Of a stretch of DNA of 64,000 nucleotides, positions 1-64,000 are shown one piece after another; the stretch's first letter is position 1; each line of letters starts with the position of its first letter. This DNA is from Candidatus Moraniibacteriota bacterium (GTDB taxonomy: Bacteria > Patescibacteriota > Minisyncoccia > Moranbacterales > GCA-2747515), in contig CP065011.1 of assembly GCA_016699795.1 (NCBI GenBank), positions 354,474 to 418,473 on the forward strand, read 5' to 3'. A model generated the notes under the pieces. That model made no database searches. It was not told the DNA's origin and saw only the letters and a list, made by a program, of their open reading frames with translations. Both the position numbers and the translations under genes were made by a program.

Positions 1-2305
1 TTGTAACGTTAGCAGTTGATTGCAAATTATTACCATAAGAAGCTGTAATTTTAGCAGCTCCCGCACGAAGACCTGTCACAGTAACTACTTCTGAATAATT
101 TGAAACTTTAACATTAGAAGATGCTGATTCCCAAACAACACGTTGGGAAACGCCATCATCAGAGTAGGGTGTCTTACATGATATCTGATTGAGTTCTTCA
201 CGAGAATTTCTTTTATATATTCGAGCTTGCAGTTGAGTCTTTCCACCGACTTTTATCGATACTGAGGTTGGACAAATGAGTAATTTTTCGTAATTTGCTG
301 TAGAAGGGGAAGAATTGTTATTTGAAGGATTAGTATTTTGACGTAATGTTATTCTTCTCATATAAAGATCATCTGCGTCATATTTGCTCGCCTGTTTTCT
401 TGGCCAGATAACGAAAAAGGTATTTCCCACTTTAAAACTATCTTTATTTGAAGGAACGCTTTCATTTACAATAGTAGAATAAAATGTCCATTCACCATTT
501 TTTTGACGATTATCCACTGTAGCTAAAGATGACCAATGTATTCCGTCTGATGATTGCATTAGTTTTACCAAACCATTCACAGACCCTTGAGTCATAAGAT
601 ATTTTCCATTACTTGCGGAAACTGTAGCATCCGTGTGACTATCACTAAGATCTCCCAATGGACTACCCGCGCCAGTAAGTCCATTTTCAACCCAAGCTCC
701 GTTATTATATTTTTTCCAACTCGTAACTTTTCCCTGCGTAGCATTATTAAGAACATCTTGTATATTCGCACGAGCAACAGCAACGTATTTAGTATTACTT
801 GTATTATCCCAAAAATACGTATAGAAATATTCACCAGCAAGAAGAACAGGTGTTCCACCAAGATTACCATTAGCATCACCTGTATCAATTTTTGCTTTTA
901 TAATTTCCCCTATAAACTTCCATGATTCTCCTTTATCGGTAGAGGTCATGAGTCCTATAGAGTATTGCTCAGTTTTTGCTTGATAATTATTACATTCTTT
1001 AAATTTTTCAACATGTACAAAACCCAACCAAAAATTCTCTGATTTTTGGTAAATATTTTCTATCCAGATACCTGCACAAGCATACTGTTTAAAGAAATTT
1101 CCCATGTCAATATAATCTCTATTATTTTTTTGCCATACAAGTCTTTTAAAAGGTTCGCTTCCATAGAGATTTCCTTTAAATTTCGTTGTTTGACCTGAAG
1201 TTGCAACGAAAAAATCCATTTCGGATGCACTCCCCCCAATAGTTGCCATGCTCGAATCCATAGTAACCGGCATTTGAGCATCGTTATAAAGTAATGTTAT
1301 AGGACTCATAGAAACACCTGTCGTGTAATTATACGTAGTGGGTGAATAAAGTAATTCTTTCTCTTGTCCACTATTTGAATTTTTTGCTGTTATTTTCAAA
1401 GAGTGCTCCCCTGATTGATAAGCTTCGGGTATAGTCCATCTAAATCCATAATTCCCTCCAAGATCAGCTCGATACCGATTAGCAGTTTGTTCCCCTCTTT
1501 TTACACCATCAATATAAAACATTACTTGTAGACTTTTTGAAGGAGCTTCGTTATCTCGCGACCATCCTTCTACAATATTATTATCTAGATCAATAGAATC
1601 AGCAGCTCCTTCTGGAAGTTTTGAATTTTTAAGGATTTTCAATTCTTTCCATGCAGCCCAATCATATGAAACTGATGCTCCAGCATCAGCTCCCATAAAA
1701 ATCGTTATTGTTTTCCCAGCAAAAGGAGAAAGATCAATTTCTACTGTTTCAAGAGATCCTGTATATATTTTCGTTTTTGAAAAAAGATTTATCCATTGTC
1801 CATTTTCTTGAAAAGATGCGAAAAAATGAATACCATCAGAAGTTCTCATTTTTTCAACTTCACCTTGTGTATATCCAAAAACTGCTCGTAAGACAGGTTT
1901 TTCAACCGCACTCGGAATAGTGATATTACTAAAGGCTCCGTGTGTAAAACCATTACTTATCCATTTGGGATGTGTAAATAAAACAGTTGCTGTTGTTCCA
2001 TCTTCTAATCGTTGTCCAGGAATAAGCAAACGCGCTCCCTCTGGATCAGAAGCGATAGAAGGCCATGAAACTCCTCCCGCATTATTATGCCAATAAGCAG
2101 AAGGTGCTAAAGAAAGAAAATCATATGCAATTGATTGAGTCGCAGGAGCTGACCCAGCATTACTAAAAGAAAGATCCATGGAAAGAGAAGAAAGAAAAGA
2201 AAGTAATGGGAGGTTTTTTCTTTGCAAAAAAAGAAGACTTCCAAAAAAAACGATACTTACTAAAAAAAGAATAAGGATGCTTTTATTATTTTTATTTTTT
2301 TTCAT
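1..2305 (-). CDS. Secreted BNR/Asp-box repeat protein with C-terminal bacterial Ig-like (Big_2-like) domain. C-terminus runs off window start
   Basis: Hand translation of the minus strand from ATG at 2305 gives MKKNKNNKSILILFLVSIVFFGSLLF (signal/TM), then a continuous frame down to position 1. The ORF track omits it because it has no in-window stop. Asp-box-like motifs STDKGESW and SSDGIHW are present. The C-terminal segment with VTVTGLRAGAAKITASYG resembles a Big_2 domain. Confidence 0.5.
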   Translation of the reverse strand, partial: MKKNKNNKSILILFLVSIVFFGSLLFLQRKNLPLLSFLSSLSMDLSFSNAGSAPATQSIAYDFLSLAPSAYWHNNAGGVSWPSIASDPEGARLLIPGQRLEDGTTATVLFTHPKWISNGFTHGAFSNITIPSAVEKPVLRAVFGYTQGEVEKMRTSDGIHFFASFQENGQWINLFSKTKIYTGSLETVEIDLSPFAGKTITIFMGADAGASVSYDWAAWKELKILKNSKLPEGAADSIDLDNNIVEGWSRDNEAPSKSLQVMFYIDGVKRGEQTANRYRADLGGNYGFRWTIPEAYQSGEHSLKITAKNSNSGQEKELLYSPTTYNYTTGVSMSPITLLYNDAQMPVTMDSSMATIGGSASEMDFFVATSGQTTKFKGNLYGSEPFKRLVWQKNNRDYIDMGNFFKQYACAGIWIENIYQKSENFWLGFVHVEKFKECNNYQAKTEQYSIGLMTSTDKGESWKFIGEIIKAKIDTGDANGNLGGTPVLLAGEYFYTYFWDNTSNTKYVAVARANIQDVLNNATQGKVTSWKKYNNGAWVENGLTGAGSPLGDLSDSHTDATVSASNGKYLMTQGSVNGLVKLMQSSDGIHWSSLATVDNRQKNGEWTFYSTIVNESVPSNKDSFKVGNTFFVIWPRKQASKYDADDLYMRRITLRQNTNPSNNNSSPSTANYEKLLICPTSVSIKVGGKTQLQARIYKRNSREELNQISCKTPYSDDGVSQRVVWESASSNVKVSNYSEVVTVTGLRAGAAKITASYGNNLQSTANVT

Positions 2306-2606
2306 ATCAAGAGAATGATAGTAAATTAATAACTATTATCTTAGAAAACGTATACAAAAGTATTATATCATGTTTTATAAGAATTACCCCCTTAGCATAT
2401 TTTCTTTCCATTAATAGATAATTTCTTACTCACAGATAAAGATTCTTTATTCTCAAATAATTCACTGTCTCTCTCTACTATATCTTTTCTCAAATATACA
2501 TCCTTAGCTTTAGAAAAAAACTTCAAAAAGAAAAATGCTATATTTAAAAAAGATACTTTTTTAAAAAGTATCTTTTTTAGAAACCTCTTAATAGAGTAAT
2601 TTTTTT

Positions 2607-3512
2607 CTAAAAAATATCATCTACTTCTTCATATACAGATTTCAAAACAGACACGGCATCTTTTACCCCTGTCTTATACGTATCATTCGCTTTTTTTATT
2701 GCACCAAGATATGCATTTCGAGCAGTCTCTCTTTGACTTTTCGTTTCAGACCCAAATTGCTTAAGCATTTCTGAAAGGGCTTCTCTTGCTCCAGAAAGAT
2801 CAGTTTTAAGCTGTGTTCGGATTTCTGAAAATTCCTGCCCGCCTTCACAAGATTTAGTGGCGGTTTCTATTGCTGTTCGAATAGACTCCTCATACGTAGC
2901 ATAAAAAGTATTAACTTGCTCTTTATACGAATCAGTCACAAGAGCGTCCCATGAAGCTCTATAGTTTTTTCTTGCAGTTGCAACTTCTGTTTGTCGATTT
3001 AAAGCGAGAGTTTCCATAGTTTTTTGAAATTTCTCAACAGCGTCTTTTTGTTCTTGAGTTTTTGCCTCACTCAAAAGTTTTTCATATATTCTTTGTCTAT
3101 TTTTCAAAGCCTCCTGCACTTTCTGCTCATAAGTAGAATCCGTTTGATTTCTCATTTGCATGGTAACTTGCTCACGATTTTGTATTCTTTTCAAAAAAGC
3201 TCCTTGCTTTACATCTATATTTTTAAGAAAATTCATTTTTTCTTTTGCGAACGTTTCACATGTTTTTATCTGTCTTTGTTCTTTTATTTCTTCCCTCTTT
3301 TCTTCACGGTTATTAATTTTCTCTTGCATTTTCTCATTTCTCTCTTCTGCTTGTATAGTCTTTTTCTCAACATTTTTTGCTCCCATACCCTCACCCGTAC
3401 CGTTAGAATTCTCTCCTTGAGCTAAAACAGACGCTGAAAAAACCATTCCTCCAAAAAGGAATAAAAAGAAAGAATAAAAAATAGCTTGTTTATTTTTCAT
3501 ATATTTATTCAT
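2607..3512 (-). CDS. Hypothetical secreted coiled-coil protein, Glu/Lys/Gln-rich
   Basis: 301-aa ORF. N-terminal hydrophobic signal (FFLFLFGGMVFSASVLA) is followed by a highly charged heptad-like sequence. Confidence 0.4.
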   Translation of the reverse strand: MNKYMKNKQAIFYSFFLFLFGGMVFSASVLAQGENSNGTGEGMGAKNVEKKTIQAEERNEKMQEKINNREEKREEIKEQRQIKTCETFAKEKMNFLKNIDVKQGAFLKRIQNREQVTMQMRNQTDSTYEQKVQEALKNRQRIYEKLLSEAKTQEQKDAVEKFQKTMETLALNRQTEVATARKNYRASWDALVTDSYKEQVNTFYATYEESIRTAIETATKSCEGGQEFSEIRTQLKTDLSGAREALSEMLKQFGSETKSQRETARNAYLGAIKKANDTYKTGVKDAVSVLKSVYEEVDDIF

Positions 3513-3852
3513 TCAATAATGTATTAATTTCTTCTTCCATCTGAATAGCTTCTTTTTCCAAACCAAAAGCTTCTTCTGAAGAGATCTCTTCTTCCAAAGA
3601 TTTATTAAGAGCCTCGTCAGATGCTAATGTTTCTTCAATAACAGCAGCCTCTAAAGGAAAAGATTTTTTTGAATTTTCATCATAAAGATTTTCTTTATTA
3701 TTATTCTTATTTTGTCCCATTGTCTGAGGATTATTCAGTCCTTTAGACATTCCTCCATTCATAAAAACAAAAGAAATAAGAACAATTGCGACCAAAGCTA
3801 AACTCATAAGGGCCACAGTGAGAATCTTTATCTTTTTTTCTTCTTGAGCCAT
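3505..3852 (-). CDS. Small single-pass membrane protein, hypothetical
   Basis: 115 aa with one TM (ILTVALMSLALVAIVLISFVF). Overlaps the downstream gene by 8 nt, suggesting translational coupling. Confidence 0.35.
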   Translation of the reverse strand: MAQEEKKIKILTVALMSLALVAIVLISFVFMNGGMSKGLNNPQTMGQNKNNNKENLYDENSKKSFPLEAAVIEETLASDEALNKSLEEEISSEEAFGLEKEAIQMEEEINTLLNE

Positions 3853-3921
3853 ACTACGTACTTTTTAATTATTTTTATCTTACCCTCTTATAATAACACA
3901 TTTTTCCAAAAAAAAATTCAT

Positions 3922-5214
3922 TTACATATTTTTATATTGTTTAGCAAGGTTCTGAATTCCCGGAGCATAATTAGTATAACCATAGCATGTCCAACCGAGA
4001 TATCGCATAGAAGCGTACACCTCCCACTTTACGTTCACACTTTTTTTATTACAAGGATTCTTTATACTCACTTCACCACTTTTTGTCGCTCCATCATTAG
4101 CAAGTTTTAATGCCATTGCTACAGTACCATCCAAAAGACTCCATGGGTCTGGAGGGTTATGCCCCGTATTTGAAGCGATTTTTGCTTTATAGCCTGCCCA
4201 TGTATCTGGCATAAATTGAGCTACTCCCATAGCACCCCCCGAACCAGGATAACTTTTTGAAGCGCATGAAACGGGTCGTTTTTTATAATCTGCATTTAAT
4301 TCTTCACAGATTTCTTTGAAATATTTTTTTCTCGTTTCATTCATACTAGCATTACTATACGTACAACGTCCTGCCAAAGGATTTCCTCCTGATTCCATCG
4401 ACATAACACCGAAAAGAAAACCTTCACGAACACCTGTAGCTTTTGCAGCAAACTTGATAGCATCTTTTATTTGTCCTGTATCATAAGCCTTTCCAAGAAT
4501 CTGATTGAGGCTTGATTGCAATTTGGCCATTTCTTTTTTAAGATCTTCGATCGTTGCTTCTGTTTGAGCTATCTTTTTTTCATGAGTTACTTTCTCAGAA
4601 GTAAGGTCTTGCGCTTCATCTTGCTTTTCATCTAGTACTTCTTCTTTTTCTTGCTTGATAACTTCTAATACTTTTTTTTCCTCTGCGATTTGAGTTTTTG
4701 TTATTTCAATATCCTTCATCATTTCACTCATACGCGCCTGAAGCATTACGTGAGCATCTTCAATTTGAGTAGCCTGAGCAAACATACCGTCTTGAGAAAG
4801 AACACTTGCCAAAGAAGTTTGTGATGTTCGATATAAATTTTGAATGATTCCAGAAAGTATGGCGCGTTGAAGAATAAGTCTTTTTTTCAATGATTCTATT
4901 TCTTCCACTTTTCTCTCCAAAACAGTTTTTGTTTTTTTTAATTCCCCCTGAACTTCTTTAATTTCTCCCACTGTAGAATTAAGTTCTTTTATTATGGTTC
5001 CGTGACTTTTTTCAAGTGTTTCTTTTTTTTCTAATTGTTCTTTAATTTCTTCTTTTACTTCTTTAATATCTTTCTCAACGTCCTCAGGATCTTTCGCAAA
5101 AGTATATTCCGCAAAAGAAAAAAAGGATAAAGCTATTCCCAAAAAGAATACTTTTTTTATCACCTCTTTATAATTCTTCTTCTCGTAGTTTTGCATACTT
5201 TTAGTATACAACAT
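3922..5214 (-). CDS. Lytic murein transglycosylase-like protein (SLT/MltB-type catalytic domain) with N-terminal coiled coil
   Basis: The motif MSMESGGNP...GAMGVAQFMPDTW is typical of the lytic transglycosylase catalytic domain. An N-terminal TM and a long coiled-coil segment precede it. Confidence 0.6.
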   Translation of the reverse strand: MLYTKSMQNYEKKNYKEVIKKVFFLGIALSFFSFAEYTFAKDPEDVEKDIKEVKEEIKEQLEKKETLEKSHGTIIKELNSTVGEIKEVQGELKKTKTVLERKVEEIESLKKRLILQRAILSGIIQNLYRTSQTSLASVLSQDGMFAQATQIEDAHVMLQARMSEMMKDIEITKTQIAEEKKVLEVIKQEKEEVLDEKQDEAQDLTSEKVTHEKKIAQTEATIEDLKKEMAKLQSSLNQILGKAYDTGQIKDAIKFAAKATGVREGFLFGVMSMESGGNPLAGRCTYSNASMNETRKKYFKEICEELNADYKKRPVSCASKSYPGSGGAMGVAQFMPDTWAGYKAKIASNTGHNPPDPWSLLDGTVAMALKLANDGATKSGEVSIKNPCNKKSVNVKWEVYASMRYLGWTCYGYTNYAPGIQNLAKQYKNM

Positions 5215-5396
5215 AATTAATTTGAATGCCTAATATTCATTTCTTTTTTTCTTATTCATCTCTATAAAAAGAATAAAAGATAACAAAAAAGAATAAAAGA
5301 TAACACCATTATTGTAGAATAAAAAACGTCTTTCCCCTGAGGAGAAAAACGTTTTTTACTCTACTGAAGTCTTTTCAAAGAAATAATTTCTTCTTT

Positions 5397-6035
5397 CTAT
5401 TCTACAATCTCTTCTTTCTTTCCCTTCTCCGCAACTTCTACTTTGGTAACATCCACATCGGAAGAAAGATTTTCTTCTTCTTCTGTTCTTGGTCTTGAGA
5501 CAGAAGCTACTATTGAATCTGGTGCTGTAAGAATTTCAACACCCTCTGGTACGGAAAGTTCACCTACATGAATAAAATCATCAAACGTTTTTAATTTAGA
5601 AATATCTACCGTAATGGAAGAAGGTAGGTTCGAAGGTAATGCTTTTATATCAATTCCATTCAATCCTGTAACAAAAATTCCGCCCTCTTCTTTTACAGCG
5701 CTTGATTCACCAATAAATTCAAATTCTACCCAAGTCTCTACAGCTTCGTTCATTGAAACAGCATAAAAATCTATATGCATCATTTCTCCACTCAAAGGAT
5801 GATATTCAATATCACGAACAAGAACATCAAAACCTTTTTTGTCAGAAGTCTGAATATGAAAAATTGTTGATTCCCCTGCTTGAGAAAATATTTTTCCAAA
5901 AATTTTCTTATCAACTGCGATAGACACTGACGTTATTTTTTTTCCATAAATAACAGCAGGAACAAATCCTTCTTCTCTAATTTTTTTAGGAGTTTTTCCT
6001 TCTCGAAACTCTCCAGCTACAGCAATTGTCTTCAT
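5397..6035 (-). CDS. rplY: 50S ribosomal protein bL25 / general stress protein Ctc
   Basis: N-terminus MKTIAVAGEFREGKTPKKIREEGFVPAVIYGK...VSIAVD matches the L25/Ctc family. Acidic C-terminal tail. Confidence 0.8.
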   Translation of the reverse strand: MKTIAVAGEFREGKTPKKIREEGFVPAVIYGKKITSVSIAVDKKIFGKIFSQAGESTIFHIQTSDKKGFDVLVRDIEYHPLSGEMMHIDFYAVSMNEAVETWVEFEFIGESSAVKEEGGIFVTGLNGIDIKALPSNLPSSITVDISKLKTFDDFIHVGELSVPEGVEILTAPDSIVASVSRPRTEEEENLSSDVDVTKVEVAEKGKKEEIVE

Positions 6036-6043
6036 AATAATTT

Positions 6044-6370
6044 TTATACAAACAAATCTTTTACACCCACTTGGGAATTTTTAAAAGCACTATATAAAGA
6101 AAGAATTTCATCACCAGAAATTGCTGACTTTTGTGAGAGAAAACTCTTCGCTTCTTTGCGAGTAAGATCGGTAAGCATTCCCATACCAACCATTCCTGAT
6201 GCATTTACCCGAATAGAAACTAAAAGTGCTGTTTCACAATGATGACAAAAAAAATGAAGGATGCTCCCTCCTTGATTCTGCGCAATTGTCTCCATCCCAT
6301 CCGACTGATCATACTCATTCGAACAGACAGGACATTGTGTCGGATATCCTTGAATAAGAGAAAAATTCAT
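6044..6370 (-). CDS. Hypothetical zinc-ribbon protein
   Basis: 108 aa with CPVC ... CHHC cysteine pairs. Confidence 0.35.
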   Translation of the reverse strand: MNFSLIQGYPTQCPVCSNEYDQSDGMETIAQNQGGSILHFFCHHCETALLVSIRVNASGMVGMGMLTDLTRKEAKSFLSQKSAISGDEILSLYSAFKNSQVGVKDLFV

Positions 6371-6403
6371 ATTACCCTCTCATTTATAACGAGATGAAGA
6401 TTA

Positions 6404-7540
6404 TCACAACATTTGACTATCGTCAAGAATTTTTCGTTCTTTCGAGCTTGCGATAAATCTTTTATGATAAGCAATATTAGCCACCAACCCCAAAGCGAAT
6501 GCTGTGGCCAAAAGAGAGCTTCCTCCATAACTCAAAAGAGGCAATGGGATACCTGTAACTGGAACAAGCCCAATATTCATACCTATATTGATCATGATTT
6601 GTATAAAAAACATACAAAAAACACCCGACGCAATAAGAAAACCAAAACTATCTCCTGCTGTCATTGCAATCAATGCAATACGATAGAGAAGAATACTATA
6701 AAGCAAAAGAATAAAAAATGCCCCAAACACACCAAAACTTTCCACTATGGAAGCGAAAATAAAATCGGTGTGTGATTCTGGAAGAAAGGCTAATTGTGAT
6801 TGAGAGCCACTTCCTACACCTTTTCCAAAAAGACCCCCCGAACCAACTGCAATTATAGATTGCATAACATTATAACCACTTCCAAGAGCATCTTCTTCGG
6901 GACGAATAGTTGTAAAAATTCTGTCTTTTTGATAATCCTCAAGAAAAAACCACGAACTAAATGCTCCAAAAAAAGCAATAGCTATCATAGCAAAAACATA
7001 TTTAACTTTCATATCAGATACAAAAAGCATTCCTGCCCAAATAAAAAGAAGAACGATTGCCGATCCCAAATCAGGTTGTAAAAGAACGAGTCCTACAAGA
7101 GCAAATACTAAAACACACGAAACAATAATCCTTCCTATATCCCCAAAAGTTGCTCGCTTTGCAACGAAAAAACTTGCCAAGAAAAGAACGAGAACAACTT
7201 TTACCATTTCCACAGGCTGTAAACGAAAAAAGCCTAAATCAATCCATCCAGAAGTTCCTCGAATACCTTCAAAAAAAAGTACAACCACAAGAAAAGCGAT
7301 GCCCAAAAAATAAAGCGCTGTACTTATTTTCTTTAAAGCTCGATATGAAATGTGAAACATGAGAAAAAAAACAGAAATAGAAATTCCTGAAAAAACAAGT
7401 TGTTTTAAGAAGAATTGCGATCCATCATTGTTTTTCCCCGCATCAAAACCATATAAAGTAACTAATCCTAAAAGAAGAAGAAGGAAAGAAGAAGAAATTA
7501 ATACAAGGATATCTGAAATTCCTCGTTTCAATATACCCAT
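6404..7540 (-). CDS. SEDS-family peptidoglycan glycosyltransferase FtsW/RodA
   Basis: Polytopic membrane protein of about 10 TM with conserved SEDS segments (GSGSQSQLAFLPESHTDFIFA, LPLLSYGGSSLL). Confidence 0.8.
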   Translation of the reverse strand: MGILKRGISDILVLISSSFLLLLLGLVTLYGFDAGKNNDGSQFFLKQLVFSGISISVFFLMFHISYRALKKISTALYFLGIAFLVVVLFFEGIRGTSGWIDLGFFRLQPVEMVKVVLVLFLASFFVAKRATFGDIGRIIVSCVLVFALVGLVLLQPDLGSAIVLLFIWAGMLFVSDMKVKYVFAMIAIAFFGAFSSWFFLEDYQKDRIFTTIRPEEDALGSGYNVMQSIIAVGSGGLFGKGVGSGSQSQLAFLPESHTDFIFASIVESFGVFGAFFILLLYSILLYRIALIAMTAGDSFGFLIASGVFCMFFIQIMINIGMNIGLVPVTGIPLPLLSYGGSSLLATAFALGLVANIAYHKRFIASSKERKILDDSQML

Positions 7541-7567
7541 ATATCCTATTAAGAAATTTTTATCTTT

Positions 7568-8398
7568 TTATTTTTTCTCATAGTCTTGAAATTTTCCACT
7601 AGGAAAAAATATCTTAATGAAATTTTGATTTTCAAACATATTTGTTATAGCAAGTATATCAATTGAGGCAACTTTTTCCTTGATAACATTCATCCAATAA
7701 ACGGGGAAATCTCTTTTTTCACCAGCTTTCACCGTTTGCATATCTGTCCTATTAACTCCGATAATTTTTCCAGCATCATCACGAAGTACTACAAATATTT
7801 CTATTGTTTCAAAATCATAAGGACTCTCATTCCAAACAAGACCCTTAGCCACAGCATAATTAGCTCCTGAGGAAGAAATTTCAAAAGATTTATTTGTTAC
7901 ATTAAGTTTGGGAGATTCGTATTCAGAAAATTCTTCCCAAGCAATAGTATCAATAATCAATTCAACACTTGACGGCTCCTTTATTGATTCAACTTCGAGA
8001 AGGATAAGGTATCTTTCTTGAGCAGGAAGGATATAAGTTGTATCTGAAACAGAACGAATAATATTTTTTTGCTCATCCAAAAGATTAAAAGTATAAGAAA
8101 ATGAACCTGAACCAAAAAGATTATTCGTATTTTTTATACGAGCAACAAGATCAAATTTTCCAAGTGAAACAGGAACAGCTGCTGTTTCTAAAATTTCAAC
8201 ATCTCTCGCTTCTACCACAGGACTACATAAAGGACAAACACCTCCACAATCAACGTAAAGTTCATTTTGATTTAATTTTTTATCTGTACATGAGGGCTCG
8301 GGTATAAAGAAAAAATCTGCGAAAGCACCTGCTAAAAATAGGAATATAAGCACAAAAATACTTGCATAAAAGAAACGTTTTTTTTCTCGAGTAAACAT
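7568..8398 (-). CDS. Hypothetical membrane-anchored protein
   Basis: 276 aa with an N-terminal TM and a cysteine cluster CTD...CGGVCPLC. No recognisable family. Confidence 0.35.
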   Translation of the reverse strand: MFTREKKRFFYASIFVLIFLFLAGAFADFFFIPEPSCTDKKLNQNELYVDCGGVCPLCSPVVEARDVEILETAAVPVSLGKFDLVARIKNTNNLFGSGSFSYTFNLLDEQKNIIRSVSDTTYILPAQERYLILLEVESIKEPSSVELIIDTIAWEEFSEYESPKLNVTNKSFEISSSGANYAVAKGLVWNESPYDFETIEIFVVLRDDAGKIIGVNRTDMQTVKAGEKRDFPVYWMNVIKEKVASIDILAITNMFENQNFIKIFFPSGKFQDYEKK

Positions 8399-8471
8399 AA
8401 AAATAGATACTATTTATTTATATATTTTCATAATAGCACAAAAACGTCCTTTTGGGACGTTTTTGTTAATC

Positions 8472-8599
8472 TGGATATAACCTGCAGTGTTCTCGGCACC
8501 GACCTACTCTCCCCCCAAGGGGGTACCATCGGCGCTGGAGCACTTAACTGCTGTGTTCGGGATGGGAACAGGTGTACCCGCTCCGCTCAAGGCACCGAG
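8472..8599 (-). rRNA. rrf: 5S rRNA
   Basis: The reverse complement contains the 5S hallmarks CCCATCCCGAACACAG, GTTAAGTG, CGCCGATGGTAC and GAGAGTAGGTCGGTGCC, with the terminal helix closed by CTGCAGTGTTCTCGG/CCGAGAACACTGCAG. Confidence 0.8.
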
Positions 8600-8837
8600 A
8601 ACACTGCAGATTATATTTCGAAAAATTGACAAAGGAACTTCACTTCACTAACCGATACCCTTTTGTTGGAGTCAAAAAACTCAAACAAAAGGAAAAAAAA
8701 TGAGATTTTAAAGATTATTACATTTATTAGTACTCCTCGACTGAACCCCTTGCAGGGCGTACATCTGGAGCCTATCAACCTGATCATCTTTCAGGAAATG
8801 TTTTCGGCGCGAACGCCGAAACTTGCCTCATCTTAAG

Positions 8838-8875
<38 letters not shown>

Positions 8876-9060
8876 TCCGAACGTAGCTACTCGACAGTGC
8901 CGCTGGCGCGACAGCCGATACACCAGAGGTTCGTTCTTTCCGGTCCTCTCGTACTAGGAAAGACTCCCTTCAAGCAAGGACGCCTACGGCAGATAGAAAC
9001 CAACCTGTCTCACGACGGTTTGAACCCAGCTCGCGTACCACTTTAATTGGCGAACAGCCA

Positions 9061-9119
<59 letters not shown>

Positions 9120-9150
9120 GCGCCGTCGATATGAACTCTTGGGCGCGATA

Positions 9151-9181
<31 letters not shown>

Positions 9182-9406
9182 ATGATCTTCCACACTCCTA
9201 CATGTGATGGTCGGTTCACTAACTTCCACTTTCGTGACTGAGCGACTTGTAAGTCTTTCAGTAAAGCTGGCTTCTGCGTTTGCACTACCAGAGCGATTTC
9301 CATCCGCTCCTAGCCAACCTTTGTAAACGCCTCCGTTACTTTTTGGGAGGCGACCGCCCCAGTCAAACTACCCACCAGGCACTGTCCCCGGACCGGTAGT
9401 TATACT

Positions 9407-9582
9407 CAAAAAAGAGTGAAGACTGGAAGAAAAGATAAAAGAAAAAATCTTTTATCTTAATAATTCAAAAAAAATATTTTCCATGCTTAATGTTGGAAAA
9501 ATTACCTATTTCGTTTTGCTTACTCTCAGCCTTCGGATCCGTTTAAGTATATCTAACGGCCCAGGGTGAGAATAAAAATTTC
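9407..9582 (-). other. AT-rich expansion or intervening sequence inside 23S domain V (helix 78/79 region by eye-alignment to E. coli)
   Basis: About 175 nt of about 25% GC sequence interrupts otherwise conserved 23S blocks. E. coli has about 45 nt here. Confidence 0.5.
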
Positions 9583-10559
9583 AGCAGAGTGGTATTCCAT
9601 TGGCGACTCCACTTCAACCAAAGTCAAAGTTTCAAAGTCTCCCACCTATGCTCGGCAACTAAAATTTCTATTCAATACCAAGTTGTAGTAAAGCTCCACG
9701 GGGTCTTTTCGTCTTGCCGTAGGAAGGGGGCATCTTTACCCCCGCTGCGATTTCACCGAGCTTCTCGTTGAGACAGTTCCCAACTCGTTACACCTTTCAT
9801 GCGGGTCGGAATTTACCCGACAAGGAATTTCGCTACCTTAGAACGATTATAGTTATCGCTGACGTTCACTGGCGCTTCGGGGATTGGCGTGAACCGCTCC
9901 CGTTAACGTTCCAGCACTGGTCAGGTGTCAGCCCCTATACATCAGCTTTCGCTTTAGCAGGGACCTGTGTTTTTGGTAAACAGTCGATTGGGATCTTTCG
10001 CTGCGCCCCACCCTTTGCAAGCAAAGAGCGGGGAAGGCATATCCCTAAGTTACGCCTAGCTGTTTTGCCGAGTTCCTTAACGAGAAATCACTCATTCGCC
10101 TTGGGCTACTCGCCCTGTCCACCTGTGTCGGTTTTCGGTACGGACAATATATTACGAACCTTAGAAGTTTTTCCCGGTACCGCGCTCCCTTTTCTTCTCT
10201 CTTGCAAGCAAGAGATTCGGATGATACCTCGAATTATTGTGTGGCGGATTTACCTACCACACATTCTCGATACCCCCACGCAAATCCAATAATGCGCAAA
10301 AGGTACAGCAATACGTCACTCCATCGAATAATATATTGGTGCCGGAATATTAACCGGCTGTCCATCGACTACGCCTTTCGGCCTCGCCTTAGGATCGACT
10401 TACCCCGGGATGATTATCATAGCCCGGGAAACCTTGGACTTTCGGCGTCTTGGAATCTCACCAAGATTGCGGTTACTCATGCCAGCATTCTCACTTCCTT
10501 GCGCTCCACCGCGGGTCACCCCTACGACTTCAGTGCACAAGGAACGCTCTCCTACCAAT

Positions 10560-10650
10560 CGTTTACGTCTTATTTTACACAAAACAAAAAACATATTCAT
10601 TTATAAAAAAATGAATACTTACGTCTTATTTAAAATAAGACGTAAACGAT
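10560..10650 (-). other. Intervening sequence (IVS) hairpin replacing 23S helix 45
   Basis: The palindromic pair CGTTTACGTCTTATTTTAC ... GTAAAATAAGACGTAAACG sits between conserved CACCGAAG and GGTAGGAGAGCGTTC blocks, which is the classic helix-45 IVS site. Confidence 0.55.
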
Positions 10651-11335
10651 TTCGTATCTTCGGTGCCATGCTTAAGCCCCGTTACATTTTCGGCGCGAAA
10701 TCTCTAAGCTAGTGAGCTATTACGCACTCTTTAAAGGATGGCTGCTTCTAAGCCAACCTCCTAGGTGTCTGAGAAATTTCACTTCCTTTACCACTGAGCA
10801 TGGACTTGGGGACCTTAGATTACGATCTGGGCTGTTCCCCTTTTGAGATCCGAGCTTAGCCCCGGATTTCTGACTGCTTCGATACCACTACGAGCATTCG
10901 GAGTTTGATTGAAATTCCTACGGCGAACCGCGAAATCTCATTCAGTAGCTCTACCTCTCGTAGCTAATTAACGAAACGCTAGCCCTCAAGCTATTTCGGA
11001 GAGAACCAGCTATTGCCGAGTTCGATTGGAATTTCTCCCCTACGCACAAGTCATCCCCGCGTGTTGCACAGCGCGTGGGTTCGGGCCTCCTCTCAGTATT
11101 ACCCGAGATTCACCCTGCTCATGCGTAGCTCACCCGGCTTCGGGTCTTGTCCTTGCGACAAATCGGCCTATTAAGCCTCGCTTTCACTGCGCCTCCAGAG
11201 CATCGCCCCTTAAGCTGCCGCAAAGATCAAACTCGCTGGCCCGTTCTGCAAAAAGTACGCAGTCATCCCGCAAAAGCGGGACTCCTACTCTTTGTTGGCG
11301 TACGGTTTCAGGTCTATTTCACCTCCCTTTCGGGA

Positions 11336-11377
<42 letters not shown>

Positions 11378-11574
11378 TGAAGTAATATTTAGTCTTGGAA
11401 GTTTAGTGCTCCCTGATTCAAACGGAGTTTCACCGGCTCCGCCCTACTTGAGAATGACCTCAAGAAAAAAGATTTTTTTTCGTATACGGGACTTTCACCC
11501 TCTTTGATCGCTCTTTCCAAAGACGTTCTACTAAAAAATCGTTTTTCACCCCGATTAAACGAGTTAAGTCACCT

Positions 11575-11645
11575 CGCAACCCCTGATACCAACACTACCA
11601 ACAAATATTTTACACTTATTTGCAGTGTTGGTATCAGGTTTAGAC
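11575..11645 (-). other. Extended hairpin in a 23S domain I variable region
   Basis: Perfect inverted repeat CCTGATACCAACACT ... AGTGTTGGTATCAGG embedded in domain I. Confidence 0.4.
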
Positions 11646-11648
11646 TCT

Positions 11649-11679
<31 letters not shown>

Positions 11680-12767
11680 ACAATTGTTTTCTATTCCTTC
11701 GGGTACTAAGATGTTTCAATTCCCCGAGTTTGCCACATCATCCTATGTATTCAGATGACGGTTTGCCATTAAGGCAAGGGTTACCCCATTCGGAAATCCA
11801 CGGATCAAAGCTTATTTGACAGCTCCCCGAGGCTTATCGCAGTCTTTCACGTCCTTCATCGCTTACTTCAGCCAAGGCATCCTCCGTACGCCCTCGCAAT
11901 CTTTAATATAATTCTCATTTTCTCACTTCCCATACAATATACAATCGAAATCATATACGTTTGGGAAGGTCGGTTAGCAAAGAGAAATCTCCTTGCTAAC
12001 TTCGCAGTTATTTTTTTCCTACTTTATTCATATAGTGCAGTCACCCCTGATCCTTCGCAATCAGACACAATGCAAAATATGTACCCAAATTGTCAACTTG
12101 CTCTTTCTTTTGCGAAAGCATTCTTTTTCCAAAGTTTTAGCGACTAAAAACTTTCAAAATGGAATGTTTTCGCAAAAACTTAATTTTAAGAAAATTCAAC
12201 AACCAAGCACGAGCCGGTTTTTGATTTTTTATCTTTTCTTTCCTCTTAAACCTCACCAGAAAGAAAGAAAATTATTTTTTAAACTAACACAAGAGCGATT
12301 GTATCATCTTGTAAGAGATTGTCAATAGTACGGCAAAGTTATTCAATTAATCCGAAAAATTAAAAAATAAAAATTATAGAATCAAAAACATAATTAAAAA
12401 TAAAAATATCAAAAAATGGCTCTAATAAGAAATATTCCTATTAAAAAATAAAGTTTAAAATATTTCTCATTCCAAAGTATTTTTTACTTTTTTAGAATGA
12501 AAAATATGGAGATTTAAAGAAATAATACACATACAAACAACATACACTCTTCTGTCCTAACAAAACGAAAATAAAATGAGCACGCGTATACTATTTTTAA
12601 GTAGTTCCTTTAAAAATAAAAAGTTAAATTCTAAAATAGCCTTTAGCATTTCAATTCGGCACAATTGCCTTGTTCAAATATGAAGCTATATTTCATTTCC
12701 ATTTCATTTAAAATCAAAAGATCTACTTAGCTAATTTACAAATGAAAAGATTTCTTTTTTAAAAGAA

Positions 12768-13841
12768 TTATAAAGAATCCTGCGAGTTTTTTGTATAAAT
12801 TTTTGAAAAATACAAATCAACATCTTGAATCCACTTTTTCACACTATACGGATCGTGAGCGGCGCACGAAGAACCACATTTCCAAATAATAAGATCTTCA
12901 GGTGTTTCTCTTTTTTGATTATATACAAACCAGGAAATTCTTTTTCCTACGATATCAATAGCTTCTTTTGGACTATCAAAACATGTATGTCCCCCAGTAC
13001 CCATTCGTTCTCGAACGGATCGATATCCCCAATAATTAAAGCAATCTTCACCCTCAAGGACAGGGACTCGTTTTCCCCAATTACTTTCTTTCTTTGCAAT
13101 CGCAATAAGGTATGCGGCGATAATATCATCTTGTTCAAAAATATAAGGAAGCATTTGTTCTATGGGATACCCCTTTACCATATCTCGGATTTCTTTTTGA
13201 AAAGCCTTTTTCTTCGCTGTTTGTTCAGATTCTTCACGTTTTCGAAGTTCTTCCTTTACACGATCATCTTCTTTTATTTCCATTAGATAATCTGCTTCAC
13301 TTTTTTGAATGAATTCAATAGCCTCCCCTAAAACAATTCCCTCTTCTTCAGAAATTCCTTCAGAATAAGCACTTTCATCAGCTAATTTAATTTCTTTTTG
13401 AGCAGATACAGATTGACCAAATGATCTGTAAATCATACTCATAGAAAGCATACCAAAAAGTACCGCTCCTACTAGAGAAAAATTCCAAGCACGAATAGGA
13501 GAAATAGAAATTTCCAATCCTTCTCGAACATCAACTAATTTTCTTCGCCATTGAAACCACGAACCTTCCAATGCCCAACGAATTTTTTGTGTATCGTGAA
13601 GAATATTTCTATAAGGAATCTTTTCTTGACGATGCATTACTCCATCAAATAATTTTCTTCGTTCTATTCTACGATAATTTTGATGAAACAAAACCTCTTC
13701 GTGAGAAGTTATATACCGATAGGAGTCCTCGGTAAAAAAACGGTTGGAACGAACACCTCGAGAAAGAAAAAATATTTCATCTCGTTCCGGTTTTTGATTT
13801 CTTTTTTTGGTTTGATAGATATCGATACGCGACATTCTCAA
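12768..13841 (-). CDS. Membrane-anchored protein with possible glucosaminidase-like peptidoglycan hydrolase C-terminal domain
   Basis: A central TM (FSLVGAVLFGMLSMSMIY) is present. The C-terminal AIAKKESNWGK...NYWGYR resembles the ESGWG/NxFG motifs of FlgJ-type glucosaminidase domains. This is a tentative call. Confidence 0.35.
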   Translation of the reverse strand: MRMSRIDIYQTKKRNQKPERDEIFFLSRGVRSNRFFTEDSYRYITSHEEVLFHQNYRRIERRKLFDGVMHRQEKIPYRNILHDTQKIRWALEGSWFQWRRKLVDVREGLEISISPIRAWNFSLVGAVLFGMLSMSMIYRSFGQSVSAQKEIKLADESAYSEGISEEEGIVLGEAIEFIQKSEADYLMEIKEDDRVKEELRKREESEQTAKKKAFQKEIRDMVKGYPIEQMLPYIFEQDDIIAAYLIAIAKKESNWGKRVPVLEGEDCFNYWGYRSVRERMGTGGHTCFDSPKEAIDIVGKRISWFVYNQKRETPEDLIIWKCGSSCAAHDPYSVKKWIQDVDLYFSKIYTKNSQDSL

Positions 13842-13877
13842 TTATTATTGAAAATACATTTCACAGTATAACACACT

Positions 13878-14291
13878 CTATTCATTTTTCATAAAGGAAG
13901 AACTTTCAAAATACTTTTTTGCTTCTGCTCCGATAAAACATTTGTCTTCGGCAAAAACAAAAGGCACACCAACATTCTCCTTTTCGAGATTACAAAGATC
14001 TGCTTTTTTCATCATTTCTTTATTATTAGTGGTGTTTTTCCAAACTTCCTTTTTTGCTAATTTTTCTCCATACACAACACCCTCTTTATCAAGAAATTTT
14101 TGAAGTTCTTCGCAATGAGGGCATCCATCACCATAATAATAAACTACCGGCGCATTAGGATTACCCAAATCTCCATTTTTTATATCTACATTTGTTGGAG
14201 CCGAGGTCTCTTGCAAAAAAAATCCCCAAACTACAAAACCCGCTACGAGAAAAACACCTACACTCATAACTATTTTTTGCCATATTTCCAT
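13878..14291 (-). CDS. Membrane-anchored thioredoxin/glutaredoxin-like thiol-disulfide oxidoreductase
   Basis: N-terminal TM followed by a CPHC redox motif (YYYGDGCPHCEEL). Confidence 0.5.
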   Translation of the reverse strand: MEIWQKIVMSVGVFLVAGFVVWGFFLQETSAPTNVDIKNGDLGNPNAPVVYYYGDGCPHCEELQKFLDKEGVVYGEKLAKKEVWKNTTNNKEMMKKADLCNLEKENVGVPFVFAEDKCFIGAEAKKYFESSSFMKNE

Positions 14292-14446
14292 ATATTCCGA
14301 TCATTATCATTTACAAAAAAAGTATACCACAAATTTTCAAAAATAAAAAACCTATAGTTATTTATTATCTATAAAGAATTACGCCCAAAATATTAAAAAA
14401 GAAATAAACATTTTGTCTCAAAAAATTATTTTAGAATTTATAACTT

Positions 14447-15241
14447 TTATTTTTTTATAATTTTAATTATCCCAAGAAGACTCAGAAAAAATAGAATTAA
14501 GCTTAATAATTGCCCCATGGTAAGCCAATGAAAAAATATAAATCCTATTTGAATATCTGGTTGGCGAAAAAATTCAACAAAAAATCTCATACACCCATAT
14601 CCAACAAGAAAAAGGAGTGATAAAACACCAGGAGGAAATTTTTTATTTCTCAGAAAAAAGAAGAATAAAAAAAATAAAAAAAATCCCTCAAAAAACATTT
14701 CGTAAAGTTGAGAAGGGTGTCTAAATATTCCATCACCAAAATTAACACTCCAAAAAATATTTGATTCTCGACCAAGAAGTTCTCCATTCAAAAAATTTCC
14801 CAATCTTCCAAACGCTATCGCAATCGGAACCGCTGGAACGATAGAATCAAGACTCTTCCATACATCGAGTTTCTGTTTTTTACAGTACACCCAAAAGAAG
14901 AAAGCGCTTCCTAAGATAGCTCCGTAAAAACTCATACCAAAAATTCCTCTGTATATTCCATTGTGATCAAAAAGAGCTATTATTTCAAAAGGATTTTCCC
15001 AATAAAAAACTGGATTGTAAAAAAGAATATAACCCAATCTCCCTCCCAATATCCCCCCCAAAAAACCCACAAGAAGAATATCTAAAAGTATTGTCTGTGA
15101 AAAAAGAGTGATTTCTCCTCTTTTGATACGCCATGAAATAAGTCCCCACACACACAAAAAGCCAAAGATATACATCAATGAATACCATCGAACAATGAAA
15201 AATCCCAAAGAAAAAGCTACCGGATCAAGAGAGAAAGTCAT
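14447..15241 (-). CDS. lgt: Prolipoprotein diacylglyceryl transferase
   Basis: Lgt signature FGRLGNFLNGELLGR in a polytopic membrane protein of about 260 aa. Confidence 0.8.
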   Translation of the reverse strand: MTFSLDPVAFSLGFFIVRWYSLMYIFGFLCVWGLISWRIKRGEITLFSQTILLDILLVGFLGGILGGRLGYILFYNPVFYWENPFEIIALFDHNGIYRGIFGMSFYGAILGSAFFFWVYCKKQKLDVWKSLDSIVPAVPIAIAFGRLGNFLNGELLGRESNIFWSVNFGDGIFRHPSQLYEMFFEGFFLFFLFFFFLRNKKFPPGVLSLLFLVGYGCMRFFVEFFRQPDIQIGFIFFHWLTMGQLLSLILFFLSLLGIIKIIKK

Positions 15242-16281
15242 TGTGAATTTCCGTTATATTCTTTGAGTTGAAAAGAAAACTCTCGTTCGTATATTCGGAT
15301 AAGTGCCAAAAATAAAGAAACAACGATAGGTCCTATAATAAAACCAAAAATACCGAAGAGAATTATACCTCCAAGTGTTGCAAAAAAAACCAAAAGTGGA
15401 TGCATTTGACTATCTCGTCCAACAAGTCTTGGACGAAGAATATTATCAATAGTAGAGATAATTCCCGCTCCACAAGAAAGAATAATAACTCCCTCTAAAA
15501 TATTACCAGAAAGTAACATAGAAACTCCCACAGGAATCCACACAAGCCCACTACCCACAGCAGGAATGAGTGCAGATACCATCATTACAACACCCCATGT
15601 AACAGGAGAAGGAACTCCAGTCAAAGAAAAAAGTATAGCACCCAATATTCCTTGAATGAAACCTATAATTATTGTTCCTTTCAGAGTTGCCTTACTTATT
15701 GAAACAAATTGTTTTACTAACTCTTTCTCTTGATCCTCTCGTAATGGACTTAAATTCATAATAACTCGAACCATTTTTTTTCCATCAATAAAGAAATAAA
15801 AGAGAGAGAAAAACATAACAAAGAGAGAGAAAAAGAAATGAGAAAGACCGGAATATGTTTTTTGTAGAACACTCACAAAAAGAGCACCTCCTTGTTTAAC
15901 AATTGATGTGATATTTTGCTGATCAATAATAGGAAGATTGTTTGATATCGATTGAAAATATTCAACACCTCCACTGAGAAGCTCAGGATTTTCAGAAAAA
16001 TAATTCATCATCGAATATGCTTCTTTTGTGACGAGTGTCACAATCAAAACAAAAGGAATTACAATAATAAGAAAGACAGCAAGACAAGATACTAATGATC
16101 CCCAAATTCTTCCAAGATGCGCTTTTTTCCAAAACCATTCATATACTCTAAAAAAGATAGAAGCCAAAACTCCCGCAATAATAATAGGGATCATAAAAGG
16201 AAGAAAAATAAACATAACGCCTATCCCCGTCAGCCCCAAAAGCCACATGAAATAAATAACATTAAAATTGGAGATTTTCAT
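15238..16281 (-). CDS. AI-2E family (PerM/UPF0118) transporter-like membrane protein
   Basis: 347 aa with about 8 TM, and a C-terminal GGIILFGIFGFIIGP motif typical of the AI-2E family. ATGA start/stop overlap with lgt. Confidence 0.5.
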   Translation of the reverse strand: MKISNFNVIYFMWLLGLTGIGVMFIFLPFMIPIIIAGVLASIFFRVYEWFWKKAHLGRIWGSLVSCLAVFLIIVIPFVLIVTLVTKEAYSMMNYFSENPELLSGGVEYFQSISNNLPIIDQQNITSIVKQGGALFVSVLQKTYSGLSHFFFSLFVMFFSLFYFFIDGKKMVRVIMNLSPLREDQEKELVKQFVSISKATLKGTIIIGFIQGILGAILFSLTGVPSPVTWGVVMMVSALIPAVGSGLVWIPVGVSMLLSGNILEGVIILSCGAGIISTIDNILRPRLVGRDSQMHPLLVFFATLGGIILFGIFGFIIGPIVVSLFLALIRIYEREFSFQLKEYNGNSQ

Positions 16282-16319
16282 ATAATTTTATATTTTCATC
16301 AAAATATTTTTATACCGAG

Positions 16320-16390
16320 TCGGGCTGCCGAGAATTGAACTCGGGTCACACGCACCCCATGCGTGCATACTACCGTTATACTACAGCCCG
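16320..16390 (-). tRNA. tRNA-Pro (anticodon GGG), no encoded CCA
   Basis: The reverse complement folds as a cloverleaf. Acceptor stem CGGGCUG/CAGCCCG (7 bp), anticodon stem CACGC/GCGUG with loop AUGGGGU, T arm CCGAG-UUCAAUU-CUCGG, discriminator A. Confidence 0.75.
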
Positions 16391-16537
16391 ATTTTTTTTC
16401 ATCTTACGGTAAAAATCAAAAAACGTCCAGAGTAAGATCAAAAAAATATCTTCTTCCCCATTCTCTTTTATAGAAAAATTAAAGTGACTTCATTTGAGAT
16501 TTTTCTCTCTATACGTTAGTATGATAAATCAATACTT

Positions 16538-16864
16538 TTGGGAAACAATCTTATGGAAATCAAAGAGAATATTTTACGAAAAAAAATAGCTCGACAAATT
16601 TATAAAGTACTTGATCCAGAACTCTTTATTTCCATAGTTGATCTTGGTCTTATTTATGGTATTCAAATAAAAGGAAAAGAAGTTCTTCTTACTATGACAC
16701 TCACTACAATTGGCTGTCCTCTTTTTGAATCCATTGAAAAAGAAATTCGTTCGAAGATACTCTCTTTGCAAGAAGTACAAAGTGTTTCTATACAAATAGT
16801 TTTTGATCCTCCCTGGTCTGTACAAATGGCCTCGCCAAAAGCTTTGGCCGAACTTGGCTTATAA
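16538..16864 (+). CDS. DUF59/MIP18-family Fe-S cluster assembly protein (SufT/PaaD-like)
   Basis: VDLGLIYGI ... LTMTLTTIGCPL with a conserved Cys, typical of DUF59 proteins. Confidence 0.6.
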   Translation: MGNNLMEIKENILRKKIARQIYKVLDPELFISIVDLGLIYGIQIKGKEVLLTMTLTTIGCPLFESIEKEIRSKILSLQEVQSVSIQIVFDPPWSVQMASPKALAELGL

Positions 16865-16865
16865 A

Positions 16866-16908
16866 AAACGATAAAACCCGCTCGTTGGCGGGTTTTATCA
16901 AATTTTTC
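16866..16908. terminator. Bidirectional rho-independent terminator between convergent genes
   Basis: AAAACCCGC-TCGTT-GGCGGGTTTT is a GC stem flanked by A-run and T-run on both sides. Confidence 0.6.
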
Positions 16909-16931
16909 ATTAAAAAACAGAAAGAGGAAAA

Positions 16932-17327
16932 CTACTTCTTCTTTGCAACCACCTTTTTTGGAGCTGCTTTTTTCACAACGGATTTCTTTGCAACTGCCTT
17001 TTTTGGAGCTGCTTTTTTTGGAGCTGCCTTTTTTACAACAGCTTTCTTTGCAACTGCCTTTTTTGGAGCTGCCTTTTTTACAACTTTTTTAACAGCTGAC
17101 TTTTTCGCTACTGTCTTTTTTACAACAGCTTTCTTTGCAACTGCCTTTTTTGGAGCTGCTTTTTTTACAACTTTTTTAACAGCTGACTTTTTCGCTACTG
17201 CTTTTTTATTTGTTGTTTTTTTTATTGTTACCACAAAATTCACCTCCTTTCTTTCTTTATTTTTTTTCTTTTTTCCATTGCAAATTTTTTGCAAATTTCT
17301 CATTATATCGCCATTGTAACATAACAA
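16932..17327 (-). CDS. Lys/Ala-rich histone H1-like DNA-binding protein built from tandem AVAKKAVVKK-type repeats
   Basis: About 100 aa of (A/V)(A/V)KK(A/S)(A/V)(V/A)KK repeats. The true start is probably internal (MRNLQKI...). The DNA shows tandem periodicity of about 30/60 nt over 16950-17215. Confidence 0.5.
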   Translation of the reverse strand: MLCYNGDIMRNLQKICNGKKKKNKERKEVNFVVTIKKTTNKKAVAKKSAVKKVVKKAAPKKAVAKKAVVKKTVAKKSAVKKVVKKAAPKKAVAKKAVVKKAAPKKAAPKKAVAKKSVVKKAAPKKVVAKKK

Positions 17328-17458
17328 AAAAGCGATGCAATACCTTTCTATTATTTTTCATTTTTTATAAAAAAAATATATTTATTTCAAGCCATTTTTT
17401 ATAAAAATATACTCCATCACCCATCAAGGAAAACACACTCAGATTCTTCTACAAATTA

Positions 17459-17902
17459 TTATTCGAAAGAAATATATTGATTCAATAAAATATTATTTTC
17501 TTTTACAAATCCAGCGGGAACTTCCAGGACATATCGAATATCTACTTTGGGATAAAATTGTTGAGGATACGATGCGGAAGATGCGTTTTCAGTTATATCA
17601 ACAATACGATAATTTTTATCTATCCATAAAAAATCTAAAGAAAATTTCATATCTTTCATCCACATAGAGGGTCGTTTCTCTGTCTCAAAGATAAAAAGCA
17701 TTCCTTGATTCTTTTCTAAAAAGTCTCTTCCCGACAATCCTTTTCGCTTCTCTTCCAAAGTTTTTACGATATCAACCTTAATCCTCGTTTGATGCACTCT
17801 TATAAAAGTAAATTTTCCATTCCATAGAAAAAAATCATTTTTTTCAGAGAAAAATAAAAAAATAACTAAAAAAAGAAAAATAAAAAATACTATTTTTTTC
17901 AC
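17459..17902 (-). CDS. DUF192 domain protein
   Basis: Signal peptide followed by GMLFIF...MWMKDM...LDFLWID...YVLEVPAGF, matching the DUF192 pattern. Confidence 0.6.
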   Translation of the reverse strand: MKKIVFFIFLFLVIFLFFSEKNDFFLWNGKFTFIRVHQTRIKVDIVKTLEEKRKGLSGRDFLEKNQGMLFIFETEKRPSMWMKDMKFSLDFLWIDKNYRIVDITENASSASYPQQFYPKVDIRYVLEVPAGFVKENNILLNQYISFE

Positions 17903-17950
17903 AAAAATTTCCTAAAAATTATATTTAAAAATCTTAAAAAATAATTTTTC

Positions 17951-18592
17951 TTATCCCATTTTTTTGGGGCATATGGAGTTAAGAATACATTGCTCACATT
18001 TTGGATTTCTTGGTATGCAAACATCCCTTCCTAACATAATAAGATATTCATTCACATTAAGATACTCTTTTTTTGGAAATATTTTTTCCAAATCTCGAGA
18101 AATTATATCTCGATTTTTACTTTTACTCCATCCCAAACGAGGAGCAACCCTTGCCACGTGAGTATCTACAGCGACACCAAAAAATTTTCTAAACGCTTTT
18201 GCCCCTATAATGCAAGCACTTTTTTTAGAAATTCCTGGAATCCGTATAAGCTCTTTGTAAAGTCGAGGAATCTCTCCAGAATAATCTTTCTCTAAAAGAA
18301 TTCCCATTTCTTTAACGTATCGTGATTTACTTTTGTAATATCCAGTAGAATATATAATCTTTTCTAAATCAGAAATATTTGCTTTAGCATAAGCTTCTGC
18401 TGTTTTATATTTTAAAAATAATTCTGGAGTAACGCGATTAACCCGCATATCAGTACACTGAGCACTTAATATCGTTGCGACAGCCAACTCTAAAGGAGTA
18501 GACCAAGATGCAAAGGGCCCTGTTTCCTTATAATAATCTTTAAGTTTTTGAAGTATTTGAATTGGATTTTTTTTCATACCTATTTTTTTCAT
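17951..18592 (-). CDS. nth: Endonuclease III (DNA glycosylase/AP lyase)
   Basis: HhH-GPD fold with the C-terminal [4Fe-4S] motif C-x6-C-x2-C-x5-C (CIPRNPKCEQCILNSIC). Confidence 0.85.
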   Translation of the reverse strand: MKKIGMKKNPIQILQKLKDYYKETGPFASWSTPLELAVATILSAQCTDMRVNRVTPELFLKYKTAEAYAKANISDLEKIIYSTGYYKSKSRYVKEMGILLEKDYSGEIPRLYKELIRIPGISKKSACIIGAKAFRKFFGVAVDTHVARVAPRLGWSKSKNRDIISRDLEKIFPKKEYLNVNEYLIMLGRDVCIPRNPKCEQCILNSICPKKMG

Positions 18593-18654
18593 TATACAAG
18601 AAAAACGACTTTCAAGAAGCCGTCTTTCTTATTTGCTATTTTTTCTACGTTTTA

Positions 18655-20742
18655 TTACTTGGTATTTTTTCCAATAATTTGTTCCGCCACATTCTTAGGA
18701 ACTTCAGCATAATGAGAAAATTCCATTGAATAACTTGCTCTTCCCTGTGTCATAGATCGGAGTTGTGTAGCATAACCAAACATAGATGCTAAAGGAATAT
18801 CTGATTCTATTTCTTTTATAAGAGATCGTCCTTCACCTCTGTCATTAATCTCTTTAATAATTCCTCTACGGGAGTTCATATCGCCAACAACATCTCCCAT
18901 AAATTGTTCAGGGGATATAGCAACAACACGCATAACCGGTTCCAAAAGAACAGGACTTGCTTGTCGCGTTGCTTCTTTGAATGCTAAAGACCCAGCGATC
19001 TTAAAAGCTGCCTCTGATGAATCCACATCATGAAAGGATCCATCATAAAGTGCGACAGAAATATCTACCATTGGATATCCAGCAACAACACCTGTTTCCA
19101 TCGCTTCCTTTGCTCCCTTCTCAACTGCAGGAATATATTCTTGAGGAATGATACCTCCTTTTATTTCATCAACAAATTCAAAACCTTGTCCAGGTTCTCT
19201 CGGAGTAACTCGAAGTCTACAATGTCCGTATTGACCACGACCTCCTGATTGACGAATGTATTTTCCTTCTGCTTTTGCTTCTTTTCGTATAGTTTCTCGA
19301 TAGGCTACTTGAGGTTGTCCAACATTCGCTTCTACTTTAAATTCTCTTCTTAAACGATCCACAATAATATCCAAATGAAGCTCCCCCATCCCAGAAATAA
19401 TAGTTTGCAATGTTTCTTCGTCAGTATGAACACGAAAGGTAGGATCTTCTTCCGCTAACTTTTTCAAAGCAAATCCCATTTTCTCCTGATCAGCTTTAGT
19501 TTTTGGTTCAATAGCAATATCTATAACTGGCTCAGGAAAAACCATAGATTCAAGAAGTATAGCTTGCGAAGGATCACATAAAGTATCTCCTGTTGTTGTA
19601 TTCTTAAGCCCTACAATAGCTCCAATTTCTCCCGATCCCATTTCAGAAACTTCTTCCCTCGTATTAGCATGCATTCGAAGAATTCTTCCTATACGTTCTT
19701 TTTCTCCTTTGGTGGAATTTAAAACATAGGATCCTGCTTGAATAGTTCCTGAATAAACACGAAAAAAGGTAATTTGACCAACGAAAGGATCCGTAGCTAC
19801 TTTGAAAGCTAAAACAGCGAGCTTGTCACTATCGTCAGGATGTTTTTCAATTTCAGATCCTGTTTTTACTTCAGTAGCACGAACAGCAGGAACATCATTA
19901 GGTGAAGGTAGATAATCTAATACTGCATCAAGAACAAGTTGGACACCTTTATTTCGAAGGGCTGTTCCTGTAAACACAGGTATAAGATCAACTTTAACAA
20001 CAGCTTTTCGTATAGCAGCCTTAAGTTCTTCAACGGAGATTTCCTCTCCTCCTAAATATTTTTCTACAAGAACATCGTCAGTTTCAGAAACTTTTTCTAC
20101 AAGTTTTTCTCTCCATAATTTTGCTTTTTCAAGAAGTTCTGCGGGTATTTCTTTTTCAACAACTTTCTCTCCCATGTCCCCTTCAAATTCGTAAGCCTTC
20201 ATAGTAAGAAGATCTACAACACCTCGAAAATCACCTCTTTCTCCAATAGGAATTTGAGCAGCAAAGGCTTTTGATGTTAAACGGTCCCAAATAGACTCAA
20301 GAGCACGTTCAAAATCAGCACCTTCTTTGTCGATTTTATTGATAAAACAGATTCTTGGAACGTTGTATTTATCAGCTTGTCTCCAAACAGTTTCTGACTG
20401 AGGCTCAACACCCTCTTTTCCATCAAAAACAACAACGCCTCCATCCAAAACACGAAGAGATCTTTCTACTTCAACAGTAAAATCAACATGACCTGGCGTA
20501 TCTATAATATTAATTTGATAGTCTTTCCAAAAACAAGTAGTTGCGGCACTTGTAATAGTTATTCCTCGTTCACGTTCTTGTTCCATCCAGTCCATAGTAG
20601 CCTCCCCCTCATGAACTTCTCCTATTTTGTGCGTTATCCCAGTATAAAATAAAATTCGCTCCGTCGTAGTAGTCTTACCTGCATCAATATGAGCAATAAT
20701 TCCGATATTACGAAGTCTTTCAATGGGATGTTTTCGTGACAT
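18655..20742 (-). CDS. fusA: Elongation factor G
   Basis: [16 protein letters not shown]1 motif, DTPGHVDF, 695 aa, last gene of the str operon. Confidence 0.95.
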
Positions 20743-20822
20743 ATATTCAAATTAAATAATACTTTTGTTGTTTGTAGAAAAAGGAAAAAAGATTTCCTTC
20801 AAGAAATAAGAATGATTCCAAA

Positions 20823-21290
20823 CTAAGCAAAATGAGCGAAAGCTTTATTAGCTTCAGCCATTCGATGCACTTCATCGCGCTTTTTCATAGCAGCTCCAGT
20901 TTTTTCTGAAGCATCAATGAATTCATCTGCTAATTTTTCAGACATAGCCTTTCCTTTTCTTTTTCTGCATGCAGAAATAATCCAACGAATAGCTAAAGTC
21001 TGGCGACGATCTCCCGTTACTGGAACAGGAACTTGATAGTTTGCGCCTCCAACACGACGAGATTTTAATTCCAACAAAGGTGCAATATTTTTTATTGCTT
21101 GTTCAAAAACATTCAAACCGCCCTTTTTTGTTCGGTCATGAATAATATCAAAAGCCTTATACATAACCCTTTCTGCTGTCGATCGTTTTCCATCATTTAA
21201 AAGACAGCCAATAAACCTTCCCACAAGGATATTTTCATACTGTGGGTCTTCTTTCCATTGTTTTATATAAATACGTTTTCTTCGTGCCAT
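20823..21290 (-). CDS. rpsG: 30S ribosomal protein S7
   Basis: The N-terminus MARRKR uses an internal Met of the ORF-track ORF. Conserved S7 core. Start overlaps or abuts the rpsL stop. Confidence 0.9.
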   Translation of the reverse strand: MARRKRIYIKQWKEDPQYENILVGRFIGCLLNDGKRSTAERVMYKAFDIIHDRTKKGGLNVFEQAIKNIAPLLELKSRRVGGANYQVPVPVTGDRRQTLAIRWIISACRKRKGKAMSEKLADEFIDASEKTGAAMKKRDEVHRMAEANKAFAHFA

Positions 21291-21310
21291 ATAGAGTATA
21301 CTTTCTTCAA

Positions 21311-21730
21311 TCAACTATTTTCCTTAGGTTTTTTAGCCCCATATTTACTTCGACCGCGCTTCCTGTTTGCAACACCCGTTGAATCAAGAACTCCTCGAAC
21401 GATATGATATCGTACTCCAGGAAGATCTTTTACTCTTCCTCCACGAATCATAACAATGGAGTGTTCTTGTAATTGATGTCCTATACCAGGAATATACGCT
21501 GTTACTTCCATACCATTAGTAAGTCTCACACGCGCAATCTTTCGAAGAGCTGAGTTTGGCTTTTTAGGTGTCGTTGTACTTACTTTCACGCACATGCCTC
21601 GTTTAAAAGGTCCTTGAGAAGGTTTTGGTCTATTCTCTAAAGAATTAAACACAAAAGCCATAGCAGGAGTTTTAGATTTTCTTGCTACATTTTTTCTCGG
21701 TTTTCGAACAAGTTGGTTCATGGTTGACAT
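21311..21730 (-). CDS. rpsL: 30S ribosomal protein S12
   Basis: [10 protein letters not shown] ... conserved S12 body with [10 protein letters not shown]. The start is probably the internal Met (MSTMNQL). Confidence 0.9.
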
Positions 21731-22200
21731 AGTGCAATAGGACGCGTTCATCTCTTTATATTTCTAAAATACTTGAGAGACGCCTCTTTTCTTTAAAATA
21801 ATTTCGGTAAAAAAACAGCTCATCAGCCAGAGCTCCTCAAGAATACGAAAAACTCCCCAACTTGTCAAATAATCCACCCTTATCAATTTCATCACGACAT
21901 TTACAAAATAAAAAAATAAAATTCTTTTTGATTGCAAAACTTTCTTAATTCCTCAAAATAAGCTTATATAAAAGCTTATTTAATATATAAATTCGAAATA
22001 TTAATGAAGATGTTTTTTTCATTCTTTTCTCCAAAAAATATAGAAAAAAGCTTTTTTAAAAAAGTTTATTCAAGGTGTCCCTAAAAAATATTTACCCCTA
22101 TACCAAAATGTATTAAGTTCTGCGAAAGAAAGAAACTTTCTAAAAATACCTTCATTCTTTATCAAAAAGTTATTTTTCTTAAAAACTCTTTTTTTAATTA

Positions 22201-24723
22201 TTATTCGAGCCTTCCTTCGTCAGAAAAATCAGGAAGCACCTCTTCAGTTAAAGATTCTTCCACTTTTACCGAATCTTCTGCTTTTACAGGGTCTTCTGGA
22301 TTAAGACTTTCCGCAGAAGGTAAGGTGGGTTCCGTTACGTCTGTGGAAATTTCTTCCGAATTCAAATTTTCATCCCCCTCTTTTTCATCTACTAAATCTT
22401 GGGTACTCATTTGCGTCCCTGTTAATTGACTTTTTTCTTTTTCAATAAAATTTTTCAGATCCACTTCTTCGGATTTACTATATTTCAAAGCAAGATCAAA
22501 ATATTTCAAAGCATCTTCTAGAGAAGCTTCTTTTTTATAGATATTTGCCAGAGCAAGATAAGAATGGACCTCCTCTGGTTTTTTTTCTATTACTTTTTTA
22601 TACATTTCAATAGCAAGTGTTGTATCGTTAGATTGTCCCCGCGTATAATATAATCTTCCCAAAACATACATGAAAGTCGGCTCTTCAGGAATAAATTCTA
22701 AAGCTCGTACAATACTCTGAATAGCACCCTCTATTTCTCCTAACCCCTCTTGCGTAAGAGCAAGAAGATACCACGCTTGAGGAAATTCTTCTTTTTTTCC
22801 AAGAGATATCTCCATCTCTTTTTTTGCATTTGCAAAATATTTTTCTTTTTCCTGCGAGCCCTCTTTTGTCATAGCCTTTCTAATAAAAAGCTCTCCTCGT
22901 TTCATATGCAAACGAGGATTTTGAGGTTCAAGCTTGATAGCTTCATCATAAGATTCTCCACAAATATCTATAAAATCATCTACATACAAACTTAATTCTT
23001 CATAAATTTGTCCCGACATTTCCCATGCGACAACATCCTTCGGCGTCATATTTTTTGAACGAACTGCGTATTCAGATGCTAAGTTCATATTCTTTTCGAT
23101 CATTTTAAGATAATTTTCATCGGTCGATTCTATTTTTTGAGATTTAACCTCCTTTACATATTGATTAGCCAAAAGAATATAATAACGAGATTCAAAAGGA
23201 TTCAATTCAATAGAACGTTTCAGAAAAGAAATCGCATCCTCTTGAGAAGAATTTAACACTGCCTTCTTTGCAAAAAAATCAGCAAAAAAACCTTTCGCCA
23301 AAAAAATATACCCATATATAAAGAAACTGAACACAACAAGAAAAGCAAATGCGGCGCTTAAAATATATTCAGGACGTGGTCTCGTGCTTATAATTCGAAC
23401 AGTGGATTGCATATCCGATTGGCTTTTTCGAAGAGAAAGTGTAAATGCCATAACAACAAACCATAAAGCAAAAACAGGAAATGCAACAGGAAAAAAAATA
23501 ATTGTTAAAGTTAAAAATAAAAGAGAAATAACTGAACCAATCCAAAAAAATAAATATTTGCCACCTCTTTTATATCCTGCAAGAAACCCAGAACCAATAG
23601 TATAAAGAATGAGAAATGAAAAAGCTAAAAAACCAGAAATTCCCGAAGTGACAGGGACTTCAAAAATCATACCTTCTGCCTGAGAAGGTCTTTCAAGGAC
23701 AAGAGAGGTCTGATTCAAATCAAGATGTCTATACAAAGAAAATGCGGAACTATATAAAGATGGGCCTACTCCAAAAAAAGGATTTTCTAAAAAGGAACTA
23801 TATGCTATTTGAAAAGAATTTTGAAAAGATATCATTACTCCATCCGTTGATTCTGTCATTGGAAAAATAACTTTTCCAGAGAAATAACCTAAAACACAAA
23901 AAAGAAAGATTACCGAAGGAAACCATGCTGATTTAAATTTAATTCCAATTATAACGGCAACGGTCAATAAAAACCAACCACTTATCATAAAAAGGATCCA
24001 CCAGAAAGACATGTTTGAAAAATATCGTATAGAAAAAAACATAGTTAGAAAAGAAAGAATACTCAAAAGAAAAAATTGTATACTCAAAAAAATCTTTTTC
24101 TCTGTAACTTGCAATAATCGTTCCTGAAAAGCCCCCCAAAGCAAAGGGAGTGTACCCAAAAGAATAATTATTATAGAAGGAAAATGATGAAACATTTCCT
24201 CTTTTTTTGTTAATGATACAATTTGAAAAAAAGAAGGAATTATTTCCCATAAAACAAGAAATGCTATTAAAGAAAAAACACCAAGTACAAGAGAATTCTT
24301 TATCCAAGAAACCTTAGAGATTCTAACAAGATGTAGTGTTATATAATAAAGTAAAATATAAGCAAAAAAAGAAAGAGTTCCTCTACCAGGATCTCCAAAA
24401 ACTCCCCACATACTATGCCATACATCATCACTCAAAAAAGAAGAGATACCGAAAACAAGAAGAACCAACAGCATAGGGGCATCTGCAGTTGTTCTTGGTA
24501 TTTCAATCTTTCCCACGATAAAACTTCGAGTAAGCCAGAAAATGAGAGCGCTTAAAATACCCAAAAGGAAAAGCGTATACTGCTCAAAAATACTTCCTTG
24601 TAAAGTCAATCCTATTGACCCAGAAAAAAGTCCCCCTATCGCAACAAAGAAAAAAAATGCTGTCAATACATCAGAACAAATAAGAGCAAATTTTTTCGAA
24701 AATATATAATGCGCAAGATTCAT
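22201..24723 (-). CDS. Large polytopic membrane protein with C-terminal TPR repeats (Wzy/O-antigen-ligase-like family) and an acidic tail
   Basis: About 12 N-terminal TM segments. The C-terminal half has several TPR-like units (ALANIYKKEASLEDALKYFDLALKY etc.) and an Asp/Glu-rich end. Confidence 0.4.
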   Translation of the reverse strand: MNLAHYIFSKKFALICSDVLTAFFFFVAIGGLFSGSIGLTLQGSIFEQYTLFLLGILSALIFWLTRSFIVGKIEIPRTTADAPMLLVLLVFGISSFLSDDVWHSMWGVFGDPGRGTLSFFAYILLYYITLHLVRISKVSWIKNSLVLGVFSLIAFLVLWEIIPSFFQIVSLTKKEEMFHHFPSIIIILLGTLPLLWGAFQERLLQVTEKKIFLSIQFFLLSILSFLTMFFSIRYFSNMSFWWILFMISGWFLLTVAVIIGIKFKSAWFPSVIFLFCVLGYFSGKVIFPMTESTDGVMISFQNSFQIAYSSFLENPFFGVGPSLYSSAFSLYRHLDLNQTSLVLERPSQAEGMIFEVPVTSGISGFLAFSFLILYTIGSGFLAGYKRGGKYLFFWIGSVISLLFLTLTIIFFPVAFPVFALWFVVMAFTLSLRKSQSDMQSTVRIISTRPRPEYILSAAFAFLVVFSFFIYGYIFLAKGFFADFFAKKAVLNSSQEDAISFLKRSIELNPFESRYYILLANQYVKEVKSQKIESTDENYLKMIEKNMNLASEYAVRSKNMTPKDVVAWEMSGQIYEELSLYVDDFIDICGESYDEAIKLEPQNPRLHMKRGELFIRKAMTKEGSQEKEKYFANAKKEMEISLGKKEEFPQAWYLLALTQEGLGEIEGAIQSIVRALEFIPEEPTFMYVLGRLYYTRGQSNDTTLAIEMYKKVIEKKPEEVHSYLALANIYKKEASLEDALKYFDLALKYSKSEEVDLKNFIEKEKSQLTGTQMSTQDLVDEKEGDENLNSEEISTDVTEPTLPSAESLNPEDPVKAEDSVKVEESLTEEVLPDFSDEGRLE

Positions 24724-25523
24724 TCGCTTTCTTTAATTTCCTTTATAATTTTATTTTCTGAAATTTTTTCAATAATGAGAAAGAATTCCTCTACATTAAG
24801 AGAGGATCTCCCTACGAGAAGTCCCTCGAGATTAGTATTTTCAAATAATTCACTAACATTTTCCGAATGGACAGACCCTCCGTAGAGAATATGTGTATCC
24901 GAAGAAAATTCTTCAAAACATTCTTTAACTGTTTCTTGAATGCTTTCTATCGCAAAAGAGAGCTCTTTTGCATTTGGAAGATTGTCAGTTCCTACTGCCC
25001 AAATAGGTTCATAAGCAATAACTATTCTATGAGCATCCTCTTTTTTTATGTATTTTAAGGCATTTTTTGTCTGTTCTTTAAGAACTTTTTCTGTAAATCC
25101 CTGTTCTTTTTGATCAAAAGTCTCTCCAACACAAATAACAGCAGTAATACCATATTCTACTGCTCGAAGACATTTTCTCGAAATTTCCAAATCAGTTTCC
25201 TTATGATTTTTTCGCCTCTCGCTATGTCCTATGATAACAAAAGAAACTCCTAGAGACTTCAGCATAGAAACGGAAACGTCTCCCGTAAAAGATCCTGCTA
25301 CTTCCAAAGAAATATCTTGTGCTCCCAACAAAATATCATTCTCAATAATTTTATTCGCTTTTTCTAAAAAGGGAAACGGTGGAGCTATGCCGATATGAAT
25401 ATTTTTATCTTTATTTTTTGAAAAGTTCAAAAAATTCTGAATATACACTTCAAATTCAGATAAGCTCCCCGGATTCATTTTTAAATTTCCTATTATACTA
25501 ATCATATTTTCTTTATTTTTCAT
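24720..25523 (-). CDS. tpiA: Triosephosphate isomerase
   Basis: Motifs IGHSERR and IAYEPIWAVGT are diagnostic TIM motifs. Confidence 0.85.
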   Translation of the reverse strand: MKNKENMISIIGNLKMNPGSLSEFEVYIQNFLNFSKNKDKNIHIGIAPPFPFLEKANKIIENDILLGAQDISLEVAGSFTGDVSVSMLKSLGVSFVIIGHSERRKNHKETDLEISRKCLRAVEYGITAVICVGETFDQKEQGFTEKVLKEQTKNALKYIKKEDAHRIVIAYEPIWAVGTDNLPNAKELSFAIESIQETVKECFEEFSSDTHILYGGSVHSENVSELFENTNLEGLLVGRSSLNVEEFFLIIEKISENKIIKEIKESE

Positions 25524-25613
25524 CTCTTATTCTAACAAAAATACTCATTTATGAAAAGAAAAGCCCTAAAATAAATTTAAGAGCTTTTCCCTTTTCATTT
25601 CTTACTTGCGTAG

Positions 25614-26201
25614 TTAAGGCATTTGCCAACCACATTTGGGACATACAAGTTTTACCTGATACCATCTACTATCATTCACATCAGTAATACGAACTTTCAT
25701 TACCATACGCTCACCACAATCCACACCCATACATTCATAATGACTATTGATACGGAGTTGTTGAGCCATTCTTTGTGCATCAAGTGCATATGGATCAAAT
25801 TGAATAACATATTCACCACCCTCAGAAAAAAGATTTGTTATCAATGTTACCACTTCTCGAGGTGTTGTTGTATCCCGAACAACAAAATCTTTTGCCCCGA
25901 GTTGCTCTGCACGCTTTCTATCTTCTTCACGTCCAAGATGAGAAGAAATAACAACAGGGATAGAAACCGTTGCTGTATTTTTATTCAATGTTTCCATGAA
26001 AGAAAAACCATCCATTCGGGGCATGACAATACCAGTAAAAATAACGTCAGGAATTTTTTCTATAGCAATCTGTATTCCTTCAACACCATCTCTCGCCTCA
26101 TAAACTTCATAATCAGCATTACGAAAAACATTTGCATAAAGTTCTCGAGTAAAATCATCGTCATCAACGATAAGAATAGATCGTCTAGTTTCTTGAGACA
26201 T
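25614..26201 (-). CDS. Response regulator receiver (CheY-like) fused to a C-terminal zinc-ribbon domain
   Basis: ILIVDDD...D-x-x-MPRMDG...K REC motifs, then CMGVDCGERM...CPKCGW. Confidence 0.7.
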   Translation of the reverse strand: MSQETRRSILIVDDDDFTRELYANVFRNADYEVYEARDGVEGIQIAIEKIPDVIFTGIVMPRMDGFSFMETLNKNTATVSIPVVISSHLGREEDRKRAEQLGAKDFVVRDTTTPREVVTLITNLFSEGGEYVIQFDPYALDAQRMAQQLRINSHYECMGVDCGERMVMKVRITDVNDSRWYQVKLVCPKCGWQMP

Positions 26202-26276
26202 ACTTTTTCTATATTTTATTCTTTTAATTAAGACGTTTCTAAGTATAGCACAAAAAATACATACCTACAAAAAATT

Positions 26277-27389
26277 TCAAAGTCCCATTTCTCGAAGATT
26301 TTCAAAAAGTTTTTTTTGTTCCCTAGAAAGACGCTTTGGAATTTCAACATGCACACGAACCAATTGATGGCCTTTACGTCGATTGTTTAATTCAGGAAAT
26401 CCCTTTTCTTTTATGCGAAAAATTTCTCCTGATTTTGTGCCTGAAGGAATTCTCATCGTAACAGTACCATAAAGAGTCTCTGCCTGTATCGAATCTCCCA
26501 GAACTGCTTGAGAAAGAAAAATATATTCCTCTGTAAGAACATCGAGTCCTTTTCTTGTAAATTTCTTATCTGGTCGCACGTGTACTGTTACATAAAGACT
26601 TCCCGCTGGAGATCCGTACTCACCAGCATCACCCTTTCCAGAAAGAGAAAGTGTCTGTCCATCATCAATTCCTGCAGGAATAGTTATAGTAAGTTCCTCT
26701 CGACGTCGAACTCGTCCATCTCCTCCACAAATTCGACATTTTTTTTCATACATTTTTCCTTTTCCCTGACAATCATGACAAAGAACAACTTGTTGCATTG
26801 TTCCAAGAATAGTTCTTACATGCGTGCGAATCTTTCCAGCTCCAGCACATGTTTTACAAGATATTTGTTTAGATCCTTTTTCTCCCCCGGTTCCAAGACA
26901 ATCCTCACATAAAGCCCTTCGCTCAAGAGAAACTTTCTTTATAGTATTTTGTATAGTTTCCTTCATCTCCATCTCAACGTCAATTTGAATATCCTTTCCC
27001 TGTGCAGATGTTGAGCTTGATTCTCTTCCAAAGAAATCTCCAAAAATATCTTCAAAACCTCCAAAACCTCTATCGGAAGATTGTGTTCTTTGAAAATTAC
27101 CAAAATCAAAATTACCAAAATCAAAACCCTCGAATCCCCCAAAACCAGAACCATTATTCGAACCTGCGTTTCCATTATTAAATGTCTGGCCAAAACGATT
27201 ATATTGTTCACGTTTTTTGGGATCAGAAAGCACTTGATATGCCGAACTAATTTTTTTAAACATCTCAACATCTCCCGTTTCTTTGTCAGGGTGATATTTA
27301 TGAGCAAGTTTTCGAAATGCTTTCTTTATTTCTTCTTGAGAAGCATTTTTTGAAACTCCGAGAATGTCATAATAGTTTTGTGAATCCAT
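26277..27389 (-). CDS. dnaJ: Molecular chaperone DnaJ
   Basis: J-domain YYDILGV...HPDK, G/F-rich linker, and four CxxCxGxG zinc-finger repeats. Confidence 0.9.
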
Positions 27390-27461
27390 AAGGGTAGACT
27401 TTTTTCTTTCTTAAAAAATATCATAAGAGAAAAAAATTAGCAATCCCAAGTCTTGAGTGCT

Positions 27462-27522
27462 AAAAAACCGACATAAGATTTTATAAAGTTTTTCTCTCTT
27501 TATAATCTTATGCCGGTCTATA
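27462..27522 (-). terminator. Rho-independent terminator (minus-strand sense)
   Basis: Minus-strand hairpin ACCGGCATAAGATTATAAAG...CTTTATAAAATCTTATGTCGGTTTTTTAGC with a T-run, upstream of dnaJ. Confidence 0.5.
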
Positions 27523-27550
27523 ATCAATATCTACCTACTGATTCCCCTTA

Positions 27551-27805
27551 TTAAGAAGAAAGGGCTTGATCAATTTTTTTTTCTTTTCGATGAAAAGAAA
27601 GTCCACCTAAGAAGAATATATTTTCTTCAAGAGAGGGACGGAATAAACAATGCTCTTGGCAGAACTCATCTTTCCCGATAGAAGAGAGACAGGTATCTTC
27701 TATTATTATGGGTTGATGCCCCTGCACTCGACGAGGGCAATGCGATTCACCATTATACCTCAAATGATGTTGCATGTCCTGATGATGTTCATGTACTATC
27801 TTCAT
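27551..27805 (-). CDS. Small His/Cys-rich hypothetical protein
   Basis: 84-aa ORF that overlaps the yidD 3' end by 17 nt. [10 protein letters not shown] and HCP...C..HC motifs. Coding status uncertain. Confidence 0.3.
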
Positions 27806-28112
27806 CTCTTTTTTTCTCCTCTTTTTTTCTAAGTTGAACCCGATTAGATCCTAAATTAGGTATCGGGTCATATCCGCCCGGATGAAATGGGTGGCATCGA
27901 AATAAACGACGGAGACTCATCCGAACTCCTCGCAATACACCGAAACGATCTATCGATCCATAAGCATATTGAGAGCAACTTGGATAAAATCTACAAATTT
28001 TTATTTTTAAAATTTTTCCCAACACTCCATGATCTAAAGACAGAGTCTTTTGATACAACACAATTGAAAGAAGTAATAAACGCTTAATCATAAATGGATT
28101 AAAAATATACAT
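27789..28112 (-). CDS. yidD: Membrane protein insertion efficiency factor YidD
   Basis: [15 protein letters not shown]...[19 protein letters not shown] is the YidD signature. Confidence 0.85.
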
Positions 28113-28149
28113 TATTTTAAATATTTTGTCAATGTAAAATTTTCGTGCT

Positions 28150-28180
28150 ATTATTTCTCATATACTTTTCTTTTTATCTT
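28150..28180 (+). promoter_or_regulatory. Putative sigma70-like promoter for corA
   Basis: TTGTCA - 17 nt - TATTAT about 25 nt upstream of the corA start. Divergent from yidD. Confidence 0.35.
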
Positions 28181-28199
28181 ATTTACTACCTCTATCTCT

Positions 28200-29120
28200 A
28201 TGTTTCAAGAAATTCACACAAAAAATGTCAATTGGATTCATTTCAACAAACCAAATGAGAAAGATATTGAATATTTACAAGAAAATTTCAATATAAACCC
28301 TCTTGCTGTAGAAGACTTCCTTCTTCCTACCATACGAGCAAAATCAATTCTTTATGAAAATTGTTTTTTCCTCACTATCCTTCTCCCTCTCTATGATACA
28401 AAAATAAAAACTACTTATTCTGGGGAGCTTAATTTTATTATCACAAAAGATCATCTTGTTACTGGCGTAGGACAAGGAGGGGAAATCCAACAACTCGATG
28501 ATTTTTTTTCTCTTCTTGAAAGAAATATTGGAAAACGAAGACTTTATATGAGTGAATCTCCCGCACATCTTCTTTGTGCACTCTTAGAAACGCTTCTTGA
28601 ATCTTGTTTTCCAAGACTCGATAACATTACAAAGAAAATAGACACTATAGAACACCATGTTTTTCAAGGAAATGAAAAGGCTATGGTGAAAGAAATCTCT
28701 TATGTGAAAAGAGATATTCTCAATTTTCGACGAACACTTATGCCCCAAAGATCTGTTCTGGAATCACTAGCTTCTCAAAAAACTCATCTTATTCCTGAAA
28801 TTCTTTCTTCCAGACTTCGTGAACTTTCTGACACAAGTTTACGTCTTTGGAATGCCTTAGAAAATGATAAAGAAACTGTTGAATCTCTCGAAAAAACAAA
28901 TGAATCTCTTCTTTCCTTCAAACTCAATGAAAAAATGCGCATTATAACACTTTTTTCAACCATACTCCTCCCTATGACATTTTATGCCAACATACTTGGA
29001 ATGAATGTTTCTAAAATACCGTTTGATACCAAACCTTCAGCTTTTTTTCTTCATCTTATTATTATGGCATTAATCTCTATTTTCACGTATCTTTTCTTCA
29101 GATGGAGAAAATGGGTTTAA
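28200..29120 (+). CDS. corA: CorA-family magnesium/cobalt transporter
   Basis: GMN motif (ILGMNVSKIP) before two C-terminal TM helices. Confidence 0.8.
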   Translation: MFQEIHTKNVNWIHFNKPNEKDIEYLQENFNINPLAVEDFLLPTIRAKSILYENCFFLTILLPLYDTKIKTTYSGELNFIITKDHLVTGVGQGGEIQQLDDFFSLLERNIGKRRLYMSESPAHLLCALLETLLESCFPRLDNITKKIDTIEHHVFQGNEKAMVKEISYVKRDILNFRRTLMPQRSVLESLASQKTHLIPEILSSRLRELSDTSLRLWNALENDKETVESLEKTNESLLSFKLNEKMRIITLFSTILLPMTFYANILGMNVSKIPFDTKPSAFFLHLIIMALISIFTYLFFRWRKWV

Positions 29121-29168
29121 TCCCCAAAAAAGATCACGAAAAATTCACCCGTATTCTAAAGAACACTT

Positions 29169-30602
29169 ATGTTAGTTTTATACAACACTTTAACGAAAGA
29201 AAAAGAGTGCTTTATTCCTTTACAAAAAAAGGAGGTTTCTTTATATACCTGCGGCCCCACAGTATATGGAAAAATTCATATAGGAAATATTCGTTCTTAT
29301 CTTATGGCAGACACACTTCGTCGTGTTTTGCTTTTGGAGGGATATAAAGTACGTCATATAAAAAACATAACTGATGTCGGACATTTAACCGCTGACAACA
29401 TTGCTCAAGGTGATTCTGGTGAAGATAAAATTGAAAAAAAAGCAAAAGAAGAGCAAACAACACCAGAAAAAATAACCCGAGTATACGAAGATTATTTTCA
29501 TAAAACAGAGCAAAAAATGAATATTCTTGATGCTGATCTTTTTCCAAAAGCAACAGAACATATACCCCAAATGATTTCCCTCATACAAAAACTTCTTGAT
29601 TCAAACCATGCCTATATAAGTAATCAAAATATTTTTCTTGATGTTACTTCTTTCCCTGAATATGGGAAACTTTCAGGAAATTCTCTAGAAAAACTAAAAA
29701 CAGGCGCACGACTTGCAAAACATCCTGATAAAAAAAATCCTTGGGATTTTGCTCTCTGGCTTAAAGCCGATGAGAATCATCTTATGCAATGGGACTCTCC
29801 TTGGGGAAAAGGTTATCCTGGTTGGCATATTGAATGTAGCGCCATGAGTATGACTTATTTGGGAGAAAGTTTTGATATCCACACCGGAGGAGAAGATAAT
29901 ATATTCCCCCATCATGAGGCTGAAAAAGCTCAATCAGAATGTGCCACAGGAAAACCCTTTGTAAAATATTGGGTTCATCTTCGACATCTTCTTATTCAAA
30001 ATCAAAAAATGTCAAAATCAAAAGGAACACTACTTACTTTAGAAGATGTTGAGTCAAAGGGATTTTCTGCTACCGATCTCAGACTTGCATTTCTTTCCTC
30101 TCATTACCGATCCCCTATGAATTTTACATGGGAATCGCTTGAGCAATCTCAAAAAAATAAAGAAAAAATACAATCTTTTCTTTTGGAACTTTCTCGCATT
30201 CAAGAAAAAGAAGAAAAACAAAACAATTACTTTGATATAACTCCGTACATTTCTGATTTCAAGAAAGCCCTAGAAGATGATCTCAACACTCCTCAAGCGC
30301 TTTCTATTATCTATGAAATGATGCATGCGGTTTATATTGCTATTCACAATAATAGTTTCTCGTCAACAAATGCCCAAGAAATTCTTTCTTTCTGGGAAAC
30401 AGCTAATTCTGTTTTAGGATTAAACCTCAAAAAAGAAAAAGAATATACCTTACCTGAAAATATAGAAAAAATTCTTCAAGAAAGACAAATAGCACGAGAA
30501 AACAAAAATTATATTCTTGCAGATACTCTTCGAAAAAAAATAGAATCTTTTGGTTATGAAATTCAAGATACTCAAGAAACACAAACCATTCAAAAAAAAT
30601 AA
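29169..30602 (+). CDS. cysS: Cysteine--tRNA ligase
   Basis: HIGN (HIGH) and KMSKSKG motifs. 477 aa. Confidence 0.9.
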   Translation: MLVLYNTLTKEKECFIPLQKKEVSLYTCGPTVYGKIHIGNIRSYLMADTLRRVLLLEGYKVRHIKNITDVGHLTADNIAQGDSGEDKIEKKAKEEQTTPEKITRVYEDYFHKTEQKMNILDADLFPKATEHIPQMISLIQKLLDSNHAYISNQNIFLDVTSFPEYGKLSGNSLEKLKTGARLAKHPDKKNPWDFALWLKADENHLMQWDSPWGKGYPGWHIECSAMSMTYLGESFDIHTGGEDNIFPHHEAEKAQSECATGKPFVKYWVHLRHLLIQNQKMSKSKGTLLTLEDVESKGFSATDLRLAFLSSHYRSPMNFTWESLEQSQKNKEKIQSFLLELSRIQEKEEKQNNYFDITPYISDFKKALEDDLNTPQALSIIYEMMHAVYIAIHNNSFSSTNAQEILSFWETANSVLGLNLKKEKEYTLPENIEKILQERQIARENKNYILADTLRKKIESFGYEIQDTQETQTIQKK

Positions 30603-30620
30603 ATACAATAATCTAAAAAT

Positions 30621-32225
30621 ATGAAGTTTCTAAAAAATTTTCATAGAAATTCAAAAAAGACATATAAAAACACAATAATACTTTCCCTTCTTATTTTAAC
30701 AGCTTTTTTTATTCGAATTCTTTGGATAAATACCATCCCTGGAGGAATATATCCAGATGAAGCTATGAATGGAACAGATGCTCTCACCACATGGGAACAA
30801 AAAGATTTTAAGCTTTTCTACGAAAATAATAATGGTCGAGAAGGTCTATTTATAAATCTCATTGCTCTTTCTTCGCAAGTCTTAGGAAATACTATAATCG
30901 GACTAAAAATATGGTCCATTCTTTTTGGAACCTTAACTGTCCTTGGTATTTATCTTTTAGGAAAAGAACTTTTTTCTAGTAATCGACTTGGTCTTTATGC
31001 AGCTTTTCTCTGCACTTTCTCTTTTTGGGCTATTAACTTTTCTCGTATAAGTTTTCGAGCAATCTCCCTCCCGCTCATACTTACCTTTTCATTTTATTTC
31101 CTTTTCAAAGGGCTGCGAACAAAAGTCTTTCTTCCTTTTATGATTTCTGGTTTTATTTTTGGACTTGGCTTTCATACCTATATAGCTTTTCGCATAGCTC
31201 CTGCAATACTCATTGTCATTTTTATCTTTCTTCTTCTCTCTAAAAAAGATGCTTTGCGTACCTATTGGAAACATGGCCTTGTCTTTCTTTTCTTTATGTT
31301 ATTAGCTGTTTCTCCCATGCTTTATGATTTTATCGAAAATCCTCAACATTTCAGCTCTCGTTCTAGTAGTATTTCCATATTCTCTTCAGAAATCAATCAT
31401 GGAGATTTTTGGGGAACTCTCAAAGAAACTTTTACACTCAGTATCATCAAATATTTTACATGGGGAGATCAAAATTGGAGACATAATATACCACCATTTC
31501 CTATCTTAGATATATTCACATCCATAGCTTTTGGCGTAGGTCTTATTACCCTCATTTGGAAATTTTTATATACCTTAAGAAAAAGAATTATTTTCAAAGA
31601 AAGAGATCGCGAACTCCTTGTAACCTCTTTTCTTTTAGGTTGGTTCTTTCTTATGCTTGCCCCTGAATTTCTTACCAATGAAAGCCTTCCTCATGCATTA
31701 AGATCCATTGGAACACAGCCAGCAGTTTTCATTCTTGCATCCTTACCCTTTCTCTGGATTTCGCGAATTCCTTCAAAAAAATATTTTTCTCCTTTTATAG
31801 CAAGTATTGTTATTCTCATTTTCATTTCTTTGATAAATCTTTTCCTTTATTTTGTATTTTGGGGGACTTCTCAAGAAAGTAAAAGTGCTTTCAATTCGGT
31901 CTTTACTCAGCAAGCTTATTACATTCAATCTCTTGAAGATACTCTTCCTATTTATGTATTTGCCAATGGTCCCGGACAAACTGTTTCCGACGGACTTCCA
32001 GTAAGTGCTCAAGTTATACGATATCTTACTTTTGACCAAAAAAATGTTACTTTTCTCACAACCCTTGAAGAACCTCCCACAATCCCTTCCATTTTTATTC
32101 CTATGAATTATAATGATTCCATTCTTACTTTACTAAAAGAACGTTTTCACGGTAAAATCACAACGAAAAAAATTGTTCCAGAAGATCAAGTGTCTTCCTT
32201 TACTGTTATTTTTCTTGAACCCTAA
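30621..32225 (+). CDS. GT-C superfamily glycosyltransferase (GT39/ArnT/PMT-like)
   Basis: Polytopic membrane protein with an N-terminal periplasmic-loop motif YPDEAMNGTDAL typical of ArnT/PMT-type GT-C enzymes. Confidence 0.6.
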   Translation: MKFLKNFHRNSKKTYKNTIILSLLILTAFFIRILWINTIPGGIYPDEAMNGTDALTTWEQKDFKLFYENNNGREGLFINLIALSSQVLGNTIIGLKIWSILFGTLTVLGIYLLGKELFSSNRLGLYAAFLCTFSFWAINFSRISFRAISLPLILTFSFYFLFKGLRTKVFLPFMISGFIFGLGFHTYIAFRIAPAILIVIFIFLLLSKKDALRTYWKHGLVFLFFMLLAVSPMLYDFIENPQHFSSRSSSISIFSSEINHGDFWGTLKETFTLSIIKYFTWGDQNWRHNIPPFPILDIFTSIAFGVGLITLIWKFLYTLRKRIIFKERDRELLVTSFLLGWFFLMLAPEFLTNESLPHALRSIGTQPAVFILASLPFLWISRIPSKKYFSPFIASIVILIFISLINLFLYFVFWGTSQESKSAFNSVFTQQAYYIQSLEDTLPIYVFANGPGQTVSDGLPVSAQVIRYLTFDQKNVTFLTTLEEPPTIPSIFIPMNYNDSILTLLKERFHGKITTKKIVPEDQVSSFTVIFLEP

Positions 32226-32240
32226 AAAATATCACATCCT

Positions 32241-34130
32241 ATGTCATCGAAAGCACCATTTTTTATTGCTATCTTTTCATTGATATTTCTTTTTGTTGCA
32301 TCACTTTCCGTATCTTGGAAAGAGTCCACAACTATGGATGAGCAGGCTCATATTCCAGCATCTTATTCGTATGTGAAATATCTTGATATGCGCCTCAATC
32401 CAGAGCATCCCCCTCTTATAAAAATTTTTGCTGGTATTCCCCTTCTTTTTCTTGATGTTACCTTTCCTCTACATTCCGCCGACTGGGAAACTGGTCTTAA
32501 TGCTCAATGGACTATTGGCAAAGCTTTTCTTCATGGAAATAATGCTCATCTTATAACTTTCCTTTCCAGAATTCCTATACTTCTCATTGCAATTTTATTA
32601 GGAATATTTCTTTTTTTCTGGACAAAAAAACTTTTTGGCCTTTGGGCAGGTGCTGGCGTTGTCGTTCTTTATTCTTTCAATCCTACTATTTTAGCGCATT
32701 CTCATTATGTAACTACAGACATCGCCATAGCAACCGCAATTTTCATCTCTTTTTATTTTTTCATTCAATTTCTTCGTAAACCAAATGCAAAAAATATTTT
32801 CTTCTTTGGAATCATTTTTGGAATAACTCAGCTTGTAAAATTTTCGGCTTTTATTCTTTATCCTTTCTTCACCTTTATCACTATCCTTTATGTAATCTCT
32901 CTTTGTAATACTTCCAAAACAATTCTTCTTTTCTTTCAAGATTTGAAAAAAAATATCATCTATTATGGAACAAGAATCTTCATAGTATTTTTAATTTCTC
33001 TTCTTCCTATAGGACTTATCTATGGAATATTTACCTGGAATATGCCCATAGAAAAAATTGTAGATCTTACCCACACGCAACTTCCCGACAATGGAATTCC
33101 TGGATTTTTCAAAATAATTATTTTCTTTCTCGCAGATATCCCCCTTCTTTCAATTTTTTGTGAATACCTCCTCGGACTTGCGATGGTCTTCGTTCGCGTT
33201 ACTGGGGGGAATACTCATTATTTTTTGGGAATTGTTTCCAATAGTGCCAATCCGGCATACTTTCCCGTTGTCTATTTATTAAAAGAAACTCTTCCTATTC
33301 TAGGACTTCTTCTTTTTGGTACCTTTTCACAACTTTTCATCGCAATAAAAAATAGATCTTCTTTTTCTCTTCATTCTTTTCTTTCTTATTTTCGATCAAA
33401 TATCGAAGTGATCTCTATGGGATTATTTGTTTCCTTTTATTCATATCTCAGTATAACGGGGAATCTTACTATTGGATTACGTCATCTTTTTCCCATACTT
33501 CCCTTTCTCTATATATTCGCCATAGCAACCCTCCTTTTTATACAAAAAACCTTTTTTGTTCAAAAACGAAAATCGAAATATTTTTTGATTTTTCTTACTC
33601 TTTTGTTTTCATGGGTTGTTCTTATACCCATCATTCATTATCCGAGCTATCTTTCTTATTACAATGAGCTTATTGGCGGACCAAAAAATGGATATCTCTA
33701 TGTAACAGATTCTAATTATGATTGGGGACAAGATCTTCGTAATCTTAAAATTTGGATCGATACCTATAATATTTGTTCTCAGATGAGCTGTGTTCAAAGT
33801 TCCTCTATGAATACTTGTCCCTCCAAATGTAAAGCTCTTACATCCTCCTTCCCAACACCCAAAAAGGAGATTGAACATCTCTATGTTGATTATTTTGGAG
33901 GATCTGATCCTAATTATTGGCTTAAAGAAAAAGCTATTCCTTGGCATGCTAACAACGCTCCCAAGCCAGGATGGTATGCCATCTCAACAATGTTTCTTAT
34001 CGAAAGTATGTACAAAATCAATCCCTCGGGAACCTTTGATTATAAATGGCTAAAAGACATCACTCCCGTAGGAAGAGCCGGTGATTCAATCTTTATCTAT
34101 TACATAGAAGAAAAAGATCTCAAAAAATAA
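32241..34130 (+). CDS. GT-C superfamily glycosyltransferase (second, paralogous ArnT/PMT-like)
   Basis: MDEQAHIPASY first-loop motif, many TM segments, and a large C-terminal soluble domain. Confidence 0.55.
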   Translation: MSSKAPFFIAIFSLIFLFVASLSVSWKESTTMDEQAHIPASYSYVKYLDMRLNPEHPPLIKIFAGIPLLFLDVTFPLHSADWETGLNAQWTIGKAFLHGNNAHLITFLSRIPILLIAILLGIFLFFWTKKLFGLWAGAGVVVLYSFNPTILAHSHYVTTDIAIATAIFISFYFFIQFLRKPNAKNIFFFGIIFGITQLVKFSAFILYPFFTFITILYVISLCNTSKTILLFFQDLKKNIIYYGTRIFIVFLISLLPIGLIYGIFTWNMPIEKIVDLTHTQLPDNGIPGFFKIIIFFLADIPLLSIFCEYLLGLAMVFVRVTGGNTHYFLGIVSNSANPAYFPVVYLLKETLPILGLLLFGTFSQLFIAIKNRSSFSLHSFLSYFRSNIEVISMGLFVSFYSYLSITGNLTIGLRHLFPILPFLYIFAIATLLFIQKTFFVQKRKSKYFLIFLTLLFSWVVLIPIIHYPSYLSYYNELIGGPKNGYLYVTDSNYDWGQDLRNLKIWIDTYNICSQMSCVQSSSMNTCPSKCKALTSSFPTPKKEIEHLYVDYFGGSDPNYWLKEKAIPWHANNAPKPGWYAISTMFLIESMYKINPSGTFDYKWLKDITPVGRAGDSIFIYYIEEKDLKK

Positions 34131-34148
34131 ATCTCTTAATAAAAAAGT

Positions 34149-35315
34149 TTATTGTTCTTTTTTTTCGGATTGATCTTCCTTTTTATCAGATTCTAAAAGT
34201 TCATTTTTTTCGTCTTCTTTTGTGGCATAATAAATTTTTTTAGGAACTCTTATATCTACCCAACGAATAGAATTCTGTTTTTCTTGAGGAAGTACTCGGA
34301 CAAGAAAGGTTCTTATCATAGTCACCGCTTCTTCTAAAGAAGTATCGGTTCGCATTTTGATATCCCATCCATCTTGCGTCCGGAGCGTCACTTCATCAGC
34401 AAATGGTGAAGGTATGCGTATAATTTCAGCTATTTCCATATAGAGATTTTCTCGGAATATTTTCGGTAATTCTGCGATAAAGCGAATGGTTTCTTGTTTT
34501 AAAACAATTTCCCCATCACTGGGAACATGTCCATTCATATTCACAATGAAAACTTTTTGAGTTTCTTTGTGTATTTCTTCAGCAAAATTCGTTTTCATTA
34601 AAACTTTTCCGAAATCATCAACGATAAAACATTCCGTATCGGTAAAAAGTAAATCTCCTATACTATCAAATTCATCAACATCTGATTTTTTATCTTCCTT
34701 ATTTTCTTCACAAGGTTCTTCATCTTCATCACAAACCATTTCCTTTTCTTTATTTTTATCATTTTCTTTGCTTAACTCTTCATTCTTTATTTCTTGTTCA
34801 TTAGTATTTTCTTTATTTTTTATTTTAAATTCCTCAAAATCTTGACTCAGTGGACACCAAACAACAAGAGAGTTTCTTTTTTCAATATGAATCGAAAGTG
34901 TATGAGGAAATTTCTTTTCTACATAAACAAATTGCAAAGGAGAAAAGTGTTCGGAAAAAATCTTTTCTATTTTATCCGTATCCGTAACAAAAAAAGTATT
35001 CCCTGGCACTATGCCATATATTCGATGATCAAAAAGAGTTTGTAGTATCTTTAGAACTTCAATTCGAGTCGTTTCCTCCTGAGTTTTTACCGTAATGTCT
35101 CGAATTACAAATTGTCCTGAAAAAAAGAATACATAAAAAATAAAGAAAATATAGAGAAAAAAAGAGAAAAAAAATAACATTCTAAAAATACTCTTTACAT
35201 CCCTTTTCTTTTTACGAAGAATAGTTTTCGGACGTGGACCTCGAAAACTTAGAAGTTTATTCTTCTTTATAACCGAATTTTTTACAAGGATATCTTTTTT
35301 TTTAAAAAGTTTCAT
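34149..35315 (-). CDS. FtsQ/DivIB-like cell division protein (POTRA plus C-terminal domain) with an acidic insert
   Basis: N-terminal TM, a POTRA-like VIRDITVKTQEETTRIEVL segment, and a C-terminal VDIRVPKKIYY typical of FtsQ. Tentative. Confidence 0.45.
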   Translation of the reverse strand: MKLFKKKDILVKNSVIKKNKLLSFRGPRPKTILRKKKRDVKSIFRMLFFFSFFLYIFFIFYVFFFSGQFVIRDITVKTQEETTRIEVLKILQTLFDHRIYGIVPGNTFFVTDTDKIEKIFSEHFSPLQFVYVEKKFPHTLSIHIEKRNSLVVWCPLSQDFEEFKIKNKENTNEQEIKNEELSKENDKNKEKEMVCDEDEEPCEENKEDKKSDVDEFDSIGDLLFTDTECFIVDDFGKVLMKTNFAEEIHKETQKVFIVNMNGHVPSDGEIVLKQETIRFIAELPKIFRENLYMEIAEIIRIPSPFADEVTLRTQDGWDIKMRTDTSLEEAVTMIRTFLVRVLPQEKQNSIRWVDIRVPKKIYYATKEDEKNELLESDKKEDQSEKKEQ

Positions 35316-35319
35316 GTCA

Positions 35320-36231
35320 TTATAAAGAAAGAAAAAGCGCGCTCACTATTCGTTTATCATTAACATTCGTTTGGCGTAACACGCCATAAGAATCCTCTAT
35401 TTTTTCAATTATATCATAACAATGCTTGGGCAAGACATTGCTCGATCGGCTCTTCTTACGCTCAAACTCAATCCAATCTTCCAATAATTCTCTTAAACGT
35501 TCCGGTTTTGCAGAAACTTTTTCAGCAAAGGCTAATTTCTCAAAAACTGTTCTTCTTGAGAAACTTTCGAAAAATCGAAATAATATTTCTCTTTGCTTAA
35601 AAAAATGAGGATCTTCCATAAGAGATTTCAATCTTCCTGGTCTCCCAGCTGCCAATAAAATCATCTTTTGAAAATCTTGCTGTGGAATTTTTTCATGCTC
35701 AAAAGTCATCATTTCTTCATCACTTGCTAAAAAAAATGGAACAACTTCACAACGAGAAATTATTGTAGGTAAAAGCCTGCCTAAAGTATGTGTCAAAAGA
35801 AAAAAAATGACACCATCCTTTGGCTCTTCTAAAATTTTAAGTAATGCATTCTGAGAAGAAAGATTCATAGCATGTGCGTCTTCGATAATGCATATTTTTT
35901 TTCGTCTAGAATCTCCCATAGACAAAAGTCGTCGAGCTTTTCTAATCGCATCAATTTTAATTTCAGAATCAACCTTCGCTTCTTCTGCATCTCTAAGGGG
36001 AGTTATTCGAACGATGGAACTTTCTATTTCAAATCCATCGGTTTCATCTTTTTTCCACGAAGAAGTATTGGTGATAATTTTTTGCGAAAATCTTTGGGCA
36101 AATATTTTTTTTCCTATATGCCGAGGCCCTGAAAATATATATGCGTGAGAAAATGTAGCCTTCTCCAAAATCATTTCAATTTTTTTTTGTATAGGCACAT
36201 TTCCCACAAAAGGAAAATTTTCTTCTGTCAT
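35320..36231 (-). CDS. holB: DNA polymerase III delta-prime subunit
   Basis: HAYIFSGPRHIGK and LLKILEEP motifs of the clamp-loader delta-prime/gamma family. The start is probably the internal Met MTEENF. Confidence 0.7.
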   Translation of the reverse strand: MTEENFPFVGNVPIQKKIEMILEKATFSHAYIFSGPRHIGKKIFAQRFSQKIITNTSSWKKDETDGFEIESSIVRITPLRDAEEAKVDSEIKIDAIRKARRLLSMGDSRRKKICIIEDAHAMNLSSQNALLKILEEPKDGVIFFLLTHTLGRLLPTIISRCEVVPFFLASDEEMMTFEHEKIPQQDFQKMILLAAGRPGRLKSLMEDPHFFKQREILFRFFESFSRRTVFEKLAFAEKVSAKPERLRELLEDWIEFERKKSRSSNVLPKHCYDIIEKIEDSYGVLRQTNVNDKRIVSALFLSL

Positions 36232-36232
36232 A

Positions 36233-37390
36233 CTATTTTTCTTCTTGAGAAACAATTTGTAAAATCTTTTTTTCGAAAGACTGCTTAGAAAATCTCTGAG
36301 CTTTTTTTTGAATATTCGCACGTGAAAAAGTATTTTCTTTTTCAAGAAATCTCCTTATTCCATCAGCCAATCCGTCTACACTCTGATCATCACAAAGGAT
36401 GCCACAAGTATCATCTAAAAGAATCTCTGAGGCACTTGCTCCCGAAATAGCAATAATAGGAATCCCGTAAAGCATTGCCTCTACTGGAGCTATTCCAAAG
36501 TCATCTAGAGAAGGAAAAATAAAAGCTCGAGCTTTTTTATACCAAACTATCATTTCTTCTTTCGGAAGCCATCCTAAAAACTGAGTATATTTTTTTCCCA
36601 TTTTTTCAAGACGTTTCCGCTCTGGACCATCCCCGATAACTATCAGAGGCAATCCCAATTTTTCACAAACAGAAACAGCCAAATCAACTCTTTTCGATGC
36701 ATTAAGACGAGAAACAATAAGAAAATATTCACCACCTTCTTGAGAAAGAAAATAATCTTTTTTCTCTCCCGAAAACACTCCTGGATAAATAACTTCACTT
36801 TCTCTTCTATAATATTTCTCTATACGTTTTTTTGTATAAAAAGAATTAGAAAGAAGGATATCCGGCCTATCGGAGGCTTGTACATCCCAAAGGCGAAGAT
36901 AGGAAAGGAATAATCGCCGAAAAAGAGAAGGTCTCTTACGACGATCTCGCCAATATTGTTTATCATAGTCCCATACAAATCTCATAGGAGAATGTAAATA
37001 AGCAATATGCTTAGTATGCGTTCTTGTTACCAAACCCTTACTCCAAGCTCCGGAAGAAGAAATAACGATATCAAAATCACGAAGATCCATCGATTCTACA
37101 GCTGAAGGAAAAAAGGGGGCAAGAAATCGATATCTCTTTTTTATACATCTCGGGAATCTTCCCAAAAAACTTTGACGAATATCTCTATCAAAAAGATTAC
37201 TTCCAAATGATTCATCGATTTTTTCCAAACCACGAAGATCCACAAGAAGTGTATATATAGGAGCATCTGGAAACAATCTTGCTAAATCAACAAGAACTTT
37301 CTCCGCTCCTCCTGGATAAAGAAGAAAGTCGTGTACAAGAGCAATTCTCTTTTTTTCTATCATAATTCTCTTTATTAAATTCGGTAACAT
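36233..37390 (-). CDS. GT4 (group 1) glycosyltransferase
   Basis: C-terminal G-x-x-P-x-E-A-M...G-x-P-x-I motif (DFGIAPVEAMLYGIPIIA). Start ambiguous between several in-frame Mets. Confidence 0.7.
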   Translation of the reverse strand: MLPNLIKRIMIEKKRIALVHDFLLYPGGAEKVLVDLARLFPDAPIYTLLVDLRGLEKIDESFGSNLFDRDIRQSFLGRFPRCIKKRYRFLAPFFPSAVESMDLRDFDIVISSSGAWSKGLVTRTHTKHIAYLHSPMRFVWDYDKQYWRDRRKRPSLFRRLFLSYLRLWDVQASDRPDILLSNSFYTKKRIEKYYRRESEVIYPGVFSGEKKDYFLSQEGGEYFLIVSRLNASKRVDLAVSVCEKLGLPLIVIGDGPERKRLEKMGKKYTQFLGWLPKEEMIVWYKKARAFIFPSLDDFGIAPVEAMLYGIPIIAISGASASEILLDDTCGILCDDQSVDGLADGIRRFLEKENTFSRANIQKKAQRFSKQSFEKKILQIVSQEEK

Positions 37391-38496
37391 TCTTTCTTTA
37401 TTATAGATGATACCTCTTGAGCGCTTTTTTCCCAAGAAAATCTCCTCACATTTTCTTTTCCCAAAAGAATTCGTTCTTGAGTTTCTTTCGAATTATCAAG
37501 AACTTCCCCTATTTTCTCAGAGATATCATTACTATTCAAGAAATCAACAAAAAATGACTGCTCTCCAGCAATTTCCCGAAAAACAGGAAGATCTGAGACA
37601 ACAAGAGGAATTCCCATTTTTTGAGCCTCCATAATAGGCAATCCAAAACCCTCAGATAAAGAAACAAAAATAAGTATATCAGCATTTTTAAGAAGCCATA
37701 TCTTTTCTTGTTCATTTACATATCCCAACTCCAAAATATCCTTAGAAAAAGAACTTTTTCTTAATGTCTTTTTAATGTCTTTATATCCATAACCTGGACT
37801 CCCCGCCAAAATAAGTTTTTGTTTTATTTTTTTTCTTTTCTTTATGATTGAAAATGCTTCGATAATTCGAATAATATTCTTTCGATATTCTAATCGTCCT
37901 AAATATAAAAAAAATGTATCAACTTCTTTTAATTTTTTACTTATATCTTTTCCTGAAACAGAAACGTCCTTCTCTTGGAAAAATCCTGGACCTTCATAAA
38001 CAACAGTTATTTTATTTGGATCAATATGATAGAAAGAAATAATGTCTTTTTTTGTAGCTTCTGAAACAGCGATGATTCGTGATGCTCTCTCACACGATCT
38101 TCGAACAAAAAATCTCATAAAAGTACGAGCATACCAAGAATATCCTTTTGGAATTCTTTCATATTCTAAACCATGAATGGTTACTACCGTTTTTTTTGGA
38201 GAGATCCATGGAATTGTGTGTGAGGGAACAAAAAGAACCTCTACAGGAGAAAACAACATTTCCCATGACAATCCTATTTGTGTCCAAAAAAATCTCCATC
38301 GAATTTCTTTAATATGCCACGTTTTTGGAATTTTCTTCCAAGGAATTTTTGCATCTTTTCGCACATAAAGAGTAACCTGTTCTTCTTTCAAAAAAACAAA
38401 AAAATTTTCCAACAAAGCGCTCGTATATTTTTCAATCCCCGTTGGACAAGAAGAAAAGGCTCGTGAAATATCAATTCCTATTCGCTTTCTTTTCAT
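37375..38496 (-). CDS. GT4 (group 1) glycosyltransferase
   Basis: EGFGLPIMEAQKMGIPLVVSD motif. Confidence 0.7.
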   Translation of the reverse strand: MKRKRIGIDISRAFSSCPTGIEKYTSALLENFFVFLKEEQVTLYVRKDAKIPWKKIPKTWHIKEIRWRFFWTQIGLSWEMLFSPVEVLFVPSHTIPWISPKKTVVTIHGLEYERIPKGYSWYARTFMRFFVRRSCERASRIIAVSEATKKDIISFYHIDPNKITVVYEGPGFFQEKDVSVSGKDISKKLKEVDTFFLYLGRLEYRKNIIRIIEAFSIIKKRKKIKQKLILAGSPGYGYKDIKKTLRKSSFSKDILELGYVNEQEKIWLLKNADILIFVSLSEGFGLPIMEAQKMGIPLVVSDLPVFREIAGEQSFFVDFLNSNDISEKIGEVLDNSKETQERILLGKENVRRFSWEKSAQEVSSIIKKECYRI

Positions 38497-38511
38497 AAAG
38501 AAAATACTCTA

Positions 38512-39519
38512 TTATCTCGTCATCGAAAGCGTTCTCTTATAAACATCTAAATGTTCTAGAACCTTCCCTGTTCCCTTCACCACACAATACTGTGGGTCGT
38601 CTGCTACATAGCAAGGAACATTAATTGTTTTTGTTATAAGAGTTTCTAAATTCTTAAGTTTTGCACTTCCTCCAGAAAGAATAATACCTTTATCCATAAC
38701 ATCAGCTGCGAGTTCGGGTGGAGTTTCTTGAAGGACTTTTTTTATAGCATGAATAACTTCCCGAAGCTCATCCTGAAGCGCTTCTGTAACCTCATTAGAT
38801 CCTAAACGAATAGTTCTTGGTAATCCCCCCATCAAATCTCGCCCTCGAACTTCCATAAATTCCTCTTTTTCTTGTGCCATTGCTGAGCCAATAGTAATTT
38901 TTATTTCTTCAGCCGTACGTTCTCCCACAGCAAGTCCATGCTCTCGTTTTATAAAATCCGATATAGCTTGATCAAAACGATTTCCTCCCACTCGAGCACT
39001 ATTTACAGCTACGACACCCCCCAAAGAAATAACTGCAATTTCAGAGGTCCCTCCCCCAATATTAATAATCATACTTCCTTGAGCTTCATGAATAGGAATC
39101 CCAGCTCCAATAGCTGCAAGAATTGGTTCTTTTACAACATAAGCATGCTTAGCTCCAGCCTTTACAGCCGCATCAATAACCGCGCGACGTTCCGTGGAAG
39201 TAATTCCTGCAGGAATCGACAAAACAACATCTGGTCGAAATAATCGATACCGGCCACTTACCTTATTAATAAAATAACGAAGCATAGCTTCTGTCATTCT
39301 ATAATCAGCAATAACTCCATCCCGAAGAGGTCGTGATGCTACGATAGTATCAGGTGTGCGTCCGAGCATATCCTTTGCTTCATTACCTACCGCTAAAACA
39401 CGCTTTTCTAACAAAGAAACAGCAACAACAGAAGGTTCATTTGCGACAACGCCTTTACCTGGAACATAAACGAGTGTGTGTGCTGTTCCTAGATCAATAC
39501 CTATTCTTCGTATAAACAT
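38512..39519 (-). CDS. mreB: Rod shape-determining protein MreB
   Basis: IGIDLGTAHTLVYV ... actin-fold motifs throughout. Confidence 0.9.
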   Translation of the reverse strand: MFIRRIGIDLGTAHTLVYVPGKGVVANEPSVVAVSLLEKRVLAVGNEAKDMLGRTPDTIVASRPLRDGVIADYRMTEAMLRYFINKVSGRYRLFRPDVVLSIPAGITSTERRAVIDAAVKAGAKHAYVVKEPILAAIGAGIPIHEAQGSMIINIGGGTSEIAVISLGGVVAVNSARVGGNRFDQAISDFIKREHGLAVGERTAEEIKITIGSAMAQEKEEFMEVRGRDLMGGLPRTIRLGSNEVTEALQDELREVIHAIKKVLQETPPELAADVMDKGIILSGGSAKLKNLETLITKTINVPCYVADDPQYCVVKGTGKVLEHLDVYKRTLSMTR

Positions 39520-39553
39520 AGTAGTGCTTTACTCCTTGGTTTCAATCATTGAT

Positions 39554-40849
39554 TCATGACTCCCATTGACGTTCTATATTCGCTCCGATACCTCGAAGTC
39601 TTTCTTCTATTTGTTCATATCCGCGATCTACTTGATAGGCATCTCGAACAATTGTTTTACCCTTAGCAATAAGAGCTGCAATAATAAGAGCTGCTCCTGC
39701 ACGGAGATCGAATGAATTAATTGAGGTTCCTAATAATTGCGTTGGTCCTGTAAATACTGCCTGATGAGGATTTAAAATATGTGCGTTTGCACCCATCTTT
39801 TGTAATTCTCCTACATAGTTAAATCGTCCCTCAAAAAGAGTGTCATGAATCATAGTTGTTCCCTCAGCCTGCGTGGCCAAAACTCCGAATGGTGCTTGCA
39901 CATCCGTAGGTACTCCTGGGTAAATACGTGCATCAATCTTTGCTACAGATTTTAATTTTCTAGCAGGAATAACCCGTATAGAATTTTTTCTAATCTCAAA
40001 ACTAACTCCGAATTCTCTCATCTTTTCAAGAACCAAATCAAGATGTTCTTCTCGTGCATTCGTTACTACAATATCACTTTTAGTTGCCGCACCAAGGATA
40101 AGAAAAGTAGCTGCCTCATTTGCATCAGCAATAATTGTATGTTGAGCACCTTTTAAAGTCTTTTGTCCTTCGATTTCAAGTGTGTGTGTTCCTAATCCTT
40201 TTATTTTCGCACCCATTTTTTGCAAAAATCGCCCAAGATCTTCCACATGTGGCTCAGCCGCAGCAATTTTTATGCGTGTTTTTCCCTCTATACTCGCTGC
40301 CAACATCATTATGTTTTCTGTTGCTGTAGGGGAAAATTCTCGAAGCGTTATATTTTCAGCATGCTTTTTGGATGCATCTATAAAATAAATATTATCTTTT
40401 TGCCGAACATCCACACCCATCTTCAAGAGAGCATCAAAATGCGTTCCTACTGGACGAATCCCAATTTTACATCCCCCAGGGTGATATAATTTAAATGCAT
40501 CAAAACGGACCGACAAAGAGCCTAAAAGTAAAATAGAAAGACGAATTTTTTTGACCAAGGAAATATCAATTTTTTCTGGGTACAATTTTTTACAACACAC
40601 GGAAAGCGTATGCCTATCAATCCAAACCACGCGAGCCCCCATACTTTTCAAGATTTCCGATAACGCCACAACATCTTCAATGTGAGGAACGTTCTTCAAA
40701 ATACATTCTTCTTTCGTAAGAATTGTAGCTGCTAGTATAGGTGCGGTAGCATTTTTTGACCCCCGAACATCAATTGTTCCTGTGAGTTTTTTACCCCCCT
40801 CAATAACGAATTGCTGACGAATATCAGCTATTTCCAATTTCTTTTTCAT
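39554..40849 (-). CDS. murA: UDP-N-acetylglucosamine 1-carboxyvinyltransferase
   Basis: EPSP-synthase-fold MurA. IEGGKKLTGTIDVRGSKNA N-terminus from the internal Met. The catalytic region is conserved. Confidence 0.9.
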   Translation of the reverse strand: MKKKLEIADIRQQFVIEGGKKLTGTIDVRGSKNATAPILAATILTKEECILKNVPHIEDVVALSEILKSMGARVVWIDRHTLSVCCKKLYPEKIDISLVKKIRLSILLLGSLSVRFDAFKLYHPGGCKIGIRPVGTHFDALLKMGVDVRQKDNIYFIDASKKHAENITLREFSPTATENIMMLAASIEGKTRIKIAAAEPHVEDLGRFLQKMGAKIKGLGTHTLEIEGQKTLKGAQHTIIADANEAATFLILGAATKSDIVVTNAREEHLDLVLEKMREFGVSFEIRKNSIRVIPARKLKSVAKIDARIYPGVPTDVQAPFGVLATQAEGTTMIHDTLFEGRFNYVGELQKMGANAHILNPHQAVFTGPTQLLGTSINSFDLRAGAALIIAALIAKGKTIVRDAYQVDRGYEQIEERLRGIGANIERQWES

Positions 40850-41066
40850 ATTCAAAGTATAATCGAAAAAGCTACTAAAAAGCAAGATTACCCACAAAAA
40901 AGTTATACCTATTTTTTTTAAAAATAAGAATCTTTTTTAGTTTTTATTTTTTTATTTTAAAAGTATTAGAAAAACTGTATTCTTTCAAATTTAAAAATCA
41001 TCTCCCTCTATTACTCAAAAAATAAAAAAGGATCTTTCTTTTTTTCATTTTAATTACGTCAGAAAG

Positions 41067-41852
41067 TTAAACTAATGCTTTAAATATTCCTAATTTTTTT
41101 TGTCTTAAAATAAAAAATGAATGTTCTAAGGAAGATCCCCCTACTAAGAAAAGAGGGAAGAATACAAAACTTACTATAAAAATTAACAAAAAATTTTCAT
41201 ACTGAATTTGATGAAAAAAGCTATATTTCTGTTCATTTTGAATATTTTTTTCTTCTATAAGAAATGTATTCTCTGCATCAGAAATTTCTTTTCCAGTTTC
41301 ATGTATATTTTGTTCTTCTTTTTTATAAGAAGCTGAAACACCGGAAACAACTTCATTTCGACGAGTTCCAAATAATTGTACTGTAATAATCGTATTTACA
41401 CCTTCAAACAATCCTTCTCGAACAGCTATTCCTGTATCATGATACTGTTCATTTAAAATATTTTTTTTATGAAGAGGACTCTCCATCCATGCTTTGTGCT
41501 GCGAATCAGCATTTTTAAAATGTATCGCAAGGTTTTCCCCCGCATAACGATATTCGTATCCAGCACGTTCAATCCAATACCAAGGATCTTCTCCTGTGGG
41601 AGTATCATGTGAAAAATATTGCCTTTCAAACATATCCGTCGCCTTCATTTCGGCGGCTTTATTTAATTCTTCATCAAAGGAAAGAACTTGGGTATTATAA
41701 AAAATTCTACTTTCATTTACCGATTTCAATACATCTTCTGCTGTTATCAATATATTCTCATCTGCTTTTGCATCAAAAACAAATATCCCAAAGCTTATAA
41801 AGAAAGCTAGAGCGATATCTAGACACACAATAGAAAATATATTTGATTTCAT
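41067..41852 (-). CDS. CAP/SCP (YkwD-like) domain secreted protein with C-terminal membrane anchor
   Basis: LNxxR...YFSHDTPTG...GENLA...WMESPLHKKNIL pattern of the CAP superfamily. N-terminal signal and C-terminal TM. Confidence 0.6.
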   Translation of the reverse strand: MKSNIFSIVCLDIALAFFISFGIFVFDAKADENILITAEDVLKSVNESRIFYNTQVLSFDEELNKAAEMKATDMFERQYFSHDTPTGEDPWYWIERAGYEYRYAGENLAIHFKNADSQHKAWMESPLHKKNILNEQYHDTGIAVREGLFEGVNTIITVQLFGTRRNEVVSGVSASYKKEEQNIHETGKEISDAENTFLIEEKNIQNEQKYSFFHQIQYENFLLIFIVSFVFFPLFLVGGSSLEHSFFILRQKKLGIFKALV

Positions 41853-41932
41853 ATTTTTTAAAAAATAAAAAACGGGTTTTTCACCCGTTTTTCTTTCACT
41901 TGGAACAAGTATATCACAAAAATATCAAAATA

Positions 41933-43240
41933 TCAATAACCCAAAAGCATAAGCATTTCAATCTCTCTCATAACATGAGATGCTGTAGCGCGATACATAC
42001 CAACGCCTCCCAAAGAAATATCTCGATCGAAAATTTCTTGAAGTTGATCTGGAGTAATGGTATTTCCTATTCTCTCTCGTAATGCTTTAAGCATAATATT
42101 CGAAGTTTCTTCTGTAAATTGAAGTGTGAATCTTCCTGTAAGGTATTGTAAAAGGAATAGTGCATTTTCTTCTGTAGCCCCTTCTCTTATCTTCTTTGAA
42201 ACATTCATCATCCTTCTCATTCTTTCAGAAATAGAAATGGCTCGACGTTTATCCCATCCTGCACCTCCCGCGTCACAATCCCTATCGAGAGATTCTCGGA
42301 GAGTCTCTGTATTTTTCGCTCCCATGAGAAATTCTTGAATACTACTTTCTGCTAAAGAAAATTGCTCTTCGGAAATTTCTCGTAATACATAATTCAACCA
42401 TTGATTTGCTTTGTAAGGATTAAGAAGGTTAGCTGCATATTCTCTCGGCATATTCTTAAAGGTTCGAAGAAGTAATCGAAGTTCATTCGAAATTTCTTCT
42501 TCTTCTGGACGAACTTCTTGACTTTCAACTTTTTTCTGGTGTCGTTTTCCTTTTTGCACCTTTTCATCAATAATTTTTCCATCTCTCATAGAAAAAATTC
42601 TGTCCGCTTGTTCTAAGTGTGAAGGATCATGAGTTACCAAAACAACAGCTTTCTTATCAATTTCTTTAAGGTCTTGGAGTATCTCCATAACATTCTCTGC
42701 CGAGCGACTATCCAAGTTACCAACTGGCTCATCAGCAAGAATTAACACTGGATCATTAATGAGCGAACGTGCGATGGCAACTCGCTGCTTCTGTCCACCT
42801 GAAAGCTGATTAGGATATTTTTCCGCTTGTTCAGCAATTCCAAAACGTTCCAAAAGCTGCATACCTATTTTTCGACGATCTGCACGTTTCTCCCCTCGAA
42901 ATACTCTCGGCAAACACACATTATCCAAAACATGAAGTGAGGGAATAAGATAAAATGACTGAAAAATCATCCCTACTGTCATCTGACGAAATATCGCCTG
43001 CTCTTTAAAACCTGCTTCAGAAATAATTGAATCATATACCATTACATCTCCAGAAGTTGGTTTTTGAAGAGCTGACATGGCATAAAGAAGTGTAGATTTT
43101 CCACATCCTGAAGGTCCAAATATAATAGTAAATTCTTCGGGATACACATTAGCACTTACACCTTTAAGAGAATGAAACTCATTAGGCTTTCCCTGGTTAT
43201 AAATAACACTAAGATCTCGAACTTTAACAATAGGTTCCAT
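41933..43240 (-). CDS. ABC transporter ATP-binding protein (MacB/LolD-like) with an about 200-aa uncharacterised C-terminal extension
   Basis: Walker [10 protein letters not shown], signature [15 protein letters not shown] and Walker B ILADEP are present. Residues about 235-435 have no recognisable family. Confidence 0.8.
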
Positions 43241-43260
43241 AACAAAAAATGATTTTCTTT

Positions 43261-44526
43261 TTACTTATATCGCAATGCATCTAATGGATCAATTTTAGAA
43301 GCACGTCTAGCGGGAATAAACCCTGTAAAAAATCCAACTCCCGCACCAATTAATATAATAAGGGCCACAAACCATCCAGGACTATAAAAAAGATCTACTG
43401 ATTGTCCTCCAAATCGACTCGCTATCAAATTAAATAACCCATTAAGAGCTACACCCCCGACCTGCCCCAAGAAAACTCCTCCGAGGCCTCCAAGAAATCC
43501 CATAATTGTTGATTCTAGGACAAAAAGAAGGGAAACATCAAAATTAAAAGCTCCGATTGATTTCATAATTCCAATCTCTTCCGTTCGTTCCAAAAGAGCG
43601 ATAGTCATAGTGTTAAACATTCCAATAGCACTAACTACCAAAGCAATAATACCAAAAGAGAGTAATATTACCTGAATAATGCTAAATATTTTATTTGCTT
43701 GATCTACCGTGTCAGAAAGCGAAGAAACAATAAATCCTTTTTCCAAAACAGAATCACGAACGGAAGCCATTTTGTCAGTTGCCTTACATTTTACTTTAAG
43801 AGCAGAATATCGAGGAATCTCTTTAACATTAAGGGAATTAAGATGTACATAAGCAATATTCTCTTCTCCCTGCACGATTCCACTAATAAAATATTTCGTA
43901 GAAGATTCTACTTGTTTGAGAGTGTCCTCTTCTTCATCTTCATTTTCTTTTCCTGTCAAGAAGAAAGAAAGGTCTATTTCTTTTCCAATAATTTTATCAT
44001 CTCCAAAAACCGCAGCAAGAGAAGATGTAACAACAACACCAGACATATTTTCATCAGAAAAAAATTCTCCAGAATTAATACGAAGCCCACCAAGACTAAA
44101 GAATGAAGGCTTTGTTGCTATAATAGGAATATCTAGACCAACTCCATCAAAAATACCTTGAGATGCTAATTCTGCAGCGGGACTCACCTGACTCACATTT
44201 TCATTTTTCTCTAATTCTTCAATTATTGAAGCATTCAAAGGAATAACACTTTTTTTTGCTTCTATAACATCCAGGGTCAAAACAGAATCCTCCGTAGTAA
44301 TTCGATCCAAAAGAGCACTTTGAAGACCATATCCTATGGAAACGAGAAAAAGAACAGCACCAATACCAACACTCATACCAAGTATGGTAAGGAATGTTCG
44401 CATAGCCCTCGCCTTGAACATTCTAACGGAAAGAAGCACTGCATCATCAACTCTCATATTTTTGTTTCTTAATACTAAAACAATAATAGCACAAAAAAAT
44501 ATTTTTAAAAATACCCAAAAAAACAT
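43261..44526 (-). CDS. ABC transporter permease, MacB_PCD plus FtsX-type
   Basis: N-terminal TM, a large periplasmic domain, then a C-terminal 3-TM FtsX-like domain. Adjacent to the ABC ATPase. Confidence 0.75.
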   Translation of the reverse strand: MFFWVFLKIFFCAIIVLVLRNKNMRVDDAVLLSVRMFKARAMRTFLTILGMSVGIGAVLFLVSIGYGLQSALLDRITTEDSVLTLDVIEAKKSVIPLNASIIEELEKNENVSQVSPAAELASQGIFDGVGLDIPIIATKPSFFSLGGLRINSGEFFSDENMSGVVVTSSLAAVFGDDKIIGKEIDLSFFLTGKENEDEEEDTLKQVESSTKYFISGIVQGEENIAYVHLNSLNVKEIPRYSALKVKCKATDKMASVRDSVLEKGFIVSSLSDTVDQANKIFSIIQVILLSFGIIALVVSAIGMFNTMTIALLERTEEIGIMKSIGAFNFDVSLLFVLESTIMGFLGGLGGVFLGQVGGVALNGLFNLIASRFGGQSVDLFYSPGWFVALIILIGAGVGFFTGFIPARRASKIDPLDALRYK

Positions 44527-44627
44527 CTCTTAAAAGCCACTTTTCTTATGTACATATAATATATCTTTTTTTCTTTTTAGATTCTTTTTTTTAAATTCTT
44601 TTACCACAAACAACCAGGTCTCCCCTC

Positions 44628-47600
44628 CTACCCTCCCGTCCAAGCAAAGATTTCTTTGAAGTTCTTTATGATGAGTTCTACAACAGATTCTTTTGTTTGT
44701 GGTGTAAGGGTGATGTAGTCTTTGGTTATGGTTTCATTCCCACTCAGATCTTTTACTATGACTTTGTAAGAGTAGAGAGTTCCTGGTTTCCAAGAGGTGA
44801 GTACAATGATGTGATTCTTTGTTGGGGAAGAACTTACATTCACTGTTTTTTCTTCTCCTGCTCTTCCTTCTTTGTAGATGAGGGAGGAAGAAGCATCTTC
44901 ATCTGTTTGCCAGTTAATAATCATTTGTACTTTTCCGTTTTGTGAAAGAGCGGAGTCGGTAGAGACTCTTTCTACTGTAGGAGAAGTTTCATCTTTTTGC
45001 ATAGTGAATTCTATCTCATCAGAGAGAGTTTCATTTCCCATATCATCTCTGACTCGTACAGTAAGAACGTAGTTTTCTCCAGGAGTGAGTTCTTTGAGGG
45101 TGAGGGAGTGAGTTTGGAGGAGGGAGGGATTTCCTTCACTCTTTTGATCTTCTTCTTTGTTTTTGTTTTTGTAGGTTACAAGAGAGTCGGTAAGAGTATC
45201 AGTAAGGAAGTTTACTTTTGCTTCTCTGTCTGAAAGAACTTCTATCTTGATTTCTTTGATTTGTGGTGGAGACTTTGGTTCAAAGGTAGAGTCGGAAGAA
45301 GAGAAGAGATTTTTTGATTCATCTTCTCCTTTTACTCGGAAGTGGTAGGTAGAGTTTTCTAAAAGATTGTTTATGATAATTTCATGATCTTTTTTGAGTT
45401 CTTCACTTTTTCTTGTTTGTCCATAGTTTTCTGTGTTTCCATATTCAACAATAGAGGTAGTGGGAGTGGAAGTTTTCCATGTGATAGTTGTTTCCCCTAT
45501 TTGTTTGGAAGAAGCTTTAATGGAAGAGATGGAAGAAGGAGATTGCGTTTGGAAGGTTTGTTGGGAGGAGGTGCCTATGTTTCCGGCGGTGTCGAGAGAG
45601 AGGGCGGAGTAGTAGTATTTGGTAGATGGGATGAGGCCTCGGAGAGTTACGGAGTGGGAGGTGGTGTAGTTTTGGAGGGAGGAGTTGACTAAAGGATCGG
45701 ACATTGCGTTTTCCATTTCTTTTGTATTCCCAAATCGAATAGTACTATTCCCCACTTCATCCGTCTCCCAACTCACCACAGCACTCTCTCCTGTAATGTC
45801 TTTGACTTTGACTCCTGAGATAGAGGGAGGAGTAGATTCTGCTTGTTCACTTCCACTGTCTACTTGTTTGAGTTTTGTTGTGAAGCTTTTTTCTTCACTC
45901 TCTATGAGGGTTCCAAGATTATCTTCACAAAGAAGTTTGTAGAAGTAGGTTGTGTTAAAGATGAGTCCTCCAAGATGCAGGGAATGGAGTGTGTCATAGA
46001 TTCCTGTCGCTTCTGTTTGAGGAACTTCTTGGTAGTTTCTTGATTGGGTTCCATATTCAAGGATGCAGTTTGCTGCTTGATCCGTCTGGAAGGTTATGAC
46101 TGCTTTTTGATCAGTGAGTACTTTAGGAGGATCACTGATAGTATGAATCTTTGAAAGAGGTGCATGATTGTATTCTGGATCTAAGGTTGTTTTCATTGTT
46201 TGTATATCACTCTGTGATTCGTTTTGATTGATATCTTTAACACTCACTTGATATTCATACTCTGTATCAGGAGTAAGAGTATCGAGTACCCTGTAGTGAG
46301 ATCTATCGTATGTTGTTCCTTGTTCTGTTTGTGTGAAGGTAAGGCTTCCTTTTTTTCTGTACTGAAGGAGGAAGGATGCTTCTTCATCTGTGTTTGCTGT
46401 AATAACTGCTTTGTCATTTGAGATAAGAGATGTTTGAAGATTCGTTATGGTAGGAGGTGTTTCGTCGAGTGTTGTAGAGAATTGAAAATAGTTTCCTCCA
46501 TTATTGTCATTGGCAATGTTTCCTTGTGAGTCGGTGGAGGTAACGTAGAAATAGTAGGTGGTTCCTTGAGTAAGAGCATCTAAGGTTACTTGATGATTTT
46601 TTGTAAGAACACTTGATCCGGAGAGAGTGATAGGATCGATAAGAGATCCATTCTTGTTTTCACTGTAATGGAGTACAGAGTCTGCAGGGACATTCGTATT
46701 CCAGAATATGGTTGCTTGTGTGTTAGAAGCACTTGATACCGCTACACCACTGATAGAAGGTCCAGGATTCGTTGTGACTTCATATCCATTGCCATTATTG
46801 TCATTGACTCCGGTATTGCCTTGAGGATCAGTAGAGGCAACTCTAAAGAAGTAGGGAGTGTTTGGTGTGAGGTTGGTAAGAGTGACTCTATGAAGTCCTG
46901 ATTGTGCTTGGGTGTCAGCATAGGTAGAGACTCCTGTTTGTTTGGTATAGGTGTTGGGAGTGGTTGCATATTCTACACGAGAGTCAGAGAGTTCATCTGT
47001 TTCCCATGTGATAGTTACGGTTGTGGTGTCTTTAGATTCTACGGTTACGTTGGCAATAGAAGGAGAACTATCATCAACTCCACCACCACCCTCTCCTGCA
47101 TCTTGGATGCCATTTGCTTTGGCAGTTACTTCTTGAGAAAAGAAAGAAATATTTCCGAGTGTATCTTTGGTTCGTACTTTATACGTATAGAGAGTATTAG
47201 GATCAACACCTCCTCCTGAATCAGTAAGAAAGTTTTCTTGAGGAACTGTTCGTATATCATGAGGGTCAGTACCATAAGAACCCCCTTCTTCTTTTCTGAA
47301 GAGTTCATAACGAGAGAATTCTTGAGAAGAGATTTCTGATGGTTTGAAACTAAGAAAGACTCGATATTCAGGAGGAGTAAGATAAAGATTAGAAGTATCT
47401 TGTGTCATGATATGAGAAGGAGTCTCTATACTCTCAGTAGCAATGATTTGTGTTTCATTTCCGTATTGATCTTTGAATTGTGCGTAGACGGTATCAGGAT
47501 CACTTTGGAGTTTGATAGTTTTGTTAAGAGTATGGGGTTCCCAATCAGTATCAGAGAGATCAGGAAAAAGAGAAACTTTCATGAATCGTTGAGAGTCTTC

Positions 47601-49517
47601 AGATACAGAAAGAGTAAGGAGTGATGTGGTGTTGGTATCAAGAAGATCTTGAGTGGATGCGTCTATAGAAAGAGAAGGGTTCTCTGGAATCTTTGTATCC
47701 AATGTAAAGGTATTGGATTCTGCATTTGCTGTATTATTTGCTCCTTCATTGTCCCCTATAGTGACACGAATCTTGGCTGATCCAGAAAGATAGAGATTTG
47801 AGTGAGAAAGTGAAGGAGTCCAGGTAGCTGTGTGTGTTGTGTACGAATCTTGATTCACTGCTTTGTTTTGTACATCTTCGGGAGCTAGAGTATTAGAAGC
47901 AATGCTTTCCCATGAATCTCCATCCCAATAGGAAAAGCTCGGAGTAATAAATCCTGGAGTATTGGTTCCTGTAGTTGTATCAGGATCTTTGACTTCGTAG
48001 GTGATATCTACTGTTTTATCTGTATTGGGAGTAGCAGTTACATTTTGAATCATAGGAGAAGCGTTTACCAGATAGGTAAGCGTTACTTGAGAAAGTGTTG
48101 GAGTGGCTCCGGTGTTTTCATTAGAAAGCCAGGTAGCATACTGTAACCATTGATCATTGTTTCCTTCTAGATGTATGGGATTGGTAGATTCTCCTTGTGG
48201 TGTTGTTTCGTAAAAACTCGAAGCAAAGTCATTGCTATTTGTTGTGAGGGCGCAATCTGTAGGTCCACACCATTTGGAACCATTGTTCCAATCAGGAGAT
48301 CCTGTTAGATCTGGTGCGGTTCGGAGTTGGAAACGTATATTTGTTTGAGGAGGAATGGTTTCATTCCATTCTATTTTGGAGAGGAGGTTGGTAGGATCAA
48401 AAGAGTTAAAAGGAGAAGAAGTGAGGAGAAATGTTCCTAATGGACGCAAGATATAGGAGAGAGTGACATCGGAGATGCTTGGGATATTATCTGCATCATA
48501 CGAAGAAAAGGTAACGGTATATTGAAGATAGCGATTGCCTGTAAATTGGGATATATCTCCCCCATTGGAAATGGGAATCCACGAAGACCATGTTCCGTCA
48601 GGTGTCGGAGTATTTCCTGCACGGAGCTGAACTGAAAGAAAAGTTTCATTGGGAAGATTCTCTGTCCAAGAGATGGTTCGGAAATCTCCGATTTGGGAGA
48701 TGTCTTTGACTATACTTTCACGTGTTCCGCTCCAAAGAACACGATCATACTCCATTCCTACAGAATTAAGTCGTAAACTCGACATTTCTTGGACTGTAGT
48801 AGCAAAAATTGCTTTGTATTGGATCCACATATCATCATTTCCACTCTGAAACAAAGTATCTATTGCTTGCCCTCCAGAACTATCAGAAAAAACACTCATT
48901 TGATCACATGATGACCCTCCATCATTTGGACCACACCACGCAGTCCAATTTGATCCGTTAAAAGATGTTCGTACCCGAAAATGCACTTGGGATGTTGAAG
49001 AATTACCTGATTGTGTCCATGAAATTTTTTCCAATGTATTTCCATAATTTTCACTTCGAAAAGGAGAAGAAATGAGCTCCCCTGTATAGCCTATAAGAGA
49101 AATATCAGAAATACTCGGGATAAAATTCCCATCTGAAGTAGCAAGGGTAATGCGATACTGCCAATAACGAAACCCTTGAAACGATTCTCCAAGAGGAGCC
49201 TCTTTCGTTACCGCAGTCCACATACCATCGGAAAGATCTGAGATATTCCCTGCACGAAGTTCTACGGATATCGATGTTCCTGCGGGAAGTGTTTCCGTCC
49301 ATGTAAGCGCTTCAGCACCTACTTGAAAAGCAAAGTCTTTAATTGCCGATGTATATGTTCCACTTATTGGATCAGCTGCTCTTACTTCACCCGAAAACAT
49401 ACCAAAAAAAACGAAGGAAAACACCATCGCATACATCCAAAAGAAGATTCCTTGTTTCTTTTGTTTTGTTCTATTCATACAAGAGAAAGTATACCATACA
49501 AAAAATATTTCTTCCAA
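44628..49517 (-). CDS. Giant (about 1.6k-aa) secreted or surface protein with tandem repeated domains
   Basis: Signal peptide (start likely at MNRTKQ). Three to four copies of an about 100-aa N-terminal repeat (W-x-E-x-LP...RYLQY...PSISD). Then eight or more Fn3/PAP_N-like modules, each with a motif such as TVTITWETD...VEYA, ATIFWNT...VLHY or AVVSWETD...IRFG. Confidence 0.7.
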   Translation of the reverse strand: MEEIFFVWYTFSCMNRTKQKKQGIFFWMYAMVFSFVFFGMFSGEVRAADPISGTYTSAIKDFAFQVGAEALTWTETLPAGTSISVELRAGNISDLSDGMWTAVTKEAPLGESFQGFRYWQYRITLATSDGNFIPSISDISLIGYTGELISSPFRSENYGNTLEKISWTQSGNSSTSQVHFRVRTSFNGSNWTAWCGPNDGGSSCDQMSVFSDSSGGQAIDTLFQSGNDDMWIQYKAIFATTVQEMSSLRLNSVGMEYDRVLWSGTRESIVKDISQIGDFRTISWTENLPNETFLSVQLRAGNTPTPDGTWSSWIPISNGGDISQFTGNRYLQYTVTFSSYDADNIPSISDVTLSYILRPLGTFLLTSSPFNSFDPTNLLSKIEWNETIPPQTNIRFQLRTAPDLTGSPDWNNGSKWCGPTDCALTTNSNDFASSFYETTPQGESTNPIHLEGNNDQWLQYATWLSNENTGATPTLSQVTLTYLVNASPMIQNVTATPNTDKTVDITYEVKDPDTTTGTNTPGFITPSFSYWDGDSWESIASNTLAPEDVQNKAVNQDSYTTHTATWTPSLSHSNLYLSGSAKIRVTIGDNEGANNTANAESNTFTLDTKIPENPSLSIDASTQDLLDTNTTSLLTLSVSEDSQRFMKVSLFPDLSDTDWEPHTLNKTIKLQSDPDTVYAQFKDQYGNETQIIATESIETPSHIMTQDTSNLYLTPPEYRVFLSFKPSEISSQEFSRYELFRKEEGGSYGTDPHDIRTVPQENFLTDSGGGVDPNTLYTYKVRTKDTLGNISFFSQEVTAKANGIQDAGEGGGGVDDSSPSIANVTVESKDTTTVTITWETDELSDSRVEYATTPNTYTKQTGVSTYADTQAQSGLHRVTLTNLTPNTPYFFRVASTDPQGNTGVNDNNGNGYEVTTNPGPSISGVAVSSASNTQATIFWNTNVPADSVLHYSENKNGSLIDPITLSGSSVLTKNHQVTLDALTQGTTYYFYVTSTDSQGNIANDNNGGNYFQFSTTLDETPPTITNLQTSLISNDKAVITANTDEEASFLLQYRKKGSLTFTQTEQGTTYDRSHYRVLDTLTPDTEYEYQVSVKDINQNESQSDIQTMKTTLDPEYNHAPLSKIHTISDPPKVLTDQKAVITFQTDQAANCILEYGTQSRNYQEVPQTEATGIYDTLHSLHLGGLIFNTTYFYKLLCEDNLGTLIESEEKSFTTKLKQVDSGSEQAESTPPSISGVKVKDITGESAVVSWETDEVGNSTIRFGNTKEMENAMSDPLVNSSLQNYTTSHSVTLRGLIPSTKYYYSALSLDTAGNIGTSSQQTFQTQSPSSISSIKASSKQIGETTITWKTSTPTTSIVEYGNTENYGQTRKSEELKKDHEIIINNLLENSTYHFRVKGEDESKNLFSSSDSTFEPKSPPQIKEIKIEVLSDREAKVNFLTDTLTDSLVTYKNKNKEEDQKSEGNPSLLQTHSLTLKELTPGENYVLTVRVRDDMGNETLSDEIEFTMQKDETSPTVERVSTDSALSQNGKVQMIINWQTDEDASSSLIYKEGRAGEEKTVNVSSSPTKNHIIVLTSWKPGTLYSYKVIVKDLSGNETITKDYITLTPQTKESVVELIIKNFKEIFAWTGG

Positions 49518-49555
49518 TTTTTTTATCTCCTCGAAGAATAAAAATAAGTAACCGC

Positions 49556-50746
49556 CTATCCCTTCTCTCCGTCTCTACAAGGATTCCATTTGGATGTAAT
49601 CCGTAACATTCCTTCAGAAACAGTATAGTATCGATCTAAATTTTTTTTCATCAAAAGATCTATCATTTTTTTTCTCAAATAATAGCTTCGACACCAGCCC
49701 ATACATCCTAAATAAGAATTTACTCGAGAAAGTATTTGGTATCGCTCTCTTGTGTTCAATAAAGTTCTTTTTTTAAAAGAATTTCTCATTCTCCCTATAC
49801 TTATAAAAAAATTCCTCTTTATTCTTGGACCAATATACGTACGATACGGTTTTATACGCACGCCAAGAAAAGAAACCCCATTAAAAAGTGGTTGTAAATA
49901 TATTTTTTTTGGATGAATACTTAAAGCCAAAGAATGGCACAAATATTCAGAAATTTTTGGAAGAATTTCAAGAAGAAAATCTTTCTTCTTGTCCATAAAA
50001 ATCATATCGTCCACATATCGTCCATACCATTTCACACCAAGAGTTTCTCGAACAAAATGATCAAACCCACTCATATATATATTTCCAAAAAGTTGGGAAG
50101 TAAGATTCCCAATAGGAAATCCACTCCCTTCTTTGGCAAAAAACAAACTTTTTTTGCGAGGCAATCCAATCCAATCTTTTCTTTGTCCTTTTATAAAACA
50201 ATTATCTGTTGGATCGTTAAAAATAACTTTTTGAAGAAGATACAAAATTAAATCAAGATTATCTTCTTTTTTCTTCTTACGAAAAAAAGCTGTGCATATC
50301 ATATTCCATAGGATAGTACGATCCATTGACATAAAATATCCCTCGATATCCAATTTCAAAATCCAACATTCTTTCTGATAATTATCAGAACACGAGCGAA
50401 GAAAGTAATTCACACGATCAATTCCACGAGAAGTTCCTTTCTTTTTCCGACAGCTATACGTATCAGCAATAAATTGTTTATCAAAAACAGGGTTTATATA
50501 TTGGAAAAGAAGATGATGAACGACACGATCTCGAAAGTCAGCAGCAAATATCTCCCTCTTTACCGGTTTATGTACAATAAAACAAATACTCGGGCGGATT
50601 TCATACCGACGTTCGACAATGTCTTGATACAATTCCATGATATTTTTTTCGTATTCGATTTCAAAAGACACGGCATTCATAGTCCCTCTTTTATTTTTTC
50701 GAGCAACATAATAGGCAGAGAAAAGATCAAAAAGAAGTTTTTCCAT
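49556..50746 (-). CDS. Diversity-generating retroelement (DGR) reverse transcriptase
   Basis: RT motifs, including GFPIGNLTSQLFGNIYMSGFD and YVDDMIF. The IGxxxSQ motif is diagnostic of DGR RTs. The start is probably the internal Met (MEKLLFDLFSAYYVARKNKRG). A template repeat lies immediately upstream. Confidence 0.85.
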   Translation of the reverse strand: MEKLLFDLFSAYYVARKNKRGTMNAVSFEIEYEKNIMELYQDIVERRYEIRPSICFIVHKPVKREIFAADFRDRVVHHLLFQYINPVFDKQFIADTYSCRKKKGTSRGIDRVNYFLRSCSDNYQKECWILKLDIEGYFMSMDRTILWNMICTAFFRKKKKEDNLDLILYLLQKVIFNDPTDNCFIKGQRKDWIGLPRKKSLFFAKEGSGFPIGNLTSQLFGNIYMSGFDHFVRETLGVKWYGRYVDDMIFMDKKKDFLLEILPKISEYLCHSLALSIHPKKIYLQPLFNGVSFLGVRIKPYRTYIGPRIKRNFFISIGRMRNSFKKRTLLNTRERYQILSRVNSYLGCMGWCRSYYLRKKMIDLLMKKNLDRYYTVSEGMLRITSKWNPCRDGEKG

Positions 50747-50790
50747 AAAAAAACGAAAAAAGTACCCGAAGGTACTCCTTTTCGAAATCA

Positions 50791-50971
50791 ATACTTAAGG
50801 CACCGAACCGTTAACCCGTTAGCGCGGTTGTTGGAATTGGCGGGATTCACACTCCCAGAGTTGAAGTTGAGGTTCAACGCATTTGTACCACTTACACTAC
50901 TCGACCAATAGTTCCCGTTACTCCCCTGATTGTTGAAACTGCCATTGGAGTTGTTCCGGTTGCCCGCGACG
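50791..50971 (-). repeat. DGR template repeat (TR)
   Basis: 181 bp, about 90% identical to 51611..51791. All 18 mismatches are plus-strand T here, which is A on the minus coding strand, against C/G/A in the other copy. ORF-track ORF 50788..51147 is the TR read in the frame inherited from the target gene. Confidence 0.85.
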
Positions 50972-51151
50972 AAAGAATACCCACTCCACTTCTTGTGCAT
51001 TGTCGTAACATCACACAAAACTTCCAAAAAAAATGGAAGAAATTCCTTATAAAGAAACCTCTTTATAAGAGGGGTATTGAATTGATTAAGGGCACTCCCG
51101 CTTTCACACGTAGCAAAAGACGGCTCTCGCCCACATACAAAGAGCATATCG

Positions 51152-51496
51152 TTAGGTACAGCTAGCCTCCCATCCGGTAAGTTGTTTGGAAACCAATTCT
51201 ATGGATTCTTGCAAAACAACAAATTTTTTGAGGCCTATTTGACGAAGATCTTTTAGTATTCGCAATAAAACGCGAATATTTTCAACGCGTTCTCGAGCTA
51301 AACTAATATTCTTTTTTCTTTCTAATCGATCTTTATTGGCACGATAAATACACATCATCATCGTAATCGTTTCGTTTTTTATATGCTCACCCAGAGTAAA
51401 ACGATAATCCCGAGAAAAATTATTCACAACAAGAAAAAGTTCCAGAAGTAAATCATAGCTCGCTTTATATACCGGAAGATTATCGTACGTTGCCAT
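51152..51496 (-). CDS. DGR accessory variability determinant (Avd)-like small helical protein
   Basis: About 115 aa from MATYDNL, predicted all-helical, with a C-terminal GxW (KQLTGWEA) as in Bordetella phage bAvd. Lies between the target gene and TR. Family assignment is by position and weak similarity. Confidence 0.55.
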   Translation of the reverse strand: MATYDNLPVYKASYDLLLELFLVVNNFSRDYRFTLGEHIKNETITMMMCIYRANKDRLERKKNISLARERVENIRVLLRILKDLRQIGLKKFVVLQESIELVSKQLTGWEASCT

Positions 51497-51556
51497 ATAT
51501 TTTTTGAAAAAAATGAATGAAAAATATTTTCTGAAGGAAAAGGGGAAAAACTCAAA

Positions 51557-51573
51557 TTCCGCCTCCGGCGGAA
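51557..51573 (-). other. GC-rich hairpin downstream of VR (possible DGR homing-associated stem-loop)
   Basis: TTCCGCC-TCC-GGCGGAA about 35 nt past the target stop codon, preceded on the coding strand by GGGCGGGG, in an otherwise AT-rich context. Confidence 0.4.
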
Positions 51574-51607
51574 CCCCGCCCAAAATGCAGGGGAGTCAAA
51601 GCAGAAA

Positions 51608-52783
51608 TCAATTCTTAAGGCACCGAACCGGTAACCCGTTAGCGCGGTCGTAGGAATTGGCGGGATTCACACTCCCAGAGTTGAAGTAGAGGTTCAACGC
51701 AAGCGTACCACTTACACTACTCGACCAATAGAACCCGTAACTCCCCTGATTGCCGAAACCGCCACTGGAGCGGTGCCGGTAGCCCGCGACGGATAATTTT
51801 AAAGTACTCGCGTACGCGGTAGCGCTATCAGTAATTCCTTCTGCCGAAACAAGAACACTCCATTCTGGTTGAGTAGGAAGGCGGAAACCTGGAGGGCATG
51901 GATTATTTGTACCATCGACTCCTTGCCAGAGAGTATTGTTTTGTGGACTTCTCCAATCATAAGGAGAACTGGGAGCAAGAATAAATTGTCCATGTCCAGG
52001 AGTATCCAAAGAAGAAAGCGTTCCTGTTGTGGTACTAGTTGTAAGTTGATGTCCATCAGTTCCTCTTCCCCACTGATAATAATGTCCGTAAGATTGCGAA
52101 TCATTGAATGCTGTAGCTACGCGTGTTGCACCGAGATTTCTGTCGAGCCATACTTTTCCGTCTTTGGCGGTAATAGGACTATAAATTATTCCTTGAAATC
52201 CGCAAGGAACTCCGGAAGAAACACTACTACACGAATAAAGACATGTTGTTGAACATACAGATGGTGTAAAACATTCAGTATTGGTCGAACACGTTGCTCC
52301 GGGAGGCTTAAGGAGTTTTATATCCGCATTCGTTCCTGTTCCGAAGGTAAATACTTTATTTTTCGTTCCTGCATTAAAATCCACATCGCTTGTTTGTATC
52401 CAGCTATTCTGCGTCCCCGTAATCGTTACACCACTTGCATCTGCTTGGATATTTGCATCTTTGGAAGCATACTCCGTCCAGTTTTCTTGATTGTTAGTAT
52501 GTGTGGCAGTATTTGCTGTTACTCCTCCTATCCAACTACTTTGAATCCATCCATACGTTGCTCCTTTTATATTTTTTGAAAAGAAAAAAGAGACTCCTCC
52601 TAAGATAAGAATGGTTAAGAGGAAAGTAGAAGTGAGTTTTCTTTTTTTGGAGAGGAAAGAAAAAAAAGAAGAAAGAGAGATTTCTTTTTTTTCTTTTATA
52701 GAATAAGTATTGTTTTTTTCTTTTCGTATTCCATCAAGAGTTCTTTGTAGTTTGGGGGGAGTATTTTTTTTCGTAAACATCAT
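51608..52783 (-). CDS. DGR target (variable) protein: membrane-anchored, FISUMP/C-type-lectin-fold domain with C-terminal VR
   Basis: N-terminal TM and a Cys-rich stalk. GHYYQWGRG ... NPCPPGFRLPTQPEWSVL ... GYRHRSSGGF ... YGFYWSSS matches the Fibrobacter-type paralogous/CLec-fold DGR target pattern. The last 60 codons form the variable repeat. Confidence 0.8.
   Translation of the reverse strand: MMFTKKNTPPKLQRTLDGIRKEKNNTYSIKEKKEISLSSFFSFLSKKRKLTSTFLLTILILGGVSFFFSKNIKGATYGWIQSSWIGGVTANTATHTNNQENWTEYASKDANIQADASGVTITGTQNSWIQTSDVDFNAGTKNKVFTFGTGTNADIKLLKPPGATCSTNTECFTPSVCSTTCLYSCSSVSSGVPCGFQGIIYSPITAKDGKVWLDRNLGATRVATAFNDSQSYGHYYQWGRGTDGHQLTTSTTTGTLSSLDTPGHGQFILAPSSPYDWRSPQNNTLWQGVDGTNNPCPPGFRLPTQPEWSVLVSAEGITDSATAYASTLKLSVAGYRHRSSGGFGNQGSYGFYWSSSVSGTLALNLYFNSGSVNPANSYDRANGLPVRCLKN
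51611..51791 (-). repeat. DGR variable repeat (VR) at the 3' end of the target gene
   Basis: Cognate of the TR. It differs only at positions that are adenine in the TR coding strand. Confidence 0.85.
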
Positions 52784-53033
52784 ACTATTTTATTGTATAA
52801 TAAATGTTCTTTTTTTTGTTTGTGAAATAATCTTTTTTCTTTTTTTAGTATAGGATGTTTTGTGTTTTTTGTGAAATGGGAGTTTTATTCACACTTTTTT
52901 CTGTCTTTTCTCCCTGAGGAAAAGGGATTACCGAGTCTTTCTCTCTTTCTTCTCTCCCTTTGCCAAAAGGGAGTACCCGAGTCTTCGAGGGGGAGGGATT
53001 TGTATTGATTTCACAAAAGAATTTCATACAAAG

Positions 53034-53073
53034 AAAATCCCCCTCAATCCCCCTTTTTCTAAGGGGGAGGAAT
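53034..53073. repeat. 40-bp perfect direct repeat, copy 1 (hairpin-containing)
   Basis: AAAATCCCCCTCAATCCCCCTTTTTCTAAGGGGGAGGAAT, identical to 54401..54440. Contains a CCCCC-N9-GGGGG inverted repeat. Followed at 53118-53232 by a degenerate repeat about 115 bp long. Confidence 0.7.
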
Positions 53074-53293
53074 TAGCTCTGGATTGCCACTTCACTCGAA
53101 GACTTCTCCTCGCAATGACTCTTTTTCCGTCTCCGCGAGATTTCGAGTCTTCGAGAAATCGTGGCGGTCCATGCGGATCGGACTGATTTGCCACGACTGA
53201 GCACGGCTTCGCAAAGACGGAAAGAAGTCCGGGCTAGATTGTCCCTGTGGAATAAAATCCAATTCCAAAGAGCAGTTTAGAGATTTCTAATCA

Positions 53294-53572
53294 TTATTTC
53301 TTAAAAGAGTATTCTTCCAACGTTTTGAGTGTCATTTGTACTGTAGGATTAATCGTAGACACAAATATTGAAGAAGGAAATTGTTTCCTTAAAGGAGTGA
53401 GAACCTCATCAGCCCAAGAGGGTGTCAAAACTTTCACACCAGAAAAATCAATTTCTACTTTTTCATTCTTTTTAATTTCAGGAAGAGTATAGGCAGCCAA
53501 AACTAAATAAGCTTCTTTCCCCGCAGGACGAGAAACGAGCATTTCACCAAATTTTTTAAGCTCTATTTTCAT
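53294..53572 (-). CDS. DUF4325 (STAS-like) small protein
   Basis: 92 aa. The MKIELKKFGEMLVSRPAGKEAY...EKVEIDFSGVKVLTPSWADE pattern matches the DUF4325/STAS-like family. Confidence 0.5.
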   Translation of the reverse strand: MKIELKKFGEMLVSRPAGKEAYLVLAAYTLPEIKKNEKVEIDFSGVKVLTPSWADEVLTPLRKQFPSSIFVSTINPTVQMTLKTLEEYSFKK

Positions 53573-53577
53573 ACATT

Positions 53578-54156
53578 TTATTCATAGATAAAAGCAAGAC
53601 ATCCACAAATTTTTTCCTTATTTTCTAGTATACGCATTTCCCCTTTACAAAGATAAAGGTGTGCATTTCCAGAAAAAAAATCTAAAAAAATATCCATTTC
53701 TTCTACTACATTTTTTACAAATTTGAGACCATTTCCTCTGTTTTCAGGAGCCCGTCCAGATATTTTTTTTGTAAAAGCTACTTCAAGGGCATCTCGATCA
53801 AGAAGTAATGTAGCGTCCACTTTGTGAAGTGTTTCTAAGACACCTCTTCCTCTATCAGAAAGAAAAAGAGAGACTTTTCCTTCCGTATCTTTTTCATATC
53901 CAAATAAAACTCCTGGAACATCCTTCCAATTCCCAGCATTATGATCAAAAGAATTATTTCCAATTTCTCCGGCCAGCGCAGAAAAAAGATAAGCCCTTTC
54001 TTCGGGAACGCCCAAGCGGATAAGTTCTCCTGACATTCTCTCTAATCTTGCCTGAAAAACGTCTCGTGTTTCGCAATGCCAATCCGGAGAAATATCCTTC
54101 GGAATACATTCAGATCGAGAAAATTCATCTATACTTTTTTGGAGAGAAAATTTCAT
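53578..54156 (-). CDS. GHKL-superfamily ATPase (anti-sigma-factor / Ser-kinase-like HATPase_c)
   Basis: N-box-like GEIGNNSFDH, G1-like DRGRG and G2-like GNGL. Confidence 0.5.
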   Translation of the reverse strand: MKFSLQKSIDEFSRSECIPKDISPDWHCETRDVFQARLERMSGELIRLGVPEERAYLFSALAGEIGNNSFDHNAGNWKDVPGVLFGYEKDTEGKVSLFLSDRGRGVLETLHKVDATLLLDRDALEVAFTKKISGRAPENRGNGLKFVKNVVEEMDIFLDFFSGNAHLYLCKGEMRILENKEKICGCLAFIYE

Positions 54157-54400
54157 TTTTTTATCTTAGCAAAGAAGAAAAAAAATAACAACCATACTTT
54201 ATTTTTTAATTAAAAAATCCAAAAAAGCATGTCTTTAATTTTTAATTTTTTACCATTCCTAAAACACGCACCCTTACGGTATTTAAAGATAATCTGCAAA
54301 TCCAAAAGGATATTTTTTCCTTCCGTTTTCGCGAGGAGTCCGCGACGTGGCGGTCCATCTGAATTTCTGGATTACTTCGCTATGCTCACAAAGACGGAAA

Positions 54401-54440
54401 AAAATCCCCCTCAATCCCCCTTTTTCTAAGGGGGAGGAAT
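54401..54440. repeat. 40-bp perfect direct repeat, copy 2
   Basis: Identical to 53034..53073. Preceded at 54309-54400 by a degenerate copy of the same 115-bp repeat, and followed by a further partial copy. Confidence 0.7.
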
Positions 54441-54563
54441 CCGAACAACGAAAAGGAAATCTGGAGAGTTTTCCGCCAAAGGCGGATCGAGTCTCCATTC
54501 CTCGAAGAATCGTCGGTCGAAAAAACAGGAAGAAATAAAACTCATTCGCAAAAAAAGAAAGAT

Positions 54564-55658
54564 TTAACCCCGATACAAACAACTTTTTTCGTACACTTCC
54601 ACAAGTGATTTTGCACATAAAGAACTTTTGTAATGTTCTTCGGCATATAAATGACCGGCTTTTCCAAAAGATTTTGCTTTTTCTTCATTATCTAAAAGAT
54701 GTTCTACAGCATCAGAAAATTCACTACTTTCTTTGGCATCAGAAGCGAGAAATCCTGTTACCTGATCAATAATCCTTTCTTGTGCACCACCAGAAGAAAC
54801 AGCTACCACAGGAAGCCCTGCGTACATCGCTTCTTCCACAACAACAGCGCGGAAGTCTTCTTTGGAAACATACACAAAAACATCAGCGCAAGCATAATAA
54901 TGTTTCATATCATATTTTGGTACTTCTTCAGCAAAAAATACTCGATTTCCTAAACCTCTCGCCACAACTTCTGTTCGAAAAAAATCTACAAGATTTCCTC
55001 CACCAACACAAAGAAGGTATACATTTTCTCTTCTTTTGATCAAAGATGTGAGTGATTGAAAAAGAAACTGTGAATTCTTCTCTTGCGTCACACGAGAAAC
55101 TGACAAAAGTACTTTGGCATCACTTGGTATATCCCATTTTTTTCGAACAGCTGATCCATTGGGATCTAAAAAAAATTCAGGAACTACTCCCGTAGGAAGC
55201 ACTACTATTTTCTGATTTAATGATGTTGCCTTTCGAAGCATTTCTCCGATAATTTCTGTTGGAACTATTGTCGTATTGGGTAATTCTTTTACAAGGCGTG
55301 ATTTTTCTACAGAGATCGTATCTGAAACTGTTTGAATCCAAGGAACTCCCCTTTTCTTTGCCCATTCTCTCGCAATTTTTCCAAGACCATCATACTGTTG
55401 CGTATGCACGATATCTACATTCAAAGAATCAAGATCTTGTATAATCTGATGCGAATTCCACACAAGCCTCTTTCCAAAAATTTCTGTCACTCGATATCGG
55501 AAAACTCCCTCTTCCCGACCAAGACTCTTTCCCCGATGCGAAGCAAGTACGAAAACTACATGACCTTGTTTCATGAGTTCAAATCGCAAACTTTCTAAAC
55601 CTCCAGATGATCCACGAGGATTTGGATAGTATTTATTCGTAACGAAAGCAATTTTCAT
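54564..55658 (-). CDS. GT4 (group 1) glycosyltransferase
   Basis: Two Rossmann-like halves with an EEAMYAGLPVVA motif. Confidence 0.7.
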   Translation of the reverse strand: MKIAFVTNKYYPNPRGSSGGLESLRFELMKQGHVVFVLASHRGKSLGREEGVFRYRVTEIFGKRLVWNSHQIIQDLDSLNVDIVHTQQYDGLGKIAREWAKKRGVPWIQTVSDTISVEKSRLVKELPNTTIVPTEIIGEMLRKATSLNQKIVVLPTGVVPEFFLDPNGSAVRKKWDIPSDAKVLLSVSRVTQEKNSQFLFQSLTSLIKRRENVYLLCVGGGNLVDFFRTEVVARGLGNRVFFAEEVPKYDMKHYYACADVFVYVSKEDFRAVVVEEAMYAGLPVVAVSSGGAQERIIDQVTGFLASDAKESSEFSDAVEHLLDNEEKAKSFGKAGHLYAEEHYKSSLCAKSLVEVYEKSCLYRG

Positions 55659-55699
55659 ACTCGTGTGTTTTATTTTTTGATTTTTTTCAAAATATTTCT

Positions 55700-56374
55700 C
55701 TACTGAGCCAACTCAACATTTCTAAAATCGCTATAACAAGAAGGTCTTATTCCCTCCCAAGTAAGCTTTGGCTTAGTAAGTTTTATCGTAAGGAGATCCC
55801 CTTCAGAACTTGCCAAAAGCTTTTCTAGCGTTTCGCCCGTTATTTGATTTTCTACAGCACCACCATCTCCATAATTCTGTGAAAATATGCCTTTCTGTTG
55901 TTCTAAATAACAACCAATACCTAAAGACGTATTCTTTTCTAAAAATCGTTCTACAGCATCCTCCTTTGCCTTTTTTGGAACAAAAGCAATGTATTCCAAT
56001 TCACCCTGACACATTCCTTGCGGTTCGCAAGGAACTTTCTTTCGTTCAATATAACCCGTAACTTCAAAACTTCCTACGAAACCATTTTCGATTTCCTTCA
56101 GAGGTTCCTTATTTTCTTTTTCAATTCTTTCTGTTTCTTGTTTCATCTTCTCTATATCCTTTCTCATCTTTTCTTGCTCTTCAGGCGAGAGTCCTTCAGG
56201 AATAAGTATTTCCTCTTCTGTTTTCTGAGGTTCTTCTTGTGCTGTTTTTTCCTTTTCTGAAGAGAAAAAATTCTCTTTTACTTCACGAAAAAGAAAATAG
56301 CTAAAATATACACCAGAAGCCAAAAGACAAATTATTATAATAGAAAGAAAAACTATTTTTCTTCTCATACACAT
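55700..56374 (-). CDS. Hypothetical membrane-anchored protein with a Glu/Lys-rich coiled-coil segment
   Basis: N-terminal TM plus a charged linker. Confidence 0.35.
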   Translation of the reverse strand: MCMRRKIVFLSIIIICLLASGVYFSYFLFREVKENFFSSEKEKTAQEEPQKTEEEILIPEGLSPEEQEKMRKDIEKMKQETERIEKENKEPLKEIENGFVGSFEVTGYIERKKVPCEPQGMCQGELEYIAFVPKKAKEDAVERFLEKNTSLGIGCYLEQQKGIFSQNYGDGGAVENQITGETLEKLLASSEGDLLTIKLTKPKLTWEGIRPSCYSDFRNVELAQ

Positions 56375-56382
56375 AGAATTCT

Positions 56383-56757
56383 TTAAAGATCTTCACGAAT
56401 AAGTCGGATATCACTTCCTGCTGTAATTCCTGTGGAAGATTCATAACTTGCCCATCCTGTTTGACTTCCTGGATGCTGTGCCGTATCGGTCGATTGTTGT
56501 GACCATGAGCTTTGTAACCAAGAAAAAGTTGCTGCCTTTATAGTTTCAGCGTAATAGAAAAATGTCAAAGTAAAAGCTGAAACAGCTATAAGGAAAAAAC
56601 TTCCCAAAAGCAATTTTTTATTCCTCTCGAAGAATGGGACGGTAGATATTTTTGAAAGAAGCACAGTTGGAGAAATAAATGCATTTCGCTTCCCAACGAC
56701 ACTATCCAAAGAGGGTCGTATAACTCTTTCTTCTTTTTGTTTTCTAAAAAAATTCAT
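56383..56757 (-). CDS. Membrane-anchored protein paralogous to the N-terminal region of the DGR target
   Basis: After the TM, IKAATFSWLQSSWSQQSTDTAQHPGSQTGWASYES parallels the target IKGATYGWIQSSWIGGVTANTATHTNNQENWTEYAS. It lacks a CLec/VR domain. Start at the internal Met MNFFRKQ. Confidence 0.45.
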   Translation of the reverse strand: MNFFRKQKEERVIRPSLDSVVGKRNAFISPTVLLSKISTVPFFERNKKLLLGSFFLIAVSAFTLTFFYYAETIKAATFSWLQSSWSQQSTDTAQHPGSQTGWASYESSTGITAGSDIRLIREDL

Positions 56758-56907
56758 AAAAATAAAAATTTTATGGTATTTACTCTTGATCCAAGTATAC
56801 CAGAAAAAATAAAACATACAAAATATTTTTCAATAGGGTCATTACTACGCTTCTTTCGTCAGAAAATTTTTATCAATCTTCGTAAAGGGAAACATAAAGA
56901 TTTGATA

Positions 56908-58185
56908 CTAAACCTTTTCTTCTCTACTTCTAAAGAAAAATCCTATGAGAGCAAACGAGAAGAAAATACCAAAATGAGATGTCCATATCCAATGATCCAG
57001 AAAAAGAAAAGGAAGTATCGTGCAAAAAATTCCCAAAGAAAAAAGCAATCGTCTTTTTATACCTTCTCGAAACAAAAACCCTATCAGCATAAGAAAGAAT
57101 AAAAAACCTACTATTCCCAATTCAGAAAAAACAAGAAGAAAGACATTATGCACTGGCTGAAATTGAGCAATGTAAGAATCTTTATGGAATACATGCTCTT
57201 TCGTCCACATTGTAAAATTTCCAGCTCCCACACCCCAAATATTTTTTTGAATAAGTTCTTTGGATTGCAAAAAAAGTTCTTGTCTTTCTACAAAAGATTT
57301 TTCTTGAGCTAAAGTTTCTACAGGAAAACGATTAAAAAATAATTCTCGAACGGGAAAGAAAAAAATACCAAGTGAACACACTACAATAAAAGAAATGAAC
57401 ATCCATCGAAAAAGAAATTTCTTATATTCTTTCCAGAAAATAATACCCCCCATAACAAATAGCCATCCAAAAAAGAAACCTATCCATGTCGTTCGAGAAA
57501 ATGAAAAAATAAGTCCCCAGAGAGAAAATGGAAGAAAAAACCACAATATATTGTATTTTTTTTCTTTTCCTAACACAAGACACATAGAGGCTAACGATAT
57601 GATCGCCATAATTCCCCCGAATATATTGGGGTGAGAAAATCCTCCATAACTTCTAAGCCATCGGCCAGATTCATCTTTCAACACAGAAACGCCTGGCTTC
57701 CAAGATTCATATTCCGATAAACCCAAAAAAGTTATTTCCGGAGAATGTTGCGTTGTCCATTGAATAAGTCCAAGGAAAATATGAATACTCAAAGCTACTA
57801 AAAAGGTTTTATATGTTTTTGAAAAAGAAAGATCTCCATATCGAACACTTATAAAAAGCCCGAGAGAAAGAAAGAGTTTCCACGTAAAGAACAAGGCTAT
57901 CGAAAAATCAAGAGCCCAAAAGCAGGAGAAAAGAGAAAAAATCACCATTCCCAAAAGACTCACTACCACGCCATCTTTCAAAAAAATACCATACTTTTGT
58001 CTTGGTATCTGCAAAAAGAAAAATGTCAAAAATCCCAAAAGAAAAAAATCACTGGCATAAAAAAGAATACTGGCATATTCCCATTTTTCACCCTCAATAT
58101 ATACATCTCGGAGTATCCAAACCGTCTGGAATGGTAAAGTAAAAACAAAAGCGTACCAAAAAAAATTTCTTATTTTTCCTTTCAT
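56908..58185 (-). CDS. O-antigen ligase/Wzy-like polytopic membrane protein
   Basis: About 12 TM with a large extracytoplasmic loop near the C-terminal third. Family call is tentative. Confidence 0.4.
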   Translation of the reverse strand: MKGKIRNFFWYAFVFTLPFQTVWILRDVYIEGEKWEYASILFYASDFFLLGFLTFFFLQIPRQKYGIFLKDGVVVSLLGMVIFSLFSCFWALDFSIALFFTWKLFLSLGLFISVRYGDLSFSKTYKTFLVALSIHIFLGLIQWTTQHSPEITFLGLSEYESWKPGVSVLKDESGRWLRSYGGFSHPNIFGGIMAIISLASMCLVLGKEKKYNILWFFLPFSLWGLIFSFSRTTWIGFFFGWLFVMGGIIFWKEYKKFLFRWMFISFIVVCSLGIFFFPVRELFFNRFPVETLAQEKSFVERQELFLQSKELIQKNIWGVGAGNFTMWTKEHVFHKDSYIAQFQPVHNVFLLVFSELGIVGFLFFLMLIGFLFREGIKRRLLFSLGIFCTILPFLFLDHWIWTSHFGIFFSFALIGFFFRSREEKV

Positions 58186-58210
58186 AAAAAGATTAAAGTA
58201 TCGAAATCCC

Positions 58211-58999
58211 TTATAAAGAAAGGCTCAAGCTAACAGGGCAATGATCAGAACCGTACACATCCCCAAGAATAGCTACTTCTTTTATATGATCCCTGAGCGA
58301 CTCATTAACAAAAAAATAATCCAATCGCCACCCAACATTCCTTTCTCGAGCTCTCGTTTTGAGGTCCCACCACGAATACGCGATCTCTTTAGTATGAAGG
58401 AATCGAAAGGTATCACAAAATCCTGCCAAAGTAAGTTTATCCATCCAATCCCTTTCTATTCGTAAAAAACCGGTATTTTTTTCATTTTCTTTGGGTCTAG
58501 CAAGGTCTATTTCATTATGAGCAGTATTCACATCGCCACAAAAAATAACATTTTTTCCTTCTTTTGTAAGTTTTTTTATATATTCAAGAAATTCTTCATA
58601 AAAGGCTAATTTGTAACGAAGTCTTTCAGCTCCCCCTCCTCCATTGGGAAAATAAACTGAAAACAGTATAAATTTTTCAAATTCCATTTCCATAACACGA
58701 CCTTCTGTCGAAAGAAGAGGAAATTCTTGAAAAAAAGTTCTCACTGCACGGGGCTCTTCTTTGGTGTATATTGCCACACCGCTATATCCTTTCTTCTCTT
58801 TGGCACAATGAAAATAAGAAAAATACCCATCAGGATTTCTCAACTCTCCTGTAAGTTGTTCAGGATCTGAGATTTTTGTTTCTTGAAGCGCTACCATATC
58901 ATATCCCCCCTTCTCTAACCATTGTAAGAATCCTTTTTTTCCCGCAGCACGAAGACCATTCACATTCCAAGAAATCAAAGAAATATTTTTCTTTTTCAT
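58211..58999 (-). CDS. xth: Exodeoxyribonuclease III (AP endonuclease)
   Basis: WNVNGLRA, LQETK, GDVNTAHNEIDL and SDHCPV are EEP-family Xth motifs. Confidence 0.85.
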   Translation of the reverse strand: MKKKNISLISWNVNGLRAAGKKGFLQWLEKGGYDMVALQETKISDPEQLTGELRNPDGYFSYFHCAKEKKGYSGVAIYTKEEPRAVRTFFQEFPLLSTEGRVMEMEFEKFILFSVYFPNGGGGAERLRYKLAFYEEFLEYIKKLTKEGKNVIFCGDVNTAHNEIDLARPKENEKNTGFLRIERDWMDKLTLAGFCDTFRFLHTKEIAYSWWDLKTRARERNVGWRLDYFFVNESLRDHIKEVAILGDVYGSDHCPVSLSLSL

Positions 59000-59404
59000 A
59001 AAACAAAAAATTAAAAGTTTTAGATTCTCTGAGGCTCATTCCGGACTATCATTTTCATCTCACATCAAAAAAATAAGTAAGTAGGATTTCTTCTTTACCA
59101 TAAATTTTTAAAGATACCTCTCTCAAAATCTATTCTAACAAAATTCTTCAATCAAAACCACTCTTTTTCGTATTTCGTATTACATCCTTTGCTTTTTATT
59201 ATCATTTTGTATAAACGTCTATTCTATCTCTATGATAATTACGACTAGCCTTCCTCGTTCTTTCTAAAATAAATCTCCGTATAAAGTCTAGAAAATTTTG
59301 GCTTTCTCTAAAAAGTGCTGAAATAAAATTTTGAAAATTTCGCATATCTTTTTATAGAATACCTTTTTATAGAATATCTTTTTATTTATTCTATGTATTT
59401 CCCA

Positions 59405-59445
59405 TAAAAAAGAAGACTTCCATTAAGTTATAGAAGTCATCTTTC
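59405..59445 (-). terminator. Putative rho-independent terminator downstream of typA
   Basis: Minus-strand hairpin GATGACTTC-N13-GAAGTCTTC followed by TTTTTTAT. Confidence 0.4.
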
Positions 59446-59517
59446 TTACTATTGTTTGTCTTTTTAATATATTCTCTTGCTTTAAAATAAATAAATTATA
59501 CTTCAAAGCAATCTTTC

Positions 59518-61308
59518 TTATGAAGACTGTTTTCTTTTAGCTTTCACTCGATTAGTCTCGCTTAAGTATTGCTTACGAAGCCTTACTGATTTTGGCGTCA
59601 CTTCGAGATATTCATCATCAGACATAACTTCCAATCCACGTTCTATGGAAAGCTCAAATGGTGGTACGAGAGTAATAGCATCATCATTTCCACTAGAACG
59701 CATATTCGTAAGATGTTTTCCCTTTATAGGATTTACTGTCATATCATCCCCTTTGGAAGTATTTCCTATAACTTGTCCTTCGTACACATCCGTGCTTGCT
59801 CCTATATAAAGAATTCCTCGACCTTGCAGATTAAATAATGCGTATCCAAGAGCTTTTCCTGTTTCTCCAGAAATCATAGAGCCCGTTTCCCGCTTCGAAA
59901 TTGGACCTGCATATTCCCGAAAACCAATAACTCGTGAACATAAAATACCTTCTCCTTTGGTATCTACAATAAATTGCCCTCGATAACCCAAAAGTCCTCT
60001 TGTGGGAATTTCAAAAATAAGACGAACTTGATCACCATGTGGTTGCATATTTACCATTGTTCCTTTTCGCTTTCCCAATCTTTCAATAACTGCTCCAGAA
60101 TATATACTTGGTACATCTATGGTCACCTCTTCGAATGGTTCTAGTTTTTTTCCTTCTTCTTCCTTGATAATAACATGGGGTTGAGAGACTTGTATTTCAT
60201 AATTCTCTCTCCTCATATTCTCGAGAAGTATCGCAATATGAAGCTCTCCTCTTCCATAGACCATAGCGTATTCTGCAGAAGAAAAATCTATTCTCAAGCC
60301 AACATTTACTTCTAGTTCTTTTTTGAGGCGTTCTCGAATTTGTTGATTTGTAACGAATTTTCCTTCTTTTCCAGAAAAAGGAGAATCATTTACAAGAAAC
60401 CGGAGGGAGATAGTTGGCTCATCTACAGTAATAGCTGGTAATGCCTCTTGAGTAGTAGATTCACAAAGAGTTTCTCCTATATCAATAGAAGAAAATCCCG
60501 CTACCATAACAATATCACCAGCAATAGCCTGGTCGGATTCTTGGCGTCGTGTTCCATTGAAAGTAAACAATTTTGTAATTCGTCCTGTTTCACTTTTTCC
60601 ATCAAGTCTCTTGAGTGTGAGTGATTGTCCTGCTCGAATAATCCCCTCGTAAACTCTTCCTATAGCAAGACGGCCAAGAAAGTCATCGTATCCAAGATTA
60701 AACGGTTGAAACAAAAGAGGTTTTTCGGATTCACTTTTTGCTGGAGAAACACGAAGAAGGATCATATCCAAAAGCGGAGAAAGATCTTTAGAATCATCAT
60801 CGAGATGTTCTTTGGCAATTCCTTCACGGCCAATCGCATATATCGTTGTAAAATCTAATTGTTCATCCGTTGCGCCAAGATCTAAGAAAAGTTCGAAAAC
60901 TTGCTCATATACAATGTCTGGTTGAGCAGCTGGTTTATCAATTTTATTTATCACAACAAGTGGTTTAAGACCTAATTCAAGAGATTTTTTCAAAACAAAT
61001 CGAGTTTGAGGCATAGGTCCTTCTTGAGCGTCTACTACCAAAACAACGGAGTCGATAGATCGAAGTACTCGCTCAACCTCACTTCCAAAATCAGCATGTC
61101 CTGGTGTGTCTACAATATTGATTTTTGTATCTCGATAAAAAACAGTTGTGTTTTTCGCATAAATAGTAATTCCTCGCTCTTGTTCAAGTGCATTGGAATC
61201 CATAGACTCATCATCTCCTACCGCCCCTGTCTGACGCATAATAGCGTCTGTAAGGGTTGTTTTTCCATGATCGACGTGAGCGATAATGGCAATGTTTCGT
61301 ATTTCCAT
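59518..61308 (-). CDS. typA: Translational GTPase TypA/BipA
   Basis: [23 protein letters not shown], 596 aa, EF-G-like domain order without domain IV. Confidence 0.9.
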
Positions 61309-61443
61309 AAAAATTCTATATAAAAACTATAATTCTAAACAAAAAAACGTCGCCTCTTGCGACGCCTTTTCAAAATACACCCATTTTGCCCTATTCGTCA
61401 ATTATAACAAACAGGGTGGGAAGGGATATTTTTCTTTACTGTG

Positions 61444-62586
61444 TTATTTTTCATTATCCGTACGAGAAAGTACGACATTCACACGGTCACATTCTTTTCC
61501 AGCTTTGTGAGTACTCCACTTTGTATTTACATCATAATAAGAAGGGTATTCTTTATTCTCACTACTAGATTCAAGACTAAATTGAGCACAAAGCTCAAAT
61601 TCTCCTTCACGAACAGTCCCTACGGTTCTTGCCTCCGTTATAATACGATATTCGTAAGGAATATTCTTCTCAGGATCAAATTGATTGCCCTCTTCTATAC
61701 AATAATACGTAGATTTTTGGATTTCTTCTATACTTTTCGGAAGTCTTTGATATTGTGAAGCAAAATTCTCTACACAAGAAGCGATTTGAGATAAATGCTG
61801 AGATCGTTGTGTATCAAATGCTCGTGTCCTCGCCATTTGAGGAGAGCCTGAAATCAAAAAGCCAAAGAGGATTCCTAGAAAAATACCGAAGGAAGAACTC
61901 CAAGCAAAAGCTTGAAAAACTCTTTTTGAAATAGGTTTTTTGTACTGAATTTCTCTTCTTTCAAAAAAATACCATCCAAAAACAGTCCCCGAAATCAGCA
62001 AAATAACACAAGCCTTTAAGAAAAACCTCACACTCATTTCTCCTTGAAGAAAGGTATAAAGAAGGGCTATGAGATCACCTACAAGTATTATTAAACAAAT
62101 AAACAAAACTCCGTATGTTATCCATTTTATAGCCATTATTTCTCTTTTCACTTCTTGCTGTCGAAATTTTCGAAAGCGAAAAAAAATAGTAAAAAAGAAA
62201 AGAGGAAAGGTTATAATAAGTGCTGAAATAGCATAATGAATAGCCTGAGTCGCTACTGAAGAACCATATCCATAAAAAGCTGCTGGATCTGGAAAATATT
62301 TATCAATTACTTCGTAGTAAAGAATGCCCACTCCAGTAATGACAATACCGAGGAGAACAAAAGAAAATAAATTCAAAACAACTTCTAAAGCAACTCCAAT
62401 TTTTTTCCGTCCCGAAAGTCGCTCCAAAGGGAGGGGAACTCCGAGATCCTTCAAAGCATCTGCATAAAGAGCGTCTATTTCATCATCAGTCCAACCAACC
62501 GCTAAAAGTTTTTCTTTAATGTGTGATTTTCCTTGACCTTCCTCGATACTTTTTTTTATGAACTCAAGTATAGATAAAGTTTCCAT
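61444..62586 (-). CDS. Hypothetical polytopic membrane protein
   Basis: Cytoplasmic N-terminal helical domain, 6-7 TM, and a C-terminal soluble region with a pilin-like ARTRAFDTQRSQHLSQIA segment but no prepilin cleavage motif. Confidence 0.35.
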   Translation of the reverse strand: METLSILEFIKKSIEEGQGKSHIKEKLLAVGWTDDEIDALYADALKDLGVPLPLERLSGRKKIGVALEVVLNLFSFVLLGIVITGVGILYYEVIDKYFPDPAAFYGYGSSVATQAIHYAISALIITFPLFFFTIFFRFRKFRQQEVKREIMAIKWITYGVLFICLIILVGDLIALLYTFLQGEMSVRFFLKACVILLISGTVFGWYFFERREIQYKKPISKRVFQAFAWSSSFGIFLGILFGFLISGSPQMARTRAFDTQRSQHLSQIASCVENFASQYQRLPKSIEEIQKSTYYCIEEGNQFDPEKNIPYEYRIITEARTVGTVREGEFELCAQFSLESSSENKEYPSYYDVNTKWSTHKAGKECDRVNVVLSRTDNEK

Positions 62587-62737
62587 ATAATTTTTGTAAA
62601 CAACGCTATTAATTCTTACAATTTACACTGATAGTATAACACAGTTCGATTACACATTGCGGATACACAAAAAACATGGCTTAAACAAAATTTTTTTGAC
62701 TTAGTCACCATAGCATCTGACATTTAAATTATTTGGA

Positions 62738-63997
62738 TTATTGCGTGATAAGTTTCAGTAAATCAAATTCACCACTTCTCGGAATCAATCCTAGCCTGTA
62801 ACTGTTAATCAGAAATAAATTTATCAACACAAAGAAGCCCACGATCAAGAACATCACCATATGATACTTTTTAAATTTTTCCCCCAGGAACACTATTGGC
62901 ATAATCAAGAATGGCAATATTTCCAAAAATCTTCTAGCGCCAAAGGCATCTCCACCACCAAGATCACTAAGCGAGCCATTAATTATCCATGTAAAAATAA
63001 ATGCTAAAATTACAACAATTGCCACCCTTCTTGATTTTAGCCATAGGTAATACATTCCAAAAAACACCAATAAAAGAAAAGGTGACCAAGAGAACAGTCC
63101 CCTATTACTAGAAAATAAAACATACAAACCATGAAATTCTGGGCGAACAAAATTATGTCCTTGCGGAATTAACAAATATTTTCCATAAACATTTTCCCAA
63201 ACCAACATCTGACAAACAACAAACAGTATTAATGGCAATATGAAAATCAAAAAATGTTTAATACTATTGGAAATTTCTTCCTTTTTTATTATAAAGGCTG
63301 GCACAAACAATGGAGCAACTGCCAAGACTATCAGAATATTTTGCCAACGCGTAGCACACAACAAAAATATAACCAGCATGAAGAACCAAGGATTCACATC
63401 CTTTAAGTAGAAAAATTTTAAAGATAAATAAAACAACATACTAGATAAGAATAATGATGGAATATGGGACATTGAAGGTGCCAACAGTTGATAATAAAGA
63501 AATGGCGTTGATAACCAGACACCAAGAAGTACAAGAACAGTATATTCGTTATCTGTTTTTTCTTTATCATGTAAAACCAATAAGCATGATTTAAAAATAA
63601 AAAACAGAGCAAGAGTTCCGAACAACCATGTTCCAAAATTAATCATAAAAACATAGAAGAAGGAGTACCCATTTCGTGAAAAATCAAAAATAACAGTCAA
63701 TAGATCACCCACCAAAAAAAATGGCGCCCAGAGAATCGCAGTACCATATGCATATGGATTTGGAGTTTTTCCATTTGAAGTTAAGATATTTTCTTTGACA
63801 AATTTTTCACTATAAAAATCTTGCTGTGCGAAATATTCCAATTCATTGTGAAAATCCAAATCATGATCAAAAACAGCCGACCGAAGCCAGCTATAATAAA
63901 AAACACCGTCACCTTGAATCTTTATTGGCTGATTACTATTCAAAAAAATAAATACTAAAAAACTAATCATCACAGCAAGAATGAAGATATTCATCAT
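62738..63997 (-). CDS. Hypothetical polytopic membrane protein (possibly GT-C-like)
   Basis: 419 aa, more than 10 TM, with an N-terminal loop DHDLDFHNELEYF. Confidence 0.35.
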   Translation of the reverse strand: MMNIFILAVMISFLVFIFLNSNQPIKIQGDGVFYYSWLRSAVFDHDLDFHNELEYFAQQDFYSEKFVKENILTSNGKTPNPYAYGTAILWAPFFLVGDLLTVIFDFSRNGYSFFYVFMINFGTWLFGTLALFFIFKSCLLVLHDKEKTDNEYTVLVLLGVWLSTPFLYYQLLAPSMSHIPSLFLSSMLFYLSLKFFYLKDVNPWFFMLVIFLLCATRWQNILIVLAVAPLFVPAFIIKKEEISNSIKHFLIFILPLILFVVCQMLVWENVYGKYLLIPQGHNFVRPEFHGLYVLFSSNRGLFSWSPFLLLVFFGMYYLWLKSRRVAIVVILAFIFTWIINGSLSDLGGGDAFGARRFLEILPFLIMPIVFLGEKFKKYHMVMFLIVGFFVLINLFLINSYRLGLIPRSGEFDLLKLITQ

Positions 63998-64000
63998 TTG

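What the first reader, a model, noticed from the sequence alone, without database searches (positions are those of the whole stretch)
49556..52783. Complete diversity-generating retroelement: target(VR)-avd-TR-RT with 18/18 adenine-specific TR-to-VR substitutions
Two 181-bp segments, 50791-50971 and 51611-51791, are about 90% identical. In plus-strand coordinates of the first copy, the mismatches fall at:
- 50811
- 50829, 50832
- 50868
- 50882-50884
- 50912, 50913, 50919
- 50933, 50934
- 50940, 50945
- 50951, 50952, 50955
- 50961
At every one of these the first copy has T, which is A on the minus coding strand, and the second copy has G, C or A. That one-directional, adenine-only pattern is the signature of DGR mutagenic homing. 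It identifies 50791-50971 as the TR and 51611-51791 as the VR.

The gene immediately downstream of the TR (49556..50746) is a reverse transcriptase carrying the DGR-specific IGNLTSQ motif and YVDD. A roughly 115-aa helical Avd-like ORF (51152..51496) sits between the target and the TR. The VR forms the last 60 codons of a membrane-anchored protein whose C-terminal domain matches the FISUMP/C-type-lectin fold used by known DGR targets.

A single non-adenine difference sits 1 bp past the stop codon (50793 vs 51613) and may mark an IMH/IMH*-like distinction. A GC-rich hairpin (51557-51573) follows the VR. DGRs are known to be enriched in CPR genomes, but each instance is a hypervariable surface-ligand system worth recording.
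Basis: partly seen in the sequence, partly recalled or inferred. Interest (0 to 1): 0.85.

Follow-up and report, generated by a model that had tools for sequence, protein, structure and literature searches.

The report
Standard diversity-generating retroelement, CPR bacterium
This is a complete, textbook diversity-generating retroelement (a reverse-transcriptase system that rewrites the tip of one surface protein at adenine-templated positions) in the chromosome of a tiny Candidatus Moraniibacteriota bacterium; it is real and well formed, but belongs to a kind already catalogued in large numbers.

Summary
Window 50784-50971 (TR) and 51604-51791 (VR) are a 188-nt direct repeat on the minus strand with 19 mismatches. 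Eighteen are TR-adenine to VR-G/C/T (P about 7e-11), and 17 of these 18 change the amino acid.

The RT (49556-50746) has the DGR motif IGNLTSQ and YVDD. Its best solved relative is 8ub7_A, which I recall as Bordetella phage bRT (E 1e-30; next hit 1.6e-5). At least 40 of 80 RT relatives carry their own adenine-biased TR/VR pair. Avd (51152-51496) passes Pfam bAvd. The target's C-terminal domain passes Pfam Fib_succ_major, and its model (pLDDT 88) matches C-type-lectin folds, including TvpA, Mtd and TaqVP.

Corrections:
- The repeat is 188 nt, not 181.
- The single non-adenine mismatch is the first base of the last sense codon, not past the stop.

Additions:
- A 13-bp UUCG-capped stem-loop directly after the TR covaries in close relatives.
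- The VR flank, with two GC hairpins, is conserved in a near relative.
- The same genome holds a second cassette with identical RT, Avd and VR protein sequence.

Current activity is untested. Verdict: a new member of a known kind (architecture B1, Fib_succ_major-type target). Interest is low.

The parts
51608..52783 (-). Target gene (391 aa; NCBI QQS61678.1, IPN70_01980). Layout: K/R-rich N-terminus, one hydrophobic helix, a poorly modelled middle region, then a C-terminal FISUMP/C-type-lectin-like domain ending in the VR.
   Evidence: ORF. Pfam PF09603 scores 38.0 bits (cut-off 33.9). NCBIfam TIGR02145 scores 42.5 bits (cut-off 41.65). Identity to the public record.
52577..52636 (-). Predicted N-terminal membrane anchor (aa 50-69, LTSTFLLTILILGGVSFFFS, preceded by KKRK).
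   Evidence: Sequence. The AlphaFold model gives a helix at 49-68. The topology (domain outside the cell) is inferred, not tested.
51611..52234 (-). C-terminal C-type-lectin-like (FISUMP) domain, aa 184-391.
51604..51791 (-). Variable repeat (VR). It covers the last 60 codons of the target, the stop codon and 4 nt beyond. A-to-N differences span 51631-51781.
51604..51630 (-). IMH-like 3' end of the VR: a GC-rich stretch CGGTTCGGTGCC followed by TTAAGAATTGATTTC. It has no A-to-N changes and differs from the TR at one position (51613 A versus 50793 T).
   Evidence: Analogous VR-A / TR-non-A differences occur in relatives. IMH definition from PMC5758913.
51590..51602 (-). GCTTTGACTCCCC, a conserved VR-flank motif. 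It is a single copy of the TTTGAC unit that is tandemly repeated 3' of the VR in many relatives.
   Evidence: Identical in the near relative L084. Enrichment of TTTGAC 3' of the VR in relatives.
51557..51593 (-). Two adjacent GC-rich hairpins 3' of the VR: CCCCTGC...GGCGGGG at 51574-51593 and TTCCGCC-GGA-GGCGGAA at 51557-51573. They are candidates for the DGR target-recognition hairpin/cruciform and/or the target gene's terminator.
   Evidence: DNA fold gives -12.4 kcal/mol, z -2.5. Terminator-like by the pattern scan. Both hairpins are conserved in L084, with loop GAA in place of GGA in the second. The same GGA loop with different stems is seen in L016, L060 and L067. Known requirements from PMC3240598.
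51152..51496 (-). avd accessory gene (114 aa; QQS61677.1, named 'four helix bundle protein' by NCBI).
   Evidence: Pfam PF22296 bAvd scores 53.9 bits (cut-off 40). PHROG 3206 'Avd protein of DGR', E 6e-23. NCBIfam DivGenRetAVD scores 50.4 bits, below its cut-off of 80. Identity to the public record.
50784..50971 (-). Template repeat (TR), 188 nt with 51 adenines. Read in the VR frame it has 17 AAY codons, and 47 of the 50 adenines in its coding part are at codon positions 1 or 2. It lies in an unannotated 119-aa pseudo-ORF (50788-51147).
   Evidence: The pseudo-ORF gives weak Fib_succ_major and Lcl_C hits.
50784..50810 (-). IMH*-like 3' end of the TR.
50754..50784 (-). Stem-loop immediately 3' of the TR: a 13-bp stem with one bulged G, capped by a UUCG tetraloop (CGAAAAG-G-AGUACC UUCG GGUACUUUUUUCG). 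It is a candidate Avd-binding stem-loop of the DGR RNA. The RT start codon follows 7 nt later.
   Evidence: Folds. Terminator-like. L002 and L003 have 12-13-bp hairpins at the same place with a covarying inner stem. Element described for 207 of 278 Avd-type DGRs in bioRxiv 10.1101/2023.10.23.563531.
49556..50746 (-). DGR reverse transcriptase (396 aa; QQS61676.1, IPN70_01970).
   Evidence: Pfam RVT_1. PHROG 1423, E 6e-90. Best PDB hit is 8ub7_A at E 1.2e-30, against 1.6e-5 for the next, a retron-type/group II-like RT. IGNLTSQ aligns to IGSLTSQ of that chain, and the equivalents of bRT R74 and I181 are conserved.

Best explanation
Window 49556-52783 (minus strand) is a complete chromosomal diversity-generating retroelement with the order target(VR)-avd-TR-RT.

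Likely mechanism, by analogy with the Bordetella phage BPP-1 system:
1. An RNA containing the TR and its flanks is bound by an RT-Avd complex. The UUCG-capped stem-loop right after the TR is a candidate structural or Avd-binding element of this RNA.
2. The RT copies the TR into cDNA faithfully, except opposite adenines, where any nucleotide may be inserted.
3. The cDNA replaces the homologous VR at the 3' end of the target gene. Transfer starts upstream of the IMH-like last 27 nt. It is probably helped by the GC hairpins 14-50 nt past the VR (measured from the end of VR homology at 51604).

Because TR adenines sit almost only in the first two positions of AAY and similar codons, each round re-randomises up to about 25 residues on the ligand-binding face of a C-type-lectin-like domain. 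That domain is displayed by a membrane-anchored surface protein of a Candidatus Moraniibacteriota (CPR/Patescibacteria) cell.

Shown here:
- The repeat, its adenine-specific and non-synonymous pattern, and the codon design.
- RT, Avd and target family membership.
- The fold of the target domain.
- Conservation of the flank hairpins.
- Occurrence of TR/VR pairs next to related RTs.

Inferred, not shown:
- The RNA intermediate, priming, and the role of each hairpin.
- Surface exposure of the target domain.
- Whether the element is diversifying now.
For: Repeat and mismatch pattern:
- 18 of 19 TR/VR mismatches fall on TR adenines, P 7.5e-11.
- 17 of the 18 are non-synonymous. 47 of 50 adenines in the coding part of the TR are at codon positions 1 or 2, and there are 17 AAY codons.
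- None of the 128 non-adenine positions in the 161 nt upstream of the IMH-like end (50811-50971) differ, so the last transfer is recent relative to background mutation.

RT:
- Signature IGNLTSQ and YVDD. The best solved relative, 8ub7_A, has E 1e-30 against 1e-5 or weaker for retron-type, group II and Drt2 RTs.
- The equivalents of bRT R74 and I181, which promote adenine mutagenesis (PMC7826257), are conserved.
- 40 of the 80 related RT loci (46-58% identity) have an adenine-biased TR/VR pair with the TR just upstream of the RT.

Avd and target:
- Avd is above the Pfam bAvd cut-off.

Cis elements:
- The hairpins 3' of the VR are conserved in L084. They fit the 7-10 bp GC stems placed 4-34 bp after the VR described in PMC3240598.
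- The post-TR stem-loop covaries in L002 and L003 and fits the element described in bioRxiv 10.1101/2023.10.23.563531.

Context:
- The neighbourhood is chromosomal: rRNA genes, envelope genes, no phage genes.
Against: - Present-day activity has no direct evidence. The only other copy of the target available (P0121, a second cassette in the same genome) has an identical VR at protein level, so no VR variation was observed anywhere.
- The metagenome scan for VR variants found nothing.
- The second (7-bp) VR-flank hairpin has a 3-nt GGA loop rather than the 4-nt GRNA loop required in BPP-1. It also looks like an ordinary intrinsic terminator.
- The post-TR stem-loop also fits a terminator pattern.
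- NCBIfam's Avd model scores below its curated cut-off.
- No priming duplex or stop duplex could be identified above shuffled controls.
Confidence: 0.93

Rival explanations
1. It is a genuine DGR by descent but is currently silent or non-functional: a recently frozen cassette. The VR is now a fixed allele.
For: - Two cassettes in one genome carry the same VR protein sequence across all 18 substituted sites. Independent homing would be expected to make them differ.
- The VR flank has only one copy of the TTTGAC unit that is tandemly repeated in many relatives.
- Wu et al. caution that many genomic DGRs are inactive (PMC5758913).
Against: - All three ORFs are intact and the catalytic and fidelity residues are present.
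- There are no non-adenine TR/VR differences outside the IMH-like end, so there is no decay since the last transfer.
- Identical VRs are equally explained by a very recent duplication, because RT and Avd are also 100% identical at protein level.
- The single-copy motif plus double hairpin is conserved in L084, so it is not a degenerate state.
Confidence: 0.25
2. The hairpins after the VR and after the TR are simply intrinsic transcription terminators of the target gene and of an avd-TR transcript. They have no specific role in retrohoming.
For: Both match the stem-plus-T-run terminator pattern. Wu et al. found that some DGRs do have terminators after the target gene.
Against: - The post-TR hairpin sits 7 nt before the RT start codon, so a strong terminator there would cut off RT expression.
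- Stem-loops at exactly this place are reported for 207 of 278 Avd-type DGRs, and here the stem covaries among close relatives.
- GC hairpins 3' of the VR are functionally required in BPP-1.
- The VR flank is more conserved between the window and L084 than the target protein itself, which is 62% identical.
- The two roles are not mutually exclusive.
Confidence: 0.3
3. The repeat is an ordinary paralogous duplication of a gene 3' end, and the RT is an unrelated retroelement (group II intron, retron or defence RT) that happens to lie nearby.
For: The RT gives sub-threshold hits to group II intron, Drt3a, retron and Drt2 NCBIfam models.
Against: - All of those hits are far below their cut-offs.
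- The adenine-only, non-synonymous mismatch pattern has P about 7e-11.
- An Avd gene lies between the repeats.
- The same arrangement recurs next to related RTs in dozens of genomes.
- No intron or retron RNA family was found in the window.
Confidence: 0.01

Closest known systems
Legionella pneumophila DGR (target LdtA): Wu et al. target category 'd' / CLec2 VR class, architecture B
   Same: [quoted passage not shown]
- The window's core order is avd-TR-RT with the target upstream (architecture B1).
- IMH-like end and a GC inverted repeat after the VR.
   Different: - The host is a CPR bacterium with a 1.19-Mb genome.
- The target has a plain N-terminal membrane helix rather than what I recall (own knowledge) as the lipoprotein/TAT signal of LdtA.
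- The VR-flank hairpin has a 3-nt GGA loop.
- Sequence identity to Legionella components was not measured here.
Bordetella phage BPP-1 DGR (mtd-avd-TR-brt)
   Same: - Same gene order and the same adenine-specific TR-to-VR transfer signature.
- The RT aligns to 8ub7_A (which I recall as bRT) at E 1e-30, with IGxLTSQ, YxDD and the R74 and I181 equivalents conserved.
- Avd family.
- GC hairpin after the VR and a stem-loop after the TR.
   Different: - Chromosomal, not phage-borne; phage RTs are at most 40% identical.
- The target is a FISUMP-type membrane-anchored protein, not a tail-fibre tip.
- The spacer between the TR and the RT gene is only 37 nt, so downstream RNA elements must overlap the RT coding sequence.
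- The hairpin loop is not GRNA.
CPR/Patescibacteria DGRs (Wu et al. 'CPR set'; Roux et al. DGR clade 2; Paul et al. 2017, cited from my own knowledge)
   Same: Host phylum group; cell-encoded; a single target next to the cassette.
   Different: Wu et al. report that 90% of their CPR set has architecture B3, TR-(avd)-RT, with mostly unclassified VRs. This element has B1 architecture and a Fib_succ_major/CLec2-type VR. Its RT relatives are shared with Bacteroidota and other phyla. It therefore looks like a 'core-type' DGR residing in a CPR genome. Its clade in the Roux et al. scheme was not determined.
Treponema denticola TvpA and Thermus aquaticus TaqVP variable proteins
   Different: Those are FGE-sulfatase-type CLec domains (category 'b'). 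Sequence identity is only 11-13%, and no sequence-level match to any PDB chain was found.

Membership tests
Diversity-generating retroelement (DGR) | TR/VR near-repeat whose differences are (almost) all at TR adenines | tested here: met
   18 of 19 mismatches are at TR-A, P 7.5e-11. All three alternative bases are used (T 7, G 7, C 4).
Diversity-generating retroelement (DGR) | Reverse transcriptase of the DGR clade with the signature motif [I/V/L]GxxxSQ (instead of QGxxxSP) and a YxDD catalytic motif | tested here: met
   IGNLTSQ and YVDD are present. The closest solved structure is 8ub7_A at E 1.2e-30, against 1.6e-5 for the next RT class. Motif definition from PMC7826257. 40 of 80 RT relatives are flanked by A-biased TR/VR pairs. 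No formal phylogeny was built.
Diversity-generating retroelement (DGR) | VR lies in the coding sequence of a target protein, with TR adenines placed so that substitutions are non-synonymous and avoid stops (AAY codons) | tested here: met
   The VR is the last 60 codons of a 391-aa ORF. There are 17 AAY codons, 47 of 50 adenines are at codon positions 1 or 2, and 17 of 18 changes are non-synonymous.
Diversity-generating retroelement (DGR) | Variable residues carried by a C-type-lectin (or Ig) fold | tested here: met
Diversity-generating retroelement (DGR) | Accessory protein Avd (for architecture B) | tested here: met
   PF22296 bAvd scores 53.9 bits (cut-off 40) and PHROG 3206 has E 6e-23. NCBIfam NF033474 scores 50.4 bits, below its cut-off of 80. 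No sequence match in the PDB.
Diversity-generating retroelement (DGR) | IMH at the VR end versus a non-identical IMH* at the TR end, marking the 3' limit of A-to-N changes | tested here: met
   The last 27 nt (GC-rich CGGTTCGGTGCC plus 15 nt) show no A-to-N change despite containing 5 adenines in the TR. They contain the only non-A difference (T/A at 50793/51613). The same kind of difference occurs in relatives. Function was not tested.
Diversity-generating retroelement (DGR) | GC-rich inverted repeat downstream of the VR (present in about a third of DGRs; 7-10 bp stem, 4-nt GRNA loop in phage DGRs) | tested here: inconclusive
   Two GC hairpins lie 14-50 nt after the VR and are conserved in L084. 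The stem length (7 bp) and distance fit PMC3240598. However, the loop of the 51557-51573 hairpin is 3-nt GGA, and the element also fits a terminator pattern.
Diversity-generating retroelement (DGR) | Structured RNA flanking the TR (Avd-binding stem-loop, priming duplex, stop duplex) | tested here: inconclusive
   A 13-bp UUCG-capped stem-loop with a bulge lies directly after the TR and covaries in L002 and L003. This is consistent. Priming and stop duplexes were not distinguishable from shuffled controls.
Diversity-generating retroelement (DGR) | Ongoing mutagenic retrohoming (VR heterogeneity at TR-A positions within a population; invariant TR) | not testable with these tools
   No read data were available. 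The metagenome scan gave 0 hits. The only second copy has an identical VR at protein level. An independent assembly (L001) has an identical TR 3' part.
Wu et al. 2018 architecture B1 / target category 'd' | Core order avd-TR-RT on one strand; VR overlapping DUF1566, DUF823 or Fib_succ_major motifs | tested here: met
   Gene order. The Fib_succ_major hit spans aa 228-390 and so includes the VR. Definitions.

The most novel reading that the evidence does not exclude
The non-coding flank just 3' of the VR may be a lineage-specific target-recognition element that is not described in the DGR literature I could read. Here it is one TTTGAC unit plus two GC hairpins. In many relatives from several phyla it is 2-4 tandem 8-nt TTTGACTA-like units followed by a short-loop GC hairpin.

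Separately, the whole roughly 3.3-kb cassette has recently been copied to a second chromosomal site with its VR intact. That hints at a way DGR cassettes spread within a genome.
Probability: 0.2. Interest if true: 0.45.

Novelty: new member of a known kind. Interest (0 to 1): 0.2.

Why it matters
As an individual element it adds little. DGRs with avd-TR-RT order and Fib_succ_major/CLec2-type targets are well catalogued, and CPR bacteria are known to be rich in DGRs.

Its value is as a clean, complete and apparently undecayed example in a closed 1.19-Mb Moraniibacteriota genome whose public annotation calls the RT and the target 'hypothetical protein':
- It marks one membrane-anchored lectin-like protein (with a paralogue) as the hypervariable surface ligand of an episymbiont-type cell.
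- The twin cassettes with identical VRs offer a natural test of whether one RT/TR serves two targets, and of how fast VRs diverge.
- The conserved VR-flank and post-TR hairpins are compact candidates for the cis elements of a non-phage DGR.

Tried and rejected
1. Exact-protein look-ups of the window's RT and Avd and of P0121 in the contig index returned nothing on record. The source genome is not in the index, so DNA of the second cassette could not be read.
2. The species-representative genome scan found no relative closer than 58% RT identity, so the window's species is absent there.
3. A metagenome scan with a TR/VR-core pattern carrying N at every TR adenine gave 0 hits, so there was no population-level VR comparison.
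4. The full-length target model was poor (pLDDT 56.7), and Foldseek against the PDB gave only noise. This was replaced by a domain-only model.
5. Sequence and profile searches of the target and Avd against PDB sequences gave no hit.
6. Second-VR hypothesis for the patch where the two target paralogues differ (aa 90-147) was rejected. Only 6 of 18 substitutions can be explained by changes at adenines alone, 9 need non-adenine changes, and no template-like copy exists in the window.
7. Additional VRs for this TR elsewhere in the window: none.
8. RNA duplex searches for a TR-3'/spacer priming duplex and for an upstream/downstream 'stop' duplex gave energies equal to shuffled controls.
9. The MAFFT alignment of the post-TR hairpins was out of structural register. 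Covariation was therefore read directly from the sequences, not counted formally.
10. Phage origin was rejected. There are no phage genes among the neighbours, and phage RTs are at most 40% identical.

Full report
**1. Observation**

Aligning window 50770-50990 with 51590-51810 on the minus strand, the repeat finder and a position-by-position tabulation all show one direct repeat of 188 nt. It runs 50784-50971 versus 51604-51791, offset 820 nt, with 19 mismatches.

In each, copy 1 has A on the minus (coding) strand and copy 2 has T (7), G (7) or C (4). With 51 adenines in 188 nt, the chance that 18 or more of 19 mismatches fall on adenines is 7.5e-11. No further copy of this template, with adenines treated as wildcards, exists in the window.

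Two details need correcting:
- Homology extends through the stop codon and 4 nt beyond, so the repeat is 188 nt, not 181.
- The single non-adenine mismatch (coding-strand T at 50793, A at 51613) is the first base of the last sense codon. The TR reads TAT, the VR reads AAT, and TGA follows. It is not a base past the stop.

**2. Codon design**

Read in the frame of the target gene, the TR has 17 AAY codons. Of the 50 adenines in its coding part, 47 are at codon positions 1 or 2. Seventeen of the 18 adenine substitutions change the amino acid.

None of the 128 non-adenine positions in the 161 nt upstream of the last 27 nt differ. The VR was therefore copied from this TR recently relative to background mutation.

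The last 27 nt consist of GC-rich CGGTTCGGTGCC followed by TTAAG[T/A]ATTGATTTC. They show no A-to-N change although the TR has five adenines there, and they contain the only other difference. This is what an IMH/IMH* pair looks like (definition in PMC5758913). Relatives often show the same VR-A versus TR-non-A difference near the 3' end.

**3. Proteins**

RT (49556-50746, 396 aa):
- It matches Pfam RVT_1 and PHROG 1423 (E 6e-90).
- Its best solved relative is 8ub7_A at E 1.2e-30; I recall this entry as the Bordetella phage RT bRT, the output naming it only 'Reverse transcriptase'. Retron-type, group II intron and Drt2 RTs score 1.6e-5 or weaker.
- In that alignment IGNLTSQ lies on IGSLTSQ of the chain. 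The signature DGR motif [I/V/L]GxxxSQ and the two residues shown to promote adenine mutagenesis, R74 and I181 (PMC7826257), are conserved.
- NCBIfam gave only sub-threshold hits to group II, Drt3a, retron and Drt2 models.

Avd (51152-51496, 114 aa):
- It is above the Pfam bAvd gathering score (53.9 against 40 bits) and matches PHROG 'Avd protein of DGR'.
- It is below NCBIfam's Avd cut-off (50.4 against 80 bits).

Target (51608-52783, 391 aa):
- It passes the Pfam and NCBIfam Fib_succ_major/FISUMP cut-offs over residues 208/228-391, a region that includes the VR.
- It has a K/R-rich N-terminus followed by one hydrophobic helix at aa 49-68/50-69.

**4. Fold of the target domain**

A full-length model was poor (pLDDT 56.7), and Foldseek found nothing. 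A model of residues 184-391, built with 69 aligned homologues, reached pLDDT 88.4 and pTM 0.86.

- dozens of canonical C-type lectin domains

Three of these (TvpA, Mtd, TaqVP) are experimentally studied DGR variable proteins. The scores are moderate, but the assignment is consistent.

**5. Relatives**

The RT has thousands of homologues (7815 with E of 1e-20 or better among the candidates scored). A scan of species-representative genomes returned 80 loci with RTs 46-58% identical, mostly Patescibacteria and Bacteroidota.

A self-comparison of every locus found an adenine-biased direct repeat (80% or more of mismatches on A) in 40 of these 80 (43 of the 83 loci held, counting none for L001-L003). 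In each, the A-rich copy lies just upstream of the RT and the other copy 700-2,600 nt further upstream. Most loci without a pair are contigs with too little upstream sequence. This is functional evidence that the RT sits in a DGR clade.

Phage RTs are at most 40% identical. The window's neighbours are rRNA genes, an ABC/MacB-FtsX pair, a 1,616-aa FN3-repeat surface protein, a glycosyltransferase and an O-antigen-ligase-like protein. The element is therefore chromosomal.

**6. Cis elements**

(a) After the VR. The flank reads GCTTTGACTCCCC, followed by two GC hairpins: CCCCTGC...GGCGGGG at 51574-51593 and TTCCGCC-GGA-GGCGGAA at 51557-51573.
- The closest target relative with DNA (L084, 62% protein identity) has nearly the same flank, with both hairpins perfect and loop GAA in place of GGA in the second. 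This non-coding stretch is therefore constrained.
- Other relatives keep a GGA loop with different stems.
- Guo et al. showed that a GC hairpin or cruciform, with a 7-10 bp stem placed 4-34 bp after the VR, is needed for efficient homing in BPP-1 (PMC3240598).
- The present element fits in stem length and distance but not in loop (3-nt GGA rather than 4-nt GRNA). It also fits a terminator pattern.

(b) After the TR. Starting at the last TR base is a 13-bp stem with one bulged G, capped by UUCG (50754-50784), and the RT start codon follows 7 nt later.
- The two closest RT relatives (L002 and L003, 69% and 64% RT identity) have 12-13-bp hairpins at the same place.
- The outer stem GAAAA/UUUUC is conserved. 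The inner stem is fully exchanged: AGUACC/GGUACU, GACGC/GCGUC and GCCUC/GAGGC.
- Handa et al. report putative Avd-binding stem-loops just downstream of the TR in 207 of 278 Avd-type DGRs. These are typically about 9 bp, with flipped-out bases and GNRA or UNCG tetraloops (bioRxiv 10.1101/2023.10.23.563531). The window's element fits that description.
- I could not identify the priming or stop duplexes above shuffled background.

**7. Source and second copy**

Exact look-ups show that the window's target, Avd and RT are NCBI proteins QQS61678.1, QQS61677.1 and QQS61676.1 (IPN70_01980 and IPN70_01970 for the target and RT). They come from a Candidatus Moraniibacteriota MAG assembled as one contig of 1,186,598 bp.

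The same contig encodes a second set:
- an identical RT (QQS61273.1, IPN70_05310)
- an identical Avd (QQS61274.1)
- a 95%-identical target (QQS61275.1, IPN70_05320)

The flanking STAS-like, ATPase-like and glycosyltransferase genes have single records. At least the cassette of about 3.3 kb is therefore duplicated at a distant site.

The two targets have identical VR protein sequences. All 18 differences lie in residues 90-147, and that patch is not adenine-directed.

Identical VRs mean there has been no independent homing since the duplication. Because RT and Avd are also identical, the duplication may simply be very recent, so this does not decide whether the element is active. Multiple near-identical DGRs in one genome are known (about 10% of complete genomes that have any DGR, PMC5758913).

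An independent assembly (Logan SRR11674012, L001) is 100% identical over 48991-50862 and breaks inside the TR. That is expected for a de Bruijn graph at the 35-nt stretch the TR and VR share.

**8. Classification and novelty**

In the scheme of Wu et al. this is architecture B1 (avd-TR-RT with an upstream target) and target category 'd' (VRs in DUF1566/DUF823/Fib_succ_major domains, CLec2 class, exemplified by Legionella). They note that 90% of their CPR set has architecture B3 instead. This element therefore looks like a 'core-type' DGR living in a CPR genome, in line with its RT relatives being shared with Bacteroidota.

Nothing in the window departs from the known kind. It is a new member of a known kind, and the public record annotates the RT and target only as 'hypothetical protein'.

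Interest is low (0.2). It is a clean example, not a surprise.

The only leads with some novelty are side observations:
- the conserved VR-flank motif, with tandem TTTGACTA-like octamers in relatives
- single-ORF Avd-TR-RT fusions in some relatives
- the twin cassettes with identical VRs

**9. What remains untested**

- Current activity, which needs read-level VR heterogeneity.
- The RNA intermediate and priming.
- The function of each hairpin.
- Surface exposure of the target.
- The DNA of the second cassette.

Noticed in passing
L004, L010, L016, L018, L019, L032, L050, L055, L063, L068 and others, 0-60 nt 3' of each VR; window 51590-51602 (single copy): Many relatives of this DGR carry 2-4 tandem 8-nt units (TTTGACTA, TTTGACAA or TTCGACTC; ATTTAACN or ATTTATCN in several other relatives such as L062, L064 and L079) between the VR end and a GC hairpin, and not after the TR. 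TTTGAC occurs 43 times in the 75 nt after the VR across 44 loci. It occurs once after the TRs, and about 1.4 would be expected from background. The DGR papers I read do not mention it. It could be a target-recognition element or a promoter-like feature.
   Followed up: partly
L004 1653-3617 (+); proteins P0015, P0029, P0052, P0063, P0072, P0098: In a minority of close relatives, avd, the TR and the RT form one continuous ORF of 640-660 aa. The order is Avd, then a linker that includes the TR-encoded peptide, then the RT. In the window the three are separate: Avd and the RT share a frame and the TR pseudo-ORF is in another. The word 'fused' does not occur in Wu et al. 2018.
   Followed up: partly
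Not in the window: IPN70_05310-05320 of the same 1.19-Mb genome; compare window 49556-52783: A second DGR cassette sits on the same contig, with identical RT and Avd proteins and a 95%-identical target whose VR is identical. All 18 amino-acid differences cluster in residues 90-147 (window 52343-52516) and are not adenine-directed.
   Followed up: partly
window 53031-53073 and 54398-54440: A 43-nt direct repeat (one mismatch; its 34-nt core is exact, with 0 matches expected by chance) contains a CCCCCTT...AAGGGGG hairpin. The two copies bracket a two-gene module: a DUF4325 STAS-like protein (53294-53572) and a 192-aa protein with no Pfam hit (53578-54156). The module lies immediately upstream of the DGR target gene. 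This could be a small inserted module or a recombination site.
   Followed up: partly
window 44628-49517 (-): Directly downstream of the RT lies a giant surface protein of 1,616 aa (NCBI start) with many FN3 / purple-acid-phosphatase-N-like repeats. It has two paralogues more than 90% identical elsewhere in the same 1.19-Mb genome (QQS60944.1 and QQS61040.1). Weak similarity to this gene's region is also seen downstream of the RT in L002.
   Followed up: partly
window 8491-11906 (-): A 23S rRNA gene spans 3,201 nt against a 2,925-position model, so it carries about 276 nt of insertion. A 5S gene is adjacent, and no 16S gene lies anywhere in the 64-kb window. By my own knowledge, insertions and unlinked 16S genes are common in CPR bacteria. 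The insertion itself was not examined.
   Followed up: no
window 35320-63997: Every ORF of 200 aa or more in this 28-kb stretch is on the minus strand, showing very strong gene-strand co-orientation around the cassette.
   Followed up: no

Follow-up and report, generated by a model that had tools for sequence, protein, structure and literature searches.

The window, that is, the whole 64-kb stretch of DNA that was analysed, contains a two-gene cassette flanked on both sides by repeats, and we confirmed that this arrangement is real. The cassette and its surroundings are composed of the following features.

49556-50791: DGR RT, part of the DGR adjoining the cassette
51152-51583: DGR Avd, part of the same DGR
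51608-52783: DGR target gene, part of the same DGR
52953-53033, plus strand: left part of a complete REP/MITE-like element, recognized from inverted repeats and fold
53034-53073, plus strand: 40-mer copy 1, downstream of the genes, an exact match and the right half of the complete palindromic element
53122-53225, plus strand: downstream copy of the inner repeat unit B, recognized by alignment, overlapping a very stable hairpin at 53079-53172
53294-53572, minus strand: gene for a STAS-like DUF4325 partner of 92 aa (PF14213)
53578-54156, minus strand: gene for a predicted divergent GHKL-fold ATPase/kinase of 192 aa, a short form without N-terminal HTH (motifs, AF2 and Foldseek)
54157-54300, minus strand: A+T-rich spacer (16-24% G+C in the profile) directly upstream of the GHKL start
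54318-54400, plus strand: upstream copy of unit B, recognized by alignment, a long imperfect hairpin TTCCGT..ACGGAA
54401-54440, plus strand: 40-mer copy 2, upstream of the genes, an exact match that has the right half only of the palindromic element
54454-54527, minus strand: block A, an extended hairpin TTTTCGACCGACGA..GGAGAC..CCGCCTTTGGCGG..TCTCC, conserved in related Moranbacteria
54564-55658, minus strand: family-1/4 glycosyltransferase gene (Pfam Glycos_transf_1, E=3e-30), the upstream neighbour, outside the cassette

The 40-mer AAAATCCCCCTCAATCCCCCTTTTTCTAAGGGGGAGGAAT is present in the window in exactly two copies, both on the plus strand (53034-53073 and 54401-54440), and the match reaches 43 nt with one mismatch when started at 53031 and 54398. 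A repeat of this kind was matched in none of 100 shuffles of the window. The only long ORFs between the two copies are those at 53294-53572 (minus strand, 92 aa) and 53578-54156 (minus strand, 192 aa), and both copies lie within 250 nt of this 0.9-kb operon; as the original prediction had it, identical 40-mers enclose exactly two genes. The hairpin TCCCCC-N9-GGGGGA, which had also been predicted, was found in both copies. Read in the direction of the genes (minus strand), sequence and RNA folds give ...GGGGGAUUGAGGGGGA followed by a U-run, which is UUUUUUU (U7) at copy 2 and UUUUCUUU at copy 1. Since a hairpin with a U-run in gene direction is what a terminator would look like, the suggestion that the 40-mers are duplicated terminators is plausible from the sequence; copy 2 would terminate or insulate the transcript of the glycosyltransferase gene, and copy 1, downstream, would end that of the cassette. 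A consensus terminator scan of the region 52500-54700 made no call, and its silence at the 40-mers is due to the hairpin loop of 9, which exceeds the limit of the scan. Nor is the 40-mer a widespread terminator locally: the 64 kb contain just the two copies, and a further 563 kb of CPR DNA had none.

Copy 1 belongs to a larger structure. The part to its left contains a first hairpin at 52954-52973, a CGAGTCTTCGAG palindrome at 52978-52989, and a stem GAGGGGGA (52987-52994) that pairs with TCCCCCTC (53038-53045) around an inner hairpin. A scan of genome contigs detected the core pattern of the 40-mer in at least 120 DNA stretches from many phyla, including, among the matches listed, Proteobacteria, Chloroflexota, Nitrospirae, Acidobacteriota, Binatia, Gemmatimonadales and others; it is also present in 27 viral contigs, and the loci L021, L024 and L109 share an identical core of 32 nt. 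Among the matches listed, 106 of 135 core instances are intergenic, convergent gene pairs exceed divergent ones (32 vs 11), and no recurrent gene adjoins the core. The element is about 75-125 nt long with a conserved core of about 36 nt, and the three-part hairpin architecture of 52953-53073 is common to the window and to elements of other phyla. Copies from Methylococcaceae have terminal inverted repeats GTAAGTATTCA...TGAATACTTAC, which are not evident in the window copies. The motif gave no match to plasmids, possibly because of the low-complexity filter, and searches of Rfam and of the literature for the motif sequence yielded no family and nothing relevant. These results showed that the 40-mer is no cassette-specific boundary but belongs to a REP/MITE-like palindromic element, of which it forms the conserved half; a complete copy of the element lies downstream of the genes and a half copy upstream. 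Because the core is conserved at family level, the perfection of the repeat neither dates nor proves a recent duplication; the lesson is that a perfect repeat can mean conservation throughout a family instead.

Like REP/BIME sequences and MITEs (Correia/NEMIS, ERIC, RUP), the element is short, palindromic, mostly intergenic, enriched between convergent genes and multi-copy in some genomes, and in Methylococcaceae it has terminal inverted repeats. It differs from them in that its core is little changed from Patescibacteria with 33% G+C to high-G+C genomes of the Xanthomonadales type and several other phyla, whereas no REP or MITE family, to our knowledge, extends beyond a species or genus. With its hairpin core of about 36 nt spanning many phyla and without an Rfam family, the element merits a separate study.

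Inside the 40-mers, a second and degenerate repeat, unit B, surrounds the same genes. Its copies at 53122-53225 and 54318-54400 have 72% column identity, with indels, and their local alignment has z=6.0 (0 of 300 dinucleotide shuffles scored as high). The predicted 115-bp degenerate repeat is therefore real, and it is shorter (about 100 nt) and gapped. Two of the shared blocks reported for it are exact on both sides, namely CGTGGCGGTCCAT at 53160 and 54346 and CAAAGACGGAAA at 53212 and 54389; the short motif CGAGTCTTCGAG, said to recur three times, is exact at 52978 and 53144, while the third copy (54501-54512, minus strand) has one mismatch and the predicted coordinates were approximate. On both sides the 40-mer is distal and unit B proximal to the genes, so the permuted order of the two repeats described previously is correct and amounts to nesting. 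Similarity between the two flanks beyond the 40-mer and unit B is no higher than that of shuffles (z=1.1, 0.2 and -0.2), which rules out collinear duplication of a whole flank.

The flanks are rich in predicted structure. The upstream unit B is an inverted repeat (54316-54335 with 54385-54404), and the hairpin at 53079-53172 that overlaps the downstream unit B has the form GGATTGCCAC...GTGGCGGTCC. The RNA folds of 53074-53175 and 53110-53235 have -46 kcal/mol (z=-6.4) and -49.5 kcal/mol (z=-3.2), respectively, and that of 54440-54540 on the minus strand, which spans block A, has -32.4 kcal/mol (z=-3.1). Upstream of the cassette, block A is 82-96% identical to positions 1967-2028 of L001 and 807-875 of L249, two loci from related Moranbacteria. 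A second copy of block A lies downstream of the L001 cassette, and L001 also has internal tandem modules, D2 and D6. Units A and B are related hairpin modules, both starting with GTCTTTnCGA. The 3' end of the A+T-rich spacer is also conserved with L001 and L249; we presume that this spacer (54157-54300) is the promoter region, and a sigma-70 consensus scan of it gave no match. An Rfam search of the flanks at gathering and relaxed thresholds returned no family and weak hits that are meaningless. Degenerate 40-mers in L001 and L249 were ruled out, as no alignment rose above shuffles.

The 192-aa protein was assessed by the GHKL motifs, i.e. an N box E-x-x-x-N, a G1 box D-x-G-x-G and a G2 box G-x-G-L / ATP lid. 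The corresponding residues are invariant in 36 sequences: E64...N68 (GEIGNNSFDHN), D101-R-G-x-G105 and G141-N-G-L-K-F. The AF2 model has a pLDDT of 91, and the top 50 Foldseek matches in the PDB are all GHKL proteins (GyrB, ParE, topo II/VI, Hsp90 (TRAP1), histidine kinase and CheA), with E values down to 1.4e-4 and modest TM scores of 0.36-0.41. Against Pfam HATPase_c the protein scored 12.6 bits (E=0.19), below the cut-off of 26.4, and the homologue P0407 matched HATPase_c_2 with E=0.008, under the cut-off of that model. About 60 additional residues at the N-terminus of the protein are conserved. N-terminal fusions to an HTH, of several unrelated types, occur in over half of the family, the long forms having MerR, HTH_11, HTH_24, MarR or ArsR domains. 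On motifs and model together, we concluded that the protein has a predicted GHKL fold, in keeping with its original annotation as a GHKL-ATPase.

The 92-aa protein matches PF14213 with 40.2 bits (cut-off 23, E=2.9e-10), and this family was found in 120 of 120 homologues among the matches listed. Its AF2 model has a pLDDT of 79.6; its fold matches are often STAS domains (stressosome 7b0u, SLC26 STAS, RsbS and TM1442), with E values of 0.04-2 and TM scores of 0.4-0.5. The call of a STAS-like DUF4325 protein thus holds, though the fold matches are weak. The invariant residues are P51-S52-W53..D55-E56. According to the alignment and the AF2 model, the invariant Ser52 is at the N-terminus of the helix that follows the 'DFSGV' strand-loop, which we take to be the position of the phosphorylated Ser in SpoIIAA.

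The two genes belong together in a large family. In 77 of 80 metagenome loci, as in every NCBI, ENA and Logan locus examined, the DUF4325 and GHKL genes are neighbours, and a 4-nt gene overlap is the largest single class (30 of 77 loci). The family splits into over 1800 protein clusters when the identity threshold is 90% and into 648 when it is 50%; its proteins are 45-75% identical, with about 40 invariant residues and a uniform architecture. These data show a conserved Patescibacteria operon in which the gene for a GHKL-fold ATPase precedes that for the STAS-like DUF4325 protein. The cassette often lies among housekeeping genes (PolA/Fpg, DnaG/sigma-70, or a ribosomal operon and RuvX). In L002-L004 it adjoins an MNT/HEPN pair, T4SS-like genes are near it in L002 and L125, and a tyrosine integrase is 1.7 kb from it in L125. 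No sigma factor or PP2C phosphatase gene adjoins the pair in the window, and none does so recurrently at other loci. As contexts vary from genome to genome, the evidence supports a self-contained module without relation to its neighbours, as had been proposed. An NCBIfam search with both proteins gave no hits, and the cassette was not found on plasmids, phages or viral contigs. Our literature search found no paper on the GHKL/DUF4325 pair and seldom a mention of DUF4325 itself.

We compared the cassette loci L001 and L249. Their hosts are closely related, and the two genomes show synteny around GT4 (GT4 89% and RecR 96% identical in aa). The cassette proteins are 85% and 96% identical, and the cassettes share 90% nucleotide identity over 976 nt as well as block A, whereas their neighbours differ on both sides. 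The window presents the unit in a third context: in the window there is no homologue of the neighbour genes at L248/L249/L250 and L001. Two close Moranbacteria thus have the same cassette and flanks among different neighbours, from which it follows that the unit has relocated. Block A and the proximal downstream region were kept with the cassette in relatives having other neighbours. The results showed that in Moranbacteria the operon and its G+C-rich, hairpin-forming, non-coding flanks travel as a unit of about 1.5-1.7 kb, and suggest that the cassette moves by some mechanism. Because the divergence of the cassette between relatives equals that of housekeeping genes, the relocation may be ordinary rearrangement and not active mobility. 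There is no recombinase in or beside the window cassette, and exact-protein look-ups with the window GHKL protein, P0001 and P0121 returned no record.

Bracketing by repeats is not peculiar to the window. Of 61 loci, 12 independent ones have the cassette bracketed by a local direct repeat, compared with 0 of 77 shifted controls (Fisher p=2.9e-5). A stretch total of 453 kb contains 22 non-redundant mid-range direct repeats, 12 of them around the cassette against an expected 1.4 (P<5e-6). The bracketing repeats are direct, 28-109 nt long and different in sequence between lineages, with no core or boundary motif common to those of different lineages. They are terminator-like hairpins in L002, L131, L139 and L153. 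In L176 and L186 the repeat is the 3' end of the ORF upstream, whose last 63-90 nt recur directly after the cassette with 98% and 86% identity, respectively; in L166 it is the 5' end of the ORF downstream. Some repeats look recent (L176, 109 nt, 98%; L139, 39 nt, 100%; L153, 48 nt, 96%). We concluded that duplicated local DNA brackets the cassette recurrently, with lineage-specific sequences. Relatives carrying the genes without flanking repeats would have spoken against the original prediction, and the outcome is mixed: no flanking repeat was detected at about 80% of family loci, and the closest relative with both flanks, L001, has one. Since bracketing recurs with a different sequence in each lineage, insertion or reinsertion of the cassette would duplicate the site sequence or recombine through it. 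This step is inferred and not observed, because neither an empty site nor a strain variant was found: none was seen among the loci fetched via the neighbours of L176, and none via the glycosyltransferase orthologues. The latter (L216-L220, 63-64% identity) are followed by other genes, without cassette or hairpin modules, and their synteny with the window ends beyond that gene; in the window, the hairpin array begins directly after the glycosyltransferase stop codon.

We give an even chance to a joint explanation in which a conserved switch operon, accompanied by REP/MITE-like 40-mers, relocates as a unit through duplication of, or recombination between, local repeats. It is unlikely that the bracketing is a coincidence, i.e. 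that an old resident operon lies between two intergenic regions which the same REP/MITE-like element invaded independently, leaving one full and one truncated copy, with the 115-nt units being similar local hairpin modules and the cassette not having moved. The core spans many phyla with some copies identical over 32 nt, and because it is so conserved, independent copies would be identical as well. The preference of the element for the 3' regions of genes and the lack of collinear duplication between the flanks agree with such an origin; so do the flanks of L001 and L249, whose lack of the 40-mer would mean that it arrived after those lineages split. Against this, the sole two copies in 64 kb both fall within 250 nt of one 0.9-kb operon, and the further 563 kb of CPR DNA lack the motif; the same genes are enclosed by a second repeat pair, nested within the first; and unrelated sequences bracket the cassette in 12 independent loci, far over expectation. 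A simple array of tandem repeats of about 115 bp, now decayed, into which the cassette inserted or around which it sits, as originally proposed, is very improbable. The flanks do consist of several related hairpin modules (A, B and the GTCTTTnCGA starts), and L001 has its tandem modules D2 and D6, but the window has no array elsewhere and the repeat order is nested around the genes, not serial. Moreover, since block A and the proximal downstream flank are partly conserved with the cassette where the neighbours differ, the flanks are part of the unit rather than of the site.

Another way to account for relocation with the flanks included is a cis-mobilisable cassette whose repeats are attL/attR-type junctions or IS200/IS605-type hairpin ends, moved in trans by a host tyrosine recombinase (Xer/integrase) or HUH transposase. 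The repeats of 28-109 nt at times restore the end of a neighbour gene (L176, L186 and L166), as integrative elements do, many of them are palindromic hairpins, and L125 has its tyrosine integrase 1.7 kb away. We nevertheless consider this unlikely: no core or boundary motif is common across lineages, the window cassette has no recombinase inside or adjoining, searches of viral contigs and plasmids did not find the cassette, and the majority of loci have no repeats. A reading of the repeats as integron attC sites was rejected, for no R'' (RYYYAAC)/R' (GTTRRRY) pair 40-130 nt apart exists on either strand of the whole window. The cassette resembles pdif modules (Acinetobacter), integron cassettes and CIMEs in being a unit of 1.0-1.4 kb with one or two genes, repeated hairpin-capable bounds, variable context and no mobility gene. 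It differs from them in its direct, lineage-specific repeats of 28-109 nt, which are sometimes the coding ends of neighbour genes, and in not being found on plasmids or viral contigs. Integrative elements such as e14 in icd and the tRNA-targeting islands leave a second copy of the end of the gene they target. The repeated upstream ORF ends after the L176 and L186 cassettes are similar to this, but the segment is just about 1.2 kb, has no integrase, and in the window the repeats are non-coding.

As for function, the module had been described as partner-switching-like. The classic sigma factor and PP2C phosphatase of such a module are missing. As in RsbW-RsbV and SpoIIAB-SpoIIAA, adjacent and often overlapping genes encode two small proteins, one with a GHKL fold and one of STAS type, and in the STAS-like partner the helix after the 'DFSGV' strand-loop begins with an invariant Ser. 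The cassette differs in its reversed order (GHKL first) and in having no sigma factor or PP2C gene nearby. Its GHKL protein differs from the anti-sigma kinases in the extra N-terminal region of about 60 aa, in failing Pfam HATPase_c, in its best fold matches (GyrB, ParE and Hsp90) and in the HTH of many members, and DUF4325 is a family of its own in Pfam. In hhalign, the GHKL profile (A2) against SpoIIAB and the DUF4325 profile (A6) against SpoIIAA gave probabilities <1%, a weak test because the reference sequences were approximate. By analogy, the GHKL protein would probably bind its STAS-like partner in a nucleotide-dependent manner and may phosphorylate the invariant Ser52, as in an RsbW/RsbV-type switch. 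Given the N-terminal HTH fused to over half of the family members, the output would probably be DNA binding or transcription.

The pair could otherwise be a selfish toxin-antitoxin or defence module, in which a toxic or effector GHKL ATPase is restrained by the DUF4325 partner and the patchy contexts reflect addiction-module behaviour rather than housekeeping regulation. A small overlapping gene pair in variable contexts would fit this, as would the MNT/HEPN neighbours in L002-L004, the T4SS-like genes in L002 and L125, and the integrase in L125. Elsewhere, DUF4325 is coupled with VapC-like PIN genes (PMC5499597) and is found in a prophage accessory region (PMC7924643). On the other side, PADLOC-DB gave no significant match for either protein (best E 0.0097 to DrmA and 0.034 to PtuA, over short stretches), conservation is unusual for a conflict system (45-75% identity, about 40 invariant residues) and the architecture uniform, housekeeping genes are frequent neighbours, and cassette divergence follows host divergence. 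On balance we think a toxin-antitoxin or defence role improbable. The switch reading makes the GHKL ATPase and its STAS-like partner, often fused to a DNA-binding domain, a candidate lineage-specific regulatory switch that is directly testable.

Patescibacteria (CPR) account for a large share of bacterial diversity, and their gene regulation and mobile elements are little understood. The excess of direct repeats around the cassette offers a handle on how genes are inserted and moved in genomes with few classical mobile elements. It is a doubtful but conceivable extension that GHKL/DUF4325 pairs form an unrecognised class of tiny, recombinase-less mobile cassettes with long and variable target duplications of 28-110 bp, which could insert within or adjacent to terminator hairpins and the ends of genes. 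If so, the insertion route would be one undescribed for bacterial elements, e.g. capture primed by hairpins or by homology in reduced genomes that are naturally competent, and the target in the window would be a cross-phylum hairpin element that may itself be mobile structured DNA or RNA.

The cassette had also been placed directly beside a DGR, as a possible small accessory or mobile island. The DGR is real, its TR (50784-50971) and VR (51604-51791) being 90% identical over 188 nt, but its link to the cassette is weak, as an RT adjoins the cassette in just 1 of about 100 other loci. The block CAAAGACGGAAA of unit B also occurs exactly within the DGR target gene (52155-52166, minus strand), probably by chance.

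The 40-nt sequence AAAATCCCCCTCAATCCCCCTTTTTCTAAGGGGGAGGAAT was found in exactly two copies in the window, at 53034-53073 and 54401-54440, where none is expected by chance, and the identity of the two copies extends to 43 nt with one mismatch. The copies enclose two ORFs:

53294-53572, minus strand: ORF of 92 aa
53578-54156, minus strand: ORF of 192 aa

Alignment of the units previously described as a 115-bp repeat, 53122-53225 and 54318-54400, gave 72% identity with indels and a z-score of 6.0, which was reached by none of 300 shuffles. The two repeat pairs are nested about the genes, the 115-nt unit lying closer to them and the 40-mer farther away on each flank; beyond these, no similarity between the two flanks rose above that of shuffles. 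Both flanks are G+C-rich islands (45-56% against a background of 22-36%) and were folded into chains of hairpins, with z-scores of -6.3 for the left flank and -6.4 for the single hairpin at 53074-53175. We concluded that the repeat-flanked cassette is real and that the original prediction described it accurately: the two identical 40-mers around two genes, the 115-bp repeat and the short shared blocks are all present, the last exactly as named. The hairpin arrays also yield spurious ORFs (window 53024-53194 and 54283-54618, both on the minus strand, and 1974-2324 of the related Moranbacteria locus L001), with peptides such as ...SSPLEKGGLRGIFF. The public annotation of L001 lists one of them as a gene of 116 aa, and ORFs of this kind probably pollute protein databases.

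The 92-aa protein matches DUF4325 (STAS-like) over the Pfam cut-off, while no assignment was obtained for the 192-aa protein with Pfam, NCBIfam or PADLOC. The GHKL N, G1 and G2 boxes are invariant across the family of the latter, and the best PDB matches of its AlphaFold model (pLDDT 91) are all GHKL ATPases, including GyrB, ParE, TRAP1/Hsp90, histidine kinases and CheA (E values to about 1e-4, TM 0.36-0.41). For the DUF4325 model (pLDDT 80), STAS domains make up many of the best fold matches, although weakly; this protein carries an invariant P-S-W-x-D-E motif, with Ser52 at a helix start. The GHKL family is large and uniform, comprising more than 1800 clusters at 90% identity and 648 at 50%, all of about 190-260 aa. 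The DUF4325 gene lies directly 3' of the GHKL gene in 77 of 80 metagenome loci and in all other loci examined, with a 4-nt overlap in 30 of the 77. An HTH, which may be of the MerR, HTH_11, HTH_24, MarR or ArsR family, is present at the N-terminus in over half of the GHKL proteins; one homologue of 320 aa, P0266, has instead a cytidylyltransferase-like domain (PF01467) before the GHKL module. In two published papers, DUF4325 is coupled to VapC-like PIN genes (PMC5499597) and positioned in a prophage accessory region (PMC7924643).

In our reading, the pair is probably a nucleotide-dependent two-protein switch with DNA-binding or transcriptional output, which would work similarly to a partner-switching pair. 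However, its genes are in the reverse order, neither a sigma factor nor a PP2C gene accompanies them, and no sequence homology to the RsbW/RsbV family was detected; therefore, the pair does not belong to that family. This GHKL/STAS-like operon is uncharacterised and very common in the Patescibacteria (CPR).

In L001, the hairpin block upstream of the cassette (block A, window 54454-54527) has a second copy on the downstream side, at a spacing of 1396 nt. In 62 loci of the family, we compared the 450 nt upstream with the 450 nt downstream of the cassette, scoring same-strand repeats of at least 40 bits. A bracketing repeat was observed in 13 loci (12 independent) and in none of 77 shifted pseudo-cassettes (Fisher p=2.9e-5). 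An unbiased self-comparison of all 453 kb for direct repeats spaced 0.8-2.5 kb gave 23 repeats (22 without the duplicate locus L137), of which 13 (12 independent) tightly bracket the cassette against 1.4 expected (P<5e-6); several others bracket it loosely and one is the TR/VR pair of the neighbouring diversity-generating retroelement (DGR). This family-wide excess of lineage-specific flanking duplications around a CPR operon is the notable point. The repeats differ entirely in sequence from lineage to lineage, and some of them are recognizable:

L002, L131, L139 and L153: textbook terminator-like hairpins with T-runs
L176 and L186: the 3'-terminal 63-90 nt of the upstream ORF
L166: the 5'-terminal 32 nt of the downstream ORF

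No common junction motif was found among the bracketing repeats, and no attC-type boxes in the window; the common denominator is local insertion-site DNA that has been duplicated rather than a shared recognition sequence. The cassette unit encodes no recombinase, and searches of viral contigs and plasmids did not find it there. We infer that insertion of the cassette duplicates its target. About 80% of the family loci have no detectable bracketing repeat, which fits old insertions whose duplications have decayed and fits equally a process that leaves repeats only sometimes.

In L144, a 65-nt repeat (241-305 and 1660-1724, 95%) surrounds the cassette and an extra 139-aa gene. It encodes MSQEKTKYIFVVGGV..GKG, by eye similar to the N-terminus of CTP synthase; insertion would here have duplicated the 5' end of a housekeeping gene. 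In L153, a hairpin stands just before each flanking repeat copy (1206-1230 and 2198-2222); the two share a frame (ACG...CGTCTCTAC) and have wholly different stems, GCCCCGACGGGGC versus GTAGCAATGCTAC, as if a structural module had been replaced in a compensatory manner.

The 40-mer itself is not a private boundary of the cassette, as had been supposed, and belongs to a cross-phylum family of hairpin repeats. A degenerate form of its core with 24 fixed bases matched at least 120 stretches of DNA in species-representative genomes, the carriers among the matches listed including Gamma-, Beta- and Deltaproteobacteria, Chloroflexota, Nitrospirae, Acidobacteriota, Binatia, Poribacteria, Gemmatimonadales and others. 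Among these matches, the commonest form, AAATCCCCCTCAATCCCCCTTTTTCAAAGGGGGAGG, differs by one loop base from the matching 36 nt of the window 40-mer, an identical 32-nt core occurs in three loci, and a complementary GGGGGGATTT lies about 30 nt upstream in roughly half of them. Some of the instances make up a palindrome of about 80 nt in three parts (hairpin, stem, hairpin), and the Methylococcaceae copies have terminal inverted repeats in addition. Since the instances listed are mostly intergenic (106 of 135), lie between convergent gene pairs more often than divergent ones (32 vs 11) and have no recurrent neighbour gene, the element behaves as REP/MITE-like. The window contains:

52953-53073: complete, somewhat expanded copy of the element
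54401-54440: right half only of the element

The arrangement resembles three known kinds, a partner-switching-like pair, a REP/MITE-like element and a repeat-bounded cassette. The core of about 36 nt, present in genomes (L005-L124) and also on viral contigs (L221-L247), is little changed across many phyla of widely different G+C content; it matched no Rfam family, and no published mention of it was found. In some genomes it forms arrays (L084 4790-4882, L050 5487-5574, L043 667-1035 and L010 4983-5151) with periods of 56-61 or 137-169 nt; these are tandem repeats with near-identical intervening sequence, rather than CRISPR-like arrays.

Because perfect identity is seen in this family even between phyla, that of the two 40-mers cannot date a duplication. 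The motif is otherwise rare in CPR DNA: with up to four substitutions allowed, it had no match in the 563 kb that cover other Patescibacteria loci, and the flanks of the cassettes most closely related to this one lack it; therefore, a pair of copies next to a single operon within 64 kb is more than background would give. The 40-mer pair may have arisen by such target duplication on insertion of the cassette, rather than by two independent insertions of the element. Other cassettes have C5/G5 hairpin repeats upstream, GTCTCCTCCCCCTTTTAGGGGGAGCC occurring twice in L200 (422 and 1198, 776 nt apart) and a motif-like AATCCCCCCAACCCCCTTTATCAAGGGGGATTT at 3360 in L209, where the GHKL gene follows about 400 nt further downstream.

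Read in the gene direction, each 40-mer consists of a C5/G5 hairpin, GGGGGA and a U-run, U7 in the upstream copy and U4CU3 in the downstream copy. Such features would suit a terminator or insulator role, and the flanking hairpins may terminate transcription; a simple consensus terminator scan did not call them.

Close versions of the pair occur in three Moranbacteria lineages, the window, L001 (GHKL 74% identical to that of the window) and L248/L249 (GHKL 73%, DUF4325 83%). The neighbours are a glycosyltransferase and the DGR in the window, cytochrome-b5 and a secreted protein in L001, and, in L248/L249, a protein of 143 aa and the end of the ribosomal-protein operon with RuvX. Block A is common to all three, and L001 and L249 share the 74 nt directly downstream of the cassette at 93%. 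The flank modules of L001 have no copy in the other 14.7 kb examined of its genome (L216), and none follow the glycosyltransferase orthologues in L216-L220. The genomes of L001 and L249 are close relatives, syntenic at the glycosyltransferase locus (GT4 89%, SpoU 85%, RecR 96%), and the cassette unit of one matches that of the other at 90% over 976 nt, but the neighbouring genes differ; thus, the unit has been relocated, or both its borders have been rearranged. Recent horizontal transfer was ruled out, since the divergence of the cassette tracks that of its hosts. Part of the hairpin flanks travels with the genes, which corrects the earlier interpretation of a cassette set in or around a decayed tandem array.

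The DGR beside the cassette is genuine, as proposed, with RT, Avd, a target gene and a TR/VR pair:

50784-50971: TR, 188 nt, 90% identical to the VR, inside the ORF 50788-51147
51604-51791: VR, at the 3' end of the Fib_succ_major-type target gene 51608-52783

A DGR-type reverse transcriptase (397-1287, 30% identical to that of the window) lies directly upstream of the GHKL gene in L142, and a 23S_rRNA_IVP/Avd-like gene (6986-7363) directly downstream in L131; these may be chance, DGRs being common in CPR.

A 16S rRNA gene was not detected in any part of the window. A 5S gene lies after the 23S rRNA:

8491-8599: 5S gene

The 23S rRNA match (8706-11906, minus strand) is 3201 nt long against a model of 2925 positions, which implies at least one insertion.
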